Shown: positions 1 to 64,000 of the stretch, piece after piece | Position numbering within the stretch: the stretch's first letter is position 1 | Layout of the letters: each line of letters opens with the position of its first letter | Virus record (IMG/VR): IMGVR_UViG_3300025877_000002 | DNA: 64,000 nucleotides | Strand: one strand, 5' to 3' | Source of the DNA: an uncultured virus (IMG/VR IMGVR_UViG_3300025877_000002) | Taxonomy: Duplodnaviria > Heunggongvirae > Uroviricota > Caudoviricetes | Translations under genes and position numbers: made by a program | The notes under the pieces: model-generated | The model's database searches: none | Seen by the model: only the letters and a program-made list of their open reading frames with translations | Told to the model about the DNA's origin: nothing

Positions 1-550
1 CTTTTTTCTTAGCCGGGGCTTCATCTTCGTCCTCGTCCTCATCTTCGTCCTCATCTTCGTCCTCATCTTCGTCCTCATCTTCGTCCTCATCTTCGTCCTC
101 GTCCTCATCTTCGTCCTCATCTTCGTCCTCATCCTCGTCCTCGTCCTCGTCCTCATCTTCGTCCTCATCTTCGTCCTCATCTTCGTCCTCATCTTCGTCC
201 TCGTCCTCATCTTCGTCCTCGTCCTCATCTTCGTCCTCATCTTCGTCCTCATCCTCGTCCTCGTCCTCGTCCTCATCTTCGTCCTCATCTTCGTCCTCAT
301 CTTCGTCCTCATCTTCGTCCTCATCTTCGTCCTCGTCCTCATCTTCGTCCTCGTCCTCATCTTCGTCCTCATCTTCGGCTTCTGCTGCAGGAGCAGCTTT
401 ACCCATGCCTTTCATGGCAAGAGGGACAAGTTGACATACGACCATAGAACCATCCTCAAAGGTGATTCTTACATATCCGTTTCCTAGTTCATCGACGGAT
501 TTAATTTTCTTTCCCGCAAGTGATGCGGCTAATGATTTTTCTTTTGCCAT
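1..550 (-). CDS. Hyperacidic protein with a 119-residue alternating Glu-Asp tract (C-terminus runs off the window)
   Basis: Absent from the ORF track because it is truncated. ATG at 550 reads MAKEKSLAASLAGKKIKSVDELGNGYVRITFEDGSMVVCQLVPLAMKGMGKAAPAAEA(ED)n...EAPAKKK, open to position 1. Confidence 0.85.
   Translation of the reverse strand, partial: MAKEKSLAASLAGKKIKSVDELGNGYVRITFEDGSMVVCQLVPLAMKGMGKAAPAAEAEDEDEDEDEDEDEDEDEDEDEDEDEDEDEDEDEDEDEDEDEDEDEDEDEDEDEDEDEDEDEDEDEDEDEDEDEDEDEDEDEDEDEDEDEDEDEDEDEDEDEDEDEDEDEDEDEDEDEDEAPAKKK
20..376 (-). repeat. Coding microsatellite (GAR-GAY)n containing an exact 120-bp tandem duplication (81-200 = 201-320)
   Basis: Direct reading of the sequence. Confidence 0.95.
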
Positions 551-601
551 AACAGCTGTTGTTTTTAAGTATTAATTAATATAGAGATAAATAGATTTCA
601 C

Positions 602-919
602 TCAACTAGCGGTATTGAAGGATTTCATTAAGAGACCCAATTTACCGAAATATGCTCGGGATAAACTTCTTATCCCAATAGCGGGAAGGGTAAGTATTAG
701 ATATATAGCCTTCCTAAAGTGGTGCCAAAACTTTATCCTTCTGAAGTTATCCACTTTTCGTATCTTCCTACAGGATTCTACAAACATCTGTTCTTCCCAC
801 TTTAATACAGCATCCCAGAAGGAGCCGTATAAGAATCCCACGGTGAAGAACAGTATTAGAATAACCACAGAAGGGACTAATAGGGCTAGGGATACTATGG
901 TTATGTAAATAGCTTTCAT
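602..919 (-). CDS. Hypothetical membrane protein
   Basis: Hydrophobic N-terminal helix; ATGA overlap with the upstream ORF. Confidence 0.6.
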   Translation of the reverse strand: MKAIYITIVSLALLVPSVVILILFFTVGFLYGSFWDAVLKWEEQMFVESCRKIRKVDNFRRIKFWHHFRKAIYLILTLPAIGIRSLSRAYFGKLGLLMKSFNTAS

Positions 920-1152
920 CCTTCTACTAAGATCTGTCTTAATACAAACGATTCTCCTCCCATAGCCTTTAGTATGGACTTGGTTTGACTCATTTGATTA
1001 CTGTTGTATTGTCCCACTTGAGAAGCCATCTTGGTGATATCGGTTTCTGATACAGTGATCTCCAAGTGAGATTGTTCTGATTGGTTTTCTGTGTCCATTA
1101 GCAACTCCCCGTTCTCAAGGGTGCATGGAACTCGGAATGTTTTGATTTTCAT
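916..1152 (-). CDS. Hypothetical protein
   Basis: ORF in operon orientation with an A-rich leader. Confidence 0.6.
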   Translation of the reverse strand: MKIKTFRVPCTLENGELLMDTENQSEQSHLEITVSETDITKMASQVGQYNSNQMSQTKSILKAMGGESFVLRQILVEG

Positions 1153-1181
1153 TTTCTCTTTATAGTTTAGAATAGTAATCC

Positions 1182-1799
1182 TTATTTATGGGAATAACTT
1201 CTAGGAGGTTTTATCCCAGTGAACCCCGTTACTCCGACTTTTTGGAAGTTTGCATAAGTCTTATCCAAGTCCCATTGTTCGGGGTAAATGAGGTTGTTAT
1301 CAGTAAGTGATCGTATGTAACATAACTTAGGATCGAGTATTACATCCATCTTAGGTATGAATCCCCTAGCAATTAGTTCAGCCTTAGCTTCCTCTTCTGT
1401 GTAGGATAGTGTTGAAGGGTCTTCTACTTTGGATAATTTCTTTTCCATGTAATTCCAGATCCTCTTATGGTACATCTGATAAATTACAACCGCAGTCTCC
1501 ACCACTGTTTTATTCCCATAGGAGATAAGGCTTTTATCATCATCACTGGGATAATATTTATCCAATACTCGGATGATATTACCTACTACCGCTATCTCTC
1601 CGGGCAGGAGTTTTAATTTGGTTAGGTGCTTAATCCTCCAGGATAACTTTTCCTTTTCCCACTTAGAGAATAGTTTGGTATAAACCATCTCTCTTCGGAA
1701 GAACTTCTTGAGGAGCCTGAAGAAGGCTTTAGGATCATCTTCTACGGTTTTTAAAACTGTAGTGATGATAGGTTTTAATGGTACGCTTGATTTTTTCAT
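1182..1799 (-). CDS. Hypothetical protein
   Basis: 205-aa ORF in operon orientation. Confidence 0.65.
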   Translation of the reverse strand: MKKSSVPLKPIITTVLKTVEDDPKAFFRLLKKFFRREMVYTKLFSKWEKEKLSWRIKHLTKLKLLPGEIAVVGNIIRVLDKYYPSDDDKSLISYGNKTVVETAVVIYQMYHKRIWNYMEKKLSKVEDPSTLSYTEEEAKAELIARGFIPKMDVILDPKLCYIRSLTDNNLIYPEQWDLDKTYANFQKVGVTGFTGIKPPRSYSHK

Positions 1800-2124
1800 C
1801 CTTTGAGATTGAGTATTTTAGTCTTAGCCCGTTATAGCAAGACATAACTGAATTATAATAGTCTTTCATAGACATGGGTTGAATTACGTCCATGACCATG
1901 ATTGTCAGGTTAGTTACAATCAGATCTCCTGTATCAGTATCTAATCGTAACACTTTAACCTGACTAGCCTTATCCAACACCCTGAGATGTATGATCTCAC
2001 CTATGGCAAAGTAGATACAGGAGGGATTTTTGGATAGCGTAAAAGCATGGGCTTTTGAGTCCGGGTATATCTTACATACCTGGGTTATGGTTAGTACCCG
2101 GTTAATGGGTTTTCGTTTAAGCAT
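1735..2124 (-). CDS. Hypothetical protein (probable start MLKRKP at 2124 rather than 2400)
   Basis: ATG at 2124 overlaps the stop of the 2117..2596 ORF; the longer version would overlap it by 284 bp. Confidence 0.55.
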   Translation of the reverse strand: MLKRKPINRVLTITQVCKIYPDSKAHAFTLSKNPSCIYFAIGEIIHLRVLDKASQVKVLRLDTDTGDLIVTNLTIMVMDVIQPMSMKDYYNSVMSCYNGLRLKYSISKDEKIKRTIKTYHHYSFKNRRR

Positions 2125-2596
2125 TTCCGCTAAAGCCATGTTTCTTTGCGTAGCATCCATCACAGACTTTTCGTTTTCTGCCATTAAAGAGTTCGGGTCT
2201 GAGTTTGCAGAACTTTGGGTACCAAGGGCGAGAAGTGGTACATCTGTCGCATTTGTGGGAATATGGGAACTTCCGGACATACCCGTAGAGCTTTCGTCGC
2301 ATAGTAGTACGGAAGGTTTTTTTCCCTTGCCTTGAGAGGATTTTGCTGTTGGGGATGGCGTACTTGGAATAGAATCGTTTTTTGAGTTTCGCATAGTCAA
2401 TTTCGAATTTAATTAGTTTGATGCCTTTAATAGGAATGTAGTGTTGAAAATCTCCCGAGAACCTGCGTTTGACATAAAGCTCTGCCGCTTTCCGGCTAAT
2501 GAACCTAGTGTGCCTTATTGTCTGAGGCCTAATGATCTTGGTTGCGTCTAGGATATACCATGAGTTCGGTATAATCCTTTTATCCCCCGTTTTCAT
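2117..2596 (-). CDS. Basic protein with a Cys-rich putative zinc finger
   Basis: CDRC...FC...CDGC motifs; Lys/Arg-rich. Confidence 0.6.
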   Translation of the reverse strand: MKTGDKRIIPNSWYILDATKIIRPQTIRHTRFISRKAAELYVKRRFSGDFQHYIPIKGIKLIKFEIDYAKLKKRFYSKYAIPNSKILSRQGKKTFRTTMRRKLYGYVRKFPYSHKCDRCTTSRPWYPKFCKLRPELFNGRKRKVCDGCYAKKHGFSGNA

Positions 2597-3119
2597 TCTT
2601 CAGGAATCTTTTATACCAAATTCCGATTGACTTCTCACTTGCATCGGGGAATTTCTCCAATACTGTCTTCTTAGTCTTTTCAAGTGATTTCCCCTCCTTA
2701 GCACATTGGTAAGTGAGTTCTTTTTTAGTTCCCGACCAGATGCCAAGTTCTGCATTCTTTTCCCTCTTCTTATTAGATTTGGGCTTTTTAAACTTCTTGG
2801 GCTTCTTAATGGAAAGGACCTCTCCGGTTTTCTCATTAATTTCCCCGACATATCCAAGTCGGATAAACGGTTCATCTTTTCCCCGTTTTTTCATAATCTC
2901 TTCCCGCCATTCATCAAAGGCATCTAATCGGGAATTATCGATTTTATCATAGTAATGCCTTATGAACCAATCCTGCAAAGAGGGGGTTGATAGGGATACT
3001 AATAATTTAAAATCTATACCCCGTGCGATGCAGGCTCGTTGGAAATCGAGATTCCGCATCATAGTAGCTTCCTTTTCGGGAGGGGTTAGGTCTTTTTGAT
3101 ACTGTTGTTTTCTTGCCAT
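2580..3119 (-). CDS. Hypothetical basic protein, possibly DNA-binding
   Basis: Lys-rich, helical C-terminus; lies downstream of a TATATTTG promoter. Confidence 0.65.
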   Translation of the reverse strand: MARKQQYQKDLTPPEKEATMMRNLDFQRACIARGIDFKLLVSLSTPSLQDWFIRHYYDKIDNSRLDAFDEWREEIMKKRGKDEPFIRLGYVGEINEKTGEVLSIKKPKKFKKPKSNKKREKNAELGIWSGTKKELTYQCAKEGKSLEKTKKTVLEKFPDASEKSIGIWYKRFLKNENGG

Positions 3120-3154
3120 ATTGCCATAGGGATTTATTTATTATTAATTTAATG

Positions 3155-3162
3155 CAAATATA
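3155..3162 (-). promoter_or_regulatory. Bacteroidota housekeeping-sigma -7 element (TATATTTG)
   Basis: Matches TAnnTTTG in an intergenic gap ~36 nt upstream of ATG 3119; shares the 16-mer TATATATATTTGCA context with the site at 62277. Confidence 0.7.
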
Positions 3163-3192
3163 TATATAATAATTGCAATATATATCACGGCT

Positions 3193-4134
3193 TTAAAAAT
3201 ATTTTTTATCGGTTCTCTGGCTTAGTGAGAAATCGAGATTTTTGCGTGACGGAGTGATGTTTTGTATTTGAGCATAATTAATTGCCCTTTGTATAATTGC
3301 CCTATATAAGGGCCAAAATTTTAATCCATCTATACAGTGCCTTTCGTTTTTATCGATGAAGTTGAGGACCAGTTCTCCATACTCTTCAGCTAACCTTAAT
3401 TCCGGGAATAGGTATAAACTTGCCTTACTTAATTCCTCCACATTCTCCTTACTTGCACATATCCTGATAACCTCTGTTTTCCTTACGCCCTTGCTATTCA
3501 TTACTGATATAAGGCTTAAGTAGGCTTCGTTTATCTCATGTCTAGTGGTGTGAGTAAAGCGTTTTTTGATAATCTTATAAGCTAATCTTGGTAAGCTAGT
3601 TCCTATCTTTAAATGTTTTTTGAGTTTGTTCTTATCCCGTCGTTTAAAGGCTGAGGGTTCTTGCAATGGCCTTGGTATTATCCTGAAATTGTTCCATCGG
3701 TCAAATTCCATTATTAGATTATAAAAATCCCTTTCCGGGATCTTAATAGAGTTTTTCCATGGAGTGATTTCAGATATTAGCAAATTATCCCTTGAAGAGA
3801 TGTGCCTATATAAAGGGTTATCAATTTCCTGCACTGCTTTACTTACCGACATCCTTTTGATAATGGTAAGTTCAAAATATTCCTTAAGGTCAGCTGATAT
3901 CCTTATTCCCTTTGGGATTAATTCCCCGTACTCATCGAAATGGTATTGGAATATTTTTAGGAATTTCTTTGCTCTGTCCTTTATCTCGATAAGTTTGTAA
4001 TGGGATTTTTTCATGATCTCCCCTGATTTCCAGGTAGACTTCTTTAAACCCAAATTTAACCGTAATGAGAGCTGCTCATCCTCGGTTAGGATCATCCAAG
4101 CTTTATTGTCCTTGTTTAAGTTTATATTCCTCAT
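3193..4134 (-). CDS. Putative transcription regulator with an N-terminal sigma-70 region-4-like HTH
   Basis: LTEDEQLSLRLNLGLKKSTWKSGEIMKKSHYKLIEIKDRAKKFLK resembles the sigma r4 pattern; coupled to the nusG-like gene. Confidence 0.45.
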   Translation of the reverse strand: MRNINLNKDNKAWMILTEDEQLSLRLNLGLKKSTWKSGEIMKKSHYKLIEIKDRAKKFLKIFQYHFDEYGELIPKGIRISADLKEYFELTIIKRMSVSKAVQEIDNPLYRHISSRDNLLISEITPWKNSIKIPERDFYNLIMEFDRWNNFRIIPRPLQEPSAFKRRDKNKLKKHLKIGTSLPRLAYKIIKKRFTHTTRHEINEAYLSLISVMNSKGVRKTEVIRICASKENVEELSKASLYLFPELRLAEEYGELVLNFIDKNERHCIDGLKFWPLYRAIIQRAINYAQIQNITPSRKNLDFSLSQRTDKKYF

Positions 4135-4868
4135 ATCTCTATTTCGGGTTGAGAATTATCAACTATTTTCCTTCCTTTAAATTTCAATTCCTCAATACTC
4201 TTTTCTCGAATCGGCTCTATCCTATGGTCACCCCGATAAATTGAGTAAAACACATTATGAAATGATACAGTTGCTTCCTTAGTGTAGGATTCAATGATCA
4301 GCTCTACCTTCACTTCCTGTTTCTTGTGGTCTATGGAAATTATCTTAGCTTCCATGTCCTGCCAAGGGTAACCCATAAGAGTTATGTGGCATCCAGCTTG
4401 CAGGTTATGAAGATCGGAGCAATCGTATATTATTGTCTTACTTGCTTCTATTTCCAACCTCTTTATCTCCTCTTCCGATGCAATGGCTATCTTCACATAC
4501 TGCTTAGGTCTTTCGGCCTCTTCCTCAGGGTCTTTTAGTTTAAAACGATGTCTCAGTATCCTTGATGCTGAGTTATCTTTTACCCATTGATATATTACTG
4601 GTAACCTATCACGAAGGGTAGTAAAAAATTCGGGGTTCCTTAGGTAGGTAATGGGTACTCTAAAGAATCCGTAGTTAAACAGCAAGGGTACATTCTGAAA
4701 TTCGTTTTTCTGTTTAAAGGTTTTCTTTAGGATCTTTACAGTCGGAATGTATGCCTTGATGTTATCGTAGTCTTCATATTTATCAAGTTGTTCCTGTACC
4801 TTGTCAACTTGATCGCTATCTATATAGGCAACTACCCAGATATGCTCTATTTCTTTTTTCTTGGCCAT
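4131..4868 (-). CDS. nusG: NusG/UpxY-family transcription antitermination factor
   Basis: NGN-like N-terminus (WVVAY...AYIPT...PLLFNYGFFRV) and KOW-like C-terminus (GCHITLMGYPWQDMEAKIISID...VKVEL). Confidence 0.8.
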   Translation of the reverse strand: MAKKKEIEHIWVVAYIDSDQVDKVQEQLDKYEDYDNIKAYIPTVKILKKTFKQKNEFQNVPLLFNYGFFRVPITYLRNPEFFTTLRDRLPVIYQWVKDNSASRILRHRFKLKDPEEEAERPKQYVKIAIASEEEIKRLEIEASKTIIYDCSDLHNLQAGCHITLMGYPWQDMEAKIISIDHKKQEVKVELIIESYTKEATVSFHNVFYSIYRGDHRIEPIREKSIEELKFKGRKIVDNSQPEIEI

Positions 4869-5386
4869 AACGGGGAGTTTTTAAGTCGTTTCCTACAATC
4901 TCTATAAGATAGGTTAAAAAAATCTGTGCTCTTTAGGATAACTAAACTCTCATCAGGGGTATGAAGAGAAAGTGATAATGGTGCAGCCAAGAGTTTATCT
5001 CTTAGTATGACCCATACTTCATATTTCATCAATACAAAGTGCAAATCCCGGGGCATACCATTATACCGCATGAAAAGAACGGGTATCTTTGGATTTCCTT
5101 TTTGTGAGTCGCCTTTGCATTGTTCCCAAAATTCTAGGATCTTGGGTTCCTTTAAATAAAGGAGGTGTTCAAAGTTAATTTCATTGTGATTCTTTGCTTC
5201 AATGGAGAATGGAAAATAGTGCCCCTCAGTTGTACAAACTAGGTCCCCGGCTACTTGTGAGTTTTTCCAATTTAGGCCTCCAGAAGAGGGTGTTCGAGCG
5301 AATTCTTTACCGGTCCACTGTTTAAACAGTTTCCCAAGCATTCGTTCGTTCTTACTACCCTTGGTTCGTGAATTGATTCTTGCCAT
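4847..5386 (-). CDS. Holliday junction resolvase (Hjc-type PD-(D/E)xK nuclease)
   Basis: NSRTKGSKNER, RTPSSGG, GDL, IEAKN motifs. Confidence 0.8.
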   Translation of the reverse strand: MARINSRTKGSKNERMLGKLFKQWTGKEFARTPSSGGLNWKNSQVAGDLVCTTEGHYFPFSIEAKNHNEINFEHLLYLKEPKILEFWEQCKGDSQKGNPKIPVLFMRYNGMPRDLHFVLMKYEVWVILRDKLLAAPLSLSLHTPDESLVILKSTDFFNLSYRDCRKRLKNSPLWPRKKK

Positions 5387-5442
5387 AGTCTGTGCCGATA
5401 TATGTGATTAAATAGAAATACAAGATCAGTTAACCCGGCTTT

Positions 5443-7263
5443 TTACGCTAGTCTGGTTCTTCCTTTGGATTTCAAAGGCAGGTACAGACTTGATCCGCTA
5501 GGATTAAAGGAAGCTAGGTGAGTAATGATCCATACCGATTTATTCTCGGCTTTTTGCTGAATGAGTTCTGATACAACTTCTATATTGCTTTCATCCAAGC
5601 TTTCAAATACCTCATCCATAAGTAAAAGGTTAGTTGCTTTCTCAAGTGACATAACATCGTGAATGGCAAAGGCTAAGGCTACATTGGCTAACTGTTGTTC
5701 CCCACCAGAAAGATCATCATAGGTTTGTTCAAAGCCATCCCGAGTTATAGTAGTAATAAAGTCCCGTTTAGGTGAATCCATATCAATGGAGAAGTTTATC
5801 CTAAATGGTATTATTTTCTCATAGTTTTCCAACTGCTCATTTACCAACCCAAGCATGTAATCGAAGATAAAGGCCTTAATACCCGAATTGGAAAGGGGTA
5901 CTTTTATTAACCAATTAAGTGTTTCCAACTTCTTAGTTAATTTTTTAACTGAAAGGGCTAATGGCTGGATATCTTGGGAAAGGATTTGTATCCTTTTCTT
6001 AATGGGTTTTAGTTTTATGGTAAATTTCCTTGCCTTTATAGCCTTAATCTGTTGCTTATATTGTTTTATGTCTTTAGCAATACTTTCCTGCTCTCTAAGG
6101 GTAGCTTCTAGTCTACTAAGATTTTGTTTATTTCTATCAATATCATCTTTAACTGACTGTAAACTAGCAAGTTCTGCATCTAAGTCCTTTAATCCCTTTT
6201 TACTAACCGTAATCTCATCGAGTGTAGAGAAGTATTCCTTCTTTAATTTTGCTATATCTGATTTGATCAGATCAGTCTGTTCTTTATACCCCCCATGAGA
6301 TAAGAGAGCACCGCATGTTGAACATTTAGTTGGGAGAGGGAATTTAGCTTTTAATTTTTGGATTAGTTTCTGTGTATCTGCAGCCTTGCCTTGTTGCGAC
6401 TCCAGCTTCATATCCTGTTTAAACCGAGTTCTCTCTAACTCCTTTACTTCATCGGCTTGGTTATCCAGGATACTGAAAGCTGCCTTTAACCTTGCTATCT
6501 CCTTCCTAATTGATTCTGGGTCTTTAAACCTTTTCTCCTGTACTCTTAGTTTGGATTCAATTACAGATATTTCAGCTTCCTGTTGGCTTTTAAACTTGTT
6601 CTTGGCTTTAACAGATTCCTGCAATCTTTCCTCCAGTTCACTTCTTGATTGTAGCTTGGAGTTTAGGAGAGCACTTAGTTCACTTTCCTCTTTGTGTATT
6701 CCCTCTCTTTGCTCTGCAACTCTTTTCTTAGCCTCATTTATGTAAGATACCTCGAAAGCCTCTTCGAATACTCGTTTTTTATTAGGTCCAGATTCCTCAA
6801 TAATCCTTTTAAGCTTCTGACCGAATACTACTGAGTTAATGAACAACTCATGTGAATAGCCCAGTATACTTGTGATTTCCTTCTGGGTTTCGGGTTTCGT
6901 CCTTAGATCTTTCCTCTCTTCTCCGTCCTGTATTAGGAATAAACGATCTCTACCTTTAATACCCAATACTTTGCCCTTGTATGAGTCACATCGTATGATC
7001 TGATATTTGATACCCTCTTTCTCAAAGGATAGGCTTACCTTAGTTCCCTTATATTTTGGGGGTTGATACTTTTCCCAAGTGTTTACCTTGTTTTTCTTTT
7101 TCAGAGTTTGACCGTAACCTACCCACGAAAAAGCGGAGAAGATTGTAGTCTTTCCGCTTCCGTTTATTGCCTTTAGTATGTTGATACCCTGATGGTCAAG
7201 GTTTATGGTTATTTTGTGTATAGAGCAGAATCCCTCTATCTCTAACTCCCCGAATGTGATCAT
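5443..7263 (-). CDS. SbcC/Rad50-like (gp46-like) recombination ATPase
   Basis: Walker A NGSGKT, coiled coil with CSTC zinc hook, LSGGE signature, Walker B LLLMDE. Confidence 0.93.
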   Translation of the reverse strand: MITFGELEIEGFCSIHKITINLDHQGINILKAINGSGKTTIFSAFSWVGYGQTLKKKNKVNTWEKYQPPKYKGTKVSLSFEKEGIKYQIIRCDSYKGKVLGIKGRDRLFLIQDGEERKDLRTKPETQKEITSILGYSHELFINSVVFGQKLKRIIEESGPNKKRVFEEAFEVSYINEAKKRVAEQREGIHKEESELSALLNSKLQSRSELEERLQESVKAKNKFKSQQEAEISVIESKLRVQEKRFKDPESIRKEIARLKAAFSILDNQADEVKELERTRFKQDMKLESQQGKAADTQKLIQKLKAKFPLPTKCSTCGALLSHGGYKEQTDLIKSDIAKLKKEYFSTLDEITVSKKGLKDLDAELASLQSVKDDIDRNKQNLSRLEATLREQESIAKDIKQYKQQIKAIKARKFTIKLKPIKKRIQILSQDIQPLALSVKKLTKKLETLNWLIKVPLSNSGIKAFIFDYMLGLVNEQLENYEKIIPFRINFSIDMDSPKRDFITTITRDGFEQTYDDLSGGEQQLANVALAFAIHDVMSLEKATNLLLMDEVFESLDESNIEVVSELIQQKAENKSVWIITHLASFNPSGSSLYLPLKSKGRTRLA

Positions 7264-8210
7264 TGTGTTGAGTTTAGTACTTTGATTAATGCCTTCTTAA
7301 AATGTTTTTCCTTTACTTCTGTGTGTTCTAGGTATTTCTTAGCCAATTTAACCCGATCAAGTTTTGCATCGAATTTAGCCCCCTGAAATAATTCCCTTGG
7401 TTTGGGTATTACTGTGTAAAAATGGCCATCTTCGGGAATTGGCTGACCCTCTTCAATATCGATGAACTTGGGTAGTCCTAATTTTATTTTCTTGGGCTTA
7501 GCATCAGAGTAGATTTCCCAATATCCTAAGTCTAACCCCTTTTCAGATCTCGTCTGTTGATATGGTGCACCTAAGATATAGGTATTCTTTGAGAATTTTT
7601 GGGGCTTATGTATGTGTCCGTCAATTACAAGGTCGAAGTGTTTAAAATACTTTGTCCTCATATTCTCTACTTCATCAATTACATGGCCGAAAGCATCTGT
7701 TGCTCCGGGTAAGTCTGTATGGAGCATTAGAATGTTGTACCGATCATCCTTGGCTTGTGGTATATACCCTTTGAGAGTTTTGATTAAACCCTTATTCCCA
7801 GTTAAGTAGGGAATACCGAATACCCTGATATCACTGAATTCCTTTACCTTGAAATCTAGGCACTGAATAGCGTGGGGAGCAAGATTTTCGAGAGAACTGA
7901 TGTAAGAGGGTGAGCCGTGGTCCACAGTGTTCTTTTCACTCATATCATGATTACCCGATATAGCCCATATTATGGTATTAGTTAGTTGGGGTGATAGCAT
8001 CACTGATAGGTAACTGAGTACTTTGTTATCTATAGCCTTCTCGTTATGGATAAGGTCACCCGTAAATAATAAGGGTACTTCTCTTTCTTGTGCCATCATC
8101 CGTAATCTCCAGATTATATCCAATGCAGCCTTCATCCTGCTATCATCCTTTGAAAAAGCCTTCCATCGATGAAGGTGAAGGTCACTAAATGCTAATGCGA
8201 CTAATTTCAT
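7260..8210 (-). CDS. SbcD/Mre11-like (gp47-like) metallophosphoesterase nuclease
   Basis: SDLH, GDL, GNHD, GHIH motifs; adjacent to the SbcC-like gene. Confidence 0.92.
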   Translation of the reverse strand: MKLVALAFSDLHLHRWKAFSKDDSRMKAALDIIWRLRMMAQEREVPLLFTGDLIHNEKAIDNKVLSYLSVMLSPQLTNTIIWAISGNHDMSEKNTVDHGSPSYISSLENLAPHAIQCLDFKVKEFSDIRVFGIPYLTGNKGLIKTLKGYIPQAKDDRYNILMLHTDLPGATDAFGHVIDEVENMRTKYFKHFDLVIDGHIHKPQKFSKNTYILGAPYQQTRSEKGLDLGYWEIYSDAKPKKIKLGLPKFIDIEEGQPIPEDGHFYTVIPKPRELFQGAKFDAKLDRVKLAKKYLEHTEVKEKHFKKALIKVLNSTQ

Positions 8211-8448
8211 TTCGTCCTCCTAATAGGTTAATGTCTGTGTGTCTCCAAATTAATAAGTCAATCTCGTAGGCTATGAATAGCTGGGCTATTAGGATATTTA
8301 TCTCAGTTGCTAACCTTAGGTTATCGGGGTACTTCTTAATGACTGAGGCATAGATGAATTCATGGGGTATCCCTTCTACTCCTGCTTGGACAACCAACTT
8401 AAGGCAAGCTGCTCTTAATCTGTCCCAATCTTCCTGAGTTATTCCCAT
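8185..8448 (-). CDS. Hypothetical protein
   Basis: Fills the gap in the operon with short overlaps at both ends. Confidence 0.5.
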   Translation of the reverse strand: MGITQEDWDRLRAACLKLVVQAGVEGIPHEFIYASVIKKYPDNLRLATEINILIAQLFIAYEIDLLIWRHTDINLLGGRNEISRISI

Positions 8449-9320
8449 ATCCTTAGGAATTGCAATTTACGAAATGATAGTATGTGATATTCATCGCAAA
8501 TCTTAAACAAAGCCGGTTTATTGATCTCGGGTTGTTTGTCATCCTTGAAGAATTTGAGTTTAGCCTTAGCCATGTGCAACTTATTATAATAAGCAAGATC
8601 TATGAGTTGCCTATTGGTTGCATAAAGCTGTTCTAGTTTTTCTTTGTCGATTCCTTTGTGTGTTTTATTACTACTTAAGAAATTTTCAATACTAGAGTGC
8701 TCCTTTAGGAACTGTTTTCCTCTTACTTCGCCAATTCCAGGATAGCCTTTAATATTATCAGAATTATCGCCAACCAAACAAAGATAATCCACGCAAGAGC
8801 TGGGATTATATGCCTTTTTTTCGTATAGGTTACTCGGGGTGAGAATATCTCCACTAGCATTATATATGCGGACAGTATCAGAGATAAGTTGGTGGAAATC
8901 TTTATCATTAGAGGCAATGATAACCCTGCGATCTTCAAATCGCTTAGCAAGCATGTAAATAACATCATCGGCTTCGTATTTTATATTGTGTAATTGTTTT
9001 ACCCCCAATGTATGGAATACCTCCATAACCTTGTCCCGTTGCTTATAGAAATCCTCAGGATCGAAATTTCGGTTGTAAGCCCTGTGACCTTTGTAATCGG
9101 GGCAAAGTCCTAACCTGATTTTTGATTTTTCACCATCCCAGACTAGGTATACTCTTTTGGGCTTAAACTTTTTAATCATTGACCCAACTAAATTGGGTAA
9201 CCCGTAAATGATAGATACAGGTTTACCCTTGTTATTTAGCCTTGCCATTGAGTGGTAAGACCGATGGGCTAAATTATTGCCATCTAGGATTAGTACGTCT
9301 GTTTTCATGATTTTAACCAA
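8439..9320 (-). CDS. 5'-3' exonuclease / flap endonuclease (Pol I N-terminal / T4 RNase H-like)
   Basis: LDGNN, YKGHR, EADD, SNDKDFHQL, GDNSDNIKGYPGIG motifs. Confidence 0.93.
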   Translation of the reverse strand: MVKIMKTDVLILDGNNLAHRSYHSMARLNNKGKPVSIIYGLPNLVGSMIKKFKPKRVYLVWDGEKSKIRLGLCPDYKGHRAYNRNFDPEDFYKQRDKVMEVFHTLGVKQLHNIKYEADDVIYMLAKRFEDRRVIIASNDKDFHQLISDTVRIYNASGDILTPSNLYEKKAYNPSSCVDYLCLVGDNSDNIKGYPGIGEVRGKQFLKEHSSIENFLSSNKTHKGIDKEKLEQLYATNRQLIDLAYYNKLHMAKAKLKFFKDDKQPEINKPALFKICDEYHILSFRKLQFLRIWE

Positions 9321-9820
9321 GATATAGGTTTATCTTCATGGATATGAATTTTATCCCCCGCTGTTTTGTGATTGTATAATTTCTGTCTTACCTGGGTACA
9401 GATGTCTTGGGCATACTCTTTTAAATTAACCTCACTTTCAAATTCCCCGGCCTCATTGAAGCACATGAGAATATGTTTGTGTTCCCTTTTTTCTACCTTA
9501 AACAGTTTAAGTTTATCAGACCTTTTGAACCTTACCGAATATTGGGTTATTACGTGGTTGGTGGGTATCCGGGATAAAGATAACTCTTGGGCTCCCGTTA
9601 TTTTTTCAGGGGGATTAGGAATAAACTCTTCAGGGGGTACATTGGGTATCTCTACTACGGGTTGGTATTTTAAAAGGGGTTTTGTTTCCCTCTTTATTAT
9701 TACATTGATAGCTGAGTCAAGTATAGAGTAATCCTCCTCTAGGGATTTAATCTTGGATAATATATCGCTTTTTAAAGCTTCCAGGTTATGGATGGCCTTT
9801 TGTTTTGCTTCTGTTTCCAT
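9305..9820 (-). CDS. Hypothetical protein
   Basis: 171-aa ORF with an N-terminal coiled coil. Confidence 0.6.
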   Translation of the reverse strand: METEAKQKAIHNLEALKSDILSKIKSLEEDYSILDSAINVIIKRETKPLLKYQPVVEIPNVPPEEFIPNPPEKITGAQELSLSRIPTNHVITQYSVRFKRSDKLKLFKVEKREHKHILMCFNEAGEFESEVNLKEYAQDICTQVRQKLYNHKTAGDKIHIHEDKPISWLKS

Positions 9821-9841
9821 AAAGATGTTTATTAATAATAG

Positions 9842-10969
9842 TTATTCCTCAACTTCGGATTTTGCTGCTTTAACTGGAAACATATTGTAATTTATGGCAT
9901 CCAATTTTTTCTGGGTACGGCTGATTGTATTGATCCTGGATTTCTTGATCAACTCTGACCTAAGATCTGAATCTTCTCTGAGGTTGGCCATAAGTTTTTC
10001 TTCGGAAGTCCCCACGACTTTGCTCTTATAATAATATCGGGAGGAACCTTTTTGTCTCTCAAGAACCCCGAGTGAAACCAAGACTTCGGGTAACCCAATA
10101 TAACGATCGAACCCAATTTGATTTCCGTCTTCTTCTGAAAAATATACCTGAGTTTCTGTACGAGTTCTTGGTGGTCCAGTTTTGTCCTTCTTAGTAGTAA
10201 TGTAGACATTTTTTCCTACGATTATTTGTTGTCCTTTTTTCTTGATCTTAATGGCTTTGCTTCCCCAAACCGATACCCTTTGTGAGGCATAGAATTTAGT
10301 TGCAGTACCCCCTGGAGTAATGTCAGGATCTTCATATTTGGAAGCCCCCACCTTTTTACGAAGTTGGTTAATCAGTACAACTGTTATACCCAACCTTTTG
10401 AACTCCATGTTCCGTTCTCTTAAGAAGTCTCCTATCTTACGAGCTCTTACACCCATCTCCGATTTTTTATCCATTTGAGGCATACCTTCCAATTCTAAGG
10501 TTGTTAGAGCAGCTAATGAATCTAATACGAATAAAATGGGTTCATTATTGGTTAATTGGGATCTTACTAGTCTCCCCATATCTAACACCCAATCTGCAAT
10601 TGTTTCAATTGCAACTACGCCTTCTAGAAGTCTTACCTTTGATAGGTCAATCCCATTTTTGAGCATCCAGAGTTTATCGAAGGCATTCTCCACATCAGCC
10701 CAAAGTCCTACACCCCCTAATTGTTGGGTACAGTATAGTAGGTCTGTAGCTAGCAGGGATTTACCTGAAGACTCTGGCCCAAATAGTTCTAGGATCTTTC
10801 CATAAGGAACTCCACCGTTCAATTGCCAGTTTAATCGGATTAACCTTGAAGGTATTCGCAATGATACTTTATCATCGGATAGCAATTCTGCGGCAATTCC
10901 GCTTGAAGGGTATTTCTTTGCTAACTTGGCTTCGGTCATTAGCCCCGATTTTACTTTCTTCTTTGCCAT
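9842..10969 (-). CDS. recA: RecA/UvsX recombinase
   Basis: GGVPYGKILELFGPESSGKS Walker A, VLDSLAAL Walker B, INQLR, PGG..KFYAS. Confidence 0.95.
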   Translation of the reverse strand: MAKKKVKSGLMTEAKLAKKYPSSGIAAELLSDDKVSLRIPSRLIRLNWQLNGGVPYGKILELFGPESSGKSLLATDLLYCTQQLGGVGLWADVENAFDKLWMLKNGIDLSKVRLLEGVVAIETIADWVLDMGRLVRSQLTNNEPILFVLDSLAALTTLELEGMPQMDKKSEMGVRARKIGDFLRERNMEFKRLGITVVLINQLRKKVGASKYEDPDITPGGTATKFYASQRVSVWGSKAIKIKKKGQQIIVGKNVYITTKKDKTGPPRTRTETQVYFSEEDGNQIGFDRYIGLPEVLVSLGVLERQKGSSRYYYKSKVVGTSEEKLMANLREDSDLRSELIKKSRINTISRTQKKLDAINYNMFPVKAAKSEVEE

Positions 10970-10986
10970 GTTTTTTGGGTTAAACT

Positions 10987-11012
10987 AAAAGAGAGGCCGA
11001 AGCCCCTCTTTT
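10987..11012 (-). terminator. Intrinsic terminator
   Basis: GAGGGGC-TTCG-GCCTCTC-TTTT: cUUCGg hairpin followed by a U tract. Confidence 0.8.
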
Positions 11013-11035
11013 GTGATTAAAATAGAATTGAAAGA

Positions 11036-11329
11036 TTACCAACCGTCACCGGCTTTGGCAGCACCTGATTTGATAGCAGCTTGGGCCTTTTCAAGGCTCA
11101 TGATAGCTGAAATCTTATCATCTTCGAACTCGGCATCTTCTCCTTTTGCCACGCAACGATTCCCATCACGGTCGATACGGACATGAGCCATTGCTCTGTT
11201 CTTTGCTTTCTCAGCTGCAGCCTTTAATTGATCGGCGGTTGCAGCGGCATTTTTGGCTTTCAATGCTTTCTTAAGGCGACTAGCCATGGCCATGTTATAG
11301 CCTCTTACTGGTTCTTTTACTGTTGACAT
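11036..11329 (-). CDS. Small Ala/Lys-rich protein
   Basis: 97-aa ORF followed by a terminator. Confidence 0.7.
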   Translation of the reverse strand: MSTVKEPVRGYNMAMASRLKKALKAKNAAATADQLKAAAEKAKNRAMAHVRIDRDGNRCVAKGEDAEFEDDKISAIMSLEKAQAAIKSGAAKAGDGW

Positions 11330-11342
11330 GATTTATTTTAGA

Positions 11343-11597
11343 TTAAGGATTTATTACTGATAATGATACTGGTGGGTGTCCGGGAGCATAGATTTCGAGT
11401 TTTATTTTCCTTGTTTCACCTAAGGCTTGAAATTCCTCCTCGGTTAACTCCCATACTGAAATCCATTTGTTAACTGCTCCTGCTGTCATAAGAGCTACTT
11501 CCAATTGGCAGGGGAACCCGGAGTTGCATTCCGCATCAGTCATATTATCCGGTTTGTTTAGGATATGAGTCCTTTCAGGGAATTCTACTGGGTTCAT
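11343..11597 (-). CDS. Hypothetical protein
   Basis: ATGA overlap with the SSB-like gene. Confidence 0.65.
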   Translation of the reverse strand: MNPVEFPERTHILNKPDNMTDAECNSGFPCQLEVALMTAGAVNKWISVWELTEEEFQALGETRKIKLEIYAPGHPPVSLSVINP

Positions 11598-12337
11598 AGG
11601 TCCTTCTTTTTCTTTTTCTTTTTCTTAACCGAACCTTCTCCCGAAGATTTCTTTTTAGGTTTTTCATCCCCTTCATCCAAAGAACCTCCAGCAAGGAATT
11701 GCTTTAAGATTTCCTTAGATTGCTCATAAGTCGGTACTAACTTACGAACTACATCTTCAGGGTTAATGATTTGACGGAATTCTTTTGCCAGTTTTGAAGG
11801 CTTGCACTGAATAGCATTGTACTTGGTGTTTTTCTGGCCTTGGCCACTTCGTTTGATTTTTACATCAAACCCATTGATCGGATCAGTAAAGTCTCCACCT
11901 TCCTCATCAAGGTACATATCAAGCAATTGCTGATATACATCTTTGATAAGTATCGCCGGTTTACAAGCATTGTCTGTGTCAACCTCTTTACCTTTATCAT
12001 CCTTGAATGGGACTGCAATAACAATGAATCGCTGTTTAGGGAATACCTTGTTAGCCATTTCATTATCAGACTCATCTGAAGAAGCTTTCATCTTCTTGTG
12101 GAAATCCATTACTGCGCATTTCTCACCAAATGTAGCCGGAGAGATGTAGCTTCTGATTTTATCACCGAGCCAGAAGAAAACTACTTCTGCACCCCAGTCA
12201 TTATCTTCTCCTGGTGGTACTATCCGGATTCTTTTAGTACCATCCTTAAAGAGGATGAATTGCCAGCCTTCGCCAGAAGACTCAGCCAATTTCTTTTGTT
12301 TTTCCCGCAGTCGTGTTGCGAGGTCCTTTTTAGCCAT
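11594..12337 (-). CDS. gp32-like single-stranded DNA-binding protein
   Basis: RIRIVPP, DFTDPINGFDVKIKRSGQG..TKY pattern; lies between the uvsY-like and recA genes. Confidence 0.7.
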   Translation of the reverse strand: MAKKDLATRLREKQKKLAESSGEGWQFILFKDGTKRIRIVPPGEDNDWGAEVVFFWLGDKIRSYISPATFGEKCAVMDFHKKMKASSDESDNEMANKVFPKQRFIVIAVPFKDDKGKEVDTDNACKPAILIKDVYQQLLDMYLDEEGGDFTDPINGFDVKIKRSGQGQKNTKYNAIQCKPSKLAKEFRQIINPEDVVRKLVPTYEQSKEILKQFLAGGSLDEGDEKPKKKSSGEGSVKKKKKKKKDL

Positions 12338-12358
12338 ATTGTTAGTTATTGGAATTGT

Positions 12359-12817
12359 TTATACTTCTTTTCTTGTATTAGCACTGATAGTTTGAATCAT
12401 TTGTTGCCTTCCCTCGAATGCTCTTACGCAAGCATATATAAGGGATTCCTGACCCCTTGCTTCTATGAAGGTATCCTCGGCCTTTTTATAATCTCGGCTT
12501 ATGTTTGCTTTCTCCTTGCAAAGATCATCAGAATAAGGACGGTTAGTCTTTGGGTTATTCATCCCCTTATATTTAATATAAGCTCGAGAATATTCCCTCT
12601 TCATCTCTGTTTCCAACTGGGCTACGTGACGGGCCAATTTCTTATGAAGCATGGCCAGAAAAGCATAGGCAGAGGGTTGCATTAAAGCTTCGTGGGTTAT
12701 TTTGTCAGGATCAATAACCATTTCCTCATGGAGGTTGTATTTGATAAGTTCCCCTTGCCATTTTATTTCTATATTCATAAGCCCAGAAGTCCGGGCATGT
12801 TTTACCAATTTCCTCAT
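12359..12817 (-). CDS. UvsY-like recombination mediator
   Basis: Helical 152-aa protein ending in ISANTRKE; context next to SSB and RecA. Confidence 0.6.
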   Translation of the reverse strand: MRKLVKHARTSGLMNIEIKWQGELIKYNLHEEMVIDPDKITHEALMQPSAYAFLAMLHKKLARHVAQLETEMKREYSRAYIKYKGMNNPKTNRPYSDDLCKEKANISRDYKKAEDTFIEARGQESLIYACVRAFEGRQQMIQTISANTRKEV

Positions 12818-12847
12818 AATAAGTTTCCTTATATTATAATAGCATTC

Positions 12848-13426
12848 CTATTTAGTATTCAAGTATTGAAATACTATTCTCTTCCTTTCATCTAAATCAT
12901 AGGTCTCTATCAATAAAGGAGTTAGGTAATTCATAGCTTGATCCATACGATATTCCTCAGCTGCATACTTCATCATCTCCCAAGTCATTTTCTGATATTG
13001 CAGATTTTGAATTCTTACTCCATCCTCTTCAGGGTTTGTGTAAAGAGGGGGTATCATGATCAGGTGGGTGCATCGGTGACATACAGCCAAAGTTTTAGAG
13101 ATGAAGGCTACAGTTTCTTGTTCGGTGTTAAAAGCTGAATTTTGAAGTAAAAAGTAGGCAATACTATCCACAAATGAACGATCCATTACGTATGAATCTC
13201 CCATGGATAGTTGGGACCTCTGAGCTAGAAGCTCATACTGGTACATGTTACCTTTCACAATGTCGGCGGCAGTCATTTTAATGATGTCGCTATGGCTTTC
13301 GCATCCATATAATTTTCTAAGCCCTGGTCCATCTGTATGGATATAGGGTATACCAAATTGTTCGGCTATAAATTTGGCTAATGTTGTTTTACCGGCTCCA
13401 CTCGGGCCGCAAATTTGTATTTTCAT
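12848..13426 (-). CDS. P-loop (deoxy)nucleoside monophosphate kinase
   Basis: GPSGAGKTT Walker A, DRSFVD, EDGVR lid. Confidence 0.8.
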   Translation of the reverse strand: MKIQICGPSGAGKTTLAKFIAEQFGIPYIHTDGPGLRKLYGCESHSDIIKMTAADIVKGNMYQYELLAQRSQLSMGDSYVMDRSFVDSIAYFLLQNSAFNTEQETVAFISKTLAVCHRCTHLIMIPPLYTNPEEDGVRIQNLQYQKMTWEMMKYAAEEYRMDQAMNYLTPLLIETYDLDERKRIVFQYLNTK

Positions 13427-13593
13427 AGTTCGTCTTTTAAAATTGCGTAGTTTTCTTTAATATAGGCTTTTAATAGAGGATCACTAAGTCCGTTAGCCCA
13501 AAGGTAAAGTAGATAATCAGCGGGTACATTTGCTAATTTTGTTCCTTTATGCTTACCAAAAGGCATGGGAGTATTATCATCGTATTTTTTCAT
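13423..13593 (-). CDS. Small DUF3820-like (MPFGKHKG) protein
   Basis: MPFGKHKG...VPADYLLYL motif; ATG at 13593 overlaps the polymerase stop (ATGA). Confidence 0.75.
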   Translation of the reverse strand: MKKYDDNTPMPFGKHKGTKLANVPADYLLYLWANGLSDPLLKAYIKENYAILKDEL

Positions 13594-15737
13594 CGGTTTA
13601 GTAGTTTTGTGTAATCTTCTTCTGGATGGTAGCCCCGAAGTTGTCCCCAGTTCCAAGAGGCTTCGGCATTTACCTGCATTTTAACTTTTTTCATCTCAAA
13701 TCCGAAATATTTCATTGTACTCGGGTTTGCACATATCTCAACTAACTTTGGGACTAATTCATGTATGTATTCTGGATATATATAGAATCCAATTGAATCA
13801 TGGACATTGTATACTTCTTGTACTATCCCCCTTAGATTCCCCCTCTTTCTTTCCTGCCTAACAATTACAGAACTAAATGTCCCGAATTGAGCAGCACTAC
13901 CCTGCACTGGAGCATTGGTGGATTGCCGTTGAGCCTGAAGCATAAGGGAGAAGTTGTGGCTATCGATATTTGGTAGCCTTCGTTTCTGCCCAAACATGGT
14001 TGTAACAAATCCCTGTTTCTTTACCAACTTATGTTGGCTATCCATGAATTTTTTGATTCTCGGGAAATCTTTAAACCAATCTTTCATGTATTGTTCTGCT
14101 TCGGCTACGCTAACGACCTCCCCGTCCTTCTCTAGTGTCTCCTTTAACATCTTGGGTGATTGTTCATACAAGATACCAAAGTTGATAGTCTTAGCTCGCT
14201 TTTTACGCTTAGTCCAGTACACGTGATCCGGGTGATCCTCATCCTTGGTTATCTTAAGAATCTCATCGTAACGATCTTCAACTTTATTGGCTCTGCAAGC
14301 TGAGGCAACGTGAACATTCCTTCCGATTCTAAACCATTCGATCATGGTTTTTTCATTAGCCCATTCTGCAACTATCCTAAGCTCGGCTTGGGAATAATCG
14401 ATCTCTAAGAGTATAGTTCCCGGTGGAGCAATGAACATCCGTTTAATATCGGATGAGGTAGTATCTCGGGGAACGTTTTGAAGATTGGGTTCAACGCAAG
14501 AAAGTCGACCTGTAACAGTACCATGCAATTTAAAGCTCGGGTGTACCCTGTTTTGGTCATCAAGTATCTCATAGATTCCCTTGATATATGTTGAGTATAG
14601 TTTTTGCAGTCCCCGTAACTCTAGCAGAGCATCAATGAACCCGTGCTTATCTCTTTTTTTCAGTTTGAGTAAAGTTTCTTCGGCAGTACTTGGGTTATCG
14701 GTTGGTTTCTTATCCTTAAGTGTGTAATCTAAGATTGGGAATCTGAAGCCCCGTTTACTTCGGTATAAGAGATTGATAAGTTGGGGAGGGGAGCCAAGAT
14801 TAAGACCTGTATAAGTTTCCTTAGCCGAGGTATTACCCATGATGATCCGATCTATTTTATCCTCTCGGTTCTTTTTGAGTTTTGCATAGTTTTTAGCATC
14901 CTCATCTAGGTCATCGATCTCATCTTGGATTTTGGCAATTATCTTTTTAATAAAATCCTTTTTAGCCCTCTTTTCGAAACGTTTTATAATGGGCAAGGAC
15001 ATTACCTGATTCTGTTTATCGGCTATCTTCTTTTCATACTCCTGTATGAGGTTAGTAAGATAGGGTTTATCGATTAAAGCTCCTTCATATTCGCATTCTG
15101 CTAAGCCCCTTGATCTAGGCATATACATATTACGATACAGGGAATAGAATCCGTTTTTAATTAACTTCTGCTCTAACCAGATATAAGCCTCGAATTCAAG
15201 GGTACAATCTAAAGCACAATATTTAGCAAGGGGTTCTATCGGGACATTACCCCAGCCACCATGTTTCTTTACTAATGAGTGGATCTCATCTTCATAGCCG
15301 AAATATTTCGGTATATAGTTTCCCACAAAGGATTTAAGGTCATTGGGTCGTTCTTCATCAAGTAAATATTTGGCGAGCATCCCATCGAAGAAGCGACCAA
15401 TAATTTTACAGCCATAACGAAATAACCATTTCTCCTCGAATTTACCGTTCCAAGCAATTTTTGTAATAGCCGGGTCCTCAAGTACCATTCGAGAGAACCT
15501 ACGTAACCGTTTTTCCCAATTACCCTTCCATGGTGAATCCTTATGACCGAGGGGAATAATCCAGGCTGACCCAATTTGGAATGACACTCCGAGTATTGTT
15601 GGATACTTTTCTGGATCATGAAATTCGAGTCCATTAGTTTCGAAGTCAATACAGGCATACCCGGTTTGCTTGCAGTGGGCGATGAGTTGATCGAGTTCTG
15701 CATCAGATGAAATTAATTTGAACGGTACGCCCTTCAT
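13590..15737 (-). CDS. Family A DNA polymerase with 3'-5' exonuclease
   Basis: DFET (ExoI), NGKFE (ExoII), YCALD (ExoIII), TVTGRLS..PNLQN, DYSQAELR (A), KTINFGILY (B), VHDS (C). Confidence 0.96.
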   Translation of the reverse strand: MKGVPFKLISSDAELDQLIAHCKQTGYACIDFETNGLEFHDPEKYPTILGVSFQIGSAWIIPLGHKDSPWKGNWEKRLRRFSRMVLEDPAITKIAWNGKFEEKWLFRYGCKIIGRFFDGMLAKYLLDEERPNDLKSFVGNYIPKYFGYEDEIHSLVKKHGGWGNVPIEPLAKYCALDCTLEFEAYIWLEQKLIKNGFYSLYRNMYMPRSRGLAECEYEGALIDKPYLTNLIQEYEKKIADKQNQVMSLPIIKRFEKRAKKDFIKKIIAKIQDEIDDLDEDAKNYAKLKKNREDKIDRIIMGNTSAKETYTGLNLGSPPQLINLLYRSKRGFRFPILDYTLKDKKPTDNPSTAEETLLKLKKRDKHGFIDALLELRGLQKLYSTYIKGIYEILDDQNRVHPSFKLHGTVTGRLSCVEPNLQNVPRDTTSSDIKRMFIAPPGTILLEIDYSQAELRIVAEWANEKTMIEWFRIGRNVHVASACRANKVEDRYDEILKITKDEDHPDHVYWTKRKKRAKTINFGILYEQSPKMLKETLEKDGEVVSVAEAEQYMKDWFKDFPRIKKFMDSQHKLVKKQGFVTTMFGQKRRLPNIDSHNFSLMLQAQRQSTNAPVQGSAAQFGTFSSVIVRQERKRGNLRGIVQEVYNVHDSIGFYIYPEYIHELVPKLVEICANPSTMKYFGFEMKKVKMQVNAEASWNWGQLRGYHPEEDYTKLLNR

Positions 15738-16155
15738 ATTTTCTTATGTATATATCCTTAAAATCTAATACTTTAGAATCCATTTCCCTGTAAGTGTCTC
15801 GGTAACAGATAGCCCCTACTCCAGCTTGTACGATCAGCTCTTGGCACTTTCTACAGGGGAAGTGTGTAATGAAAAGAGTGGAACCCTCTAATGAGATCCC
15901 ACTCCTTGCAGCAAAGGCAATTAGGTTAGCCTCTGCATGTATTGCCTCAATGCAGGTTTTATCTAGAGGGCAAGAGCATTTACCATCTCCTCTTACTAGG
16001 AGAGGACCGTTATACCCCGTAGCTATTATCCTGTTATCTCTTACAGCTACTGCCCCAACATTTAACCTTCCACATGTATTGCGGAGGGAAAATACTTCGG
16101 CAGTAGCCATATAAACTTCATCCCTATCTGGACGTATCCTTTTCTGATCTGACAT
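15703..16155 (-). CDS. dCMP deaminase family protein
   Basis: IATGYNG, HAEAN, PCRKC zinc motifs. Confidence 0.92.
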   Translation of the reverse strand: MSDQKRIRPDRDEVYMATAEVFSLRNTCGRLNVGAVAVRDNRIIATGYNGPLLVRGDGKCSCPLDKTCIEAIHAEANLIAFAARSGISLEGSTLFITHFPCRKCQELIVQAGVGAICYRDTYREMDSKVLDFKDIYIRKYEGRTVQINFI

Positions 16156-16858
16156 CTTCTATACATTTTTTAAGCAATGGCCAATCCCTTTTATAGGAGT
16201 GAAGAGAAGTAATGTTATGGTAAAGCATACCCACTTTCATGTTTGTGCATCTTGCCACGTATTCTAATAACTTCCAAGCTAAGGCAACATCTACCCCAAA
16301 GTGGGTCATTACATCGCAACTCCTCATGTAATAAATTAAGTTTAGTTTCCCATTACGATGAACGAATTGGTAAGAGATAGAACAAGGTACTCTTTTTTTC
16401 CCACCCATTACCGCATTATCTAAATGCTGATCCCAAATCATAATCATACACTGCCTTGAATCGGGGTGTTTCACTAATTCTTTTAGGACATTATCAATCT
16501 GGGCAAATATCCTTTCTGAGTAGGTGTAATCAAATTTTGCCAGCCCATTTAAGAATTGATCCCATACATCATGTCTCTCTAGGAAAGAATGGCCGGGGTT
16601 AAGAGGTCTTCTAGATGTTCGATCCAGAATTTCGGCATTAACATAGGCTTTCATCCGGGGATCAGCAAGATAAAGGTAATCTTCTTTATCCAAAGATTCC
16701 AGGGCATAGGAGTAGTTTAGTATCTCCCGAGTCATCATTTCTGGATCATCCTTGATGACTTTGTTTTGGTAGGTATCAGTGTGAACCTCAGTTCCCATCT
16801 CCCAACAATCCCGATGTATTTCGCTAATCAGTTCGTAGCAATTTTTGTAGATTCTCAT
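16124..16858 (-). CDS. Thymidylate-synthase-fold enzyme, predicted dCMP (hydroxy)methyltransferase
   Basis: DSRQ, catalytic PC (Cys159), RSCD, SLHSY; Asp190 at the position of ThyA Asn177 / T4 gp42 Asp179. Confidence 0.8.
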   Translation of the reverse strand: MRIYKNCYELISEIHRDCWEMGTEVHTDTYQNKVIKDDPEMMTREILNYSYALESLDKEDYLYLADPRMKAYVNAEILDRTSRRPLNPGHSFLERHDVWDQFLNGLAKFDYTYSERIFAQIDNVLKELVKHPDSRQCMIMIWDQHLDNAVMGGKKRVPCSISYQFVHRNGKLNLIYYMRSCDVMTHFGVDVALAWKLLEYVARCTNMKVGMLYHNITSLHSYKRDWPLLKKCIEDVRSEKDTSR

Positions 16859-16891
16859 AGTTGATATTAAATAGATTTCCTTTTTATAGTA

Positions 16892-17761
16892 TTATAATCC
16901 GTTTTGTTGTTGACGGTATATCTTTCTTTGCCGACTAGTTACCACATGTTCTGGGTAAAGGGGGACTAGCATAAGCTTAAGGTTCCCGGCAAGTAAGGGC
17001 TTAGTTCTGGATAAAGCTTCTCCATCGGCATGAGTCTGAAGTTGGAGTACTGCCCGCCTGTTGGATTTATATTTAATCTCTAGGGGGTCAACTGTTTTGT
17101 ATCGGTTAAGAGTTTTTAAGATCCGTTCTTGAAAAGGGCCCTGTGGATGAACTGAAGCCATGAGCTTATCAATAGGTTTGTAAGTGTCATACATACTGAA
17201 GGTTTCAGCTGTGATGTAGGAATAGGGGGCAAAGAAATTAATACTAAAATGACTGCCGTCACCGTAGACATACTCGCCAATTCTGTGCACAAGTAGGAGA
17301 TCGATGAGAAACCTTTTAGTGAGTTCTGTGGCTCTGGTATGGAAATTAAGTACAGGCCAATCAGAACCTGGCCTACGGCTAAATACGATAGAAATAAGGC
17401 AATCTTTTCCATTTGTATGTGAGTTTGCAAAGTGATAACTTAAACTGTAGTTCTTTGACTTTTTGGACTCTCTAGTTTTAATGTCCGCAGCAATCAAATC
17501 TAAGTAATTCATATCAACATAATTACGCACTAGAGAAGTCCATTTTTGAATCTTGTAACCGAACATTCGGCCAAAGTCAAATTCAGGGTCTACCCAGCTC
17601 TTTCGGATATGAACGAAGGTGTCATTCATAATCATTTGAGTCCCGAATTTATTAATGCCCTGTTTCTTGGCAAGGAATAATTCATTCTGGGCTATGAACT
17701 TATTTAAACCCGACCAAGCTGATTGGGAAGTTTTAAACTCGAATTCGTTTATTTTCTCCAT
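16892..17761 (-). CDS. Divergent thymidylate-synthase-fold paralogue
   Basis: KDCLISIVFSR (Cys121) and RATELTKRFLID (Asp154) align with the TS PC...RSxD...N/D segment; HxY motif absent. Confidence 0.6.
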   Translation of the reverse strand: MEKINEFEFKTSQSAWSGLNKFIAQNELFLAKKQGINKFGTQMIMNDTFVHIRKSWVDPEFDFGRMFGYKIQKWTSLVRNYVDMNYLDLIAADIKTRESKKSKNYSLSYHFANSHTNGKDCLISIVFSRRPGSDWPVLNFHTRATELTKRFLIDLLLVHRIGEYVYGDGSHFSINFFAPYSYITAETFSMYDTYKPIDKLMASVHPQGPFQERILKTLNRYKTVDPLEIKYKSNRRAVLQLQTHADGEALSRTKPLLAGNLKLMLVPLYPEHVVTSRQRKIYRQQQNGL

Positions 17762-18591
17762 TAGTATTTAGATTGGATTCGGAATGCGTTTACCTTGTTT
17801 TTCTTGAAGTAGATTAGGAATAGGGAATCAGGGGTCATGCCCAAGAAATCCATTAAGTTAAAGAATGCTAACCAAGCTTCCATAATCTCAACATGAAACC
17901 GAGTAGAGTCAGTTACCATGTGACTTTGTTTCCATGGCTTATTCTTTAGGAAGTTACGGGAAATATTTAAGTGATATACTACCTTCCACATCATAACTTC
18001 CATCTGCATGTGATAGTCCGGATCAATAACTCGGCCACCTCTTAGGAATTCATCCTTAACCTTATCATCGGGGATTACCTTAAATGAAGTTTCCCACAAT
18101 TTAGGAGTTAAGAACTTAAGAGCATTCACCTGCTTAGCAAAGGCCATAGCTGTTTTCAGTGGATCTTGCCCACCGTACCAAAACGCATCCTTCATTTTTG
18201 CCTTAGTCAGGAGTACATCATAGTAGCTAACCACATCATCATAATCTAGGTTTACATAGATCATAGTTTCCAACAAGAAGTGAAGTGAATCACTTAATTC
18301 CTCGTTAAAATTTTGCAAGTGAGATTCTATGCCGTCCAACTCATTCTTGTTCAACATCTCAATCATCATCAGGTGAGATTCCATAGCTTCTGCTAATTCC
18401 TCTACCACCCTTCCAATAAAATCCTTAATTAGTAATTGATCGGGCTTTGAATTCATAGAGATAGGATACATAGGTATCTTCTCTATTTTTACATAGTCAT
18501 TGATCAACTCCTTTTGAAGGTCGAACATTCTCTTCAACCCAGATCCATCCTCGATCATTGGGGGCCTTTCAGTAATATCTCTGATATCCAT
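17761..18591 (-). CDS. All-alpha (dimeric dUTPase / T4 gp56-like) dCTP/dUTP pyrophosphatase
   Basis: EELAEA, EELSDSLHF, KNKPWK, YFKKNKVNAFR motifs. Confidence 0.75.
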   Translation of the reverse strand: MDIRDITERPPMIEDGSGLKRMFDLQKELINDYVKIEKIPMYPISMNSKPDQLLIKDFIGRVVEELAEAMESHLMMIEMLNKNELDGIESHLQNFNEELSDSLHFLLETMIYVNLDYDDVVSYYDVLLTKAKMKDAFWYGGQDPLKTAMAFAKQVNALKFLTPKLWETSFKVIPDDKVKDEFLRGGRVIDPDYHMQMEVMMWKVVYHLNISRNFLKNKPWKQSHMVTDSTRFHVEIMEAWLAFFNLMDFLGMTPDSLFLIYFKKNKVNAFRIQSKY

Positions 18592-18593
18592 AG

Positions 18594-18986
18594 TTATTTT
18601 TGTTTATTTATTTCCTCGATTCTGTGTAAGGGTAATTCATATCGCTTACTTGCTCTTTTCAAAACCTTCTTTAACTCTAGGCCTTCTCCAAGTTTCTTAG
18701 CGATATATTTCTTTACTCTCTTTTCCTTTAGGTCAATTTCAGTATCCTCCATGTCCTTGAAGGATTGCTGCATTTCCAATTTCTGCCTCATTGCTAAACC
18801 CTTATGGGATAAAGCTATTGCACATAACTCAGAATCTCCACATGCTCGGCATTCCTCAGCTTTTAAGTCATGGTGTTTCCCAAAACATGGATCATCAGGA
18901 CCTCCGAACTTTGTAATGTCCAAGGGTTGAAGCATTTGTTCATCAGACAGGTTCTTCCTCTCTTTATTTCTCGACTTACGTTTCAT
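18594..18986 (-). CDS. Hypothetical protein with a Cys cluster
   Basis: DPCFG...ECRACGDSELC. Confidence 0.7.
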   Translation of the reverse strand: MKRKSRNKERKNLSDEQMLQPLDITKFGGPDDPCFGKHHDLKAEECRACGDSELCAIALSHKGLAMRQKLEMQQSFKDMEDTEIDLKEKRVKKYIAKKLGEGLELKKVLKRASKRYELPLHRIEEINKQK

Positions 18987-19002
18987 ATATTATAAATAGC
19001 AA

Positions 19003-20418
19003 TCATTTAACATAGGATTCAATTACTTTATGACCTTCTGATTTCATCATTCTGATACGGTGTTTTGAATGGCGCTTTAGATAGGAGCCTTGATCGTAGA
19101 AGTCGTAATAGTAGGTTTTTTTCTTTCCCTTGTGTGCTCTTTTACCTCTACCCAATAACTGAAGGGTGTTGATATCAGAATCTCCACCTCCCGCATTTAA
19201 AGCAGCCTTCATCAAAGGCATATTCTGACCGATCTTAATGATCATCGAAGAGATGAGTATATCTACCTGGCCATCCTTAAACTCCTGTAGTATATTCATT
19301 CTATTTTTGACCTTGTGATGGATATGCTTTACAACATAATCATTCTTGATAGCCTCTGGGATACAATTAAGCAGCTGGTTTATATGCTCATGGTTCTTAA
19401 TGATGATTAAGAAGGGTAATCTTTCCTTCCTAGCACATATAGCTACCCTCTTCCAAACTCTTTTATTCCTTTCCTTATTTTTAACTATCCCCTTCTCATA
19501 CTCTAGCTGGTAATCCCCGGGGTAATCATGTTTGGTGTTTCCCTGAAGTATCCTGCAAGTAAGGGGTGCTGAATATCCTTTCTCTTCTAGTTCCTTGGAA
19601 GTGATTGTGTGTACTACTTCTCCTAAGAATTCCTCTACTGCTTTATTCTTAACCTTATCCTTGTGGTTTAGCGGAGAACCCGACATACCCACCCGGACTA
19701 AGGTATTGAATAATTTGAATAATACAGTTGAATAGGATTTAGAGGTTACCAAGTGGCACTCATCTACTATGACAGTCCTGAATTGGGCTAGTTTATTAAT
19801 AAATTGGCCTTTCTTAATCTTGGAGACTAAGGTAGGAACCATGGCCATAGTAAAATTGCCCCAATGGATTTCATTGCCTTGTATGTATCCAAAGTCATCT
19901 CCCAATAATTCGGGAAGCTCCTTTTTAAATTGATCGAAGAGAGTACTGTTATTTAACAGTAGGATCGTGGGCTGCTTATTGAAAGCATAGAATAAACCTG
20001 CGGCAATATAAGTCTTACCCGCATTAGTAGAAGCCTTTAGTATCCCCCTTGGGAAATATAGGTTATCCACATAGTTATCGGTTATTGCTTTAACTGCTGC
20101 CTCTTGATTAGGCCTTAGTTTAAAATTCTTTAATTTGCTTACATCCTTTACCTTTACCAAGTTTGAGTTATCGGTATCGAATGTAATAGGCTTATCCGGG
20201 AATTCTTTCTTATAGAACTTTACCACCTCGGGTAATAGCCCAGTTTTAAAGTAACCGGCTTCGGTTATGAAGTGTTTCTTACCATCCCAATCTCCATGCC
20301 TGAATGCGAGTGAAAAGAATGCTCCCGGTACTCGGATAGAGAAAGCCTTATCCAGCTTAATCATTTCCTTCGGGCCTACATTTAGCTTACATTTATTATT
20401 GTTTACCTCTAACCGCAT
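19003..20418 (-). CDS. Superfamily 2 (UvsW-like) helicase
   Basis: LRPNQ, TNAGKT, DECH, SGS, QLLGRGKR motifs. Confidence 0.9.
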   Translation of the reverse strand: MRLEVNNNKCKLNVGPKEMIKLDKAFSIRVPGAFFSLAFRHGDWDGKKHFITEAGYFKTGLLPEVVKFYKKEFPDKPITFDTDNSNLVKVKDVSKLKNFKLRPNQEAAVKAITDNYVDNLYFPRGILKASTNAGKTYIAAGLFYAFNKQPTILLLNNSTLFDQFKKELPELLGDDFGYIQGNEIHWGNFTMAMVPTLVSKIKKGQFINKLAQFRTVIVDECHLVTSKSYSTVLFKLFNTLVRVGMSGSPLNHKDKVKNKAVEEFLGEVVHTITSKELEEKGYSAPLTCRILQGNTKHDYPGDYQLEYEKGIVKNKERNKRVWKRVAICARKERLPFLIIIKNHEHINQLLNCIPEAIKNDYVVKHIHHKVKNRMNILQEFKDGQVDILISSMIIKIGQNMPLMKAALNAGGGDSDINTLQLLGRGKRAHKGKKKTYYYDFYDQGSYLKRHSKHRIRMMKSEGHKVIESYVK

Positions 20419-21256
20419 TTTTTTCTAGGATTTTACTTAGGTCAAGCTTGGGAGCAAACTTAAACTTGAGATCGTTCTTATACATATACTTTGCCAATCG
20501 TTCTTGGGCTTTATCCCCAACCATTTGAGTTAACTCGGGTACTGCTGAAGCCCAGTTGAAGGCATCGAATTGGGCATCGATATAATGCTTAATGGTTACT
20601 CCCGAATTTTTACAGAATTGGGCTATGTCCATAAAGTATTGATACTTCTCGGGCATCTTTTCATACTCGGGGGCTTCCCCGGTTTTCTTTAGGATGATCG
20701 AAGTGTAGTATGAACAAGCTTCCTGTGTGGCTTTGGAGTTAGGATCCTTAGTTATCTTATCCCTAGCCTCGTATTGAGCACAGATTACTTCGTGTAGGGA
20801 TGGAAATCTTTGTAAGGAAAACATTTTAAGCCTTATAAGGGCTATTTGTATGTAAATTTTAAATCCTTCATCCTTGGAAAGGTTAAAATCGATTATAAAG
20901 GCTAAGGCTAGCTCGGTTATCTGTTTTATTAGCAACCAATCTCGGCTATCTTCCTTAATTTGCACTACCCCACGATGATGGGCCTGTCTTCTAACCCATA
21001 AAAGAGTCTTGGAAAATAACCTTGCATCTTCTAACGTTGATTGAACAAGTTTAGAGGCTACCTTACGGTTTTTCTGGGTAGTTGCTAGTATACCACGAGT
21101 TGTAAGACTGTGTATTCTTGCTCGTTTAAATACTTCATTCACTAGAATATCTATTTCACCTGCCCTATATCTCGGTTGTAGCTCATCCTGGAGTATCTCC
21201 CTGAACTTAGCCCGAGTTATATGAATCGATGGTTCTCTATGCGGTTGCTTGCTCAT
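20396..21256 (-). CDS. Hypothetical replication-cluster protein
   Basis: 286-aa ORF between primase and helicase. Confidence 0.7.
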   Translation of the reverse strand: MSKQPHREPSIHITRAKFREILQDELQPRYRAGEIDILVNEVFKRARIHSLTTRGILATTQKNRKVASKLVQSTLEDARLFSKTLLWVRRQAHHRGVVQIKEDSRDWLLIKQITELALAFIIDFNLSKDEGFKIYIQIALIRLKMFSLQRFPSLHEVICAQYEARDKITKDPNSKATQEACSYYTSIILKKTGEAPEYEKMPEKYQYFMDIAQFCKNSGVTIKHYIDAQFDAFNWASAVPELTQMVGDKAQERLAKYMYKNDLKFKFAPKLDLSKILEKNAVRGKQ

Positions 21257-22214
21257 AATTTACCCGATCCTTTTCAAATAGGTATAACTTATATAACTCC
21301 TGATAGCTCTGGGGCTTAGCTGCCTTGATTAACAGCTTTGTTTCTTTCCTGCCCAGATCATTTACATCCTGATCCTTCGGCATCTTAATTAACCTTACTA
21401 CCTTCTCCAGGGAGAATTCCATGGCTATCTTAATTGATTCGAGATAGGCATCTGAATCTAGGATGATATCTATTTCCTCAATTGGGGATCGGAGTATAGT
21501 GGATCGTTGGTGAGCAGAAGGGATCTTACCCAGAATTGCAAAAGCCCTGTCTCCCAATGTTAGAGCATTAATATAAGACTCCACCATTTGCACCCGTTTA
21601 TAATAATCCAAGCAATCCTGATTGTAAATGATCTGGGACTTACCGATACCAAATTCCTCAACCTCGGGGTTAGTAAACTTGGCAGTAGCTGCTGTAAACT
21701 TACGTCCGATGAAATAGATGAGTTCGCCCTTCAGAAAGAAAGGGAGTATAATACACCCCGCATACTTTCCTTGCATGGTATATCCTACTCCCTTCATAGC
21801 TAGATCATTTATTTTAAATCCCCGGCCTTTCATATAGTTACGGGCTAATGTTGCAATATGTCCTTCTCCCCTATTTATTAATCTAAACCCTTCAGGGAGG
21901 TTTACTTGTTTCTTTTCGAGTTTTATTACCTTGGTTTGAAAGGTATCAACTTCCTTTAAACCATGGATGAACTTATATAATTCCTTGTGTGTTTCGAATC
22001 CCTCCAATTTAACGATCAAATCTAAGGGCTTCATTTTTTCATTGCATACAAAGCAATTGGTTTGATCTCTTCCGATGTTAACCCCGAATTTATCTTCTTT
22101 ACCGCATTCCGGGCAATCTCCTTTAAGCCAGCCATTCTTATACTCATACATTCCGAGTCTCTTCTTAAAATAGGCTACTAATTTACTTGCTACGTTATCC
22201 TCAAAGGTCACCAT
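21237..22214 (-). CDS. DNA primase (Zn finger + TOPRIM)
   Basis: CPECG...CFVC zinc finger, VES, LDSDA, DVNDLG. Confidence 0.88.
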   Translation of the reverse strand: MVTFEDNVASKLVAYFKKRLGMYEYKNGWLKGDCPECGKEDKFGVNIGRDQTNCFVCNEKMKPLDLIVKLEGFETHKELYKFIHGLKEVDTFQTKVIKLEKKQVNLPEGFRLINRGEGHIATLARNYMKGRGFKINDLAMKGVGYTMQGKYAGCIILPFFLKGELIYFIGRKFTAATAKFTNPEVEEFGIGKSQIIYNQDCLDYYKRVQMVESYINALTLGDRAFAILGKIPSAHQRSTILRSPIEEIDIILDSDAYLESIKIAMEFSLEKVVRLIKMPKDQDVNDLGRKETKLLIKAAKPQSYQELYKLYLFEKDRVNYEQATA

Positions 22215-23598
22215 GTTGTTTTTCTCCTTTTTTACTTTCCTTTATCATCTCATTATAATTCAATATCTCCTTAGCAGTGAATTCGTCCATCCTTTGAGAT
22301 TTCATATCCAATACAAATAAACATCTTCCCTCTTGTGGGCCATTTCTTTGTTCTACCATTTCTACTCTTACTATCCCAGCAGCTTTCTCTTCCTCATTTT
22401 GATTAAGGCCTACCATCATATCAATGTGACGGGCTATATCAATACACTTAGCAGTATCGGTAGATTCCCACTTAGTAAATTCTCTGTTTTTCTTAATAGC
22501 TTCCCGAGTCGTGTGGTTAGCAGTCCATAGAGATTCAAATTGATTTCGGTCTGCAAAATTTGCTAGATCGACATATACATCAGAGATCCTTTCTGTATCA
22601 TCCTTCTTACCTGAAAGAGAGGCCATCTTACCAGCATAGTCAACTATACATTCATCGAACTTAATACCGTATTCTGAATACTGTTCATCGATAAATTGTT
22701 GAAGGTCATCGGTTGTAGTGGAGAGTGCTGGGAACCTTTTGATTACTACCTCAGCTCCTAACCTTTTATACTTCCGAAGTAATTTATTAATCTTAGCATC
22801 ATATTCCCCGGATTGTATTTCCGACTTACTCTTTTTCATTAGAGATTGGTGCATTCTTAAGGTTAATGCTTTCTGCCCATTCTCGAAGTCAAAGTAGACC
22901 ACCCGTTTTTTCATCCTCAGGTATATACGGGCAGCATTAATAAGTAGAGCAGTTTTAAATCTCTTCTCCCGACCTATTACAACAATCACGTTACCCATGT
23001 AGGTACCGCCTGAATCTGTACAGGCATCGAGTTGTGAGAAAGGGGTTGGGTAAGCGGGTTCCCGATTATTACGATCGGCAGTTATGGCTACACTGTCTGC
23101 AACTAAGTGGACCCCTTTTTCTTTCTTCAGGTCCCTACCTATTGTAGTAGCCTTTTGGATTTTCCGATGGATGGTATCATATTGAGCAAAGTCGGTGATA
23201 TCCACATTCTCAAGTATATCCTTTAATTCGACATACCTAGAGAACTTCATACATTCCTCAAGCAAGGTTTCCCCGTCCTTAGCTGGTGCACTATAGAGAT
23301 TAGTTACGATCTCCTTTATTTTCTTTTTATCCTCAGGCAATAGCCCATTGATATAATCCTTGTGATTGTATAGGTTACGTAATTCCTCCAGCAAAACGGT
23401 TTTAGAAGCTATCCGTTTCTTACGTTTGTAATAGGTTTTTAAAGCCTTTGCAATGATAGCGTGTTCGATAAGAGTGAAGTAACTATCCCGATACAGGAGC
23501 AGAGCTTTATATCCCTCCTTGTTATCTGTTACAGTAAACCTTAGCAACTCTTCTTGAAACTCGGTGCCAAAAGCGAATTTCTCTGTTTTCTTTGACAT
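22201..23598 (-). CDS. Replicative DnaB/gp41-like helicase
   Basis: Variant Walker A GREKRFKT, YFDFE, IVDY, WTANH, QRNG; adjacent to primase. Confidence 0.85.
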   Translation of the reverse strand: MSKKTEKFAFGTEFQEELLRFTVTDNKEGYKALLLYRDSYFTLIEHAIIAKALKTYYKRKKRIASKTVLLEELRNLYNHKDYINGLLPEDKKKIKEIVTNLYSAPAKDGETLLEECMKFSRYVELKDILENVDITDFAQYDTIHRKIQKATTIGRDLKKEKGVHLVADSVAITADRNNREPAYPTPFSQLDACTDSGGTYMGNVIVVIGREKRFKTALLINAARIYLRMKKRVVYFDFENGQKALTLRMHQSLMKKSKSEIQSGEYDAKINKLLRKYKRLGAEVVIKRFPALSTTTDDLQQFIDEQYSEYGIKFDECIVDYAGKMASLSGKKDDTERISDVYVDLANFADRNQFESLWTANHTTREAIKKNREFTKWESTDTAKCIDIARHIDMMVGLNQNEEEKAAGIVRVEMVEQRNGPQEGRCLFVLDMKSQRMDEFTAKEILNYNEMIKESKKGEKQHGDL

Positions 23599-23716
23599 AT
23601 AGATTACTAAGTTATCTCCTTGTATATTAATTCAATAGATTACCTTATAAACAGCTGTTAATCCCCCTGTTAATAAGTTTTTTTATCGGATAATTAATAT
23701 ATGAATCCCATTGTAT

Positions 23717-23724
23717 TATATTTG
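23717..23724 (+). promoter_or_regulatory. Bacteroidota -7 promoter element (TATATTTG) for the sigma-like gene
   Basis: TAnnTTTG about 25 nt upstream of ATG 23750. Confidence 0.7.
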
Positions 23725-23749
23725 CATTAATAATAAAAACATAAACCCA

Positions 23750-24427
23750 ATGGAAGATCACAGATTAAAACCGATGCCGGTTAATTATAACAGGCAGTTA
23801 TTCGAGCAAATTTACCATGAAACAAAAGCTCTCCGAGCAAAACTAGTCTACGGGATTGATAGTCGTAGATTCGGGGTTGATGCTGAGGAGATATCATCTT
23901 GGTTCGATGTTAAATTCATTTATGTATTCAGTAAATATTACGATCAATTCATTGACCAACCGGGTGTTCTTAAGGGACATATCATTAATGCTTTGCAATT
24001 ATTTAGATATCGGGTTTTGAAGGAAGCTTATATGGATAAGAATAAGCAATATCTTAATAAAATAGAAATTGGGGAAATAGAATACTTTGAAAACCTGATA
24101 TCTACCGAAGAGGACGATGAGGTTAACCAATCTCACAATGAACTTATCCAACGGGTTACTTCCTTTTTACGATCTAAACTTAGTGATGATGCTTATTTTA
24201 TATTGGAGTTGCAATTAAACCCCCCACCCTTCATTCTGCACAGACTAGAAAGCCTAAATAACCGCCGTATTGGGAATATCCCAAATGAACTATTGGCTGA
24301 TTATTTAGGCTTACTTCCCGAAGATAAGAAAGTGATTTCCTATATCGGTGACCTTAAGAGAGAAGTTAAGAGTGCTTTAGATATTGCAAGAACCTATTTT
24401 AATAACCCTGAATTTCAGGTTAGCTAA
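23750..24427 (+). CDS. Putative phage RNA polymerase sigma factor
   Basis: Region-2-like DAEEISSWF...KY...LKGHIINALQ and region-4-like LRSKLSDDAYFILEL; the only + strand gene between the replication and structural blocks; start moved to ATG 23750. Confidence 0.55.
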   Translation: MEDHRLKPMPVNYNRQLFEQIYHETKALRAKLVYGIDSRRFGVDAEEISSWFDVKFIYVFSKYYDQFIDQPGVLKGHIINALQLFRYRVLKEAYMDKNKQYLNKIEIGEIEYFENLISTEEDDEVNQSHNELIQRVTSFLRSKLSDDAYFILELQLNPPPFILHRLESLNNRRIGNIPNELLADYLGLLPEDKKVISYIGDLKREVKSALDIARTYFNNPEFQVS

Positions 24428-25901
24428 TTCTTTTAATCCAAGCGGCAGCAAGATACGGAGGAAGGTTATTGTGAGCAGTACCTGATCCCGTATCTGCTGT
24501 GTCTGTTCCTGGACCGGCACTACCCGTATTCGTAGTTGCTGGTAAACTTCCCGATCCCATACCCGTTGCCCCGTTGTTTGTATTAACGATATGATGATGG
24601 ACTGGTAATTCTGGAGTGGTTAACACATGATGTGGTTCTCCTCCCACTCCCCCCATCGCTAAGTTTGGCGGGTTGGTTCCTCCATACGGTGCAGTAGGAT
24701 CTACTTCAGCTGCAAGAGCGGGAGCTCCAGTATCCGGTACATCATAAGCACCCATGATTGTTCGGCCCCTCATATCGGGAGTTCCGTTTAACCCGTTACA
24801 TATAGCCCAACCCGCATAAGTTCCCGTTCCTAAACCCGTTAGATTGAAGCTAGTGAAAGCACCGTCATAAGGAAGTATAACTCCTATCGGTGGAGATTTT
24901 ACAGCAGCTACCGCAGTTTGTAGGGTTAATAATATCCCGTTTGTGAATAGTAGAGCATCTGCCAATACATCTGTGTATTCAGTTACATACCATATACCCC
25001 CGATTTGGGTAAGAGTGACCGACATACTTTCCTTAATTACCATGGTAGCTCCACCCGCAAGTAATAACCATTCAGGGCAACGAATTCCCAAATCAGACCC
25101 AGCAGTTGCTGTGGATAGGTTAAGGCTTAAGGTATTACCTGTTCCTCCTGTGGTATAGATTTTGATTTCTGTACCGTCCCCGATTGATTTGATTTTTGTT
25201 ATGGTATTAGAAGCAGCTCCCGGCCATAGGAAAGTGTTTCCATCTTCGGTAGGTGTCCATACCCCAGAAGCAACACTCCCGAATGCAGATGCTTGATCAA
25301 ATGAATTCAAGCAATCAAAACGGTTCTTAAATGCTAAACGGGCATATCTAGTATCTAATTCCGGATGATTAATTATTAAATCTGCATTTCCAAGCATTGG
25401 AATACTAGCGGCTTCCCAAGTTGCTGCCGATAAATCAGAGGCATTAGCTGGGATGTGCAAATATCCCAAGATGACCTGAGTTAAGGGATCAGATACTACA
25501 GGATAAACCGGTCCCCCAGTTGCACCCTCTTCTACTCCGTAGATTGCAGCCTGACCTCCTGCTGAGGCTAACCATTCCTGTTCTCCATATACTGCATCTA
25601 TCCTTTCGAAGGCATTAGCAGCGTTTGTGGAGAAGGCTATGGAAGCTAAGGCTGTTGTCTCATGGATGATCATACCATTGGGAGCAACCCAAACCCCAGT
25701 AGGGCCTGTACTTGTGGTGTTATCAGCATTCGTTTGAGTGATACCTGTTGTGGTATGACCTATTACTCCGCCTAAGCCTACGTATGAGGCTAAGCCATCA
25801 AATCCCCGATATCTACCGGGTTGGAGTAAACCTAATAGCCTTCTATTCTCTTGGAATGAATCTACTGGGCGTTGATAATTGTGGAATCTTACTTGAGACA
25901 T
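24420..25901 (-). CDS. Tail fibre / baseplate protein with a C-terminal collar-like domain
   Basis: PPIGVILPY...GWAICNGLNGTPDMRGR...AHNNLPPY collar signature. Confidence 0.8.
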   Translation of the reverse strand: MSQVRFHNYQRPVDSFQENRRLLGLLQPGRYRGFDGLASYVGLGGVIGHTTTGITQTNADNTTSTGPTGVWVAPNGMIIHETTALASIAFSTNAANAFERIDAVYGEQEWLASAGGQAAIYGVEEGATGGPVYPVVSDPLTQVILGYLHIPANASDLSAATWEAASIPMLGNADLIINHPELDTRYARLAFKNRFDCLNSFDQASAFGSVASGVWTPTEDGNTFLWPGAASNTITKIKSIGDGTEIKIYTTGGTGNTLSLNLSTATAGSDLGIRCPEWLLLAGGATMVIKESMSVTLTQIGGIWYVTEYTDVLADALLFTNGILLTLQTAVAAVKSPPIGVILPYDGAFTSFNLTGLGTGTYAGWAICNGLNGTPDMRGRTIMGAYDVPDTGAPALAAEVDPTAPYGGTNPPNLAMGGVGGEPHHVLTTPELPVHHHIVNTNNGATGMGSGSLPATTNTGSAGPGTDTADTGSGTAHNNLPPYLAAAWIKRIS

Positions 25902-25907
25902 GTTAGG

Positions 25908-26306
25908 TTAGGCTATTTGGATTGTCCAGGTGATAATTAATCGCATTGTGTTATCTTTTAAAATTGAGAGGCCGGTGATGTCTGAAAATTGGCCATCTGC
26001 AGAGGATTCTAATGAGGCTTCGTCTAAAGTATCATTAAAGGAAGTTTCATCAAATGTGGCTATAAACTGTGCTGTATCGGCAGCTGCTAGTGTATAGGTT
26101 ACTCCTACACTTGCTAATACTACTGATGCTTTAAGTAAAGTAACTTGATCTATCAGGGATTGACCCATGATAGCCTTAGCCATGATGGTTAGAGCATTCG
26201 CTACTACGAGGTTTTCTTTCCTCTCTTCGATTAGGCCATTGGGACCTATGAGTTGGTATGTTATCCAACCCCTAGTCCCTTTACCCATTCTTTCTTTTAA
26301 TCTCAT
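25908..26306 (-). CDS. Baseplate / tail-fibre attachment protein
   Basis: ENLVV...EASL...ILKDNTMRLIITWTI pattern; tail context. Confidence 0.6.
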   Translation of the reverse strand: MRLKERMGKGTRGWITYQLIGPNGLIEERKENLVVANALTIMAKAIMGQSLIDQVTLLKASVVLASVGVTYTLAAADTAQFIATFDETSFNDTLDEASLESSADGQFSDITGLSILKDNTMRLIITWTIQIA

Positions 26307-26309
26307 TAC

Positions 26310-27098
26310 TTATGCTGTTAGAGGCTTAGATACCTTACTGTGAGAAGTTACGAATACATATAACTGATTTACGATCAAGTACTGTTTCATATCCAAAGTT
26401 GCATTAGCATCCCACTTAGCCTTGTAATCAGCCTTTACTTGATCCCAAGTATGGGTCTTCATGTAATCCTGTCCGAATCCGGGTTCAGTTGAGATCATTG
26501 GAATGATAGGGAATACCTTTCCAATTTTCTTAGCTGCAGCCGCATACTCAGTATAACGAGCTTTCATATATTCCCAGTAATCCTTGGGTGTGGCCATTTG
26601 AGCTGAGGTACGGTAATAAGTCATTACCATGAAATCAGCAGCTGCAACGATCGCTTCGTAGGATTTACTCCATCCCTGATATACTCCCAAGAGCATACCG
26701 TTAGCCTTAAGTTTAGCTGATGATTGTAGGAGAAGGTTCTTGTAATAAACTGGATCTCCACCACCGTTTGAAGTTGTGTAATCTTCATATTCTGTTACAC
26801 AAGCAACCAACTTCTTACGGGAATCGGTTTGCTTGTTATTATAAGATAGCGAAGCATCTACTTCACTCATGGCCGTGAACGCTACCGCTAATCTTATTTT
26901 GTTAAGGTAGCACTCCAAAGCAAAAGCGGCAAAGGCTGTTTTACTTAAAGGAGATGTACCATAGATCGTTACCAAGTTCCAACCGTCCTTATCAATTTTG
27001 TTTTGAATCAGCCAATCTAATTCGGCCTTAAGGTTGGTAGCACTTGTGATCACTAACTTAAGGGTGTTAGTGTAATGACCCGCTATAGAGTTTATCAT
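26310..27098 (-). CDS. Glycoside-hydrolase-like (TIM-barrel) protein, paralogue of the N-terminal domain of 36902..39736
   Basis: Alternating beta/alpha pattern, VTEYEDY, PIIPMISTE; colinear with the N-terminus of the 944-aa protein. Confidence 0.5.
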   Translation of the reverse strand: MINSIAGHYTNTLKLVITSATNLKAELDWLIQNKIDKDGWNLVTIYGTSPLSKTAFAAFALECYLNKIRLAVAFTAMSEVDASLSYNNKQTDSRKKLVACVTEYEDYTTSNGGGDPVYYKNLLLQSSAKLKANGMLLGVYQGWSKSYEAIVAAADFMVMTYYRTSAQMATPKDYWEYMKARYTEYAAAAKKIGKVFPIIPMISTEPGFGQDYMKTHTWDQVKADYKAKWDANATLDMKQYLIVNQLYVFVTSHSKVSKPLTA

Positions 27099-27301
27099 GA
27101 TGTCTTTGGTTTTTTATAAGGAATGATTTCGGCTTCAGCCGCATTCTTTTTCCAAGCCTTAGCTCCTCTAAGAGCAGCACTCGGAGTAGGGTATAATTGA
27201 CCATCCCCCTGATTTGTGTAGTTTCCTGCAATGAGGTGAAAGAAATAATCTTGGCCATTCTCGGATTGTAGGATTTCGATAATGGGTTTTCTACGTGCCA
27301 T
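27095..27301 (-). CDS. DUF1508/YegP-like protein
   Basis: EILQSENGQDYFFHLIAGN...GQLYPTPSAALRGAKAWKKNA matches the YegP repeat pattern. Confidence 0.7.
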   Translation of the reverse strand: MARRKPIIEILQSENGQDYFFHLIAGNYTNQGDGQLYPTPSAALRGAKAWKKNAAEAEIIPYKKPKTS

Positions 27302-27332
27302 TTTGTTTTATTTTTAATAGTGAACGTAAAAG

Positions 27333-27448
27333 TAAGCAACCGGCAGATAGTTAACTAGGTGACGTTCTGCCTTATAAGATAGAATATCCTTAACGTGAAG
27401 ATCCAAATACAGGGATCTTCCATAAGGTCACGATCTGCCGGTTACTCA
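27333..27448 (-). ncRNA. Candidate structured RNA (multi-stem junction) in the leader of the DUF1508 gene
   Basis: 16-bp closing stem UGAGUAACCGGCAGAU/AUCUGCCGGUUGCUUA with G-U pairs, plus inner stems GUGAC/GUCAC, GAAGAUCC/GGAUCUUC and UUCU/AGAA. Confidence 0.55.
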
Positions 27449-28201
27449 TATATTTCTTTTTACTCCCCGAGTAACCAAAGATATTGATATACCCGTTACT
27501 AGGGTTGAACTTATAATGGGCTTCAGGGTCATAATATCACTAGGAGGTCCGAATAGTTTATTTTTAAAGGTATTAGTTGTATCCAAAGGATCGTCTATTA
27601 CAATTCTAAAGTACCCTGATACAGTTCTTGAGTTTTTCTTTTTACCCCCCGGAGTTCCCGATGGCCTGAATTGTGAGGCCGATGATAGGGGGAAATCTGA
27701 AGTAAGTACTCTTGCACTCTTGAAAGAGAACCATTCCAAACAGTCAAAAGCGATGGGTGAGTATATCCCGTAAAGATTTGTGGGAAGGGCGGGTAAGGGG
27801 AATTCTGTATGTACTTCATAGCCGGGTGCTGTTTCTCCCCAATACAAGAAATTACTTACTCTATTACCCTGAGATTTACCTAACCTATTTAAATCAGTGG
27901 GGTGAACCCAGCCAGCTTTAACATTCTTAGTTTCATTATTTACTAACGCATCATCCCATTGTTTTTTCCTGCGCCTACTGCGATATCTAAAAAACCAGTA
28001 GGAAGCATTGTAGTTCCTAAAAGTCTCATCTCTTTGCCTGTGATACCCAAGGTAGACAGAGGGCTGAATAACACTAGCTGAGTGTCCTATCTTAATCTTG
28101 GGAGTGGGTATTTGGATTATACCGGGATGTATTAAATCCCCCGTCTGTAGTTGTTCAGGTTTATTATTTGTCCCTACTACTAAAGGTTTCTTAAGAGTCA
28201 T
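27446..28201 (-). CDS. Virion-associated protein sharing an N-terminal motif with 28201..28674
   Basis: Starts MTLKKPLVV..NKPEQLQTGD. Confidence 0.6.
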   Translation of the reverse strand: MTLKKPLVVGTNNKPEQLQTGDLIHPGIIQIPTPKIKIGHSASVIQPSVYLGYHRQRDETFRNYNASYWFFRYRSRRRKKQWDDALVNNETKNVKAGWVHPTDLNRLGKSQGNRVSNFLYWGETAPGYEVHTEFPLPALPTNLYGIYSPIAFDCLEWFSFKSARVLTSDFPLSSASQFRPSGTPGGKKKNSRTVSGYFRIVIDDPLDTTNTFKNKLFGPPSDIMTLKPIISSTLVTGISISLVTRGVKRNI

Positions 28202-28674
28202 TACAATTTGATTGGTTGAGTTGGGGCAATTAACATTTCAGTAGTTGAAGTTGCAGTTCCCACTTCCTGTACATAGCCTGTAGCAACAGCCCCCGTTTTA
28301 AGTTTGCCGGCAGTAGCTTCGTCTAGGAAGTAAGTGTCACCCGGGGTAAGGCCCCCAGTTTGCCCCGTTACCGCATCCCATTGAGCTGTAGTTGCAACCA
28401 TTATATCTTGGAAAGCAATATAACCTGAAGCTGTGGTTAGGATGGTAGCATCCATTACTAGGCCGATACAGTTGGAAGTTCCAGCGGCATTAGCTCTTGC
28501 CTTATCCATAGTCCCCGCTGCTGAGATATACACTGGGGTACAGATAATTAAAGTACCCGCATTCCCATTGATGAGTTGGTACTTGTTTACATTATCCGCT
28601 AAAGTATCCCCAGTTTGTAATTGCTCGGGTTTGTTTGTCGTACTGTTAAGTACTAGTGGTTTCTTAATTGCCAT
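28201..28674 (-). CDS. Head/tail fibre-like structural protein
   Basis: Small-residue-rich beta protein; GLTPGDTYFL..G.L...YVQEVG pattern. Confidence 0.6.
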   Translation of the reverse strand: MAIKKPLVLNSTTNKPEQLQTGDTLADNVNKYQLINGNAGTLIICTPVYISAAGTMDKARANAAGTSNCIGLVMDATILTTASGYIAFQDIMVATTAQWDAVTGQTGGLTPGDTYFLDEATAGKLKTGAVATGYVQEVGTATSTTEMLIAPTQPIKL

Positions 28675-28683
28675 TGTTATATT

Positions 28684-29121
28684 CTATAAGATATATGATT
28701 CTTCTAACTCTACGAGGAGCGTGGTTGTGCCTAAAGCTCTGCCTATTACTTTGCTGAACCCCGTACTGGGGGGAGTAGCTGAAAGAGAGGTCCCATTTAG
28801 ATAAATGTTCTGTCCCAAAGTCCAAGTCCAAGCCGGGTTGTGTATTTCCCCTTCTGTTATAGCTTCACCGGTAAAGGTAGCAGCAGTTGTTGTCCTTGAG
28901 ATACCCAATACTTTAGGACTATGACCGACAGTAGCTGAATTAGCTCTTAAGCCATCCATTGTTACTACGGTATATATGGGTATGTTATCTTGGGCTATAT
29001 ATTCCACTACTTGATCTTCAGCTAGGGTAAGGTTACGCAAAGTAGCTATAACCGATATCTTGGGCTTTAGAGTAGCAACTACGGAAAGTTTGGGCTTTAA
29101 GGTTACTACTACTGATATCAT
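28684..29121 (-). CDS. Head/tail fibre-like structural protein
   Basis: WTWTLGQNIYL.G.LSATPP..GF...IG pattern; N-terminal 11-aa tandem repeat (ISVVxTLKPK). Confidence 0.6.
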   Translation of the reverse strand: MISVVVTLKPKLSVVATLKPKISVIATLRNLTLAEDQVVEYIAQDNIPIYTVVTMDGLRANSATVGHSPKVLGISRTTTAATFTGEAITEGEIHNPAWTWTLGQNIYLNGTSLSATPPSTGFSKVIGRALGTTTLLVELEESYIL

Positions 29122-29507
29122 GTTAATTTAATGTTTCTTGTGATTCCCTCTTCTATGTCGGTTAATTCTCCTCGAGTAATGCAATCAAATTCGTTGTCGG
29201 GAGATTCTAGGTCTTCTAAGGTTACTTTCATTTCCCACCGTAGGGTACGGCTTGGGTCTACTTTAGAAATAGCCTCATCCATAAGGTGGATCTGAAAGAT
29301 ACCGTTGGGAGCATCTGTGATTTCGGTAATCTGTTCGAAGTTGGTGATGCCTGGAGATTTACACCAACGAGAGATAATCTTATCCCTCTCGTAAAAGAAG
29401 ACTAGGACTATCTCTATGATTGTGGTATAGTTTACAGGAACAGCATCAGCATCCTTTATTTGGAATTCGATTATCCTATCTTCACCTCTATATGTGATTT
29501 CTGGCAT
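29118..29507 (-). CDS. BppU-like baseplate adaptor protein
   Basis: YRGEDRIIEFQIKD...ITDAPNGIFQIHL pattern. Confidence 0.5.
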   Translation of the reverse strand: MPEITYRGEDRIIEFQIKDADAVPVNYTTIIEIVLVFFYERDKIISRWCKSPGITNFEQITEITDAPNGIFQIHLMDEAISKVDPSRTLRWEMKVTLEDLESPDNEFDCITRGELTDIEEGITRNIKLT

Positions 29508-29510
29508 GGC

Positions 29511-30374
29511 TTATTTATCGATAAATTCTACTGAGAGGTGATGTATGTACCATTTCACTTCTTCCCCCATATCCCCAACTTTCACCTCTATGGTTACAGA
29601 AGGGTATGTATTAAGGTTGTAAGTAAAGGGGTTAAAGTAAATCCCCGTATTATCTGAAAGTGATATGGAGATCATATAATCTTCATACCTAAGATCACTG
29701 AAAAAAGTATATCCGGAATCTGGCTCTCTACCTGTACCTGTTATTTTAGTGACCCCATTAAATCGAGCAATACCCAGAGCAAGGTTTTCTAAGGTTAATT
29801 CTGTCTCTAAAGAAAGAGCTACATCTTCATAGCCGGTTAATCGGCTATAGCTATCTACAGTAGCAACTGTGGGAAATACTACTGGGTAAATTGGAGAACT
29901 AAAACCCCCCACTTGGATGCCCCCTATTAATACAGCTGCGGTGGGACATTTTACTCCAGTTGATCCGGGTTCTCCTAGGTATCTGGCTAAAGCTTTTATT
30001 TTTATCTTTTGCCCCAGAGCTGTAACGGGTAATACTAATGAAGCTGATTTGGTTATGGCATAAGTATTTACACCATACGGAGCGGGACCGTTAGTACCTG
30101 AGGCAGTAGTAGTGTTTGCATATAATACCCGAGTGGCATACTTGTTATTAATCTGTGCCTGTAGGTTGGCCATCATAACAGCAATAGTATTACCATTAGC
30201 GATTGGAGTGTTTACTCCCGTGGGTAATGTTGTAATACCATACTGAAGGAATAGCTGATCAACCGTGATCTTCTTAGTGATGGCATTGTTTACAATCGCT
30301 AAAAGATCAGCCGCATTATTTGCAGTACTTCCGGTCCAAGCGGGCAATAGGGAGATGGGTGCGTCTAAAGGCAT
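29511..30374 (-). CDS. Tail fibre / receptor-binding-like protein
   Basis: ISLLP...DLLAIV...TKKITV N-terminus typical of phage fibres; follows the baseplate wedge genes. Confidence 0.55.
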   Translation of the reverse strand: MPLDAPISLLPAWTGSTANNAADLLAIVNNAITKKITVDQLFLQYGITTLPTGVNTPIANGNTIAVMMANLQAQINNKYATRVLYANTTTASGTNGPAPYGVNTYAITKSASLVLPVTALGQKIKIKALARYLGEPGSTGVKCPTAAVLIGGIQVGGFSSPIYPVVFPTVATVDSYSRLTGYEDVALSLETELTLENLALGIARFNGVTKITGTGREPDSGYTFFSDLRYEDYMISISLSDNTGIYFNPFTYNLNTYPSVTIEVKVGDMGEEVKWYIHHLSVEFIDK

Positions 30375-30375
30375 C

Positions 30376-31230
30376 TTAGGTTATTATGATTTTTCCGGAG
30401 TTTTCTTGTAATAGTTTTGCTAAGTTTTCCTGCAATAGGAATGGACCATTTGGAGAGTTAGGTGAGCAACTATCTTCAGCTATAGTATCAGTTTCAATTG
30501 TATCATACTCATCGTATAGAGCCCCATCATCATAGAGTATCCCAATATCGTATTGTTTATATACTCTAGTTTCCCAAGTTAATAGGTCATGGTAGCAGTA
30601 ATCGAATATATCGCAGAATTTGATAAGGTAATCTAGGTTCCTTAACTTGGCATTAATGGGTTCTAGGAAAAAGATTACCTTTAGTAAATTAGCCAAAGCA
30701 GTCTGGCTTAAAGGAGAGTATGTATTGGTTACACAGCTATCAGTTGCAGCTGAGAAGCCTATTGTGTATTCTGAGCAAGTGCAGCAGTAAGTATCATACT
30801 TGATATTAGGATCTTCATCATAAAGAAATCCCGCATCATATAGGTGATCTACACAGTCGAATTCTGTTATCCATACCCTGAATCCCAATAGGTTAAAGAA
30901 ATACCAATAGGAAGGGATAGTTCCTTTAATTTTATAGATGGATACTATGTTCAGTAACAATTTCCGATATAACTCTTCCGAGTTCATTACATCGGGAGGA
31001 TTGCCAAGAGTATATGCAATGTGATTCAAGAACTTGGCATCACACTGGGAAGCGTCCATCACATTATTTACTACCTCTTCTATCTTGGGGATTGCTTCTT
31101 CATCTATCTCTATCCCAAAAGTATTGATATACCTTTCAAATGTCCCTTCTCCATTTACGTCCTTGTTAGTGTCTTCTCTCTTATAATAGTGAGGGAACAG
31201 CCCAAAGAAGAACCTTTCAAAAGCGATCAT
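30376..31230 (-). CDS. Baseplate wedge protein (P2 gpI-like)
   Basis: FLNHIAYTLG...YKIKGT...FNLLGF; follows the baseplate J gene. Confidence 0.8.
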   Translation of the reverse strand: MIAFERFFFGLFPHYYKREDTNKDVNGEGTFERYINTFGIEIDEEAIPKIEEVVNNVMDASQCDAKFLNHIAYTLGNPPDVMNSEELYRKLLLNIVSIYKIKGTIPSYWYFFNLLGFRVWITEFDCVDHLYDAGFLYDEDPNIKYDTYCCTCSEYTIGFSAATDSCVTNTYSPLSQTALANLLKVIFFLEPINAKLRNLDYLIKFCDIFDYCYHDLLTWETRVYKQYDIGILYDDGALYDEYDTIETDTIAEDSCSPNSPNGPFLLQENLAKLLQENSGKIIIT

Positions 31231-31231
31231 A

Positions 31232-32935
31232 TTAGATGGGAGGATTTAGTTGTTCTACTACTTGGATATTGATATCTTGTAGAGTGGTTACGGGTACTGT
31301 ATAATCATCCAAGGGTATGTCCTTATTGAAAGGGTAAGTTTTGAATATCCACTGCATACCGTTAGCATAAATTCCGAATAAGATAGTCATCCGAAATGTA
31401 CCCTGAGGATCTGTCCAAGGAACTCCCAGTGGGATATTACCCATAAAGATTGAATCCTTAAATACTCCCATCTTAGCGATTGAAGCTCGGTATTCTAGTT
31501 TCCATTCCGCTGTGTATTGGGAATTAGCCATTGTCCTTCTTACCCAAGATAACTGTTGGGTATGATTGTGAGGCCTTGCATAGGGGATGGAAGAGAATGC
31601 AGTTACAGTTAGGAAATCAACTCTGGGTAAATTATCTACCTTAGCCACTATATCTGATAACCTTACTTGTCGGTTTATGTTTTGGTTTTCAAAGCTTCCA
31701 TATTCTAATAGAGCCGCTATTACATCAGATCCAGTTATTAATACATCAGATCTAAACTTAGCAGTTACCACCATGGTTATCTGTATGGAAGTTTCTCCTG
31801 CAGCCATGGGTACCACTTTAGTAGTAACCATCCTACGAGGTTCGAAGAAGTCTCTAACTATATTGAGTAGGGCATTGTTTGCTATACCGCCTCCTGTGGG
31901 AGCAATATAGATATCTACCGTTTTCCCACAAGAGAATTTAACCTTAGCCTTCCCAACTCCCGGACAGATCCTAGCAATATCCTCATAATCCTGATCTGTT
32001 ACTGCTCTATCTAATGTCCTTATTGAAAGGGGTGCTGATACCCTGATTCTTTCCAGAGTCTCATATCCCAATCCCCCTACTGCGGGTAGTTCGTTATAAA
32101 TTTGGGTTGTGGAAAGAGTGGCTGTCGGTAATACTATTGCGGGAGTAGAAGAGTTAATTGCATATTGACCTACGTTTCCGGGTGTACCTAGAGTTTCATG
32201 AAAACTAGCTACTATTTGGGCGGCATCTGGTATAGCCCCATTTAAGCCATCTCCAAATATTACCCATGCTTCCCCATCTTCTCTAACCTCTACTATAAAT
32301 TTCTTTTCATCAGATAAGGCTAATCCTAATGAAGTAACCTCTGTCCAAGGTATACCGGATATTAATATATCCACACTTTCGAATACGTAGTTAAACCCTA
32401 ATGAGAAGTACTGTCCGGGTGAAGTACCATCAGAGTTTCCCAGCGGTACGTTTGTTCTTACTGTAACCTGTCTTACAGGTACTGTTGCTCCGGTTTCCCC
32501 AATCCCTATAGATACTGATTGGGTATTCATAAACTGTACCCCAGCATTAGTAGTGAATACCGTGAAAGCCGGTATAGTGTAAGGAGCGTTTAGGGGTACT
32601 GGAGTTGTACCATCCGCAGTATCTATTGCTATAACAGTTAAGTCAACAGTAGCGGGAGAAGCAGCTTTAATTCGGTAATCTAGTAACTTAACTAGCCCTA
32701 TCATTGATATTAACCTTCTACAGGTTTGTACAAATGACTCCTGAGCCATGTTATCTATGTAAAGATTTAACATCTCAAAACATCCCGCAACCATACTTAC
32801 TATGATCACTAGGATGTTGGATTCACTTAAGTCACTTATCTCTGGAGCTCTCGTCTGTAACCTGAGGAGAAGGCTAGATTTTATCTGTTGGTAAGACCTG
32901 TCGATATAACCTACCCATGGGTTTTTATATGCCAT
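31232..32935 (-). CDS. Baseplate wedge protein (gpJ / T4 gp6-like)
   Basis: DRSYQQIK, FGDG..GAIP, RAVTDQDYE motifs. Confidence 0.9.
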   Translation of the reverse strand: MAYKNPWVGYIDRSYQQIKSSLLLRLQTRAPEISDLSESNILVIIVSMVAGCFEMLNLYIDNMAQESFVQTCRRLISMIGLVKLLDYRIKAASPATVDLTVIAIDTADGTTPVPLNAPYTIPAFTVFTTNAGVQFMNTQSVSIGIGETGATVPVRQVTVRTNVPLGNSDGTSPGQYFSLGFNYVFESVDILISGIPWTEVTSLGLALSDEKKFIVEVREDGEAWVIFGDGLNGAIPDAAQIVASFHETLGTPGNVGQYAINSSTPAIVLPTATLSTTQIYNELPAVGGLGYETLERIRVSAPLSIRTLDRAVTDQDYEDIARICPGVGKAKVKFSCGKTVDIYIAPTGGGIANNALLNIVRDFFEPRRMVTTKVVPMAAGETSIQITMVVTAKFRSDVLITGSDVIAALLEYGSFENQNINRQVRLSDIVAKVDNLPRVDFLTVTAFSSIPYARPHNHTQQLSWVRRTMANSQYTAEWKLEYRASIAKMGVFKDSIFMGNIPLGVPWTDPQGTFRMTILFGIYANGMQWIFKTYPFNKDIPLDDYTVPVTTLQDINIQVVEQLNPPI

Positions 32936-32938
32936 AAT

Positions 32939-33187
32939 TTACAGTACTAAAAGTTGAATTACTTCTGCCATCATGTCATTACTGGTAGTAACAGTTTGTC
33001 CTCTTACCTTATGCCCATGTCCCAATTTTAGTTGGAATGATTTTTCTTTTCCCTCCAATCTTATCCCATTTTCTTCTCTATACACTAGGGTAGTGTCTAC
33101 TGGTAGTAATAACTCACAATATCCAGAACTGGTGTCTTCTAAAGCAAAGTGAGTTTTGCCCGGGGAGATGGTTAAATTTTTTGACAT
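32939..33187 (-). CDS. Small hypothetical protein
   Basis: Tightly packed ORF resembling the neighbouring 83-aa ORF (THFAL/THLAL...LLLP/LILP). Confidence 0.6.
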   Translation of the reverse strand: MSKNLTISPGKTHFALEDTSSGYCELLLPVDTTLVYREENGIRLEGKEKSFQLKLGHGHKVRGQTVTTSNDMMAEVIQLLVL

Positions 33188-33188
33188 C

Positions 33189-33440
33189 TTATAATAATGA
33201 ATAAAGGTTAGTTAACATTTCTTGGGGAGTGCCTCCCTGACTCCCGTCTACTAAGGTATTCTCAGTTAATTTTATCTTTAATCCCCCCGCAATTAACATT
33301 ACATGTCCTTCTTCCGGAATAAAACTAACGGCTGATCTGGGTAAGATAAGGCAAGCAACTGTATCCCCCACCTGCATTAAGGCTAAGTGAGTAGTGGAGG
33401 TGGGTTGGATGTCGTAATTTACGGGTAAGTTTACGGGCAT
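33189..33440 (-). CDS. Small hypothetical protein
   Basis: Tightly packed ORF. Confidence 0.6.
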   Translation of the reverse strand: MPVNLPVNYDIQPTSTTHLALMQVGDTVACLILPRSAVSFIPEEGHVMLIAGGLKIKLTENTLVDGSQGGTPQEMLTNLYSLL

Positions 33441-33443
33441 GGC

Positions 33444-33839
33444 TTAGTAAGTTATTTTTTGGTAGAAAGGAAATACAAAACTATCCTGTTGGGCAGTCTT
33501 AATTATTTCGTACGTTAAACGTATATTAATCTTGTTATCTTCCTGGTAGATTTGAGGGGGTACTAGTAATTTAATACGAGTCTCCCACTTAGTTATTGCT
33601 TCCACAATATATCTTCTTACTAGACCCGCAAGAATTAAGTCATTTGGGTCCTCCAAAAGATCTCTTACCATAGACCCATACTCGGAATTAAAATACCTAG
33701 TTCCAATCGGCCAATTTAGAATACTGATGATAGACTTTCTGATTAAGGCTATATCTGACTCTATAATTATTTTGCCGGCTACCAACTGAAAAGGAAAGGT
33801 GATACCCTTTCCTAAAATCTTATCGTTATATTCGCTCAT
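33444..33839 (-). CDS. Baseplate gp25/gpW-like protein
   Basis: GITFPF, IL..PIGTRYFNSEYGS, AITKWETRI. Confidence 0.9.
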   Translation of the reverse strand: MSEYNDKILGKGITFPFQLVAGKIIIESDIALIRKSIISILNWPIGTRYFNSEYGSMVRDLLEDPNDLILAGLVRRYIVEAITKWETRIKLLVPPQIYQEDNKINIRLTYEIIKTAQQDSFVFPFYQKITY

Positions 33840-34333
33840 GGTATGAATGAGGTTATGGTGTTACATAAGTTAGTGTTAACTAAATCATCGAGAGCCTGCA
33901 GTTCTTTATCCAGTTCTGTCTCATATAATAACTTATTCAGGGTATCCGGTTCATCGGGGTCGGGAGGACAAGTTACATCTACCATGACCTCAGCTGTTAT
34001 AGTCCTTAAGGCATCCTGTACTAATAACTGTTGGGTATAGGTTAATTCCTCTGCCGCATATTGTGCTACCAATGGGCCCACTGTTTGGGTTAGTGAGGCT
34101 GAGGCTAATACTGTTACTTTCTTAGCCGCTTCTAATAATACTCTAGCCCTTGACATTGCTGCCCTTGCTAATTTCATGTTATCCATTAACAGCTTGGCAT
34201 TGTTCATTTGCCGATCAATATCGGGATACTTGGCTTTTACTTCTGGTGTTACTCTTCGGCACCACAGTAAAGCCATATCCTCAATGGACATATTGGAGTG
34301 AAAGGTTACTCCGAATTTTAGTTTGCAGCTCAT
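33836..34333 (-). CDS. Hypothetical baseplate-region protein
   Basis: Coupled to its neighbours by ATGA overlaps. Confidence 0.6.
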   Translation of the reverse strand: MSCKLKFGVTFHSNMSIEDMALLWCRRVTPEVKAKYPDIDRQMNNAKLLMDNMKLARAAMSRARVLLEAAKKVTVLASASLTQTVGPLVAQYAAEELTYTQQLLVQDALRTITAEVMVDVTCPPDPDEPDTLNKLLYETELDKELQALDDLVNTNLCNTITSFIP

Positions 34334-34977
34334 CCTATTCGTACTTTATTAGATACTCCGATCTCGGATAAATCCTGTATACCTTCGGCAAAAGGTACCT
34401 TAGAATATAATACGGGATACTGTCCTCCGAGATATATTTTGTTACCCTCTCCAGCTGTAATGTTTATCCCTGAATCAGAGATGTGAATAGTATTATTTCC
34501 CACTGTAATAGTGTGATCTGTAGATTTGTTCATTACTGTAGACCCCAGCATTTTGATCTCTCCCGTTTTATCATTAAAGGATATACCTAAACCCTTTGGA
34601 GTCCTGAACCAATAAAGATCGGGATCAGACATATCGGGGGGTATCTCGGTTAAGTTATCGGGTGTCTTTGCATGATGGCCGTATTTCCACATTGGTTTAT
34701 TAGGATTACCCGCCTCAAATTCTACCATCACCATCTCTCCTTTTTGCGGTATCCAGTGCCATCCGTAATTAAATCCGGAAGGTATACCTACAGGAAAAGC
34801 CCAGTACTTGTAGGGAGTAGGGCCGTGTAGGTGGGGTATAATTAATTGCAATCTTCCCATACCTTCTGGGTCTTCTCTTTCATATACAAAGGCTCGGTAT
34901 GAAGAATAATACTTCCCGAACCTTTCCATACCCCAGTAGGATAGATCTTGTATAAACCTTAAAAATGGGTTGTCCAT
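34330..34977 (-). CDS. Baseplate spike (gpV/gp5 OB-fold)
   Basis: DPEGMGRLQLIIP, PQKGEMVMVEFEAGNPNKP. Confidence 0.88.
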   Translation of the reverse strand: MDNPFLRFIQDLSYWGMERFGKYYSSYRAFVYEREDPEGMGRLQLIIPHLHGPTPYKYWAFPVGIPSGFNYGWHWIPQKGEMVMVEFEAGNPNKPMWKYGHHAKTPDNLTEIPPDMSDPDLYWFRTPKGLGISFNDKTGEIKMLGSTVMNKSTDHTITVGNNTIHISDSGINITAGEGNKIYLGGQYPVLYSKVPFAEGIQDLSEIGVSNKVRIG

Positions 34978-36902
34978 TATTCTGCTCTTGTTAATTCACT
35001 AGGTGAAGCGGTTACTACATAAGTACCTTCCGCTTTAATTTCATTATCTGCAACTACTATATTAATTGGGCCCGGTAACTGGGCATTAGGAGTAAGGTTA
35101 GTTTTCTCATCATCTGCTCCCACTGAGTTAGAACAAAGTTCATCAAGTTCTAATCTGTACCCGCCATCTGAAGTTACTGTATGGGTACACTTCTTAATAT
35201 AATAGTTTCCTGAGTATAAGTTACCTACTCCGAGGATGGTTACTACTTGCATATCTGTTACCTTGGGATCACCCAAGCAAGAGGCAGAGGCTTTTAATTT
35301 CTCTAACTCATTTTCTTGTTTTAAGTTCTCAGCTTCTAAGGCTGCAATTTCAGGATCTTCAGCAGAGTATCTATTTGAGGTTGTCGGGGTATTCTTTAAG
35401 GCTTCAGCAAGAGGACCTATTAAATGATCATAGCCTTTACCACTATCCCGTAATTCTTTTAATAACCTAGCATTCTTTTGGCTCTCTTCTATATCCGCAG
35501 TGTAGGTTGTGGAAGTAATAGTATGACCTCCCGTTAATAGGGACTTATCCAATTCCACTCTTTCCTTTATAACTGCCCCAGATTGAGCATATATCTTCCT
35601 ACTCCAGATTGTTCCTACTCCTCCACCCGCTTCTGTATTCCATTTACCTGCAGTTTTAGATTCCGGCCTTAATTTGATAAGGTCTTTGTAGGCCTGTTGT
35701 GAACTATTACCACTAGCCGCACCTTCCATAAATTGGCTAGTATAGTAAGCCCCTACAACTGCAACTGATTCTAGGAATCCTAATCCCCGGATAGCATAGC
35801 TTCCCAGTTTACCTGTAGAAGTTAAAGCTCTAACCCCGATTCGTGAACCCCAACTTATTAGAGAAGCAGTACTTGCCCCTTCTACCAAAGGATTGTTAAA
35901 CCAACTTAACCAACCCTCTTGGGTGTTCTCGTTTAGCTTTTCTGTAGGAGTATTCTCACTGGCTTTGTTAGTATATTGGTATTCTTTTACTTCCGAATCC
36001 CAAGCAGACATCTGAACAGAATTGGCTTCTGATTCTGTAACTTGTCCTTTATCTGATATGTGGAAGTTAAGTAGTTCTCCGCTCCCACCCCGGTATCTGT
36101 ATTGTTTACTCGGCTTTTGGGATAGGTCCCGTTTAGCAACCAACAGTGTTTCGTTCCTTCCACTTAATACATAAGGCCCATTCTTTTCCTTTTTGAGCAT
36201 CTCAAATAAAAGCTGGAAATCTGATTTATTAGCCTGTGGGTAATACATATACCGATTAAATTCGAAGTCTTTCGGTAATTTAGCAATATCATCCTGACCT
36301 GTTGATTCAAAATAACCAGCTGACTTAGCAGGTTTAACTCCAATCATCCCAGTACCGTTAGGATCAGCCATTTGCTTTTTCCTTGGGTTTACTTTAAAAT
36401 CCATATCCCCAAAAGGGTTACTTCCTGTAAGGTGAAGAGTTAATCCATACTTCTTGCAAAAGTCAGATAGGATCTTCATTACATTAAATTCTCTATCTTC
36501 TCCCTCTACTTCCGCACTGTGAATCTCCTGACTAGTGTTATCCTTTAAAGCTGAAGCCTTATCAGTACATGATAAAGTCAAGGTTACTTTCTCATCGTAA
36601 GTTGTTCCTACATCTCTAATATACACAGACATAGCTCTACTTTGGGGACCCTGTATGTAACCCCAAAGGACCTTGAGGTTAGCTCCTTTTTGAAATTCGG
36701 GTCTATCTGCTATTGTTGCATCGGCTGTCTCAATGACAATAGTGGCCTCATCATCTTCCTCTTCCGCGTATTTATAGGTTAGACTAGTTACGGTATAGTC
36801 AGACCTAATGGGTCTAAAGGTATCTTTGTCCTCAGTAGCTCCAGCCTTAAAATAGAATACCCTGATGAAGGGTGCTCCGTATCCGTTTTGCAATATTGAC
36901 AT
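34977..36902 (-). CDS. Baseplate hub (gpD/gp27-like)
   Basis: V.WGY, SD.QLL, GDP..., GVG.LYSGNYYIKKCTH motifs; position after the LysM protein. Confidence 0.8.
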   Translation of the reverse strand: MSILQNGYGAPFIRVFYFKAGATEDKDTFRPIRSDYTVTSLTYKYAEEEDDEATIVIETADATIADRPEFQKGANLKVLWGYIQGPQSRAMSVYIRDVGTTYDEKVTLTLSCTDKASALKDNTSQEIHSAEVEGEDREFNVMKILSDFCKKYGLTLHLTGSNPFGDMDFKVNPRKKQMADPNGTGMIGVKPAKSAGYFESTGQDDIAKLPKDFEFNRYMYYPQANKSDFQLLFEMLKKEKNGPYVLSGRNETLLVAKRDLSQKPSKQYRYRGGSGELLNFHISDKGQVTESEANSVQMSAWDSEVKEYQYTNKASENTPTEKLNENTQEGWLSWFNNPLVEGASTASLISWGSRIGVRALTSTGKLGSYAIRGLGFLESVAVVGAYYTSQFMEGAASGNSSQQAYKDLIKLRPESKTAGKWNTEAGGGVGTIWSRKIYAQSGAVIKERVELDKSLLTGGHTITSTTYTADIEESQKNARLLKELRDSGKGYDHLIGPLAEALKNTPTTSNRYSAEDPEIAALEAENLKQENELEKLKASASCLGDPKVTDMQVVTILGVGNLYSGNYYIKKCTHTVTSDGGYRLELDELCSNSVGADDEKTNLTPNAQLPGPINIVVADNEIKAEGTYVVTASPSELTRAE

Positions 36903-39736
36903 TAGCTAAGAGTAGAGATTTGTAGTTTTAATTTAACAAGGTCAGGTATTAAGATGGTTGTTCCTACTGGTAGTTCGAAACAATTCTCTAACCCATTGAT
37001 ATCCATGATAGTCCAGTACAAATGGTTATCTCCGAAGTATTTAGTAGCGATTGACCAGATGGTATCAAATTCAGTTACCAAGTGATAGGTATCATCTTCG
37101 GTTCCTTTATACTTTAACTTCCTTCTGTTCAGAGTACTTAGACTGTCCCCGTAATTTATTACCCTTGAGTTTGGAGTTCCAAAGGGATTATCAGACCTTA
37201 ATAGAATGGGTCTTAATTCCTCTGGTGCAGCTCCTCCTGTTTCATTTTTAGCATCCGATCCCACCCGTGTGAATTGGTTTACATTGGTATCAATACACTG
37301 ATATAGGGTGGTAGCTAATGAATCTTCACTATATCCACCATATCCATCTACTGCCCTTACCGTGAAAGTGCCTGGACCGTATACTATAATTGTCCTTGTT
37401 GTTTCTCCTGTTGACCAGAGGTTACCCCCGGGGTATGATGAAGTTAATTCAACAAATCCCCCAACCGGTACACAGTTATTTGATCGTGTGATTATTGGTG
37501 CATCGGGACCTTGTGGATACTGTATTCGAAGGATATTACTCGGTACATAAGGGGGACTACAACTTCCTGGATTCTGTATAAAGGCCTGTACAGTATCCCC
37601 GTTATTTAGGTTATATATTAACTCCCAGTTATTTATTCCTACATCTAACCCGTTTACTTCCCAACGATAGTTAGCCGCAGGATCTATATTGTTTCCGCTT
37701 GTTCTAAAGGTAACCGTAGCGCCATTTTGGATAGGCGTAGTGTTACCAGTTATAACTGCAGTTGGAATAACTTGACTTGTATATACTACGTTTACTAGAT
37801 TAGACGTTAGGCCATTTGCAACTACCGAATAAATACCAGCAGAATTAATAGTGATTGAATTTGTTGTTTCCCCAGTTGACCAAAGATTTCCAAATGGCTC
37901 TGAAGAGTAAAGGATCAATGGGATATTAGGACAGATATCTAACTGCCCCGCAACTCCACTTGGTGTTATTATGGGAGGTGTTGGGAAGGCTGAGGTAGTG
38001 AATAACTGAGAACTTGAGAAAGAACTGGTACTTCCACTACAATCTGTTTGTAACTGGAATTCGTAATCAGTATTAGAGATTAATCCCGAAAGGGTAATGA
38101 ATAATGCTGTAGTGCTTCCTGTTACCCAAGATCCTGCACCCACTTCTCTGTATCTGTAGTTATAGGCTACTGCTGTGTTTGCTAAGTCCCAAGAGAACTG
38201 AGCTGATGTATTACCCAGTGCAGCCAGGGCTAAATTAGAAGGTAGAGCACAGGTAGCTGAGAGGGTGGTGAAGTTAAATGAGGCGGAGAAAGAAGAGGGG
38301 GTTGGTGAACACCCTGTTTGTACTTGGAATTCATGAGCTGTTGCAGCAGTTAATCCCGTTAAGGCTAATGAGTTAGTTACTGTACTTGCAGTAGTCCATG
38401 ATCCTGCTCCTACTTCCCGATACCTTATGTTATAGGCATTTACTGAGTTAGCTGTCCAACCTAAAGTTACTGTAGTAGTAGCCAATGAACTTACTCCCAA
38501 CCCAATGGGTAATGGGCAAACAGCTGCACTTTGAGTAGTGAACAGGGATGACAGAGTCCAAGTTGAGAATACCCCTGATCCACAATCTGATTGTACTTGA
38601 AACTCATAATTACTTCCTGCTGTAAGGCCGGTTAGTATTTTGTTGAGTACTGTTGAGGTTGTAGTTAACCATGTCGGTGATCCTACAATACGGTATCGGA
38701 TATTGTATAGAGTAGCATTAGTACCTATTGTCCAATTAACTTGGGCTGAGGTTGTACTGATTGCCGATGTGGATAATGATCCGGGTATACCACAAGTTGC
38801 AGGTACATTATGTATATAATCCAATTCTCGCATTAAACTCTGCTCGAATAGGATCATACCAGGCATAGTTATATTAGCCTGAACTGCTCCATAAGTATCT
38901 GATTGAAAGCTGTTAGGAGTACCTATACCCCCCGGAACTGTGAAGCAGAATGCTCTCCACCAATCAAAGATTGATTTCTTAGCACCCACTACTACTCCTG
39001 CTGAGTTCTTACCTTCAAAGGCATAACCCGCAAAATTTACTGCAGGATTTGGAGTTGTACCATATCCGTTGTTATTGGTATGTTCGCAAGAACAGATTGG
39101 TAATGCAGTGTATGGGCCGAAGTTATCAGAGATATCCCTGATCTTCTGTTTTATGTAAGTGTATTCAGCCCACAGTCTGTAATCATGGAAGAATAGCCTT
39201 GGTATCCTTTGGGCCATTGCTACCAACTCAGCAGCTGTTGCATGTCCCAGATAAATATCTATCCCTACGTTAATGGGAGTAAGGGCAGCAATAGCATAAT
39301 CTAGGTTTGAGATTAGGTTATTAAAAGCTGTTGTCCTTGCAGCACTTCCCACTGAGTATTGCCAAAACTCATCCTCAAAGGCAAACATTCGGAATTGCTT
39401 GTTTACAGGCTGACCGGCATTGAAGTTAACTACTGCATCTACGGTATTAGCTGATCCCGAGTGTACAGCTGCTACCTTCATGTTAACAGCTGAGAACTTA
39501 GCAATAAGAGTGGAGATAAGGGTTTTACCTGTATTAGTATAAGCCGCGTTAACCCTCCAGTAATTTAGATCGTATAAAAGAGCATAGGTTACATGTTCGT
39601 CTACACACCATTGAACTAGGCTATTCTCTTTAGCGGAATTGCCTAGTATCACATGGTAAGGATTTAAAGCACTACCTTCGTAGAGCTTATCTATATATAC
39701 CCCAAATTCTTGGGGGACTAAAGGAGCTGTCGGCAT
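36902..39736 (-). CDS. Tail X/LysM protein fused to GH-like, 3x FN3 and Ig-like domains
   Basis: C-terminal HLVTEFDTIWSIATKYFGD..YWTI..IN..LPVGTTILIP LysM; three FN3 repeats (W...YNIRYR...YEFQVQ.DC); two WSTGETT Ig-like repeats. Confidence 0.8.
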   Translation of the reverse strand: MPTAPLVPQEFGVYIDKLYEGSALNPYHVILGNSAKENSLVQWCVDEHVTYALLYDLNYWRVNAAYTNTGKTLISTLIAKFSAVNMKVAAVHSGSANTVDAVVNFNAGQPVNKQFRMFAFEDEFWQYSVGSAARTTAFNNLISNLDYAIAALTPINVGIDIYLGHATAAELVAMAQRIPRLFFHDYRLWAEYTYIKQKIRDISDNFGPYTALPICSCEHTNNNGYGTTPNPAVNFAGYAFEGKNSAGVVVGAKKSIFDWWRAFCFTVPGGIGTPNSFQSDTYGAVQANITMPGMILFEQSLMRELDYIHNVPATCGIPGSLSTSAISTTSAQVNWTIGTNATLYNIRYRIVGSPTWLTTTSTVLNKILTGLTAGSNYEFQVQSDCGSGVFSTWTLSSLFTTQSAAVCPLPIGLGVSSLATTTVTLGWTANSVNAYNIRYREVGAGSWTTASTVTNSLALTGLTAATAHEFQVQTGCSPTPSSFSASFNFTTLSATCALPSNLALAALGNTSAQFSWDLANTAVAYNYRYREVGAGSWVTGSTTALFITLSGLISNTDYEFQLQTDCSGSTSSFSSSQLFTTSAFPTPPIITPSGVAGQLDICPNIPLILYSSEPFGNLWSTGETTNSITINSAGIYSVVANGLTSNLVNVVYTSQVIPTAVITGNTTPIQNGATVTFRTSGNNIDPAANYRWEVNGLDVGINNWELIYNLNNGDTVQAFIQNPGSCSPPYVPSNILRIQYPQGPDAPIITRSNNCVPVGGFVELTSSYPGGNLWSTGETTRTIIVYGPGTFTVRAVDGYGGYSEDSLATTLYQCIDTNVNQFTRVGSDAKNETGGAAPEELRPILLRSDNPFGTPNSRVINYGDSLSTLNRRKLKYKGTEDDTYHLVTEFDTIWSIATKYFGDNHLYWTIMDINGLENCFELPVGTTILIPDLVKLKLQISTLS

Positions 39737-39739
39737 GGG

Positions 39740-40381
39740 TTATTTGTTGTGAGATCTTATCTCTTCCCTTGTTCTGTTGTGTTTAGATACTCTAACTAAG
39801 GATATTTTCTGAGTTGCTAATGTTGGCATTAACCTACGGGCTCCATGAAATAGGCTTACTTCGTAGGGGGCTGCTTTGATTAACCAAGTTGCCTCTTCTA
39901 AAAAAGCCCCCAATCCCCCACCGCCATCTTCTGCGGATTCATCGGGAGAAGTCCAGAATATGCCTATTAATTTAGGTTTACCCGTATAGGCATCGTTTTT
40001 AGCCATTGCCTCTACCCATTTACATTTCTTAATTACATCCTGTCTATTTTCCTCTTGGGCATAATAACTCAATTCAAAATCCAATGTGTCTTCCGCTCCA
40101 GTATAATGTTGGAAGGGGTTGTTACGACCCGGTGAAGACATGGATACTATTTTTATGCCAGGATCAAAACTCATTACCGATGGTAAGTTTTGGATTTCCA
40201 TACTATTAGTTGGGTTACCTAAGTCTACTAAGTAGCATGACCTCCTGTATTTAAACTTCTTAGCGGGCTGTATATAGTCGAATGGCCCCAATTCTTGACC
40301 CACCCAAGTTTGTCTAACTGGATCCCACTGAGCTGCTTTTCCTGCGTTTAGGGCTAATACCTGTACTTCGTCTAAGGGCAT
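39740..40381 (-). CDS. Tail tube initiator (CIS tube-like) protein
   Basis: GRNNPFQHYTGAEDTLDFEL; position directly after the tape measure gene. Confidence 0.65.
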   Translation of the reverse strand: MPLDEVQVLALNAGKAAQWDPVRQTWVGQELGPFDYIQPAKKFKYRRSCYLVDLGNPTNSMEIQNLPSVMSFDPGIKIVSMSSPGRNNPFQHYTGAEDTLDFELSYYAQEENRQDVIKKCKWVEAMAKNDAYTGKPKLIGIFWTSPDESAEDGGGGLGAFLEEATWLIKAAPYEVSLFHGARRLMPTLATQKISLVRVSKHNRTREEIRSHNK

Positions 40382-40382
40382 C

Positions 40383-42392
40383 TTATTGTAGTTTAAAACC
40401 TAAAGTTTGATTTAAAGCCTTTTGTTGTTCTCGGTTAATTCGTTTAGTATCAATTACCCTACCGTCTGGAGTTACGAAGTTAACTACTACATCCCCACCT
40501 TTTTGGCCTGTGATACTATCTATTAACTGATCTATCTTCATCATGGTTTTACCAGAAGGATCTGTGAAATAAGGGCTCCTTGTTTCTGCTACTGGCCTTG
40601 TAGCTGGAGTTACTGATCCTGTAGCATGTCGGGTAGCTAGTTGAGCTAATTGCCCATAGTTTCCGGGTAAGAAAGCAGTAAGATGATTTACCACTCCCCT
40701 TATCCAATTGTATACTGAAACGAACATGTTTCCTATACTATCCAATACCCCTTTAAACTTATCCGATATGTTATATAGTACTGTTAATGCTACTGTGATT
40801 ACTGCTATTGCTCTACCCCATGGTGAGATTAATCCGATTATCCTTGCTATTCCCGCTCCCATACCCACGCTAAAGAAGTTGGCTAATGATTTTCCCCAAG
40901 TGGCAATGAATTTCCATTTACCTGCAGATAGGCTCATCATAGCCCCATTCTTAGCAAAGAAGGTAAATACGCCCGATAGGTTTAGTTTTAAAGCCTGGAA
41001 GATATTTGCTATCCCTTTAAATAATCCACCGCCTTGTGCAAATAGAGTAAAGCCTCCAGACATACGAATGAGGGCTAAACTTGCCATCATTGCCATTATA
41101 CCAGCAGCCAATGTTCCCAATACTATTACTATTACTCCGGCACCTATTACTATCTTACCTAAAGTAGTATGGGAGAAGGCAGCTAATACCTTAGCCACTT
41201 TGGTTAATACCCTTAGAAGAGGAATAAGCCCTGTTTGAATTACTTCTGTCATTGATACTTTGAGTTCAAACATAGCCTTGTTCCATAAGAACATCTGTTG
41301 CTGTGGCTGACTCATCCTATCGAATACTAATTTATCCAATTCTCCCCCAGTGGTTTTTCCGATCTGATCAGTGATTTCCTGCATTGTTTTTGCGGGTAAT
41401 CCCTCCATAGTCTTACCATCCAAGAAATCCATTAACAAGGATACTTTAGCTCCCCGTACTCCAAAGATTGTTTCTAAGGCCTGGTTCCTTGGGATAGTAC
41501 CCATACCCTTTAACCTATCTCTTAGCATTGTTAATAACTCTACTCTTTCCTTAAGATTACCGTTTGCATCTTGGAAATTAGCTGAGGTAAGTCCCATTGA
41601 TGCTAATGCTGCTGCCTGTTTCGGAGATTGCTGTGCACTTACAGCATCGGCCATGAAACGATAGGAGTTAGCTATTGATGTACCTGCTATTGATCCTTTT
41701 AAACCAGCCTGGGCTAATGCTGATATCTCTCCCACCGCATCAACCATGTCCACATTAAACATCTTCAATAGGGGACCCGCATATTTCAGGGACTCTACTA
41801 TTTGAGGTGCACTTACTGTGGTTAAGTTGGCTGCTTTGGCAAGTTGGGCTGCTACTAGTTTGGAATCAGAAATATTCTTACCAAACATGGCCATTACGTT
41901 CAGGAGCATGTTTGTTGAACCCCCTTCTCCACCAATGGCAATATCGGCTACGGTTGCAAATCCCATTGTTGCTTGGGTCATCGCATCCATATCCTCCTTA
42001 GTCTTAATACCTGCTTTACTTAACTCTAAGAAGGTTTCAGCTATCTGAGTAGCGGCAAATGGGAATCTATAAGATAAATCCAAAGCTCTCTGCTGCATAT
42101 CATTCATCTCAGCAGTAGTTAATCCGGCAATGGCTTTAGTCTTATAGAGTACGGTTTGGAATTCATTTACTTCATCCATTGCCTTCCTCATCCCGTACAT
42201 CATTGATAATCCGCCCAAAGCTGTTGCTGTGGACATATTAGCGATTGTCTGAGTTTGTCCCCTTACCTTTCTTTGGATATCATTGGATAACTTATGAAAG
42301 TTGGAATTTACTTTGGCTGCGGTTGCACTAAAGTTATCCCGTAGGAATAACGATACTCCGATACCTAGTACACTGTTTACAGTTCCGAACAT
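40383..42392 (-). CDS. Tail tape measure protein
   Basis: TP901-type core (ELSKAG, LKYAGP, LAQAGLKGSIAGT, IFGVRG); Ala/Gly-rich with hydrophobic helices. Confidence 0.92.
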   Translation of the reverse strand: MFGTVNSVLGIGVSLFLRDNFSATAAKVNSNFHKLSNDIQRKVRGQTQTIANMSTATALGGLSMMYGMRKAMDEVNEFQTVLYKTKAIAGLTTAEMNDMQQRALDLSYRFPFAATQIAETFLELSKAGIKTKEDMDAMTQATMGFATVADIAIGGEGGSTNMLLNVMAMFGKNISDSKLVAAQLAKAANLTTVSAPQIVESLKYAGPLLKMFNVDMVDAVGEISALAQAGLKGSIAGTSIANSYRFMADAVSAQQSPKQAAALASMGLTSANFQDANGNLKERVELLTMLRDRLKGMGTIPRNQALETIFGVRGAKVSLLMDFLDGKTMEGLPAKTMQEITDQIGKTTGGELDKLVFDRMSQPQQQMFLWNKAMFELKVSMTEVIQTGLIPLLRVLTKVAKVLAAFSHTTLGKIVIGAGVIVIVLGTLAAGIMAMMASLALIRMSGGFTLFAQGGGLFKGIANIFQALKLNLSGVFTFFAKNGAMMSLSAGKWKFIATWGKSLANFFSVGMGAGIARIIGLISPWGRAIAVITVALTVLYNISDKFKGVLDSIGNMFVSVYNWIRGVVNHLTAFLPGNYGQLAQLATRHATGSVTPATRPVAETRSPYFTDPSGKTMMKIDQLIDSITGQKGGDVVVNFVTPDGRVIDTKRINREQQKALNQTLGFKLQ

Positions 42393-42393
42393 T

Positions 42394-42573
42394 CTAATTG
42401 TTTATTTTATCGTATTCCTCTTTAAGGTGTTTGTTTACAGCATCAGCTGCGGCTTTTAATTTTAATTTACGGCCTGAAGGTAAGTAATACCATTCAGTGA
42501 AGGTCAAGCCTTTAGCTCCTGACCTGCAGACATAGAAGTAATCGGCTTCTATATCTCCGTTGGAAAGAAAAAA
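42394..42573 (-). CDS. -1 frameshift extension (gpGT-like) of the tail assembly chaperone
   Basis: Slippery T TTT TTC at 42573-42567; the -1 frame is open for about 58 codons (LSNGDIEADYFYVCRSGAKGLTFTEWYYLPSGRK...EEYDKINN*) and ends 2 nt before the tape-measure ATG. Confidence 0.8.
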   Translation of the reverse strand, partial: FFLSNGDIEADYFYVCRSGAKGLTFTEWYYLPSGRKLKLKAAADAVNKHLKEEYDKINN

Positions 42574-43361
42574 TCGGTTACTCCCAAAAGATTTACCTGA
42601 TCCACGTTATGGCATTTCGGGCAGGGAATGCTACAAATTGCGTCCCATGGTTCATCATAGGTTTTTACAATTTTCCTTAATTCCAACATGTCCCGTGAAG
42701 TGAAGGGTTTAAAGTTTTGTACTGTTGTCCAGTTATCCCCTTCTAACTTTGCTTCTAACTTACGACTAAGCAGTTCATAGTTCTTATTTAGGTCTTCTTG
42801 GGCTACTTCTAGAAATATAGATTCACCTTCGCCGTCTAAATACTTAAGTCGTATCTGCTTACCACTAGATAAAGTCTTTTCGATAGGGTTTACAATGGGT
42901 TGTACTGGGTAAGCGGGCATTAAAGTGGCATAGTAGCCGGGTTCTCCTAGCGAAGGTCTTGGGTTCTTGAAATCCCAGAAGAATTGATTAAGGTCTTCCT
43001 CATAAGGGTGATCATCCAGAGAAGAGAAGCCGCAAGTTTTTCTGGAGCAAGTGTGTCCGAATTTAACGATCGGCCCAAGAGAGAAGATACGAGAAGCAAA
43101 TAGGATTGCACTTCTATCCCGAATAGGGATTTGAGATGCTTCCTTTTCTGTCATCCTATGTTTGGTTCCACTTACTGCAGTTACTACAGCAGCTATCCAC
43201 TTATTGAAGTTAGACCCATCTTTGGCTCCACCTGCATTAGATAATATGGCATCATCATCCCCGTTTGTTTCTCGGAGAGTATAGGCTATACCTGAAGGAC
43301 CAACAAAGGTCTGTTCTGATGGCCTAATGTAATTTTGTACTGGGTTTTCGTCTTTTGACAT
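42549..43361 (-). CDS. Tail assembly chaperone
   Basis: Lies between tube and tape measure genes; C..C and CPKC motifs; ends DFFFP at the slippery site. Confidence 0.8.
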   Translation of the reverse strand: MSKDENPVQNYIRPSEQTFVGPSGIAYTLRETNGDDDAILSNAGGAKDGSNFNKWIAAVVTAVSGTKHRMTEKEASQIPIRDRSAILFASRIFSLGPIVKFGHTCSRKTCGFSSLDDHPYEEDLNQFFWDFKNPRPSLGEPGYYATLMPAYPVQPIVNPIEKTLSSGKQIRLKYLDGEGESIFLEVAQEDLNKNYELLSRKLEAKLEGDNWTTVQNFKPFTSRDMLELRKIVKTYDEPWDAICSIPCPKCHNVDQVNLLGVTDFFFPTEI

Positions 43362-43394
43362 TGTGATTAATTTAAGCTAAATAGTTCCACAAAC

Positions 43395-43427
43395 AAAAAA
43401 GAGCATGGATGATAACCATGCTCTTTT
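43395..43427 (-). terminator. Intrinsic terminator after the tail tube gene
   Basis: GAGCATGG-N7-CCATGCTC followed by a T tract. Confidence 0.8.
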
Positions 43428-43467
43428 GTAGTACCCTGAGGAAGGGATTATTAAGATGAAGGGGATA

Positions 43468-43923
43468 TTAGAAGTGATCTGGTTCGTCTACCTGAAGTTC
43501 GATGTCTTCCATTGTATTATCTGATCCGGTTCTCTTGAAGCTAACTCCGTTGATCTTACTTGGCCATGATCCGTAGAACACCCAAGAGTTGATAACTGTT
43601 ACACCATCATTTAAGAACTGTTCCACAACTACGGTTCTTTTGTAGTTACTAGGAAGATCTCCTCCGCCAGTGAATACGTTTTGTACTTGCAGCATCCAGT
43701 TCCAGATCCAGTTATCAGGGCCTGTGGCACTTGATATCTTTTTGATCTTTAGGGTTCCGAATTTAGCTCTACCGCCGGTTTTGATATCATGGTTAGTATC
43801 ACCGTGCTCAGTTACATCGATATCGAAATCAGGGATATCTACTTCTTGGGCAAGGAAGGGGTTTAATCCCGCTACCGCAATGGAGAAGTTAAAGGTTTTT
43901 CTAGGATTTGGTATTTGTGCCAT
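43468..43923 (-). CDS. Tail tube protein (T4 gp19-like)
   Basis: NPRKTFNF, IWNW, W.FYGSWPSK, E.IELQVD. Confidence 0.92.
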   Translation of the reverse strand: MAQIPNPRKTFNFSIAVAGLNPFLAQEVDIPDFDIDVTEHGDTNHDIKTGGRAKFGTLKIKKISSATGPDNWIWNWMLQVQNVFTGGGDLPSNYKRTVVVEQFLNDGVTVINSWVFYGSWPSKINGVSFKRTGSDNTMEDIELQVDEPDHF

Positions 43924-43937
43924 TATTGGTTAGGGGC

Positions 43938-45509
43938 TTAAGCTTGAACTACGTTGAAGTTAACAGATAGAGGAGTTACTACGATATCTACCGTAATCTC
44001 ATTTAATGAAGGAATGATTTTCTCGAATAACCTTGCTTTGTACTTACCATTACCAAGATCGGTTAAGTTATTAACCGTTACATCTGATAATTTAGAAGCA
44101 AATTGATCTCCCTGCCAGCTGTATGAGAATAATGCTCTTTCTCTTACTAACATATCCAGGAATGGTTCTACTCCTCGGTAGATTGCCTTGAATGTTTGGA
44201 TATCTCCGGGTTCTTCTAGGAATGCTCGTAAAGCAGGTCCCAGTGATTTTTGCTGGTAGATAATTAACCTTACTGCATTGTTCCAAGACATGGCATCATT
44301 TGTAAGCTGACCCGAGAAGTTACCGCTTAGGTAGATTCGGCCATCCATTTGAACCACCATGTTTATTTGGTGTTGGGCTAATAATTCCAAATCATCCTGT
44401 AGAGCAGGTGTTCCGAAGTTATTAACTACTCCCAAGCAATTAGGGATAAATCCACGGTTGATACCCGCAAATGAGAACCATTCGTGAGCGGTACGATCAG
44501 AGTATGCACAGATACCTAGTACATCTCCCAATTCAGAGATTGACTTACTTACCCCAGTTGTCTGATCCAACACTTTAACTCCGCCTCCGAAGAAGGCAGT
44601 GTATTTAGAATCAATGGCAGTAGTGTCACGGTCAGTGATATAACCGGTAGCTGAAGTGTTAGTATTAGCTAAATGGGCAAAGTATTGAAGATCTGTACGA
44701 GCAGCTGCATAAGCAGACCCACCTACGTGAATATCATTATCTGACATTTCAGGTGCACAGATTTGCATAGCATCAGCATAAGGGTTGAAGGCATAGAATC
44801 CTGTACCACCCGCAGAATCTCCCACGTAATCTACTGCAACTACTGTACCTCCATCTGATCCTGAAGCATAGGTCTTCACTACGTTAGCAGGTCTTAATAA
44901 CAATGCGGTAGCAATACCGGATAGGTCATTATAGGTTACATCTACTAACTGTGATCCTTTGATTACAGCATCAAGGTAATGAGAGTTTGCAATAGTTGGA
45001 CCGGCAGCAGCTACTAAAGGAGCCTTAAGGTTTTGATATGTTTCAGTAAGGCTTGAATCATTGATATGATAAATCCTTAAGTTGAAATACAGTGAATTCC
45101 CATTTGATGCAGCCTCAATAGCTGCTCTGATGTTATTATAATCAGCTCCGGCATATTTTAGGGTTAGTGAAAATAGTGCGGTTGGAGTGGAATTGGAGAA
45201 AGCAGTTGTTGTTGCTTTAACAGCGGTTGTTGTTGCTGAGTCAGATACATCAGTATAATGAACTACTCGGTTAACCCGTAACTGAGCCCCTCTTTCTAAT
45301 GCTCGTTTACATAAGAGTGGGAAATCTGAGCTAGGGATTAAACCCCCAAACAGTTTCTCGAATTGATCCCAAGAAGTGATTATATCCTTTGGATCAGAGC
45401 TTGGCCCTCTCAAAGTAATACCTTCTACAAAACTAATCCCTTTTAATAGGGCAGCTATTGAGAAGGTGAGGTTGGTGATATTAAAGTTTACTCTTGCTGT
45501 TCCTGGCAT
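43938..45509 (-). CDS. Tail sheath protein
   Basis: G.TLRGP, WDQFEKLFGG, WFSFAGINRG, INMVV, VRLI; immediately upstream of the tube gene. Confidence 0.92.
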   Translation of the reverse strand: MPGTARVNFNITNLTFSIAALLKGISFVEGITLRGPSSDPKDIITSWDQFEKLFGGLIPSSDFPLLCKRALERGAQLRVNRVVHYTDVSDSATTTAVKATTTAFSNSTPTALFSLTLKYAGADYNNIRAAIEAASNGNSLYFNLRIYHINDSSLTETYQNLKAPLVAAAGPTIANSHYLDAVIKGSQLVDVTYNDLSGIATALLLRPANVVKTYASGSDGGTVVAVDYVGDSAGGTGFYAFNPYADAMQICAPEMSDNDIHVGGSAYAAARTDLQYFAHLANTNTSATGYITDRDTTAIDSKYTAFFGGGVKVLDQTTGVSKSISELGDVLGICAYSDRTAHEWFSFAGINRGFIPNCLGVVNNFGTPALQDDLELLAQHQINMVVQMDGRIYLSGNFSGQLTNDAMSWNNAVRLIIYQQKSLGPALRAFLEEPGDIQTFKAIYRGVEPFLDMLVRERALFSYSWQGDQFASKLSDVTVNNLTDLGNGKYKARLFEKIIPSLNEITVDIVVTPLSVNFNVVQA

Positions 45510-45559
45510 GGCTCAATGTTCTTGGTGTTATAAGTTATTCTATATGATTTAGTATTGAG

Positions 45560-46249
45560 TTAATCGATTACGATTTGAGCATCGGGATCAATTTGATCCT
45601 CTTCTCCAGTCCTTACATCTACTGTAATCTCTGTAATAGGATAAACAGCTGGTCCAACTGCACTAGCTGTGTCCCAAATATCTTGTACAGTATACATATA
45701 ACCTGCTTCTCTGTAACCCTCCTCAGTAAAGGAAGTTTCGCTAAAACCCACTTGCCTTACGAAAATCTTCTCGATATTATTTACATCATCGTACCAATCT
45801 ATATAACCCCTTGATGGAAGGGCTAAGGCTAATATCTGATGCAATATCCTTCCCTCAGCCGCTGATTGGTATACTAATGATATTTTATAGGTAAGGTCTT
45901 TAGTTTCAGGGGGAGTGGTAGTGGGTAAATAAGAAGTGATAGCAGGCCCAGTTAGAACAGGTACATGATGGGGATTGGGGGTTCCGCCAAGAGCACCAGT
46001 TAACCGTTGTTCTTCTAAGATCACTATACGGGGAATCTTTACTCCATATTTCTTTTGACTTGATCCCACCCCGAATACCTCTACTGCAAATCCCTTAACT
46101 GTTTTAATTGCGGCTAGGGCAGCCTCAAAAGTAGTTTCGGTAGTCACAACCAGAGCATCGGGTGTATAACCCTTATCCACTAATTCCAACCGTAGGGCAT
46201 GGTATAGAGATCTTTCTACTCTTTCAAGAGTGTTGATTAGGACTGTCAT
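45560..46249 (-). CDS. Tail terminator / completion protein
   Basis: Position between neck and sheath genes. Confidence 0.55.
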   Translation of the reverse strand: MTVLINTLERVERSLYHALRLELVDKGYTPDALVVTTETTFEAALAAIKTVKGFAVEVFGVGSSQKKYGVKIPRIVILEEQRLTGALGGTPNPHHVPVLTGPAITSYLPTTTPPETKDLTYKISLVYQSAAEGRILHQILALALPSRGYIDWYDDVNNIEKIFVRQVGFSETSFTEEGYREAGYMYTVQDIWDTASAVGPAVYPITEITVDVRTGEEDQIDPDAQIVID

Positions 46250-46806
46250 ACTGGTGCGTTATATTTCCTTAACTCGGCTAATGATACACTTGGCCAACCA
46301 TCGGCTTTAAGTTGTCTACGGATTTCTTTTACAAAGAATTTATCGATTCCTATTTTGTTTAGTTCCTTAGCAGAAGGTCCCCAAAGAGGTCTTACAGGTA
46401 ATTTAATACCTTTACCGAAGAGATTAGTAATTTGGGGCTTACCTTCATGAAATAGAGCAACCTTATACAATGGGATCCTGCCCCCTTTAATAGTTGAGTA
46501 ATACCTATCCTTTCTTATACCAATACTATAAGAATCTCCTCTTTTCTCTATTCGGATGGCATCGAAGTATTTCCACCTTTCAACGAGAACCATTTCCTTA
46601 TTTGCCCTTTTTCTACGGGCATAGGCCTCTGATAGGGGTTTCCAACGAAGGTCCTGATTTACTAAGTGATCTCTTAAAATATCCTGCAATTTAGTAGCAG
46701 TGGCCTTTTGTCCAGCCATTACCGCTCTATGAAGGGAGGGTTGTAATTTCTTTGTTAACTCCGCTACTTTATCCCATTCTCCTATTTTCTTTATTCCGAA
46801 TATCAT
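46246..46806 (-). CDS. Neck / virion morphogenesis protein
   Basis: WKPLSEAY..RK, VALFHEG, LPVRPLWGP motifs. Confidence 0.7.
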   Translation of the reverse strand: MIFGIKKIGEWDKVAELTKKLQPSLHRAVMAGQKATATKLQDILRDHLVNQDLRWKPLSEAYARRKRANKEMVLVERWKYFDAIRIEKRGDSYSIGIRKDRYYSTIKGGRIPLYKVALFHEGKPQITNLFGKGIKLPVRPLWGPSAKELNKIGIDKFFVKEIRRQLKADGWPSVSLAELRKYNAPV

Positions 46807-47276
46807 GGTATGTCTGGGGTACCTGTAAGTAGCTCTTCTCGTTTAACAATGATCATCATCCAGGTTTGTTCATCTCCGGCTTGTGAAGTAGGAGTATCTC
46901 CTAGAGCTTTGTGAACTCTACCATCAAATACAAATCTGTCGGCAGCTGGATTGAAGTTGAAGTTATTGTTTGCATTAATATAGCCAAGTTCTCTAAGGTA
47001 ATCATAGTTCATCAGGATAGCGATATTCTCTTTATCCTGTTCTCCCATGTCCATAGTACGAGTTACTGGCCAAGTTCTAAAGGCATTGTATTGAAGGATT
47101 ACTTCAAGGGTTATATTTGTAAAGGTTTCTCCCGCATTATCTTCGCCATTTGGGTCTACCCCGCCAAGTGATTTTCTCCACACTATCTCTTTTTTCCCAA
47201 AAGTTTCTTGGGCATCTCGCATGATAGCTTTATAGATATCCCAGTTAGCTGGGCCTATTAAATCTGTTATTGGCAT
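46803..47276 (-). CDS. Head closure / head-tail joining protein
   Basis: Size, position and DRFVFDGRV pattern. Confidence 0.6.
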   Translation of the reverse strand: MPITDLIGPANWDIYKAIMRDAQETFGKKEIVWRKSLGGVDPNGEDNAGETFTNITLEVILQYNAFRTWPVTRTMDMGEQDKENIAILMNYDYLRELGYINANNNFNFNPAADRFVFDGRVHKALGDTPTSQAGDEQTWMMIIVKREELLTGTPDIP

Positions 47277-48064
47277 TTCGGTTTATTCCAGATACGTAAG
47301 GGTACTACGGGACGGGATACACTTGATACTCCATTCTCGGATACTGCTCCGATAGGGCAGAAGGGATGTTGAATCCCCAATCTTGAAGCCAGGGCACAAA
47401 TTATACCTAAGCTTGTTTTATCGAAAATACTTCCACTCTTAAATGTTTCGGTTAGGAAGTTGGTTGTTGTTTCGGCACTGTTATACCATTCTGCTTCAGA
47501 AGGCCCAGTTACAATTTTCTTTAACTCTCTTTGTGCATTTGAGGTAGTACTGGAGCTCGAACTGGATAGTGCTAGTATTAAATTGTTTACTTGATCAGTG
47601 ATTAGCCGGTAAGAAACTAATTCTGCTACTAGAACGTTCGCTAAATAAGGCCATTTTGACTCAATGAAGATATCAGTATCAGATATTGGGGGATTTAGCA
47701 GCGGTTGCAGGAATAGCTGTTCTATCTTAATGTAGTTATCCTTTTGGTTAATATCGATAGTTATTCCTGCTGGGATCCTTCCCGCAACCATTTCACTAAT
47801 ACTGAGAAGTGCTACAGCATCGGCAACGGTTATGGCTAAGGTCTTTGTACTACTGCCATCTACATTGGTTACAGTAAGGGATACTGTATACTCTCCGGGT
47901 AGTGAATAAGAATGGGAAGGGTTCTGAATAACAGACACATTATTAGGTCCGCTATTAGGATCACCAAAATCCCAAGCCCAAGTGGTTGGGCTATTCACAG
48001 AACTATCGGTAAAGGATACCGATAGAGCTGTTGGAGAATAACTAAAGTTAGATACTGGGATCAT
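47267..48064 (-). CDS. Head-tail adaptor with an N-terminal PKD domain
   Basis: VSFTDSS..PTTWAWDFGD...NPSHSY..PGEYTVSLTVTN PKD signature. Confidence 0.8.
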   Translation of the reverse strand: MIPVSNFSYSPTALSVSFTDSSVNSPTTWAWDFGDPNSGPNNVSVIQNPSHSYSLPGEYTVSLTVTNVDGSSTKTLAITVADAVALLSISEMVAGRIPAGITIDINQKDNYIKIEQLFLQPLLNPPISDTDIFIESKWPYLANVLVAELVSYRLITDQVNNLILALSSSSSSTTSNAQRELKKIVTGPSEAEWYNSAETTTNFLTETFKSGSIFDKTSLGIICALASRLGIQHPFCPIGAVSENGVSSVSRPVVPLRIWNKPKCQ

Positions 48065-48513
48065 TATTCAGTAGGATATTTTTCCATTAATGTTGTATGC
48101 AATTGATCAACCTCTTCATCGCTCATAGCTTTGAATTCATTCTTTGTTGGCTTTTCAGCATCCGGGATATTTGGATTATCTTTAATCTCCTGGATCATAT
48201 CCTTACGAGTTAAAAGATCCTCTTCCAAATCCTCATCCTTTACTTCCGCTTCCTTTTTCTGTTTTGCTCTTGCAATCTTATCAGCTTTTGTAAGGCTGTT
48301 ATTCAGAGTAACATTCTCACCATGTTGAGCTAACATCTTCTCAGCTTCAGCCTCAGTGATTGGGACAATGTGACCTTTAGCATGGGCTTCATCTACTCTC
48401 TTTGAAGCGGGTTTAGTTAAGAGCCCCGGTACATTCTTTGTTACCTTTAAGCCTGTTTTTACATCATAAAAAATAGATGCGTTTTTTCCGAGTTTGTAAT
48501 GTTGATTTGACAT
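48064..48513 (-). CDS. Hypothetical head-associated protein
   Basis: Directly downstream of the MCP gene; acidic C-terminus. Confidence 0.65.
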   Translation of the reverse strand: MSNQHYKLGKNASIFYDVKTGLKVTKNVPGLLTKPASKRVDEAHAKGHIVPITEAEAEKMLAQHGENVTLNNSLTKADKIARAKQKKEAEVKDEDLEEDLLTRKDMIQEIKDNPNIPDAEKPTKNEFKAMSDEEVDQLHTTLMEKYPTE

Positions 48514-48539
48514 GTTGGGGGTTTATTATAAATAGCAAC

Positions 48540-48580
48540 AAAAAAGGGAGCTGAATAACCTGTGTTACTAGCTCCCTTTT
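48540..48580 (-). terminator. Intrinsic terminator after the major capsid gene
   Basis: AAAAGGGAGCT...AGCTCCCTTTT inverted repeat with a T tract. Confidence 0.8.
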
Positions 48581-48599
48581 AGATGTTATGGTTTCTTAA

Positions 48600-49700
48600 T
48601 TAGTCAATTACTACGTTTTCCAGGTCATCAACTTCCATGTAAGAAGGGAAGCCGTTAGTGGCAACATCCAGGGATTGATCTAGGATGATTCGAGAATCAC
48701 GGTAGATAATACCGAACCCTGTAGTAAGGGTAGCATAAGTAGCTTCTGTCTGATTTGATACGATCTTTTCAGATTCCACCATCAAAGGCTGGGCATTATA
48801 TTTAATCAGGGCAGAGTTTGAATCTACGATGATTTGTTGATCTGTTGGTACTGCCCCGTGGACGAAGTAGTTCGTACTTGTCGGTAGAGGAGTCTTCAGG
48901 TCAAGTTTTGCAGCTGTTGTTCCTGATTCTCTCTTTTTGAATTCATCCAAATCCAGAGTCTCAAGGGCAGCATCTTCTCCACCTAAAATAGTATCTGCCT
49001 TACGACCGATACGTGACATCCTGATCCATACTTTAAGTAGGTCACGGTAACTTGTGGCACCCACTGTTGCAACTCCTAATACCGGAGCAGATTCTGAACC
49101 ATCAGCTTGTTCCCCGTTGATCAGGGTAGTGATAGCTAATGTATCCATACCTTGAGCCAACTTAATACCCATATCCTGAAGGAATAGAGCAACCAAGTTT
49201 AAAGCAACGTATTGTTTAACCTCGTAAGAGATCTTAATACCTTTGCCCATCTTGCTCAGCTTAAGGGATTTACTTCCGTAGGAAATAGTTCCAACTGAGA
49301 TAGTTTCAGCTTCTCCCAGTAATTTCGGAGTAGCATCACTCATATTGATCCAAGGCTGGTTGACCGTAGGATTCGGTACTGATTGCTCTACAGCAACCAG
49401 ATTAGGCCAAATGGCATTTCTTCGTAATCCCAGACGCATAGCATCTCGGATGATCTCCGGCATCAAGAAGCGAATCGAAACATCCGGTAGGGTGTTTAAA
49501 TTCTGAATTGTATCAATGCTTGGGTCCAAGCCAAGTTCCTGATAAAAGGACTCCATCGTGATTCCGTATTTTTTACTAACGAAATCAGAAAGGGAGATAT
49601 CCACCGGATTATCCTTATCCGATCTCATGGCATCCATTGTACGGACCATCGTTTCGATATCCGTTTTGATCTTGGACTTTCCGTATTGTTCTTTATTCAT
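48600..49700 (-). CDS. Major capsid protein (HK97 fold)
   Basis: 366 aa; LMPEII, GEAETI, KMGKGIKISYE; follows protease and decoration genes; strong terminator. Confidence 0.88.
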   Translation of the reverse strand: MNKEQYGKSKIKTDIETMVRTMDAMRSDKDNPVDISLSDFVSKKYGITMESFYQELGLDPSIDTIQNLNTLPDVSIRFLMPEIIRDAMRLGLRRNAIWPNLVAVEQSVPNPTVNQPWINMSDATPKLLGEAETISVGTISYGSKSLKLSKMGKGIKISYEVKQYVALNLVALFLQDMGIKLAQGMDTLAITTLINGEQADGSESAPVLGVATVGATSYRDLLKVWIRMSRIGRKADTILGGEDAALETLDLDEFKKRESGTTAAKLDLKTPLPTSTNYFVHGAVPTDQQIIVDSNSALIKYNAQPLMVESEKIVSNQTEATYATLTTGFGIIYRDSRIILDQSLDVATNGFPSYMEVDDLENVVID

Positions 49701-49749
49701 GGCTTATGAAATAGATTGTTTTTTTTGTAGGTTTTAATGTAGGGAGGTC

Positions 49750-50178
49750 TTAGTGACGAACCAATACTCTGATTTCATCAAGAGCTGTTGTTGCAGCATC
49801 CAATGACCAACCCGCCTGATTGGCAGCAGTTACAGATGTATCATCATAGCTCAGTTTTGCAGTGGTACCGTTGTAGGTATCATAGAGAACTGGACCGGCA
49901 TTCATTGCTGTTTTAGCTTCTCCAGCGATAACGCAATGTCCGAAAGTTGCTACTGTTACCTTCTCACCAGCAGCTCTGTCTTGCAAAGCAATACCGATAC
50001 ATGTAGTTTCGTAGGTAGAAGGAGTAACGATCTGAACTTCGCCGTTTGTATGGAGTTCCACCGGCATACCTTTTTTAATTGTAACCCCCGTCTTAACCAC
50101 GAATTCGAGGTGAACGTTATGAGAGTTTACTTCCAGTAAGAAGGTTGAAACTGTTGGGGTACCTAAAGTACTTGGCAT
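49750..50178 (-). CDS. Capsid decoration / cement protein
   Basis: IKKGMPVEL..G.V...CIGIAL pattern; directly upstream of the MCP gene. Confidence 0.7.
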   Translation of the reverse strand: MPSTLGTPTVSTFLLEVNSHNVHLEFVVKTGVTIKKGMPVELHTNGEVQIVTPSTYETTCIGIALQDRAAGEKVTVATFGHCVIAGEAKTAMNAGPVLYDTYNGTTAKLSYDDTSVTAANQAGWSLDAATTALDEIRVLVRH

Positions 50179-50237
50179 GGCTTATGAATTAAGTTATGGT
50201 TTTTGGATTGATTAATGTAAAGAGGTATTGAGAAATG

Positions 50238-51716
50238 TTATTTCTTATCCCCGATTCCGTGCATTCCTGCAATAGAAGGCTTTTTGTTGAACTCAGCCAT
50301 CACTTCCGCATTTGTCTTTGGTTTCTCCAAAGAAGCTCCGTTACCCTGATTCTCAGGTTTCTTTTCGTTTGGATCTTCAATGATTGCCGTATTACGGGTA
50401 ACGTTTGTACTGCTACAATCATTACATTTGCCCGGATATTGTTTATCCATCAGAGTTTGATACTGAGTTTGAAGGCTGCTAAGGATAGCATCATCCGCAG
50501 TAAGGATTGAAGACAGCATTGTGGCATCAATCTTATCCTTGAACAGTATGTTATACATACGTGTTACGTCTGTGCGTTTAGCAGATAAAGCTGTTTCGGC
50601 TGCAGTTTTGAATACTGTCAGGGAAGTAACTTCGGTTTTCTTAGCCTCCAGTTCTGTAGAAAGAGTTGTTTTCTCTCCCTCTAAGGTTGTTACTTTCAAT
50701 TTCTCAGCGGCAAGGTCTGATTCTGCTTTTAGCAAATCCCCAAATTTCTTTCCGTTAAGTTCGGCTAATTTGGTTTGAGCTTCAGCTTCTGTTAAAGCAG
50801 TAATGCCGAAGAAAGCGGCAAGGCTAATTAAGATTTTTTCCATTGTAGGATCTGTTAAGGTTTCTTTTGATTTGTCGTGAGTTTGTTCTTCCTCGGATAA
50901 TGAGGTAGTATCCGTCTTATAACTAAAAAAGTAGTGTTGTGTTCCTGTCTTGGCAGATAGTTGTTCTGCGGCCTTAATATAAACCGGATTGTTTATTTCA
51001 CCATCTCTTATCAGTTGGGCAAATGGGTCAGCACCATGGGCTACTAATGATGTTTCATGGTAGGCATGTATTTCTGATACTATCCTTCTTATTAACTCTC
51101 CATCTGATCCGAATGAACCTATCTTAGACATAAATTCACTACGTTCTAATTTAGGATGAGATTGTTCCCATTCAAAGGAAACAGTAACAGAATTGGAGTG
51201 AATAGAAGGGGGGTCCATTAATATACCCCGAGCAATCTGAGGATGAGATTTACCATCTATTAATAGTTCCCCGTTAATACCCGCAGGTACTATAAGGCCA
51301 TTTGAAGCAGTATAAGACTCTTCCCAAGATACTTTGGCAACAGAGCCCAATTCATTACCCACTAAAGCCTCATGGTTACCATAAAGACTCTGTCCCAATA
51401 GTTTAGGCATTGAAGCCTTAAGTACTTTGTTTTTGGCAAAGTCTATAGGATTATGTTTCCGATGTACTATCGTTTCCGATAACAACCGGAATACGGGACG
51501 GATGAATTGATCAGCTGTTGGCTTAAGGTCTTCAGCAGTAACTCCCGGATAGTAAGTCTGGAAGTTCGGTGTAGCTGAATCGAATAGGCCAAAGCTTTCA
51601 ACCGATTTTTTCTCTAATTGTTGCTTTGCCCCTACCTTCTTAAGATCAAGAGATTCTGGACAATGGGCAATAATCAGGGACTGACCCGAGTTAAGGGTTA
51701 TTTTATCAAAGGGCAT
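50238..51716 (-). CDS. Prohead protease / scaffold fusion
   Basis: NH, SNSV, ETSLVAHGADP protease-like motifs followed by a coiled-coil scaffold region. Confidence 0.75.
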   Translation of the reverse strand: MPFDKITLNSGQSLIIAHCPESLDLKKVGAKQQLEKKSVESFGLFDSATPNFQTYYPGVTAEDLKPTADQFIRPVFRLLSETIVHRKHNPIDFAKNKVLKASMPKLLGQSLYGNHEALVGNELGSVAKVSWEESYTASNGLIVPAGINGELLIDGKSHPQIARGILMDPPSIHSNSVTVSFEWEQSHPKLERSEFMSKIGSFGSDGELIRRIVSEIHAYHETSLVAHGADPFAQLIRDGEINNPVYIKAAEQLSAKTGTQHYFFSYKTDTTSLSEEEQTHDKSKETLTDPTMEKILISLAAFFGITALTEAEAQTKLAELNGKKFGDLLKAESDLAAEKLKVTTLEGEKTTLSTELEAKKTEVTSLTVFKTAAETALSAKRTDVTRMYNILFKDKIDATMLSSILTADDAILSSLQTQYQTLMDKQYPGKCNDCSSTNVTRNTAIIEDPNEKKPENQGNGASLEKPKTNAEVMAEFNKKPSIAGMHGIGDKK

Positions 51717-51734
51717 GTTGGGAAATTTTGGGTA

Positions 51735-52064
51735 TTAGTTTAAGCCATATTTAGTTAGCAAGTTCTTTATACTCTCTATACTAAATATACGGTTAGAAAC
51801 GAGAGTTACTAATACAGCGAATACAATGAATTGAATCCAATCCATCTGTGCTAGGATAGTTACAAATCCCAGGGCGTTAAGAGTGAGCAATACTATACCC
51901 GGGAATGCCCAAGATACTAGGAAAGAGATAACTACTGCTGCTTTACCTTTTATCTTGTTATTTGTCATTGTTTTAAAAGCCCCAGTGATTACTACGCATA
52001 GAGGGGCAAGGATAAACAGAGCCATCATGAACTCGTAGAAGAAGGCATTGAATAGATTTGTCAT
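51735..52064 (-). CDS. Three-TM membrane protein (holin-like)
   Basis: Three hydrophobic segments in 109 aa. Confidence 0.55.
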   Translation of the reverse strand: MTNLFNAFFYEFMMALFILAPLCVVITGAFKTMTNNKIKGKAAVVISFLVSWAFPGIVLLTLNALGFVTILAQMDWIQFIVFAVLVTLVSNRIFSIESIKNLLTKYGLN

Positions 52065-52068
52065 GGTT

Positions 52069-52719
52069 TTATTTGGTTATTTGGTTTATACTTCCGAAAT
52101 ACCCATAAGAATTGTTGGGAGCAACTCCCATTTTCTTAAGGGTCAAAGCCACTGGGATATGGTGGCCGTGAACATCTACCAGTGTGAATTCTGTTTCTAA
52201 TGATCTTTTCTCCACTACGCAATTCTCCCATTCCCGAGTTACTGCATCTCTTTCTGAGGAGAGAATGGTATTAAACCACCCGTTACCCAAGAGTTCATCA
52301 GTATTCCTACCGGTTAATCTACACAACTTGGTATTGACAGATGTGATTTCTCCATCTTCATTAGTCTCAAATAAACATACATTAGATTCCGATAATAAGG
52401 CCGAAAACCTTGCATCTGTACGGGATTGGTTTGAGATAATGATGTTTAGTTTATCAGTTGTGTTATGTCCTCCATTGGGCTTAAACTCACTGATAATTGT
52501 ATTCATCTTCTCGTTTCCCTGTCTTATAAGTTCTCCGAGTTTATTAACTTCATTTTTTAAACCGGTTACGCCTGACATATCTTCTAGTATTTGTATAGCC
52601 CATTTCCTAATGAACTTGTAGAATTTCCTTATTGCAAAGAAAGCTCCGACAGATGCAGCTATACCGCCTATCAGATCGTACAGGCCCAAACCCGCAAATT
52701 GTACTAAAATCATTTCCAT
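52069..52719 (-). CDS. Membrane-anchored PAS-domain protein
   Basis: N-terminal TM, coiled coil, then FETNEDGEITSVNTKLCRLTG...ELLGNGW...ERDAV PAS signature. Confidence 0.85.
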   Translation of the reverse strand: MEMILVQFAGLGLYDLIGGIAASVGAFFAIRKFYKFIRKWAIQILEDMSGVTGLKNEVNKLGELIRQGNEKMNTIISEFKPNGGHNTTDKLNIIISNQSRTDARFSALLSESNVCLFETNEDGEITSVNTKLCRLTGRNTDELLGNGWFNTILSSERDAVTREWENCVVEKRSLETEFTLVDVHGHHIPVALTLKKMGVAPNNSYGYFGSINQITK

Positions 52720-52723
52720 ACAT

Positions 52724-54178
52724 TTAGTTTAGTTTTCTAGGTGTGGGCCTATTTTTATCTCTTACTTTTTTATCCGATTTATCTTTTTGAGCTTGTCTTT
52801 TAGCATCCATCTCAGCTTGGGTCGTAGCCGAGTCCATGATAAATCTTGGTTCTTTTTGATCAGCTTTTTCTTTACCCATCGCTTGAGCATATTCATCAAG
52901 GTTGGTTATACCGTCATAATATAAGTGGCGAAGGTTACGGACTTTAATCTCCATCGCCTGTTGATATTTAAGCTCATCTAGTACAGTAGATTGTAAGAAT
53001 TTAACCCGTAACGACTTAAAAGTAAAACCAGCTAATCTTAGGTCAAGTGTATAACCGAATTCAAGGTTTCTTCGTACTAGGTTCTGTATATTTTTTAATT
53101 GGGCTAGGATCTTGGTAAAGATTACAGTTATCTGTGTTTCTGATGTACCGTATGCTCTACCCATTAATGAGGCATCTTGTTTTAAACCTGACATTACCTG
53201 AAGCTCATTGTTCTCGAAGAGAGAGGTAGCACCGGCAACATCTTTGGTTGGGCTAAAGAATTCAAAGTCAGTGTCTTCTTTATATCCTGCAACTATACCA
53301 TCCCGCATACCCGCTTTAACTCGGGTTAATACTGTCTGTAAGTCCTTATCTAACCGGTTTACATAGTCATTGGTGTTAGCCGATTCTCCGGTTAACATGT
53401 CGGGTTTCTCCATTAATACTGTAAGAAATCCCACTAAACCAATCTGTTCGATGATGAAGTCGATGTTTTCCTGCATTACTTCCTGTCTCTTTAGGGGATC
53501 TAAAGAAGGCAGGTAAGGAGGAATACCATAAGGTAACTCAGTATCACCATTCAGGGCATAATATTTATATGTCTCTGGGTTAAGCTTTATTAATTCGTTT
53601 TCTGGAAAAGCCTTACCTATGGGTAAATTCTTAGGCCTTTGATAGGGAACATAACGTTGGGTTTTACGTTCTATTGCAAATTGGATAGTTTCTGGGTTTA
53701 CAAATACAAATCTGTCAACTCCTTTTAAATCCATCCCCGGTACCCACTCGCCAGAAAGAGCTCCACCGATCATTACTTGGGAGATCATCTTGTTTACCAA
53801 GCCATCCATCCCGGCAGTAGATTCTGACCATTCAGCTTTTTTAATTTCTAGGTATTGGCGAATCTTATTAGCCTCAGCTTCTGAAACAGATTCATCAAAT
53901 TCAACCTCATGTCCCGGATTTCCTAACTGTACTAAGTTATCCAAAGCCTGAGATACATCAGGGTTGGTATAAGCAAGCTTACGAATATGTGGGATAAGAG
54001 TGTTGTTGAAAAGGGGGTCTACTAATTCAGGAGCACCCTTCATAAACGAGAACTGATTCTTGTTATCAGGTATACTTACTCTTCCCTTTGGTAAGGCAGT
54101 CGGTTTAGGAGACTCACTAGTTACCTTTTTATCTCCCCAAGATATAATCTGTCTTCCGAATAGTGTGATTTCTTTCAT
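52724..54178 (-). CDS. Portal protein
   Basis: Follows TerL; PYGIPP motif; 484 aa. Confidence 0.85.
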   Translation of the reverse strand: MKEITLFGRQIISWGDKKVTSESPKPTALPKGRVSIPDNKNQFSFMKGAPELVDPLFNNTLIPHIRKLAYTNPDVSQALDNLVQLGNPGHEVEFDESVSEAEANKIRQYLEIKKAEWSESTAGMDGLVNKMISQVMIGGALSGEWVPGMDLKGVDRFVFVNPETIQFAIERKTQRYVPYQRPKNLPIGKAFPENELIKLNPETYKYYALNGDTELPYGIPPYLPSLDPLKRQEVMQENIDFIIEQIGLVGFLTVLMEKPDMLTGESANTNDYVNRLDKDLQTVLTRVKAGMRDGIVAGYKEDTDFEFFSPTKDVAGATSLFENNELQVMSGLKQDASLMGRAYGTSETQITVIFTKILAQLKNIQNLVRRNLEFGYTLDLRLAGFTFKSLRVKFLQSTVLDELKYQQAMEIKVRNLRHLYYDGITNLDEYAQAMGKEKADQKEPRFIMDSATTQAEMDAKRQAQKDKSDKKVRDKNRPTPRKLN

Positions 54179-55686
54179 TATCTTGGTAAAGTTCTTGGGC
54201 CTTTATATTTTCCTTTTCTTATTTGATTAGTAATAGCTTTACCCATGATAGCATCATCGGTGTATGTTTCGTCTGCTAATGCTTCCTCTTCCATATTAGC
54301 ATTCTTATTACCTTTACCCATAGCAACTGGGCGGTTTGTACTGTCGTAAATGAAGGTATAAGCTTCCTGGCAAAAAGCGGGGTCACGGATTATAATACCT
54401 TTTTCCCGTATATCTTCCTCCAACTGATCGATGATTACCGGTCTGTTTTTCTTAGTTGTATACCAACCAGGGATCTTTTCTTCTTTAGGTCTTCTATCCC
54501 CTTTCTCCTTTAGGATCTTGGTTGCATAGTATAATCTTGGATATCGATGCTCTTCAATTTTGGAGGCAACAGCTAAACCAATATCGTTTGACTCGGGTGC
54601 TAATACAGCAGTGTTATATTCTTTGCCATATCGCATTAATAAATCAGCTAAACGATTGGTTGGGATACGTCCTTTAAATGAGGCATATTCCTCCCCGTAT
54701 CTATCCATTATAGAAAAGGTGGAATAATCTTGTGATCGGCCTGTGGCAACGTCACTACCAATAAAGAAATCCTTGTCTTTTTCCGGCTTCCTATAGATTC
54801 GTAATAATCCATTTTCTTTTACTACTACGTCCTCAAGGTCTAATATCTCTTCCTCAATTGCTCTAATATCAGCCATGGCAAAAACAGTCTGACCGGATGA
54901 AAGGAAGGAGCCATCGATCTCCTGAGCTGTTCTTCGTGCACCCAGTGAAGCTTTCATTTCATCATACCACTTCTGATCCCGCTCGGGGTGCATCTTCCAG
55001 TGAAGCCGTATTGGGTTAAATGGGTTACCTCCAGTTGTGGCATCTACCCAAGTTTTATGGAACCAGTTACCAACACCGTAAGGAGTTGAGTTAACGATTG
55101 AAGCTCCTCCTGTTGATAGAGTTGGAAAGGCTGCCGCCCAGATTTGATTAGCCCAACGAATGATGGCTGCTTCGTCAATTACCAGAAGTGAGAGACCTTC
55201 TGATCGACCGGCATCTTCGGTTGTGGGAATTGAAGAGATGATAGAACCGTTAGAGAATTCCATCTCGGTTGCAGTCCCGATTTCACTACCCCTACCGTTA
55301 ACCACCTGTACCTTGAGATGTTCGGGAAGATTTCGGTACATATATTTAATCTTCCGTAATACTTTCTTAGCAACCCTATCCTTAATTGAAAGGATAACGA
55401 TTGACTTTGTGTCATGATACATTGCCAACCATAGGCAATACATGGCAATTAATTCTGTTACTCCAGCCTGTCTGAACTTCAGGACTATATTAAACCTTTC
55501 GGTTAGGAAAAACCAAAGAACGGATTTCTGAAAGGGATAGAGGTCAAATCTTGTTTTCCCTCTCTTTGGGTGAATAACATGTATGAAAGTAGAGAAAAAG
55601 AATACATCATTCCTTACCCGGTTTAATTCCTTAAACTCGGTATCGGTTAAATTTTTAGTAATTAGGTTTATTTTACCCTTGCTCAT
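54178..55686 (-). CDS. Terminase large subunit
   Basis: LYPFQ, LKFRQAGVT, LLVIDEAA, STPYG, DVATG..DYS, ESN..G, DDAIM. Confidence 0.95.
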   Translation of the reverse strand: MSKGKINLITKNLTDTEFKELNRVRNDVFFFSTFIHVIHPKRGKTRFDLYPFQKSVLWFFLTERFNIVLKFRQAGVTELIAMYCLWLAMYHDTKSIVILSIKDRVAKKVLRKIKYMYRNLPEHLKVQVVNGRGSEIGTATEMEFSNGSIISSIPTTEDAGRSEGLSLLVIDEAAIIRWANQIWAAAFPTLSTGGASIVNSTPYGVGNWFHKTWVDATTGGNPFNPIRLHWKMHPERDQKWYDEMKASLGARRTAQEIDGSFLSSGQTVFAMADIRAIEEEILDLEDVVVKENGLLRIYRKPEKDKDFFIGSDVATGRSQDYSTFSIMDRYGEEYASFKGRIPTNRLADLLMRYGKEYNTAVLAPESNDIGLAVASKIEEHRYPRLYYATKILKEKGDRRPKEEKIPGWYTTKKNRPVIIDQLEEDIREKGIIIRDPAFCQEAYTFIYDSTNRPVAMGKGNKNANMEEEALADETYTDDAIMGKAITNQIRKGKYKGPRTLPR

Positions 55687-55781
55687 ATCGGAATATCTTA
55701 TACACAGAAAGAGGGAAAGGGGAAAAAAAGATATATATATAATATATATCTATTCCCCGTTCCATCCTTTGTTATGCAACC

Positions 55782-56537
55782 CTATAAACTTAATCCTTTA
55801 AGCATGTCGAGAAGAGGTGGATAAGGGAATATATCGTTCTTATCCTTTCTCACTGTGCTATGGGACCAAATTCCTGGAAGGTCGTTGGTTATCACATTCT
55901 CATCATATTCATAAAAATCTTCTCTAACCTTAGGAATGACCATTTTGAATTCAGAGATAATGTGCTCAATCGTAAATCTCAAAGAGGCAATTTGGGCCTC
56001 AGTGTAAACATGGAAGTTTTTGATTCCCCTCCACTCTTCATCGGCAACGTATACATCCCCTGATTCCACTTCCTTAGCCGATAGTTTAGAAGGAAATAAG
56101 GGATAGAAGAAGAACTTGTGTTCAACATCGTGCAGTTTACCACATGATACTAATTCTATTCCAACGGAGTTCTTTTCAATACTATCATCATCTCCTTTAA
56201 TTCCAAGGTGATACGCCCAGCATTTAGGATCAAAGGCTTCATAGATTGTTCCATCACGATCAATTACGTAAGCCGTACCCACGTGATCTGGGGTTTGGTT
56301 CCACCAAGTGATAGCCCCTTTAGCAGTATTCCCAGCCGTATGGTGAAGAAATATACTCGTCTTCTTTTGGGCAACTGGGTAATGCTGGTTATTAGGGAGA
56401 CGCAAGCTACGGTTTATTTGTAACTGTGGCCTCACTACCGCCACTTCCGGTGGCTGTGGCTGAGACGGTTGGATTGGAGGAATGGGAGAGCTTGATGAGC
56501 TGCTCGGTTTTTTCTCCGCTTGATTTCGTGGACCCAT
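55782..56537 (-). CDS. N-acetylmuramoyl-L-alanine amidase endolysin (start uncertain, possibly GTG near 56435)
   Basis: IFLHHTAG, WAYHLG, SVGIEL, WSHS...KND Amidase_2 motifs. Confidence 0.88.
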   Translation of the reverse strand: MGPRNQAEKKPSSSSSSPIPPIQPSQPQPPEVAVVRPQLQINRSLRLPNNQHYPVAQKKTSIFLHHTAGNTAKGAITWWNQTPDHVGTAYVIDRDGTIYEAFDPKCWAYHLGIKGDDDSIEKNSVGIELVSCGKLHDVEHKFFFYPLFPSKLSAKEVESGDVYVADEEWRGIKNFHVYTEAQIASLRFTIEHIISEFKMVIPKVREDFYEYDENVITNDLPGIWSHSTVRKDKNDIFPYPPLLDMLKGLSL

Positions 56538-56940
56538 AGAAGAATGATATTACTGATGAAATTAATGTACCTAGCATAAAACCAAGAATAGTATCCACTA
56601 CCCTTAAGTTTTCAGCGGGAATCTTACAGAATGTAACTACAAATATGTAGGTTAAACTCGTGATAATGATAAATGAGGTTAGGTAATAAATATAGCGTTT
56701 AGCAAATTTATCTTCCTGACCCAAAGCAGCTGTTTGCATGGTTCGTGCACTTGCAACATCCGCTAAGAAGGACTTCGTTTCATCAAGTTGGGCTGCAGTT
56801 ATTGATTCTGCAGCCCTATTGATTTCTTTTCGAAGTTCGAGTTCCGCTGCAGCCCGTTGGCCTGCGTCCGGTATCTTATCAAGGATGCCTTTTACGAACC
56901 CCCCTGATAAAACATCGAGTACCTTGTCGAAAAACGCCAT
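56407..56940 (-). CDS. Holin
   Basis: Two C-terminal TM helices ending FFYGS; adjacent to the endolysin. Confidence 0.7.
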   Translation of the reverse strand: MAFFDKVLDVLSGGFVKGILDKIPDAGQRAAAELELRKEINRAAESITAAQLDETKSFLADVASARTMQTAALGQEDKFAKRYIYYLTSFIIITSLTYIFVVTFCKIPAENLRVVDTILGFMLGTLISSVISFFYGSTKSSGEKTEQLIKLSHSSNPTVSATATGSGGSEATVTNKP

Positions 56941-56942
56941 GG

Positions 56943-57434
56943 TTATTCTGGTTTTCGGTATCTACCGTCCCCAGAAATTGCGGCTCGAGGAGTTTCCATT
57001 ATACCCTCGGGTTCCCAAGTTGGATAGTTACTGGCGGCTAGCTTCGATTGCGAGGTAAAGGCAGTAGTTTTCACATAACAACATTTCGTATTGGTTATAG
57101 CAGTAGTAGGAATACAGACTGTGGCTCGTGTCCAATAGAGTACCTTATTATCTAAACCGAAGAACACCATCGCTGGGTTATTAGAAGTTTGAGTAATCCC
57201 ACCATAATAGGCTGAGGTATCAGAGACTGAACTCTGCATGGCTACAGTGATGGTGTAAGACTCAGCTCCGGCAACCGGAGTTACTTTAACGATCGTATGA
57301 CCGTCCAGGGAAATTGTATCAACCGTCAGGGTCACTGCCGTTTGATTACAGAAGTTAGTAAATTGGCTTTTGGCGGGCGGGGCCGTCACCAAAAACATCA
57401 TAGCCATTAGGCTCAGCATAATGAATTTCTTCAT
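56943..57434 (-). CDS. Secreted beta-rich protein with a Sec signal peptide
   Basis: MKKFIMLSLMAMMFLVTAPPAKS|Q signal; several Cys residues. Confidence 0.65.
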   Translation of the reverse strand: MKKFIMLSLMAMMFLVTAPPAKSQFTNFCNQTAVTLTVDTISLDGHTIVKVTPVAGAESYTITVAMQSSVSDTSAYYGGITQTSNNPAMVFFGLDNKVLYWTRATVCIPTTAITNTKCCYVKTTAFTSQSKLAASNYPTWEPEGIMETPRAAISGDGRYRKPE

Positions 57435-57446
57435 AGTTTTTGTTTG

Positions 57447-58469
57447 TTAAGGGGTTAATAATTGTTTCTTAATAGCTCTTTCCAGCTTTGTTTTAAACCA
57501 TAAAGCAATCTCGTAAGGAAAACACTTAGTGGCAGTGATGTTAGATTTAGTGATCCAAAAGTTAGCCCTATCCTCTTCGTACAGTAGTTTGAAAGAATCC
57601 GGTAAACCTTGGATTCTAGCACGCTGTCGGGGGGTTAAAACTTCCCCATTTGGGGCAAATTCCCGATTTCCTTTCCTTACTGTTAGGGGTGGGGAGTTCT
57701 TTAGATTCCGATACACTCCTGGAGCATATTTCATACGCTCTTTGTTGGCTGGAAACCTGCGTTGGGACTTTGGAAACGACAACCAAGCTTCCTTAATTTC
57801 TCCCAAAGTCATCTTTTTCCCGCCAAAGATTGCAATATTAGTATCTTTATGCAATCTAACGTGACATAAGGCAGAATCTGGGCTGCCAAGGGCAGAATCT
57901 AGTTCTTTAAATACTTTAAGTCTTATGTTTTCTTGCTTTGGTAACTTGAATATTGCTAGAATTTCTTTATTTAAGTCCTTTCTAACCCCAATTATCACCA
58001 AACGTTTACGTGACAACTGTGAATTACCCCACTTTGAGACTGAACCTTGGAATATTTTCAGATTGTAGCCCTTGAATGCTTCCTTCAAATCCTCCTTGCC
58101 ATAGGTTTTCAGCAAAGCAGGGAGATTTTCCATCAAAAATACCTTGGGTTGGAACTGTTGGATGGACTCAATGAACATGGTTAGGCTCTTATTGTCTTTT
58201 GGATCAGATAGTTTCTTACCCCGGGAATAAGCAAGGACTGAACTATGCCCACAATCGGGGTGACCAATGATTGCGGTCGGAGTATCTACCCATTCCACCT
58301 GTTTCAGGTTAACTAGTTTCAGCTGGTTGGGGAAATTAGCTGACCATTGGGTTTGGCCGGGAGTATTGAAAGCGGACCGGGGCTCAATATTGGTGATTAA
58401 CTGATCTTTAAAGGGATATAAGACTGCGCCATTACCCGCACAGACTCCAAGTATAGTATAATTCTCCAT
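57447..58469 (-). CDS. C5-cytosine DNA methyltransferase (divergent)
   Basis: Motif I VCAGNG, IV GHPDC, VI MENL, VIII QLSRKR, IX LTPRQRARIQGLPD; motif X altered (TKCFP). Confidence 0.85.
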   Translation of the reverse strand: MENYTILGVCAGNGAVLYPFKDQLITNIEPRSAFNTPGQTQWSANFPNQLKLVNLKQVEWVDTPTAIIGHPDCGHSSVLAYSRGKKLSDPKDNKSLTMFIESIQQFQPKVFLMENLPALLKTYGKEDLKEAFKGYNLKIFQGSVSKWGNSQLSRKRLVIIGVRKDLNKEILAIFKLPKQENIRLKVFKELDSALGSPDSALCHVRLHKDTNIAIFGGKKMTLGEIKEAWLSFPKSQRRFPANKERMKYAPGVYRNLKNSPPLTVRKGNREFAPNGEVLTPRQRARIQGLPDSFKLLYEEDRANFWITKSNITATKCFPYEIALWFKTKLERAIKKQLLTP

Positions 58470-58525
58470 AGTAATTAAGAATCCAGTATTGCGAGAGGAT
58501 TCTATTTATACTTAAACTATATAAC

Positions 58526-58879
58526 ATGGGAAAACAAGCAGTAAACATTTACCAAGACATGGTAAGGAAATCCAAAGAAACTCTAATGAAGTCCCAAAGA
58601 CTTCCGGTAATGGGACCAGCACTAGCTCTTGCTGCCGAAGCTGGGGAGGTGGCTGGTAAGGTGTATAAGAATATGAGGGATGAGAAATCTGACTTCGGTA
58701 TGTTACAACAACCCCTGATGAAAGAACTGGGAGATTGCCTGTTTTACATTACATCCTGTGCTCAGGACTTGGGCTATGAACTTGAGGATGTGATCGACAT
58801 CAATTACGAGAAGGTAAAACTCAGAACAGAGACGGGAACCATATCCGGAGACGGAGACGACAGGGAGGTAAAATCATGA
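58526..58879 (+). CDS. MazG-like nucleotide pyrophosphohydrolase
   Basis: LAAEAGEVAGK...KELGDCLFY...N.EK...R....G.GDDR. Confidence 0.9.
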   Translation: MGKQAVNIYQDMVRKSKETLMKSQRLPVMGPALALAAEAGEVAGKVYKNMRDEKSDFGMLQQPLMKELGDCLFYITSCAQDLGYELEDVIDINYEKVKLRTETGTISGDGDDREVKS

Positions 58880-59124
58880 AGCAAGCATTGATATTTGTGG
58901 CTATTGTATACTTCGGATCAATGGCCTTAGCTTTAGCATGTAATGATTCCATCCCACAACCCAAAATACAGATTGAGATTATCCGAGTAAATGTGGGAGG
59001 AGAGGATTCGCTGATCTATGAAGCATGGTTCAGATGTACCGAGATGGATTCGGTAAGGGAGGGCCTTAAGGATCACGCAGAGCCCTTGAAGCAATTCTAT
59101 ACTCCTAAGACCAAAGGCCATTAA
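58876..59124 (+). CDS. Putative lipoprotein
   Basis: Hydrophobic leader ending in an LALAC lipobox. Confidence 0.55.
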   Translation: MKQALIFVAIVYFGSMALALACNDSIPQPKIQIEIIRVNVGGEDSLIYEAWFRCTEMDSVREGLKDHAEPLKQFYTPKTKGH

Positions 59125-59138
59125 GTAAACAGTAAGTT

Positions 59139-59432
59139 ATGATAAAAGTTAGGCCTTCTGATGATCCCGGAATTGCATTTGAAGTAGAATGCTATGATGA
59201 TCAAGGATTATTGTTTGTGGATAATTATCCCGTTTGGAATAGGATTAAGAAAGAGCCCCTTTATAAATGGGATGAAAGCTTGTGTAACTTCACACCCAGT
59301 GATCTAGAGGAACTGAAAAGGACATTAGCATCACCTAGATTTGAGCAGTATGAGTATTGCGCTTTAATCATGAAGTGGAATCGGAGGATGGAGAAGTTGG
59401 AGATGAAGTATAAGAAGAGGGTGCCAGTATAG
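59139..59432 (+). CDS. Hypothetical protein
   Basis: Third ORF of the short + strand operon. Confidence 0.55.
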   Translation: MIKVRPSDDPGIAFEVECYDDQGLLFVDNYPVWNRIKKEPLYKWDESLCNFTPSDLEELKRTLASPRFEQYEYCALIMKWNRRMEKLEMKYKKRVPV

Positions 59433-59472
59433 TGGGGCTGGGGTAAAAAATTCCTCGCAAAATTTTTGCTAT

Positions 59473-59509
59473 AGGGCTGGGGCTAATAACCCTGGCCCTT
59501 GTTGTGTTT
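59473..59509 (+). terminator. Possible intrinsic terminator of the + strand operon
   Basis: AGGGCTGGGG-N7-CCCTGGCCCT hairpin with G-U pairs, then TGTTGTGTTT. Confidence 0.45.
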
Positions 59510-59633
59510 GGAGATGGTAGATGTTGGATCTCAGATGTAAGGGGGCCTTGTCCCTAATCCGATGTCTTGTGTCTATTAGCCTATGGGCTATGGTCCCAGG
59601 TATCCGGGACGGATACGATGTACTATATTGCAT

Positions 59634-59665
59634 AAAAAAAAGATTGTCCGATAGGGGACAATCTT
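59634..59665 (-). terminator. Intrinsic terminator after the island gene 59683..60153
   Basis: AGATTGTCC-N6-GGACAATCT plus a T tract. Confidence 0.75.
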
Positions 59666-59682
59666 AAAATTAATTTTATTTA

Positions 59683-60153
59683 TCAACAGTCACTATTGCA
59701 TTCAATAATAAAATTAATCGCTTCTTTGAAAGTATAGTTTAAACTACTATTTTCAATAAAATTAAAAATATCATTATTAAATAAAATATTATCTTTTTCA
59801 GATAGCATTTTAAAGAAAGTAAGTAATTTTGTTTTTAGTTCATTACTATCTATTGAATAATAATAATAAATAAAATAGGTAGTAAAACTTTTTTTACTTT
59901 GCTTAATTACTTCAATAAATAAACTTTCTAATTCTTTACTCTCTATAATATCATCAAAGTAAGTAAAGAAACTATGCTGAATGTTTGTTTCTATTACTTC
60001 ATAACATTCATTTAATGTAGTACATTCTTTTAATTCATTAACAAAGTAATTACAAAAAGAAAAGTTTTTATTGTTGATTTTTTTCTGTTCTAAATAGTTA
60101 ATGATAAAAATAAATAATTCTTTTGTTGCTTGGGTTTTGTTTTCAGTTTGCAT
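59683..60153 (-). CDS. AT-rich island gene (no Gly, Pro, Trp or Arg)
   Basis: 156-aa ORF with the shared AATCTAAAA..AAAAAAA-ATGCAA leader and a downstream terminator. Confidence 0.7.
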   Translation of the reverse strand: MQTENKTQATKELFIFIINYLEQKKINNKNFSFCNYFVNELKECTTLNECYEVIETNIQHSFFTYFDDIIESKELESLFIEVIKQSKKSFTTYFIYYYYSIDSNELKTKLLTFFKMLSEKDNILFNNDIFNFIENSSLNYTFKEAINFIIECNSDC

Positions 60154-60192
60154 TTTTTTTATTTTAGATTGTAAGTAATAATAAGATAAAAG

Positions 60193-60224
60193 AAAAAAAG
60201 AGTAAGCTAATTAGCTTACTCTTT
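60193..60224 (-). terminator. Perfect palindrome / intrinsic terminator
   Basis: AAAGAGTAAGCTAATTAGCTTACTCTTT plus a T tract. Confidence 0.75.
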
Positions 60225-60234
60225 AAAAAGAAAA

Positions 60235-60762
60235 TTAAAGTTTATTTTCTTTTTTTGCTTGTTGTATCACTTCTAAGAAACTTTGAACTACAATATACAT
60301 TGTATTAGTTTCTTTACCTTCATAGAGTGAACGCACTGTGAAATCATTTACAGAATAAAATTCTTTATAGTGTGCAACAAAAATAGAAAATTCTTTTTTT
60401 GCTTCTATAAAGTGCAATTTACTTTGTGTAATTTCTTTTTTAAAAATACAATTTTCACCCGCTTTTAATTTTATTACTATATTGTTCATTAACTTGCGTA
60501 GTTCGTTTCTTTTGGTAGTACGATATTTTTTACCACCGTCAAAATCCTGTAAATATTTTTTATCTTTAAATAAACCATTTCTACCACTACCACTTTGAGT
60601 AGTATTATTAGAAGTACTAATTTTATCTAATAAATTTGAAAGATTCTTACTATCTTGTTTTTTCTCTTTAACTACTTTTTCTTTTTTTACTTTTGCAGTT
60701 TTTGCAGTTTCAACATTTGCAGTTGCAGTTGTTGTTGTTGGAGTTGTTTCTGAATTTTGCAT
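60235..60762 (-). CDS. AT-rich island gene, Lys/Thr-rich basic protein
   Basis: 175-aa ORF with the shared leader motif. Confidence 0.75.
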   Translation of the reverse strand: MQNSETTPTTTTATANVETAKTAKVKKEKVVKEKKQDSKNLSNLLDKISTSNNTTQSGSGRNGLFKDKKYLQDFDGGKKYRTTKRNELRKLMNNIVIKLKAGENCIFKKEITQSKLHFIEAKKEFSIFVAHYKEFYSVNDFTVRSLYEGKETNTMYIVVQSFLEVIQQAKKENKL

Positions 60763-60847
60763 TTTTTTTGTTTTTAGATTGTTTGAATTATTTGTTTTTA
60801 ATTATGAAGTAAAGATAATCTTTAAAGATGAAGATTAGATGAATTTT

Positions 60848-61057
60848 TTAATTCAGATATAATAAAGAATTATTTATTTCTTTTATTAATTTAATTCGCT
60901 GAATTTTTAACTTGCTTAAAAAATACATATTTTCAGCGAGTTGTTCACTATCTTTTACAGAATTTAAACTTTTATTTTCTGCGATAGTTTCGAGTCTTAA
61001 TCCTGCTAATTGAATAGTGGATTGAATAAATAAATTTAAGTTTTTAGATGTTTGCAT
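60848..61057 (-). CDS. AT-rich island small protein
   Basis: 69-aa ORF with the shared leader motif, downstream of a TACATTTG promoter. Confidence 0.65.
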   Translation of the reverse strand: MQTSKNLNLFIQSTIQLAGLRLETIAENKSLNSVKDSEQLAENMYFLSKLKIQRIKLIKEINNSLLYLN

Positions 61058-61092
61058 TTTTTTTTATGTTTTTAGATTTATTAATTTATACT

Positions 61093-61124
61093 CAAATGTA
61101 AAACATAAAGTTTCAAAAGTCAAA
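61093..61124 (-). promoter_or_regulatory. Bacteroidota-type promoter: TTTG (-33), 20-nt spacer, TACATTTG (-7)
   Basis: Both consensus elements present, upstream of ATG 61057. Confidence 0.75.
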
Positions 61125-61580
61125 TATTATTTTTAAAATTCATCTAATCTTCATAATTAAAAAAAGTAGTATTTTATTACAACTTTTATTCTTATATGCA
61201 AATTGGGTGGGTAGGTGGGTAATTTTGGGGAAGGCATGAAGGCATGGTTGTGGGGGCAAATTAGGAAAAAAGTTGGAGGGCCCCCGGGAAAGGGCCTTGC
61301 CCACCTGCATGGTTAGCTATTAGTATATAATGTCTAGCCAATATACATGTTAGAAGATATGAAGTAAGTGCTTTGGTATACTTGCATTTGACTAGAAGTA
61401 TGGAGAATAGAGCAGGAAAATGCAAGTAAACCTACTCTATTCTTTATTCCATACCCCCTGAACCTGATTTACTTAGATATCGCAGCGATCAGAGCAGTGA
61501 TCAGGATCAGGATGGCTATAGGGCTCATTGGGTCATAGTAACGTTTCCGTATCATAGTAAAGGATCTGATCAGTTTCGGA

Positions 61581-61955
61581 TTAGTATAGTTGGGTACTAT
61601 GCGAGAGTCCGCATCGTTGGCATTCAGCACCCATGGATCCTGATTCTGGTCCGCCTTCATCGGTGCATACCCAGTCATGTCCTTGGGTAGCACAGATAGC
61701 AATGGCTTCCTTGTGGTCCTCGTTATCCATAAGATCGTTGATAGCAATTTCGAATCGGTCGGGATCCAAGCGATGGAAGTAGGTATCCCGGACCCAATGA
61801 ATTAAGGTAGCCCAGGCATTTTCCCAGTTCTCTTGTATCTGTGTTTCTTCAGTTACCGGCAGGATCTTCCAGTGGGATCGGAATACGGGCATTAAGCCGA
61901 ATTGTTCGAAATTTGGTTCGATTATTTCTAGGTATTCTGTTTCTTGGTGCATCAT
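61581..61955 (-). CDS. Hypothetical protein with a C-terminal zinc-ribbon-like motif
   Basis: CATQGHDW...CQRCG. Confidence 0.65.
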   Translation of the reverse strand: MMHQETEYLEIIEPNFEQFGLMPVFRSHWKILPVTEETQIQENWENAWATLIHWVRDTYFHRLDPDRFEIAINDLMDNEDHKEAIAICATQGHDWVCTDEGGPESGSMGAECQRCGLSHSTQLY

Positions 61956-62260
61956 AGTGATTGGAGTTTTTGGATGAAGGCGGCATGGAATACTAGCATC
62001 GGGAGGGAAAATAAGGTAGCCATTAGTTCCGCATCGATGTACTGATCGTAAAGTTTGAGCATCCGTTCAGCTTGTCCTGTCGGCAATTTGAGGGTTTGAA
62101 TTAAATGGGTATGATAGGTTGCCCGGTGGATTTTTAATTGGTCCGACGGTTTACCTAGGTTAGTGGTTTGTTTCCTTGTCCGTTTGGCAACGGGGTGGGA
62201 AATTGCAGGTTGCATTTTTTTATTGTCTTGCATTTTTTTAGATATTAGTACTGTTTGCAT
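61952..62260 (-). CDS. Hypothetical early protein with three in-frame MQ starts
   Basis: MQTVLISKK-MQDNKK-MQPA; promoter immediately upstream. Confidence 0.65.
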   Translation of the reverse strand: MQTVLISKKMQDNKKMQPAISHPVAKRTRKQTTNLGKPSDQLKIHRATYHTHLIQTLKLPTGQAERMLKLYDQYIDAELMATLFSLPMLVFHAAFIQKLQSL

Positions 62261-62276
62261 TTTTTAAATTATAGTG

Positions 62277-62284
62277 CAAATATA
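62277..62284 (-). promoter_or_regulatory. Bacteroidota -7 promoter element (TATATTTG)
   Basis: TAnnTTTG 16 nt upstream of ATG 62260. Confidence 0.75.
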
Positions 62285-62346
62285 TATATATTATAATTAT
62301 CTTTTATATTAAATTTTTGCGGCCCTGAAAATAGGTAGGCCTAGTG

Positions 62347-62415
62347 CCGTAGGGCCTATCACCTAAAAAGAGGAAAGGGCCTATCCAGCATGGTACCCTA
62401 CCGTAGGGCCTATCA
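62347..62415. repeat. Intergenic direct repeats: AGGGCCTATC x3 (CCGTAGGGCCTATCA x2)
   Basis: Copies at 62351, 62376 and 62405. Confidence 0.85.
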
Positions 62416-62437
62416 AGTCCAGGAATCGGTACCACAC

Positions 62438-62465
62438 AAAAAAGCCCCAACCCGTCGGCTGAGGC
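62438..62465 (-). terminator. Intrinsic terminator after 62483..63295
   Basis: GCCTCAGCC-GACG-GGTTGGGGC-TTTTTT. Confidence 0.7.
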
Positions 62466-62482
62466 CCAAGCAACATAACTAA

Positions 62483-63295
62483 CTAAACTATCTCATCATC
62501 ATCTTCAAAATCCGATTCCCTCCGAACCTCATGTCTTACTTTACTACTTACTATAGTAGCAGCAGTATCGGTTGTAGGGATTAGGGATCCATCGGTATCA
62601 ACCCCTTGTTGGTAATTGGCTCTTACCTCAGGTAGGTCGTCTATATTATATTGTTCCTTTAATTGGTCCTTCAATTGAGGTTCGGTAAGGAGCCTCATTG
62701 GTTGTTCTGTATTCATTAGTTTAATCGCTTTCTCTGGGGTCAGGGCATCGGATTCGGATTGAGGATTAGAGCCTGGTACCAGATAGTGATTAGGGCTTGC
62801 TGCCCTGTGGGATTGGTCTAAAGTACGGTAGAGATCCAGGAGATTTTTGTCTGCCGCCAGTGCACCCGATATGGCTCGGTTTACCTCACCAGAGATGTAG
62901 GGCTTGTATTTTCCCCCCTGACTTTTGAGCATCGTACCGAGCTGTAAATCAGCAGTTTGGCTGTGATTTAGGGATTTTTTTATAGCCCAATTTTTGATGA
63001 CCCTAAGGGATTGGGCAGTGTCTTCTAGGTCTGAATCTGGTCCCATCCCTTGCATATAACCCATACGTTTGTATAGATACCTGATGATATACATAGTATC
63101 TAATTGTAAGTAAGTTGATACTTCGTCTATAGTAAGTGGTTTGTTGTTTACTGTTTGATTGTTTATGAAGTAAAGGTTTAGTATGTGATCTTTGATCTTC
63201 TTTAATTCTTCTTGTTTGTTGGCTGATGTGTTTAGTGATTGGGCTTGGAGAGTAACTCCTAGTGGTCTGGGTATCCTTTGAATCTTTGTTTTCAT
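62483..63295 (-). CDS. Hypothetical protein, possible HTH with an acidic tail
   Basis: LTIDEVSTYLQLDTMYIIRYL HTH-like segment. Confidence 0.65.
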   Translation of the reverse strand: MKTKIQRIPRPLGVTLQAQSLNTSANKQEELKKIKDHILNLYFINNQTVNNKPLTIDEVSTYLQLDTMYIIRYLYKRMGYMQGMGPDSDLEDTAQSLRVIKNWAIKKSLNHSQTADLQLGTMLKSQGGKYKPYISGEVNRAISGALAADKNLLDLYRTLDQSHRAASPNHYLVPGSNPQSESDALTPEKAIKLMNTEQPMRLLTEPQLKDQLKEQYNIDDLPEVRANYQQGVDTDGSLIPTTDTAATIVSSKVRHEVRRESDFEDDDEIV

Positions 63296-63459
63296 TTTAG
63301 TTTGTTTTGTAGCTGGGTGGGGGTTGATCCGTATCTAGCTCCGAATGTGGCCATCTTAGCCTGTTCTCTTTGGTGGTCTGTAACCATTGAATAAGGTACA
63401 TTGAACATCTTGGATGCGGCTAGTTTGTGTTGGTCCTTATATCTCCTGTTTGTTTTCAT
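63292..63459 (-). CDS. 55-aa mini-protein resembling the family A polymerase fingers (O-helix) subdomain
   Basis: Below the ORF-track cutoff; MKTNRRYKDQHKLAASKMFNVPYSMVTDHQREQAKMATFGARYGSTPTQLQNKLK; ATGA overlaps at both ends. Confidence 0.8.
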   Translation of the reverse strand: MKTNRRYKDQHKLAASKMFNVPYSMVTDHQREQAKMATFGARYGSTPTQLQNKLK

Positions 63460-63737
63460 TTATGTTTGTTTGGTAGCATGATATCTACTGATAGTAGTTT
63501 ACCGTCCTGATGTATGATAGCCGATGGTAGTTCGGCATTCTTTAATTGGATTGGGTAGTTAGTTGTTGGTGGCGGGGTTAATAGGGAAATTAGTTTAGAA
63601 CCGTCCTCTTGTTCTGGCATCCTGGCTTGGGATCGGATTAGGCAATGTCTGATGTTGTAGGCTTCCTCTTGGGATAGTTCTACTACTATAATTGGTTCTT
63701 TCCTTTTCTGGGTTACAGGTCTGATGTATGTTTTCAT
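63456..63737 (-). CDS. Hypothetical protein
   Basis: ATGA-coupled ORF. Confidence 0.6.
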   Translation of the reverse strand: MKTYIRPVTQKRKEPIIVVELSQEEAYNIRHCLIRSQARMPEQEDGSKLISLLTPPPTTNYPIQLKNAELPSAIIHQDGKLLSVDIMLPNKHK

Positions 63738-63997
63738 GATATCTGTATTACTTCTTGTTTGGTCGGTGACTGATGTTGTATCTGGTCCTCGTGATTCTTG
63801 ATGTATTCTCTTGCGGTTTCCTCTGTCTGAATGTAGTCTACTAAGTAGGTAAAGGATCCATCTCGGTAGGAAAGGGTTTCGTAGTAGGAATAGATCCTGA
63901 TCCCGAATAGTTTGATATGTACTTGTTTCTGGGGCCAGTATCGGATAGAGTTATTCTCCATGGTTACTTTCAGTATCCTGTATTTCCTTTGTTTCAT
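63734..63997 (-). CDS. Hypothetical protein
   Basis: ATGA-coupled ORF; KYRI...YWPQ pattern. Confidence 0.6.
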   Translation of the reverse strand: MKQRKYRILKVTMENNSIRYWPQKQVHIKLFGIRIYSYYETLSYRDGSFTYLVDYIQTEETAREYIKNHEDQIQHQSPTKQEVIQIS

Positions 63998-64000
63998 TTC

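Follow-up and report, generated by a model that had tools for sequence, protein, structure and literature searches.

What does a phage gain from placing two proteins of the thymidylate synthase (TS) fold, together with a pyrophosphatase, a deaminase and a nucleotide kinase, around its DNA polymerase? The question is raised by a 64,000-nt stretch of DNA from an uncultured virus (IMGVR_UViG_3300025877_000002), here called the window, for which an earlier note had proposed a module that drains dCTP and modifies dCMP at C5, either for incorporation into DNA or as a non-canonical route to dTMP. The host genome is that of a contractile-tailed phage, and the cassette is built into its replication operon. 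All seven genes of the contiguous run described in that note were recovered by Pfam or PHROGs matches on the minus strand, where they form one tight operon (12848–18591). They are listed below with one gene from outside the cassette:

17761–18591, minus strand: dUTPase_2-family all-alpha NTP pyrophosphatase, candidate dCTPase (276 aa; PF08761, E 6.2e-9; phrog_12184, 2.8e-24)
16892–17761, minus strand: TS-B (289 aa; phrog_34294 'unknown function', 1.3e-10; no Pfam match)
16124–16858, minus strand: TS-A, putative dCMP-type thymidylate-synthase-family enzyme (244 aa; PF00303, E 3.7e-19)
15703–16155, minus strand: dCMP-family zinc deaminase (150 aa; PF00383, E 3.1e-19; phrog_174, 1.1e-43)
13590–15737, minus strand: Pol A, family A DNA polymerase with 3'-5' exonuclease (715 aa; PF00476, E 1.5e-78; PF01612, 3.2e-13)
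13423–13656, minus strand: small QSregVF_b/DUF3820 protein (77 aa as listed; PF12843, E 1.7e-7)
12848–13426, minus strand: P-loop nucleotide kinase, candidate dNMP kinase for a modified nucleotide (192 aa; phrog_2107 'thymidylate kinase', 5.2e-13; AAA_28, 1.6e-8)
57447–58469, minus strand: C5-cytosine DNA-methyltransferase-like protein, outside the cassette (340 aa; PF00145, 6e-18; TIGR00675, 3.1e-13)

The stop codon of the pyrophosphatase gene and the start of TS-B overlap by 1 nt, and the deaminase gene shares 32 nt with the end of TS-A and 35 nt with the start of Pol A. The real start codon of the QSregVF_b/DUF3820 protein may be internal to the listed ORF. At the DNA level, a search of phage records returned a single 6% match, within Pol A. 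A near-identical relative of the window (G001) spans 60.5 kb and is rated 71% complete, the remainder of the genome being unseen.

Across 80 related loci, the gene order is helicase, p130, pyrophosphatase, TS-B, TS-A, (deaminase), Pol A, (kinase) and UvsY, with Pol A downstream of the TS genes in 74 loci and a dUTPase_2 pyrophosphatase in 75 of the 80 TS-B loci. The deaminase and this particular kinase, which the earlier note had counted as parts of the module, are present here but do not belong to the cassette core, as they occur in only 16/80 and 12/80 related loci, respectively; the DUF3820 gene (2/80) probably lies outside the cassette proper. A separate Pol B lineage encodes the kinase, dUTPase_2, (deaminase) and TS-A without TS-B. 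TS-B is confined to the Pol A lineage of these phages, and TS-A does not generally need TS-B.

The smaller TS-fold protein, TS-A, scores above the curated cut-off of the PF00303 profile and has the TS fold, which places it in the superfamily. In alignments with E. coli ThyA and T4 gp42 (reference sequences taken from their genome records), Cys159 falls on the catalytic Cys146 and Cys148, respectively, RSCD (residues 179–182) on E. coli R166–D169, and H220 and Y222 of the HxY motif on H207 and Y209, as the earlier note had claimed. Asp190, located 31 residues beyond this Cys, is matched to Asn177 of E. coli and Asp179 of T4, such that both alignments put Asp, and not Asn, at the site that the note had treated as the switch between uracil and cytosine. 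The folate-activating Glu (E. coli E58) has its counterpart in Glu76, and the equivalent of the folate-type Asp169 is retained (Asp182). C159, R179, S180, D182, E76, H220 and Y222 are invariant or near-invariant across 61 TS-A homologues. The active-site residues are the same in 73 complete ORFs (of 78 matches in TS-B-seeded loci) and in 80/80 TS-A-seeded loci, and every complete TS-A homologue of these 160 loci has Asp at the N177 position. Judged by its sequence, TS-A is a true TS-family enzyme bearing the dCMP-type specificity Asp, and it is predicted to use dCMP as substrate.

T4-type hydroxymethylases are marked by an acidic residue at the E. coli Leu143 site (Asp145 in T4), which activates the substrate water, according to the accessible text of two reports (PMC13326640; PMC6400193), and by a missing C-terminal tail. 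TS-A ends 22 residues past Tyr222 (8–35 in relatives, median 18), compared with 55 residues past the equivalent Tyr in E. coli ThyA and 28 in T4 dCH, and thus lacks the tail with which a TS closes its active site for hydride transfer (PMC6400193). At the L143 site, TS-A has an invariant Arg156 in place of an acidic residue. Because Arg156 is neither acidic nor bulky hydrophobic, the published product rule is inapplicable to TS-A; the rule itself is leaky, since the Xp12 enzyme has Asn at this site. We give 5-hydroxymethyl-dCMP slightly less than an even chance of being the TS-A product; a product other than 5-hydroxymethyl-dCMP or 5-methyl-dCMP is possible though doubtful, and 5-methyl-dCMP is unlikely.

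TS-B matched no Pfam or NCBIfam profile, PF00303 matched none of 45 family members tested, and a PDB sequence-profile search returned centrin matches alone, at chance level. The AF2 model is confident (pLDDT 93) and adopts the TS fold (Foldseek, VIA-align), in agreement with the earlier view of TS-B as a second TS-fold protein. Using hhalign, Cys121, Arg143, Glu146 and Asp154 of TS-B fall on Cys159, Arg179, Asp182 and Asp190 of TS-A in a weak match (probability 16%, E 1.6e-3), and the residue equivalences given for TS-B derive from this weak register combined with the fold. Read in this way, a nucleophile Cys, a phosphate Arg and a base-specifying residue (Asp154, at the specificity site) are in register on the TS fold, Glu146 replaces the pterin-binding Asp, and Gly occupies the L143 site; no conserved equivalent of the folate-activating Glu58 was seen in TS-B. 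Across 48 sequences with identities as low as ~15%, K73, Y81, C121, R143 and D154 do not vary, and Glu146 hardly does. By sequence and model, the catalytic triad of a cytosine-specific TS is retained in TS-B, which appears to be a TS-fold enzyme competent for catalysis and with a pocket of the cytosine type.

The TS-B family is unannotated and comprises 239 sequence clusters and is present on at least 395 viral contigs; among cultured phages it is found in Clostridium perfringens phages (e.g., A2, CPD4) and in mycobacteriophage Muddy. TS-A lies directly downstream of TS-B in 78/80 viral loci, and in 30 of these 78 the TS-B stop and TS-A start overlap by 4 nt. In the window, the two genes are in the same frame, 33 nt apart and separated by a single TAA; a fusion by stop read-through was considered and rejected because relatives carry separate, often overlapping TS-B and TS-A genes in other frames. 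Literature searches on 9IQC, AfhB, MT121960, TS heterodimers and Muddy base modification turned up nothing on the TS-A/TS-B pair, and a paper on the C. perfringens phages does not mention restriction or modification (PMC9815439).

The pyrophosphatase, which the earlier note had called dCTP/dUTPase-like, belongs to a family common to T4 gp56: it matches PF08761 over residues 218–276 only (36.8 bits, cut-off 22.9), T4 gp56 dCTPase/dUTPase matches the same profile (2e-5), and BLASTP aligns the two over the C-terminal 49 aa (E 3e-4). A PDB sequence search with the 276-aa protein gave no match at E ≤ 1. A trimeric dUTPase is additionally encoded in 47/80 and 51/80 related loci, and the dUTPase_2 protein is therefore unlikely to be merely a dUTPase. 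The deaminase matches the dCMP deaminase of PDB 2hvv (1.4e-25) and T4 Cd (1.7e-15), and shares 33% identity over 84 aa with the Xp12 deaminase. The locus has the arrangement of an in-cis dCMP_cyt_deam_1 domain with an Asp177-type TS; among such deaminases (mSCD), selectivity for 5mC/5hmC nucleotides is described, in the accessible text, as polyphyletic and without a sequence signature (10.1101/2024.12.05.627091). Besides phrog_2107 and AAA_28, the kinase has weak cytidylate-kinase P-loop matches, and in other lineages a Tmk-like kinase is located upstream of the pyrophosphatase.

The nearest precedents are the metavirome cassettes (MetaGPA) and their cultured prototype, Xanthomonas phage Xp12, both of which resemble this locus in gene content and order around the polymerase, Asp at the N177 site, and an in-cis deaminase. 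The metavirome cassettes are read as replacing C with a C5-modified cytosine while part of the pool is deaminated to dT (PMC8670742; 10.1101/2024.12.05.627091, accessible portions). On contigs predicted to have modified cytosine, 104/149 deaminases have a TS no more than 3 kb away, with PRA-PH, Pol A and its exonuclease as the most frequent neighboring domains; 5/7 deaminase-linked TS made 5mdCMP, and mSCD deaminases convert 5mdCTP to dTTP, as far as the available text of that preprint goes (10.1101/2024.12.05.627091). The differences are several. Xp12 encodes PRA-PH, TS, deaminase and DHFR in a row, whereas no DHFR was found here (0/5 related records), and the pyrophosphatase of Xp12 and the metavirome cassettes is of the PRA-PH/MazG type instead of dUTPase_2 (PF08761). 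The Xp12 5m-dCMP synthase is full-length and aligns to the end of the C-terminal tail, unlike the tailless TS-A, and has Asn where TS-A has Arg at the L143 site. To our knowledge, there is no curated sequence signature for an Xp12-type 5-methyl-dCMP synthase. The present locus also has an extra TS-fold gene, TS-B, between pyrophosphatase and TS, which is not mentioned in the accessible portions of PMC8670742 and 10.1101/2024.12.05.627091.

The T-even hm-dCTP pathway (gp56, gp42, gp1, Cd) uses the same four enzyme classes as found here. TS-A resembles T4 gp42 in the Cys, the Asp179-type residue, the Asp at the Asp171/Asp182 position and the missing tail, but the two are only ~25% identical, and Arg156 stands where gp42 has the water-activating Asp145. 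Here, unlike in T4, a single operon joins these genes to a family A polymerase; T4 has glucosyltransferases, of which none was found here, and has no counterpart of TS-B. Relative to the CMP hydroxymethylases MilA and BcmA, TS-A has deoxyribose-type Arg135/Ser180 instead of the Lys133/Ala176 of MilA in the partial account available; the MilA sites in TS-B, in the weak hhalign register, are Lys100 and Ala144, with Ser or Thr at 144 in many relatives.

From the observed genes, folds, residue identities and synteny, we infer the enzymatic activities and a modified base in the DNA: the region is probably a cassette that, as in T4 and Xp12, modifies cytosine nucleotides before replication. The dUTPase_2-family pyrophosphatase would convert dCTP (perhaps also dUTP) to the monophosphate, and dCMP would be held by TS-A Asp190 while Cys159 attacks C6 and a one-carbon unit is moved from methylene-tetrahydrofolate to C5. 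The product would be raised to the triphosphate by the phage kinase and host NDP kinase, and incorporated by the phage Pol A; where present, the deaminase would shift some of the (modified) cytosine nucleotides into the uracil/thymine series. The cytosine-rewiring idea of the earlier note thus stands as regards the dCMP-type Asp, the second TS fold, the gp56-family pyrophosphatase and the T4/Xp12-like operon, but its dTMP route is not new: dTMP via an Asp177-type TS and an in-cis deaminase has been proposed and partly demonstrated, building on Xp12 (10.1101/2024.12.05.627091, accessible text). The interpretation is only partly new, in that cassettes combining an Asp177-type TS with a pyrophosphatase, a deaminase and Pol A have already been connected with modified-cytosine phage DNA in the literature, and the deaminase route from 5-methyl-dC nucleotides to dT has been published as well.

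The earlier observation that no Asn-type ThyA, ThyX or glycosyltransferase is visible held among the 72 window ORFs compared with PHROGs. The window scans, chiefly of ORFs of 100 aa or more, also covered 30 of these ORFs against Pfam, with 14 unannotated ones searched again under loose settings that gave sub-threshold noise only; the scanned ORFs contained no glycosyltransferase or other post-replicative modifier and no NDP-sugar genes. For the wider genome, which the note had wished to see searched for thyA/thyX, G001 has one PF00303 match and zero PF02511 matches. ThyX is encoded within the flanks of only 2/160 loci.

Overlooked by the earlier reading was a C5-DNA-methyltransferase-like gene, conserved in relatives and hard to reconcile with C5 substitution of every cytosine. 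PF00145 is present in 4/4 relatives that are at least 90% complete. The protein aligns with M.HaeIII at 'PDCG' against 'PPCQ' and at 'MENL' against 'AENV', segments that we take to be catalytic motifs. If all cytosines were C5-substituted, such an enzyme would be left without substrate, which argues against full cytosine replacement. Observed/expected ratios of palindromes in the window are 0.34 for GCGC, 0.16 for CGCG and 0.73 for CCGG, and ATGCAT and CATATG sites are absent from it; avoidance of C-containing palindromes is unexpected for a fully protected genome, and this soft evidence and the methyltransferase-like gene together speak against full replacement.

The same two features would fit ordinary virion cytosine, as expected if the cassette served thymidylate supply, with TS-A making 5-methyl-dCMP, the deaminase passing it to dT nucleotides, and TS-B perhaps performing a covalent Cys-mediated deamination. 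This is compatible with the lack of an Asn-type ThyA or ThyX in the window and G001, with the published mSCD and TS activities cited above, and with the distribution of ThyX in near-complete relatives, where it is absent from 2/2 with the deaminase and present in 1/2 without (four genomes, too few to weigh much). Yet in 64/80 TS-B loci no deaminase gene lies closer than 6 kb, and a complete relative (G005) keeps TS-A and TS-B while both deaminase and ThyX are absent. The cassette of gut phage MT121960 includes ThyX with TS-A and two TS-B-like genes, and thus its TS-fold enzymes should be dispensable for dTMP. TS-A lacks the C-terminal tail, DHFR is not encoded, and Xp12 combines the same route with full 5mC replacement. 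Taken as a whole, we consider a pure thymidylate function quite unlikely.

Two further readings concern the TS proteins themselves. TS-B might have no reaction of its own and act as a non-catalytic or regulatory partner of TS-A in a TS-like heterodimer, supplying cross-subunit phosphate-binding residues or tuning specificity. TS enzymes are obligate dimers in which the two subunits contribute to common active sites (PMC5175136, accessible text), the adjacency and translational coupling of the two genes would suit such a partnership, and TS-A has Gln, Lys or Asn for the second Arg of the Arg126–Arg127 pair. Against this, the nucleophile Cys, phosphate Arg and base-specifying Asp are the most conserved residues of the TS-B family, a pattern of an enzyme and not of a scaffold; Pol B-lineage TS-A has identical active-site residues without TS-B; and some phages have two TS-B-like genes each. 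A non-catalytic or regulatory role is accordingly judged improbable, with less weight still than thymidylate supply. The other reading makes TS-A a flavin-dependent 5-hydroxy-dCMP synthase of the RB69/HY126 kind, with DNA based on 5-hydroxycytosine. Members of that group (RB69 gp48, DLP3 gp80, HY126 AfhB) are ~240 aa, dCMP-acting and have Asp at N177 (PMC13326640, accessible text); no PDB sequence matches TS-A better than those of their structures 9iqc/9iqu, and they are the top structural match of TS-A (tied) and of TS-B. However, the D169N substitution given as their signature in the same text (PMC13326640) is missing, the position being the invariant Asp182 in TS-A and Glu146 in TS-B; TS-A retains the folate-activating Glu76; and genes for arabinose or hexose transfer are not present here, nor were glycosyltransferase or NDP-sugar genes found. 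We regard this reading as very improbable.

Under the preferred reading of a cytosine-nucleotide modification cassette, TS-B most likely acts in the pathway of TS-A, on dCMP or on the TS-A product, via undescribed chemistry. A bolder proposal, to which we assign a low probability, is that TS-B represents the first member of a new catalytic branch within the TS fold, in which Cys121 activates a cytosine nucleotide and folate is not used in the manner of TS. In one version of this proposal, TS-B would re-open 5-hydroxymethyl-dCMP made by TS-A to an exocyclic methylene intermediate that captures a different nucleophile. If so, Muddy, the C. perfringens phages and other carriers of the pair would place an undescribed C5-substituted cytosine in their DNA, and the conserved C5-methyltransferase-like enzyme could tailor the DNA post-replicatively instead of methylating it.

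On its own, TS-A is ordinary, being one more lineage of the published cytosine-replacement cassettes. TS-B is less so, as a widespread, unannotated and Pfam-invisible family located beside the polymerase and TS-A, with carriers that include easily tested cultured phages, one of them a mycobacteriophage used in therapy. Base modification also bears on how phages escape restriction, on their sequencing and engineering, and on how the immune system senses the DNA of therapeutic phages; what is at stake for these phages is a possible new TS-fold reaction and, perhaps, a new DNA base.

The window is most of the genome of a contractile-tailed phage, with replication, structural and lysis modules almost all on the minus strand. 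ORFs are densely packed from 18591 down to 12848, and ORF coordinates and family matches bear out the cassette genes and positions listed in the earlier note:

17761-18591 (-), dUTPase_2-like pyrophosphatase, 276 aa (PF08761, 6.2e-9; phrog_12184, 2.8e-24)
16892-17761 (-), TS-B, 289 aa, without a Pfam match (phrog_34294, 'unknown function')
16124-16858 (-), TS-A, 244 aa (PF00303, 3.7e-19)
15703-16155 (-), dCMP-family deaminase, 150 aa (PF00383, 3.1e-19; PDB 2hvv, 1.4e-25)
13590-15737 (-), Pol A, 715 aa (PF00476, 1.5e-78)
13423-13656 (-), QSregVF_b/DUF3820 protein, 77 aa (PF12843, 1.7e-7)
12848-13426 (-), P-loop kinase, 192 aa (phrog_2107, 'thymidylate kinase', 5.2e-13)

The pyrophosphatase and TS-B genes overlap by 1 nt, the TS-A and deaminase genes by 32 nt, and the deaminase and Pol A genes by 35 nt. 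Between TS-B and TS-A lies a spacer of 33 nt that contains AAGGA; the two genes share a reading frame and are divided by a single TAA (16859-16894, minus strand). Fusion by read-through seems unlikely; in relatives the genes are separate, and often overlapping. The gene at 18594-18986 (-) encodes a 130-aa protein that has a Cys-rich stretch and matches no family; in 77 of 80 related loci (best 80 of 395) this gene is flanked by those for the helicase and the pyrophosphatase. A MazG-type protein (58526-58879, +; PF03819, 2e-7; phrog_229, 8.4e-21) is the second nucleotide pyrophosphatase of the window; its gene adjoins, on the opposite strand, that of a C5-cytosine DNA-methyltransferase-like protein (57447-58469, -; PF00145, 6e-18). 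GC skew is positive from ~58 kb, and G+C is 0.31 at 60001-62000 vs. ~0.40 in the rest of the window; this stretch may hold early genes or an origin, or may be the end of the genome.

TS-A was aligned with E. coli ThyA and T4 gp42 (the dCMP hydroxymethylase, T4 dCH), both taken from their own genome records. Cys159 corresponds to C146 (E. coli) and C148 (T4), Arg179-Ser180-Cys181-Asp182 to E. coli R166-D169, Glu76 to E58/E60, His220/Tyr222 to H207/Y209, and Arg135 to R126; where the Arg-Arg pair has its second Arg, TS-A has Gln and relatives have Lys, Gln, or Asn. Asp190 corresponds to N177 of E. coli and D179 of T4; therefore the claim of an Asp at the specificity site is confirmed. The role of this residue as the dUMP-to-dCMP switch is established (restated in the available text of PMC8670742 and PMC13326640). 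TS-A is a new dCMP-type member of the TS enzymes, and the residue at its product-determining site is an unusual Arg.

That site is L143 (E. coli numbering), described as hydrophobic in methylating and acidic in hydroxymethylating enzymes (PMC13326640, available text); in T4, Asp145 activates water (PMC6400193, available text). TS-A has an invariant Arg156 here, which is neither hydrophobic nor acidic, and the rule is itself weak because the 5m-dCMP synthase of Xanthomonas phage Xp12 has Asn in our alignment. The C-terminal tail closes the active site of TS so that hydride transfer can occur; T4 dCH lacks this tail (PMC6400193, available text). TS-A has 22 residues after Tyr222 (8-35 in its relatives, median 18), and E. 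coli ThyA and T4 have 55 and 28 after the equivalent Tyr; the Xp12 enzyme aligns through the last residues of the E. coli tail, whereas TS-A stops at those 22. DHFR adjoins TS in Xp12, but none is encoded in any of five related records. We tentatively favor 5hm-dCMP over 5m-dCMP as the TS-A product. Against the hydroxymethyl reading, five of seven tested deaminase-linked Asp177 TS made 5mdCMP (Yang et al., bioRxiv 10.1101/2024.12.05.627091, available text); 5m-dCMP itself would be a rather improbable product. Because of Arg156, a substantial share is left to products that would be neither of these. Hydroxylation appears unlikely, despite the flavin-dependent 5-hydroxy-dCMP synthase AfhB being the best PDB sequence match (3.6e-13), because Asp182 and the folate-activating Glu76 are both retained; D169N marks such synthases (PMC13326640, available text).

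TS-B has no match in sequence-family libraries (Pfam, NCBIfam), and its profile found only noise among PDB sequences. The best structural matches of its predicted model (from a 55-member alignment; pLDDT 93, pTM 0.88) are all TS-fold enzymes, T4 dCH among them, and PF00303 clusters are among the neighbors of the protein atlas's own TS-B model. Profile-profile comparison with the TS-A family gave a weak alignment (probability 16%, E 1.6e-3) that pairs Cys121 with Cys159, Arg143 with Arg179, Glu146 with Asp182, Asp154 with Asp190, and Tyr191 with Tyr222; the TS-B residues in this register are exactly the conserved ones. All of the best 80 of 395 loci share G118, C121, R143, E146, R150, and D154, while K73, Y81, C121, R143, and D154 are invariant across 48 sequences, down to ~15% identity. 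The family comprises 239 clusters (E<=1e-3; 1.84 billion representatives searched), and none of 45 members tested matches PF00303. By alignment rather than structural reading, no counterpart of the folate-activating Glu58 is seen conserved in the broad TS-B alignment. Residues and model together indicate a TS-fold protein with nucleophile, phosphate clamp, and cytosine-type Asp; because all three are kept, TS-B is apparently an enzyme.

Seeding with TS-B in IMG/VR gave 568 pattern matches, 395 of which encode a relative; among the best 80 loci, TS-B is followed by TS-A in 78, with a 4-nt overlap of TS-B stop and TS-A start in 30 of these. Of the two remaining loci, one is truncated by the end of its contig, and the other lacks TS-A and has Pol A 500 nt downstream. 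The same 80 loci encode the pyrophosphatase (75), Pol A (74), the deaminase (16), and the window's kinase (12). With TS-A as seed, there were 381 matches, 378 of them encoding a relative; 76 of the best 80 loci also have TS-B. Three of the four loci without it (L105, L116, L124) represent a Pol B lineage with a Tmk-like kinase, dUTPase_2, in some cases the deaminase, and a TS-A with identical active-site residues, which indicates that TS-A probably works without TS-B and that TS-B is apparently an extra confined to the Pol A lineage. L105 and L124 also carry an N6/N4 DNA methylase gene.

Cultured carriers include ten Clostridium perfringens phages. Mycobacteriophage Muddy has the same cassette in gp45-gp49 (KF024728, 34731-37942), beside gp44:

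gp49, kinase
gp48, dUTPase_2 (2.8e-7)
gp47, TS-B-like, annotated hypothetical (hhalign 96.5%, E 8e-10), retaining Cys, Arg, and Asp, with Tyr in place of Glu
gp46, TS-A-like (99.9%) with RVPC, RSCD, and the dCMP-type Asp, annotated 'thymidylate synthase'
gp45, deaminase
gp44, Pol A

In the human-gut phage MT121960 (MT121960.1, 3642-13706), consecutive genes encode a trimeric dUTPase, dUTPase_2, a TS-B-like protein (330 aa, RASD instead of RATE), ThyX, another TS-B-like protein, TS-A, and Pol A; this Pol A, of 1421 aa, contains an intein that carries an HNH endonuclease.

Complete cytosine replacement sits uneasily with two features of the window. The methyltransferase-like protein aligns with M.HaeIII with PDCG at PPCQ and ENL at ENV, which we take to be its catalytic motifs, and PF00145 occurs in all four relatives at least 90% complete, each with the TS-A/TS-B cassette. 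If every cytosine were C5-substituted, an enzyme attacking C5 would have no substrate and this gene would be puzzling, although it could encode a tailoring enzyme. C-containing palindromes are depleted (O/E: GCGC 0.34, CGCG 0.16, CCGG 0.73, CCTAGG 0.21; ATGCAT 0 sites vs. ~9 expected, CATATG 0 vs. ~10), which is indirect evidence at odds with a genome of all-shielded cytosines. Taken together, the two features allow partial replacement, another function of the methylase-like protein, or a cassette that supplies dTMP instead. Of four complete relatives, two have the deaminase and lack ThyX; the other two have no deaminase, and ThyX occurs in one of them. Four genomes are too few for a verdict. 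MT121960 keeps the TS-fold set beside its own ThyX, which argues that the set would be more than a mere thymidylate route.

The dTMP route raised in the earlier note is a known proposal, since many deaminases from modified contigs favor 5mC, with 5mdCTP converted to dTTP as in Xp12. In the same work, 104 of 149 such deaminases lay <3 kb from a TS, the commonest neighbors were PRA-PH and Pol A with its exonuclease, and 85% of those TS were predicted to make 5hmdC or 5mdC (10.1101/2024.12.05.627091, available text). MetaGPA likewise saw domains of TS, phosphoribosyl-ATP pyrophosphohydrolase, and dCMP deaminase occur together on modified-cytosine contigs (PMC8670742, available text). T4 is the other paradigm; its gp56 and the 276-aa protein both match Pfam family PF08761. 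The interpretation as a cytosine-rewiring module is partly supported and was largely anticipated in print. The available text of these two papers, supplements (which may show such neighborhoods) aside, nowhere mentions another gene of the TS fold beside the first, and literature searches found no paper on a TS-A/TS-B-type pair. TS-B is the point of interest: its family is widespread, unannotated, and apparently catalytic, is linked to both TS-A and the polymerase, and can be tested in phages already in culture.

Follow-up and report, generated by a model that had tools for sequence, protein, structure and literature searches.

A diverged thymidylate-synthase-fold protein encoded beside an Asp177-type homologue in putative phage cytosine-replacement cassettes

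Nearly every known pyrimidine modification in phages begins with a thymidylate synthase (TS)-fold enzyme, and one branch of the family was recently reported to have exchanged folate for flavin. In TS, the trans-arginines and the HxY motif grip the 5'-phosphomonoester and the free 3'-OH; the roles of R126, R127, R166, H207 and Y209 in ThyA are likewise taken here as general background, separate from the paper cited for residue numbering. The flavin-dependent dCMP hydroxylases, namely HY126 AfhB (PDB 9iqc/9iqu), RB69 gp48 and DLP3 gp80, show that a TS fold can abandon folate. According to PMC13326640, N177D directs the fold towards dCMP, L143D/E gives a hydroxymethylase and D169N a hydroxylase, and section 28 of that paper supplies the ThyA numbering W80, Y94, L143, C146, D169, G173 and N177. 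A functional metagenomic screen reported that a TS with Asp177, together with a deaminase, a PRA-PH protein and PolA, marks contigs with modified cytosine (bioRxiv 2024.12.05.627091; PMC8670742), and five of seven tested TS homologues made 5-methyl-dCMP (bioRxiv 2024.12.05.627091). The locus described here belongs by its gene set to this known kind of cytosine-replacement cassette and encodes, beside such a TS homologue (TS-A), a second protein, TS-B, whose family is a real, widespread and undescribed TS-fold subfamily.

The cassette and the fold of TS-B

The window, that is the whole stretch of 64,000 nucleotides analysed from an uncultured virus (IMG/VR IMGVR_UViG_3300025877_000002), is part of a tailed-phage genome with terminase, capsid and baseplate-like genes. 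It is related to DP SC_6_H4_2017, a phage of the human gut, to which a 5.9-kb packaging/capsid query is 67% identical in nucleotides over 13% of its length; the group containing both is presumably Flandersviridae, infecting Bacteroidota. The order on the minus strand is helicase, a 130-aa gene, pyrophosphatase, TS-B, TS-A, deaminase, PolA and kinase, with the following features:

17761..18591, minus strand: all-alpha NTP pyrophosphatase (dUTPase_2/PRA-PH-like); PF08761, E 6.2e-9; phrog_173
16892..17761, minus strand: TS-B, 289-aa diverged thymidylate-synthase-fold protein, pI 9.65
16124..16858, minus strand: TS-A, 244 aa, Asp177-type (dCMP-preferring) TS family, subtype I; PF00303, E 3.7e-19
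15703..16155, minus strand: dCMP-deaminase-family protein; PF00383, E 3.1e-19
13590..15737, minus strand: family A DNA polymerase (PolA); PF00476, E 1.5e-78
12848..13426, minus strand: dNMP (thymidylate-kinase-like) kinase; phrog_2107, E 5.2e-13

The start of TS-B overlaps the pyrophosphatase stop codon, TS-B lies directly upstream of TS-A, as first described, with a gap of 33 nt, and the deaminase ORF overlaps the end of TS-A. The all-alpha pyrophosphatase is proposed as a candidate dCTPase, its dCTP specificity being putative. The deaminase, which is 33% identical to that of phage Xp12 over 84 aa, is a candidate supplier of dT from methylated dC. Elsewhere in the window, a NusG-like protein (4131-4868, minus strand; PF02357 E 0.004, phrog antiterminator) is a possible phage transcription antiterminator.

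TS-B has no match in Pfam, and among the phrogs it matches only phrog_34294 (E 1.3e-10), which has no assigned function; its BLASTP similarity to TS-A was not significant (E 0.018). The TS fold proposed in the first-pass annotation therefore needed testing, and it was borne out by a confident AlphaFold2 model built on a 138-sequence alignment (pLDDT 95.4, pTM 0.90), for which all the top structural matches are TS-family proteins. In Foldseek, all eight matches at E<=0.001 belong to the TS superfamily, the best being the dCMP hydroxylase AfhB (9iqu, E 8.9e-7). VIA-align against 48,161 PDB representatives gave seven chains with Z>=8, every one from the TS family; 9iqc led them (Z 13.4, rmsd 3.8, 181 residues aligned), and the next fold scored 4.2. 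The nearest solved folds are cytosine-nucleotide enzymes (AfhB, MilA and the T4 hydroxymethylase), and TS-B is distant from every solved TS (TM 0.41-0.53 in Foldseek; some 180 residues at an rmsd of about 4 A), the structural match barely covering residues past ~196. Structure rows of the ESM Atlas also name PF00303 (TM 0.51-0.52).

Profile comparisons pointed the same way. In hhalign, C121, R143, E146 and D154 of TS-B pair with C159, R179, D182 and D190 of TS-A (probability 68%, E 4.7e-5; 74% in a second comparison), and in a TS-B profile search of 2476 ORFs the next-best matches were TS-A proteins (E 6.8e-5). A sequence search of the PDB found no match with a close alignment of TS-B and AfhB as the sole match with a wide one (E 0.0086). 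The TS fold of TS-B is thus confirmed at the level of the model. Chance resemblance of motifs is ruled out by the fold and profile matches, and a split gene is ruled out by the fact that each of the two ORFs spans the whole fold.

The motifs first reported for TS-B are present, with KDC at 119-121, RATE at 143-146 and Asp at 154, and HxY is indeed absent from the whole protein, TS-A having HSY at 220-222. Y81, C121, R143 and D154 are invariant in all 138 relatives (16-73% identity) and also in a 26-sequence set spanning 13-46% identity, which adds cultured-phage proteins at 13-20%. Near-invariant among the 138 are K73 (137), L77 (136), F111 (135), W74 and Y69 (134 each), E146 (132), N20 (128), R236 (126) and R150 (124); within the 26-sequence set, E146, K149 and R150 are missing in four actinophage proteins. 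C121, R143, E146, R150 and D154 align with ThyA C146, R166, D169, G173 and N177, equivalences that are alignment-derived rather than taken from superposed coordinates. W74 aligns with W99 of TS-A and so probably equals ThyA W80, and Y81 probably equals ThyA Y94.

The pockets around these residues differ from those of canonical ThyA. The His207 position is aromatic (Y/F/W) in 132 of the 138 sequences and the Tyr209 position is S/T/D/N, so that Y/F/W-x-S/T/D/N stands in place of HxY; Glu146 replaces Asp169, and Arg150 replaces Gly173, placing it by alignment near C5 on the residue list of PMC13326640. No conserved arginine occurs at the trans positions 99-105 (n=138), the folate-pocket glycine is gone, and the Leu143 position is Gly118 (102/138). 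Judged from these alignments, TS-B keeps a putative catalytic core within rebuilt binding pockets. The label "degenerate" given to it at first is misleading, since this core is invariant across the family, and "diverged" describes it better.

TS-A looks complete on its own, as R135, C159, R179, S180, D182, D190 and H220 are found in all 120 relatives, and its closest folds are MilA and AfhB. It is nonetheless unusual in having Arg156 (120/120) at the Leu143 position and His186 (His in 111/120) at the Gly173 position. Since it carries Arg rather than the Asp/Glu of known hydroxymethylases at the former, its product is not predictable. Two subtypes (I and II) were distinguished, about 25-30% identical to each other. 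By the published rules, TS-A and TS-B would both favour cytosine nucleotides, and no known product matches either of them; the identity of either as canonical ThyA is ruled out by the invariant Asp at the Asn177 position (Asp190 and Asp154, respectively).

Occurrence of the pair and gene neighbourhoods

A check of co-occurrence across phage genomes had been proposed for the pair, and the association proved very strong. With TS-B as query, an A-family gene lies downstream in 80 of 83 loci (the best 80 of at least 395 IMG/VR loci plus three GenBank records, including two copies of the window's own genes and many near-copies); two of the other three loci end at a contig edge, and L013 has no A within 2.3 kb downstream. 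With TS-A as query, B was found within 6 kb in 76 of 80 loci (the best 80 of at least 385). When TS-A was grouped at 80% identity, B was present in 67 of 71 groups, a set that mixes A-query and B-query loci. In L128, B is 2.7 kb away from A. The 170-aa ORF at 2559-3071 of L013, without a Pfam match, lies between TS-B and PolA in the usual place of TS-A, and L023 (6762-9289) has a long TS-B (442 aa) and a long TS-A (400 aa), the extra sequence being without a Pfam domain.

Among 335 TS-A tblastn matches, nine hand-picked records all have TS-B directly upstream or one small gene off (E 7e-24 to 1e-8), namely Serratia phage Serbin, Mycobacterium phage Muddy, Gordonia phage SketchMex, Streptomyces phage KimJongPhill, Brevundimonas phage Polewnik, Yersinia phage P744, Pseudomonas phage Lebethron, Curtobacterium phage Shrew and uncultured virus ctfzr933. 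Clostridium phages Clo-PEP-1 and CP3 likewise carry TS-B beside TS-A. In these records the kinase and pyrophosphatase come first, followed by B, A, in most cases the deaminase, and PolA. TS-B is conserved in many unrelated phages, namely gut myoviruses and phages whose recorded hosts span at least three phyla (Firmicutes, Proteobacteria and Actinobacteria). Of 103 records matched by a subtype II TS-A query, counted as TS-A matches rather than as pairs, 68 are Gordonia phages. Members of the TS-B family in Yersinia phage P744 and virus ctfzr933 are labelled "pyrimidine hmase synthase" in GenBank; phrog_34294 is the same family, these two labels are automatic, and most records say hypothetical.

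Two TS-B genes occur in 11 of 80 loci, nine of them arranged B-B-A, one B-A-B and one with two B and an extra ThyA. The copies are 31-36% identical in five of six pairs compared and 14% in L126; C, R and D are kept in all of them, and of seven two-B loci inspected, five have Asp at position 146 of the upstream copy. TS-A stands alone in four of 80 loci. In two of these (L111 2482-4188; L130 1999-3738) an asparagine-synthetase-like amidotransferase lies beside the kinase, and both have a different polymerase and an N6/N4 methyltransferase, L111 also having a UDG-family gene. The amidotransferase is possibly a stand-in for the TS-B step, providing a different second step. In one locus, L002 (12155-13775, gut phage DP SC_6), an IspD-like cytidylyltransferase and a LicD-family transferase follow directly after TS-A and might attach a polyol phosphate either to the DNA or to some surface glycan.

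Possible roles of TS-B

With moderate confidence, we propose that TS-B is a separate, putatively catalytic, folate-independent TS-fold enzyme, which carries out a second nucleotide-level step on modified dCMP in a cytosine-replacement pathway. The proposal rests on the fold, the invariant core, the cassette, the co-occurrence and the independence from the history of TS-A. In this pathway the pyrophosphatase would convert dCTP to dCMP, and TS-A, being of the Asp177 type, would place a one-carbon group on C5. TS-B would hold the cytosine product through Asp154 and Arg143 while Cys121 adds to C6; Tyr81 and Trp74, with Cys121, would activate C5 or its substituent, and the rebuilt pocket (Glu146, Lys149, Arg150 and Lys73) would hold a non-folate co-substrate. 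The kinase and PolA would then bring the product into DNA, with dT supplied by the deaminase or by an inserted ThyA/ThyX. A specific chemistry can be suggested only tentatively: 5-hydroxymethyl-dCMP could lose water to give an exocyclic methylene, which would be trapped either by a hydride, yielding 5-methyl-dCMP without a DHFR, or by a small amine or thiol. A search of the window and 178 other loci (partial genomes) with one query sequence found no DHFR like that of Xp12, so TS-A may hydroxymethylate. Against the separate enzyme it may be said that a host DHFR could serve a methylase, that a single TS makes 5-methyl-dCMP unaided in Xp12 and in the five homologues mentioned above (bioRxiv 2024.12.05.627091), and that a B:B dimer lacking trans-arginines would have a thin phosphate site.

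The first-pass annotation left two readings, an enzyme with different chemistry or a non-catalytic partner in an asymmetric TS-A/TS-B heterodimer. Invariance of Y81, C121, R143 and D154 speaks for the former and against a non-catalytic partner. A heterodimer in which the Cys121 site of B is completed by Arg135 of A, as a composite enzyme or as two channelled steps, is considerably less probable than a separate enzyme. The two genes are adjacent in nearly all loci and often translationally coupled, B is basic where A is acidic (median pI 9.4 and 5.8, respectively), and B is without the conserved trans-arginine that is invariant in A. The histories of the two proteins argue the other way. TS-B is 71% identical between L019 and L037 and 51% between the window and L006, over TS-A proteins only 27% and 26% identical, which amounts to an exchange of A between subtypes under more similar B proteins; L006 and Serbin, conversely, share 12% in B and 45% in A. 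A quick tree built from 63 B proteins shows six changes of TS-A subtype, five of them forced by well-supported branches, and one change fewer may hold as the subtype of L009 was mislabelled by pattern. Among 44 large-phage loci, B distances follow those of PolA, helicase and two core genes (rho 0.53-0.58) and A distances those of the pyrophosphatase (rho 0.79), with a correlation between A and B of 0.23, or -0.02 to 0.16 as a partial correlation with another gene fixed; these rho values are descriptive, as locus pairs are not independent points. By these comparisons TS-A has been replaced several times while TS-B stayed constant.

Loci with two B and one A, the four A-only loci, L013 and L128 also weigh against the heterodimer, in which the complete site of A would moreover forfeit its own trans-arginine. 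None of 5366 candidate proteins of 553-2000 aa was an A-B fusion, which is weak evidence. Prediction of the TS-A and TS-B complex (120- and 138-row alignments) scored 0.00 in two runs in which the controls were not folded, and is given no weight on either side. An obligate interface could nevertheless survive swaps of A, and the heterodimer keeps its share of probability accordingly.

It is rather unlikely that TS-B acts past the monophosphate stage, on modified cytosine in dNTPs or DNA, although several features are in keeping with this. What B has lost is the grip on the phosphomonoester and 3'-OH, and what it has kept are the ring-activating residues. The protein is basic (pI 9.65, family median 9.4), its model carries an extra helical section at the C-terminus, where Y231, K232 and R236 are conserved, and it tracks the replication genes. 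An aromatic residue at the His207 position could still hold a 3'-OH, however, and any unswapped gene tracks the backbone; no DNA-binding fold was matched in the structural search, in which residues past 196 were barely covered. We know of no TS-fold enzyme acting on DNA. That TS-B is the first folate-free TS-fold enzyme on already modified cytosine in dNTPs or DNA, and the cassette base an undescribed one, is correspondingly doubtful; if it were so, an undescribed cytosine base would occur in an abundant gut phage group and in Muddy, Serbin and the Gordonia CT phages.

Whether nucleotide or DNA is the substrate of TS-B, cytosine is probably modified by TS-A, and restriction-site counts bear on whether the DNA contains modified cytosine. 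Observed over Markov-expected counts were compared between three cassette genomes (the window, DP SC_6 and Clo-PEP-1) and three controls (B124-14, the first 50 kb of crAss001, and phiCP39-O), the hosts of two not being established and Clo-PEP-1 and phiCP39-O sharing a host species. GGCC, which has no A or T, occurs 125/138, 83/87 and 78/75 times in the cassette genomes and 3/62, 0/25 and 1/14 times in the controls; for CTAG the values are 150/197, 142/192 and 218/210 against 0/87, 2/170 and 83/129. Pooled C-containing 6-mer palindromes stand at 0.87, 0.93 and 0.76 in the cassette genomes against 0.57, 0.59 and 0.66 in the controls, and AT-only ones show no difference (0.85-0.95). The lost avoidance of GGCC and CTAG agrees with modified cytosine in cassette phages, as far as site counts can tell. 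Avoidance persists in the window for CGCG (2/12), GCGC (6/18) and CCTAGG (2/10), GATC stands at 190/325 in DP SC_6, and strongly depleted 6-mers number 6/40 in Clo-PEP-1 against 8/32 in its control. CATATG (0/10 in the window), ATGCAT, GAATTC and TGATCA are also still avoided, which hints at a small or partial modification; according to PMC7653180, NdeI (CATATG) cuts even glucosylated T4 DNA, and commercial enzymes for the other three are blocked by 5hmC. CG dinucleotides are depleted in the window (observed/expected 0.62) and in related gut and environmental loci (0.21-0.62), but this is not specific, the control crAss001 being extreme as well (0.03).

These counts bear on the possibility, which we regard as improbable, that the cassette makes thymidylate alone, for example from dCMP through 5-methyl-dCMP to dTMP, leaving DNA unmodified and B an accessory or a Cys-dependent deaminase. 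The annotation of Gordonia phage Azira assigns four named genes to thymine synthesis (PMC10353413), and 33 of 40 subtype I loci have no deaminase nearby. A C5 cytosine DNA methyltransferase gene (window 57447-58469, minus strand; L177 4682-5677; PF00145 E 6e-18; catalytic motif P-D-C or P-S-C), also present in DP SC_6, implies free cytosines, which would be odd if every cytosine were replaced; it could account for one unavoided site. It adjoins a small ORF of the window (58526-58879, minus strand) that by eye resembles a MazG-type pyrophosphatase. The loss of GGCC and CTAG avoidance argues against thymidylate production alone, as does the association of Asp177 and the same gene set with modified genomes (bioRxiv 2024.12.05.627091; PMC8670742). 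Furthermore, three cassettes contain an inserted canonical ThyA (L153 3936-4913) or ThyX (L166 4176-4817; L090 1839-2495), between or before the TS-B genes, and 15 of 63 dereplicated loci have a trimeric dUTPase alongside the all-alpha enzyme, which suggests that dTMP is not the product of A and B and that dCTP is what the all-alpha enzyme removes. In the same 63 loci the deaminase accompanies subtype II (22/23, against 7/40 for subtype I) and the trimeric dUTPase subtype I (13/40, against 2/23), indicating two ways of supplying dT.

A pseudoenzyme, serving as non-catalytic scaffold or regulator, is very improbable despite the loss of HxY and trans-arginines, the low TM scores to solved TS and the four actinophage proteins without E146, K149 and R150, as a nucleophile, phosphate arginine and specificity aspartate kept in 138/138 sequences and in both duplicated B copies would be unexpected in one over such distance.

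Comparison with known systems

No description of the TS-A/TS-B pair was found in the literature searched, most subscription papers lying outside its reach. TS-B points to an undescribed step in the making of protected viral DNA, and its presence across at least three host phyla and gut myoviruses makes the question testable at once in cultured phages. If the proposal of a separate enzyme is true, about a hundred sequenced phages read as thymine-synthesising, including the therapy phage Muddy, would have modified cytosine in their DNA, with consequences for how well they resist restriction and CRISPR; a new type of covalent cytosine chemistry would also become accessible.

The cassette resembles that of the 5-methylcytosine phage Xp12, in which an Asp177 TS also adjoins an all-alpha pyrophosphatase and a PF00383 deaminase near PolA. 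Xp12 has one TS, a DHFR and no TS-B (no match below E 0.48 in six frames), whereas the loci here have two TS folds and no such DHFR, and the Xp12 enzyme has Asn at the Leu143 and Gly at the Gly173 position where TS-A has Arg and His.

With the T4 dCMP hydroxymethylase gp42 and the CMP hydroxymethylase MilA, the fold, Cys, Arg166 and Asp177 are held in common, and the pathway logic of dCTPase, TS homologue and kinase is T4-like. The acidic residue of the T4 type at the Leu143 position is missing (Arg in TS-A, Gly in TS-B), and no glycosyltransferase was found among the scanned window ORFs or recurring neighbours. To our knowledge T4 has no second Asp177 paralogue.

Among solved structures TS-B matches AfhB best (Z 13.4-13.7, rmsd 3.8-4.1, 181-183 residues aligned, 10-14% identity), and the two types share a short TS fold, Asp177 and the lack of Gly173. 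The hydroxylase signature given for the AfhB type in PMC13326640, D169N, is found in neither protein, the position being Glu146 in TS-B (132/138; Asp in second copies) and Asp182 in TS-A, and this identity is ruled out. AfhB-type enzymes, moreover, retain both the trans-arginine and the HxY histidine and function with no paralogue, unlike TS-B, which, invisible to Pfam and annotated as hypothetical, represents another and larger departure among TS-fold proteins.

Follow-up and report, generated by a model that had tools for sequence, protein, structure and literature searches.

The window analysed here is a stretch of 64,000 nucleotides from a wastewater phage, and its minus strand carries an intact 55-codon ORF, present in the ORF listing, with the product MKTNRRYKDQHKLAASKMFNVPYSMVTDHQREQAKMATFGARYGSTPTQLQNKLK, which we refer to as the mini-protein. 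The initial annotation described a 55-codon ORF linked by ATGA overlaps to both neighbours, and the sequence agrees, with the overlaps at 63459-63456 and 63295-63292 (Table 1); the peptide quoted there corresponds to residues 9-44. The ORF of 270 aa downstream is the final gene of the transcription unit, and gave weak HTH/sigma-like leads only, with every Atlas score below 0.9. D9-x-H11 directly precedes the helix N equivalent of the mini-protein, and its motif B, which lies on helix 28-43 of the AF2 model, has RRSAKAINFGLIYG as Klenow counterpart in the phmmer alignment.

Table 1. Features of the mini-gene and its surroundings, with the phage's own DNA polymerase gene
Feature	Position	Strand	Basis
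Mini-gene, stand-alone homologue of PolA fingers helices N, O and start of O1	63292..63459	-	ORF; PF00476; phrog_38792; AF2 and Foldseek
Helix N equivalent, residues 10-19	63403..63432	-	DSSP on AF2 model; Klenow alignment
Motif B on helix O equivalent, R31-x3-K35-x3-F39-G40-x2-Y43-G44	63328..63369	-	Sequence; Klenow alignment
Third short helix, residues 47-54, aligned to start of PolA helix O1	63298..63321	-	AF2; alignment rows
ATGA overlap, 93-aa ORF stop and mini-gene start	63456..63459	-	Sequence
ATGA overlap, mini-gene stop and 270-aa ORF start	63292..63295	-	Sequence
93-aa ORF upstream, no family matches	63456..63737	-	ORF listing; profile searches
270-aa ORF downstream, no family matches	62483..63295	-	ORF listing; profile searches
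Intrinsic-terminator-like hairpin, 11 pairs (6 G-C), T run	62442..62467	-	16 bases 3' of 270-aa ORF
Complete family A DNA polymerase (exo and pol), 715 aa	13590..15737	-	PF00476, E 1.5e-78 over 20-380/381

The resemblance to family A DNA polymerases goes beyond chance. Against Pfam PF00476 (DNA_pol_A) the mini-protein scores 38.7 bits (E 7.6e-10), above the gathering score of 34.3 bits, with residues 5-55 on profile positions 181-231 of 381. The match is limited to helix N, helix O (motif B) and the start of O1, which bears out the proposal that the protein comprises the Pol-A fingers and O-helix only. The NCBIfam model for DNA polymerase I, NF004397, is matched at positions 690-739 of 889 (E 1.6e-8), at 33.6 bits against a cut-off of 720, so that the full-length equivalog level is not reached. 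A phmmer search of PDB gave 9qhs_A (E 1.9e-4) and residues 407-450 of the Klenow chain (E 1.8e-3).

The AF2 model, built on a 22-row alignment, has a mean pLDDT of 77.5 and helices at residues 10-19, 28-43 and 47-54. The comparison by Foldseek that had been suggested gave family A polymerases for 48 of 48 among the matches listed, the best superpositions having an rmsd of 0.5-0.8 Å over 30-36 columns; none has an E value of 0.001 or below, because the query is very short. Prediction of a homodimer from two copies scored 0.00 and gave no verdict.

Segments of cellular-type Pol I are 41-45% identical to the mini-protein over residues 1-54, 5-55 or 9-55, whereas BLASTP detects no similarity to the phage's own PolA (best E 48), in agreement with the earlier view that it is closer to cellular Pol I than to that enzyme. 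Palm motifs A and C, with both catalytic aspartates, are absent, the match covering the Pfam positions given above and positions 407-457 of a custom PolA HMM of 609 positions. The protein cannot polymerise, as it is without palm, thumb and exonuclease domain. It is very probable that 63292..63459 is a real gene and a member of a fingertip family.

The phage's own PolA gene lies 48 kb from the mini-gene and has KKRAKTINFGILYE as its motif B, and contigs bearing the mini-gene reach 81-83 kb. As the own PolA is complete, the mini-protein is not its missing piece. The custom HMM, run on six frames of the window plus a contig of the same phage (L020), found the own PolA (E 2.7e-192) and the mini-protein (E 4.5e-13), with no further polA remnant in the window or in the 4 kb past its end, the next match having an E value of 11. 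A PF00476 search of the nearest virus record likewise gave the full PolA and the mini-protein and nothing else. The flanking frames, which the initial annotation had marked for a check, thus hold no decayed polA sequence in any of these.

We considered a 102-aa ORF at 61952..62260 as a second polA remnant and rejected it. It is the source of that window-wide E value of 11 (1.5 bits), and its BLASTP match to one Pol I (E 0.054) covers 19 residues plus an exact IHRAT; there was no match to Goe3 PolA by BLASTP and no PolA match in Pfam, and the likeness is probably chance. An Atlas score of 0.86 to HTH families is a lead only.

These data bear directly on the idea that the mini-protein acts as a functional part of a split polymerase and supplies the fingers in trans. 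Splits of phage PolA do exist, as in Bakoly gp06 and Goe26, and T7-like phages have an exo/pol split according to the part of one survey available to us (PMC10201439). However the window phage's PolA covers Pfam positions 20-380 of 381 with a motif B of its own, there are no other polA pieces in the window or flank, and the mini-gene is absent from close variants of the phage. The idea is already contradicted, and we give it next to no chance.

In one of the close variants exactly the mini-gene (63298-63462) is swapped for 382 other bases, and in the other 63308-63733 is swapped for 121 bases, the 93-aa ORF and most of the mini-gene being missing together. The locus thus has at least three haplotypes, with the mini-gene cleanly absent from two, and the gene is optional or dispensable, as close relatives carry other cassettes in its place. 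Contigs from RNA libraries (X9, X20) cover the neighbouring genes and derive from variants that have other cassettes and no mini-gene. Of the suggestion that the clean coupling marks an expressed gene rather than debris, one part holds, in that the ORF forms an intact, gene-like unit rather than a piece of a decayed polA, while against it the unit is swapped out in close relatives.

With regard to other phages, a phmmer search of 1.84 billion representatives gave 20 non-self matches at E <= 1e-3, four of 408-855 aa and 16 of 58-146 aa, and of the short ones we read 12 as whole small proteins and four as adapter or frameshift artefacts. A profile made from nine short members found 39 clusters of 55-113 aa (21 of the 39 on contigs of at least 20 kb). 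The window's mini-protein has phrog_38792, comprising Friunavirus mini-proteins, as its best PHROG (E 7.1e-8, residues 3-45 on positions 7-49 of 62), and pairwise BLASTP with five cultured-phage members and one from an IMG/VR contig gave E values of 3e-5 to 6e-11, in a small database.

In cultured phages the module is found in a 59-aa ORF of Acinetobacter Friunavirus (33 records), in 60-aa ORFs of Pectobacterium phages PPWS2 and CX5, in a 55-aa ORF of Saclayvirus vB_AbaM_P1, and at the N-terminus of the 274-aa gp13 of the phiKMV-like phage phiNFS, which has a hydrophobic C-terminus. The genes of Friunavirus, Saclayvirus-like and Pectobacterium phages lie in early regions, away from the phage polymerase. 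The search for stand-alone homologues was thus positive in several unrelated lineages; overall there are single modules of 55-70 aa, modules preceded by a motif A-like extension at the N-terminus, tandem copies, and fusions to unrelated extensions. In an AlphaFold2 model of a tandem member (P0003) the second module is confident, with pTM 0.42 and no confident packing between modules. Another short member (P0004) resembles the end of the window's 93-aa ORF at 8 of 14 residues (pairwise E 0.002), which is too short to build on.

Scans of IMG/VR (6 and 9 loci) returned the same phage, PPWS2, a Friunavirus-like contig, full UDG-fused PolAs and one new mini-protein (L008). A metagenome scan of 80 loci gave no new ones, 79 being full-length or contig-truncated PolA and one (L020) the same phage. 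Word-index searches with the protein found itself only in the close search and nothing in the search for longer relatives, and blastn of 61000-64000 against the phage collection gave no match. Two candidates were set aside: 'Bacteriophage sp.' faecal scaffolds that matched the mini-protein, which have ordinary Pol I genes of 903-906 aa followed by an ORF of about 200-230 aa, and the LUZ19 'Gp13' as counterpart of phiNFS gp13, which from the part of the source available is a GNAT acetyltransferase and a different gene. We found no papers on such mini-proteins in the literature searched, in which few subscription journals were covered. As far as we could find, phage mini-proteins built on this module are a recurrent and undescribed set for which no function has been described.

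The pattern of conservation was counted in 47 other module sequences, which are partly non-independent. D9 and T27 are kept in all 47, Y43 in 44, R31 in 41, K35 in 39 (with Arg in six more) and H11 in 33 (with Tyr in 13 more). In contrast the motif B glycines G40 and G44 are kept in 11 and 22 of the 47, against 17 and 16 of a sample of 20 full polymerases, and this contrast is not a search bias, as the query mini-protein carries both glycines. Long-form members retain a motif A-like D/N-x4-E. Friunavirus members have Gln at the position of R31, Arg at that of K35 and Tyr at that of H11, and these substitutions weaken a strict triphosphate-binding reading.

In the case of selection, the copies found of the window's exact gene are all identical, and the data come from Friunavirus, a lineage other than that of the window phage. 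Six Friunavirus alleles make 15 pairs, and in 14 of them the Nei-Gojobori dN/dS is 0.18-0.51, though the differences per pair are few (1-9.5 synonymous, 4-9.5 non-synonymous). The proposed dN/dS check on stand-alone homologues came out below 1 in those pairs. The ORF is broken in both Friunavirus genomes that we read, of five with partial matches. On the question of gene or debris, the homologues therefore speak for a gene in being stand-alone and in their dN/dS, and against it in the two decayed ORFs.

The broken ORFs are among the reasons for taking seriously a neutral leftover, that is a piece of foreign polA, bounded by two common points of splitting or mobile-element insertion and recombined into a variable locus, in frame and coupled but idle. 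The locus is a hot spot by its haplotypes. PHROG PolA families end or start at about residues 641-650 and 724 of L022, flanking the module, and PolA genes are split in SPO1-like Goe26 and Ralstonia phage Bakoly. Small-ORF fragments of polymerase are also not peculiar to the fingertip, since other parts of PolA have small PHROG families too, with phrog_12116 (81 positions) lying ahead of motif A and phrog_24147 (93 positions) at the C-terminus. The PPWS2 gene has an HNH endonuclease 0.9 kb away. However profile searches found no endonuclease near the window copy, which has no other polA remnant nearby either. At least five unrelated phage groups have intact ORFs that share this core and have similar ends, at a distance from their polymerase genes, and the Friunavirus dN/dS values, the tandem copies and the presence of the module in a conserved 274-aa protein also count against an idle fragment, as does patterned conservation in which ligand-facing residues are kept and glycines lost. 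We regard the leftover as possible, though on balance somewhat unlikely, and we lean towards the mini-gene having been retained for a function.

The best overall explanation, which we hold tentatively, is a real accessory gene working through binding by the O-helix face. The ORF is an intact, optional accessory gene, second-last in a series of small genes joined by translational coupling, and this unit ends at the terminator-like hairpin. Its product is predicted to be a protein of about three helices (helix N, loop, helix O with motif B, and the start of O1), and is homologous to the part of a bacterial-type family A DNA polymerase at about residues 730-773 of Klenow. The stretch from motif A to motif B was perhaps captured from a foreign PolA gene; that stretch lies between two frequent natural split points of phage PolA genes. 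Binding would use the side of helices N and O with which the enzyme touches its incoming dNTP (H11, R31, K35, F39, Y43), and the ligand would most likely be a nucleotide or other phosphate-rich molecule.

The retained His/Arg/Lys/Tyr face fits such a role, and binding of a nucleotide or phosphate ligand as the actual function is possible, though towards the doubtful side. A helical hairpin of 55 residues outside the fingers subdomain may form no binding site alone, which speaks against it. A wider proposal, which we think unlikely, is that fingertip mini-proteins are a widespread phage class that reuses the dNTP-gripping face of polymerase, alone or as oligomers, to capture nucleotides, with substrate dNTPs, chain-terminating analogues and immune signalling nucleotides as candidates. 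If true this would be a new kind of sponge or sensor made from an enzyme active-site fragment, and the long forms, which retain Asp and Glu of motif A, would represent a fuller version.

The mini-protein has 11 Lys/Arg and 3 Asp/Glu, and it could also be a small basic nucleic-acid binder, either a regulator or a DNA/RNA binder, that reuses the polymerase-derived hairpin. Some GenBank homologues are labelled 'DNA-binding protein', and searches with two neighbours, the ORFs of 270 and 102 aa, gave weak leads to HTH-type proteins. However those labels are untested annotations and the charge is not conserved, the PPWS2 homologue being net acidic by count. In ternary complexes of Klenow and Taq the fingers hairpin has the dNTP and the templating base as its contacts rather than duplex DNA, which also goes against a nucleic-acid binder, and we consider it distinctly improbable.

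The initial annotation proposed as possible roles a decoy, a nucleotide- or signal-binding sponge and an inhibitor of a host Pol I interaction. Of these the mimic or decoy, quite unlikely in our view, would show the fingertip to a host factor, for instance a defence sensor or an inhibitor, that recognises or attacks polymerases of family A, and would divert or block it. To our knowledge there is no defence system that reads the O-helix, and this counts against a decoy. The mini-protein would also be a poor stand-in for the phage's own PolA, because it is closer to cellular-type Pol I. In its favour the gene behaves as an optional cassette and has small genes without known function around it, its relatives in T7-like phages are in the early region as are many counter-defence genes, and the mini-protein keeps surface residues of the active-site face of polymerase. 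For Borvo and AbiQ, phage PolA is documented as a trigger or as a locus of escape in the parts of the reports available (PMC11348598; bioRxiv 10.1101/2022.08.27.505566). However, in the available text of the latter, escape mutations for Borvo are in the PolA proofreading cleft and not in the fingers, and a decoy is not favoured for that reason.

For the preferred reading, of an accessory gene acting through the O-helix face, function is directly testable, as cultured Acinetobacter, Pectobacterium and Pseudomonas phages carry members. If the family is functional, a 40-residue fragment of the active site of a replicative polymerase has repeatedly been excised and put to use in phages as a protein in its own right. 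Should the family be a leftover, it would still show where phage polymerase genes naturally break, and is a warning against annotating such short ORFs as polymerases. In either case the mini-proteins are currently hidden under the labels 'DNA polymerase', 'DNA-binding protein' and 'hypothetical', and a broad PolA classification removed sequences below 350 aa, and hence these, by design, as stated in the part available to us (PMC10201439).

In comparison with the fingers of Pol I (Klenow at about 730-773, Taq, Bst) the mini-protein has the same motif B signature and helix-loop-helix geometry and carries the His, Arg, Lys, Phe and Tyr of the dNTP face. It differs in its extent, some 50 residues where a polymerase core has about 600, and in not being catalytic, and the F-G and Y-G glycines, in contrast to full polymerases, are relaxed across the family.

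Among the closest known proteins are those of phrog_38792 and GenBank, which include Friunavirus WEM05723.1 ('DNA-binding/hypothetical protein'), PPWS2 ORF5 BBD74637.1 ('DNA polymerase') and Saclayvirus vBAbaPP1_162. They are stand-alone proteins of 55-60 aa that share the core D-x-[HY]...F-x-[VI]-P...V-T-x2-Q-[RQ]-x2-A-[KR]...Y, and the window protein is 42-56% identical to them over 36-45 residues. They differ in coming from other phage groups and hosts, in the Friunavirus residues at R31, K35 and H11, and, in the PPWS2 type, in a motif A-like N-terminus. The same module is present in phrog_6982 (phiNFS gp13, annotated 'DNA polymerase') and phrog_30466 (122 positions), at Pfam 184-220 of 381 (E 6.3e-5); in phrog_6982 it takes up the first 45 residues of a larger protein and is not stand-alone.

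The split PolAs of T7-like phages (in the part of PMC10201439 available), Bakoly (gp06) and Goe26 (polA_1) are alike in giving short ORFs derived from polA, with break points near the ends of the module. However their pieces are adjacent and sum to a whole enzyme, whereas in the window phage the whole enzyme is encoded elsewhere and the mini-protein supplies nothing that is missing.

The 55-codon ORF, which we call the mini-gene, is optional; it encodes a polymerase fingertip that stands alone and is non-catalytic, one of a family that recurs among phages and for which no function has been described. Its product reads MKTNRRYKDQHKLAASKMFNVPYSMVTDHQREQAKMATFGARYGSTPTQLQNKLK in the ORF listing. 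The initial annotation described it as coupled by ATGA overlaps to both neighbours and identified it as the fingers and O-helix of a family A polymerase. Both points hold: the overlaps were read in the sequence, and Pfam DNA_pol_A matches the product with 38.7 bits, above the gathering score of 34.3 (E 7.6e-10), the match being confined to profile positions 181-231 of 381. On the NCBIfam DNA polymerase I model the product aligns to positions 690-739 of 889 (E 1.6e-8), with a score far under the equivalog cut-off. In phmmer searches of PDB sequences residues 7-50 correspond to residues 407-450 of a Klenow chain (E 1.8e-3) and residues 8-48 align with 9qhs_A (E 1.9e-4). AlphaFold2, given an alignment of 22 rows, modelled helices at 10-19, 28-43 and 47-54, with a mean pLDDT of 77.5 and 93 for block 11-30. 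All 48 Foldseek matches listed for this model are family A polymerases, the best superposing with rmsd 0.5-0.8 A across 30-36 columns; with so short a query, no listed match has E <= 0.001. The likeness to polymerase is more than chance, and by these results together the product comprises helix N, a loop, the motif B-bearing helix O and the first part of helix O1, the segment that we refer to as the module.

Features of the window and genes of related phages, with their coordinates
Feature	Position	Strand	Remarks
Mini-gene	63292..63459	-	55 codons
Upstream overlap	63459-63456	-	TGA of 93-aa ORF with ATG of mini-gene
Downstream overlap	63295-63292	-	TGA of mini-gene with ATG of 270-aa ORF
Resident PolA	13590..15737	-	complete; exonuclease and polymerase domains; Pfam positions 20-380 of 381
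Terminator-like hairpin	62467..62442		end of transcription unit, directly after 270-aa ORF
102-aa ORF	61952..62260	-	next transcription unit
AT-rich block	59683-61057		GC 0.31 in 60001-62000, about 0.40 elsewhere
Replaced in haplotype A	63298-63462		exactly the mini-gene; 382 other bases instead
Replaced in haplotype B	63308-63733		most of mini-gene and 93-aa ORF; 121 bases instead
Cassette hot spot	63298-63733		flanks conserved among haplotypes
Gene downstream of module, Friunavirus podovirus	L001:2936-3334		phrog_6769
Gene downstream of module, Saclayvirus myovirus	L103:3927-4403		phrog_17487
gp13, phiKMV-like phage phiNFS	L113:2573-3397		phrog_6982; 274 aa; module is N-terminus; C-terminal end hydrophobic
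gp06, Ralstonia phage Bakoly	L101:2905-3720		271 aa; begins 32 residues ahead of module

Almost all genes of the window, which is a phage genome, lie on the minus strand. The window has genes for terminase, capsid protein, baseplate J protein and a tape-measure-like protein, DnaB-like and UvsW-like helicases, RecA, an SbcCD-like pair and a C-5 methylase. The phage has a complete polymerase of its own, the resident PolA, with motif B KKRAKTINFGILYE, and the reading of the mini-gene as a working part of a split polymerase is effectively excluded. BLASTP of the mini-gene product against resident PolA gave no match (best E 48), whereas cellular-type Pol I segments have 41-45% identity over nearly its full length, which bears out the suggestion that it is closer to cellular Pol I. 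Polymerases of SPO1-like Bacillus phages have 55-57% identity at residues 8-47.

Further decayed polA sequence near the mini-gene, which would point to a pseudogene, was looked for in two ways and none was found. A PF00476 search of the nearest virus record, which has 69% of the window's sampled words in common, gave nothing beyond a full PolA and the mini-gene. A custom HMM of 609 positions, built from 18 full PolA genes and resident PolA, was run with all filters off on all stop-to-stop frames in the window and in L020, a locus of the same phage that reaches 3.5 kb past the window end; it found resident PolA (E 2.7e-192) and the mini-gene (E 4.5e-13, positions 407-457), and the third-best match had E 11. 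This third match (1.5 bits, window-wide E) is the 102-aa ORF, in which an exact IHRAT, like the start of helix N, is followed 4 residues on by LIQTLKLPTGQAERMLKLY, like helices O1-O2, the core of the mini-gene product being missing between them. Pairwise BLASTP with one polymerase gave E 0.054, a second polymerase gave no match, Pfam no PolA match, and a protein atlas HTH families at 0.86, as a lead only. We do not count this ORF as polA debris, given its 1.5 bits and the blank Pfam and second-polymerase comparisons; it is probably a small HTH protein with a chance likeness to PolA. The neighbours of 93, 87, 270 and 124 aa have no Pfam, PHROG or NCBIfam family match. The AT-rich block has three minus-strand ORFs (156, 175 and 69 aa) with low-complexity products rich in Asn, Lys and Ile, and may be a foreign insert.

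Stand-alone homologues do occur elsewhere, as the initial annotation proposed to check. A word-index search with the single sequence had no match apart from that sequence, which occurs on 7 contigs, the longest of 82.8 kb. When all 1.84 billion representatives were searched with phmmer (E <= 1e-3), there were 20 non-self matches, 16 of them of 58-146 aa and only 4 of 408-855 aa. Four of the 16 (P0014, P0016, P0020, P0022) were set aside as adapter or frameshift artefacts, and the other 12, on reading, are apparently whole small proteins, including a 98-aa protein with the module twice in tandem (P0003) and one extended at its C-terminus by CxxC...CxxC (P0004), which of all has the N-terminus most like that of our product. 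With a profile from 9 short members, 39 clusters of 55-113 aa were recovered; 21 are on contigs of at least 20 kb and so cannot be truncated by a contig end. Among deposited phage genomes the module was found outside the polymerase gene in Acinetobacter Friunavirus (33 records; 59 aa, encoded in the early region ahead of primase/helicase), Pectobacterium phages PPWS2 and CX5 (60 aa), the phiKMV-like phiNFS (gp13) and Acinetobacter Saclayvirus vB_AbaM_P1 (55 aa), the last resembled by proteins of 55-69 aa in Liucustia and CP14. The best PHROG for our product is phrog_38792, of unknown function (E 7.1e-8); phrog_6982 and phrog_30466, both labelled 'DNA polymerase' in PHROGs, hold the module too. 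Many longer members start with a motif A-like D/N-x4-E-x-[RK], aligned to polymerase DYSQIELR, and the mini-gene is a short form without it. We are confident that the mini-gene is genuine and a member of the fingertip family.

Some side observations concern these relatives. The phiKMV-like gp13 gene adjoins an annotated nickase recognition site. The genes directly downstream of the module gene in Friunavirus and Saclayvirus, unrelated groups of Acinetobacter phages, are of unknown function and 33% identical to each other across 135 aa (E 1.6e-17); module gene and downstream gene may travel jointly among Acinetobacter phages. Two faecal 'Bacteriophage sp.' scaffolds of the phage collection, L111 and L112 (MT835753.1, MT836467.1), have ordinary Pol I genes of 903-906 aa with 5'-nuclease N-termini, followed by an ORF of about 200-230 aa, and look more bacterial than viral.

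The mini-gene copies that we reached are all identical, so there is no dN/dS for the window's lineage; three loci are 99.9% identical across 4.6 kb, and a contig from wastewater differs at 6 sites in 1.26 kb, none listed within the mini-gene. For 6 Friunavirus alleles dN/dS (Nei-Gojobori) is 0.18-0.51 in 14 of the 15 pairs, on small counts, and 1.19 in the remaining pair, which differs at only 5 sites. Five Friunavirus genomes have partial matches, and in both of those read, APK116 and ABW132 (L109, L110), the frame is broken: it is cut by stops and continues into IYIYIY, encoded by a short tandem repeat. Both are cases of decay in the family. When contigs from public runs were aligned to 62400-64000, two haplotypes had other DNA in place of all (haplotype A) or most (haplotype B) of the mini-gene, with unchanged neighbours in haplotype A. 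The locus is thus variable, and the mini-gene one of its cassettes, an optional one.

As to function, we compared 47 modules other than that of the window, which are not independent as they include close Friunavirus or Saclayvirus-type clusters. D9 and T27 are kept in all 47, A15, F19 and V26 in 46 each, Q30 in 45, Y43 in 44, R31 in 41, K35 in 39 (with Arg in 6 more) and H11 in 33 (with Tyr in 13). G40 is present in 11 of the 47 and G44 in 22, as against 17 and 16 of 20 full polymerases in a convenience sample. In the Klenow, Taq and T7 ternary complexes the incoming dNTP has its triphosphate contacted by the equivalents of H11, R31 and K35, while its sugar and the templating base are stacked upon by those of F39 and Y43, so that these five face substrate and not protein core. 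They are retained while context-dependent glycines are relaxed, and as our product itself has G40 and G44, search bias would favour those glycines equally. This pattern is our main reason for favouring a binding role, in which the protein would bind a ligand through these residues of the fingertip, though Friunavirus copies have Tyr, Gln and Arg at the H11, R31 and K35 positions, which weakens the case. We think it fairly probable that the mini-gene is kept for some function; that it binds a phosphate-rich or nucleotide-like ligand is a tentative suggestion, and that the product binds nucleic acid is less likely.

Also less likely is a decoy. A paper on polymerase swapping reports that phages escape Borvo and AbiQ via polymerase mutations (PMC11348598). 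Those that escape Borvo lie in the proofreading cleft according to bioRxiv 10.1101/2022.08.27.505566, and so give no support to a decoy made of fingers. A full-text literature search found no such mini-proteins, which is weak evidence of absence as subscription journals were thinly covered. A broad reclassification of family A polymerases (PMC10201439) dropped sequences of < 350 aa before clustering, so that fingertip mini-proteins would go unseen there.

The chief rival, a serious though less probable one, is that the mini-gene is a neutral leftover of polymerase-gene fragmentation. In its favour, there are small PHROG families from other PolA regions, phrog_12116 (81 positions) and phrog_24147 (93 positions), which means that other parts of PolA than the fingertip also occur as fragment ORFs.

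The probable origin of the mini-gene may be read from the ends of such pieces. On the residue numbers of L022, a full Pol I, PHROG families that map to full polymerases fall into three groups: N-terminal PolA pieces ending at about 641-647 (phrog_9556, phrog_12241), C-terminal pieces from about 650 (phrog_2573) or 724 (phrog_5995), and module families in between (phrog_38792 at 693-730; phrog_30466 at 633-707 of L014, a second such reference). Bakoly gp06 and P0009, a metagenomic C-terminal polymerase piece of 619 aa that begins at the module, are split or partial PolA genes starting just ahead of helix N; in P0009 the TIQG...TAADI motif is split by an insert of about 310 residues, Cys first, which we take to be intein-like in appearance. 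In the SPO1-like phage Goe26 PolA is encoded as two ORFs with a 179-aa ORF between, the second beginning 65 residues ahead of the module. The mini-proteins of the family thus end where phage PolA genes are naturally broken, which fits an origin in which the 'middle piece' of a PolA gene would have been captured.
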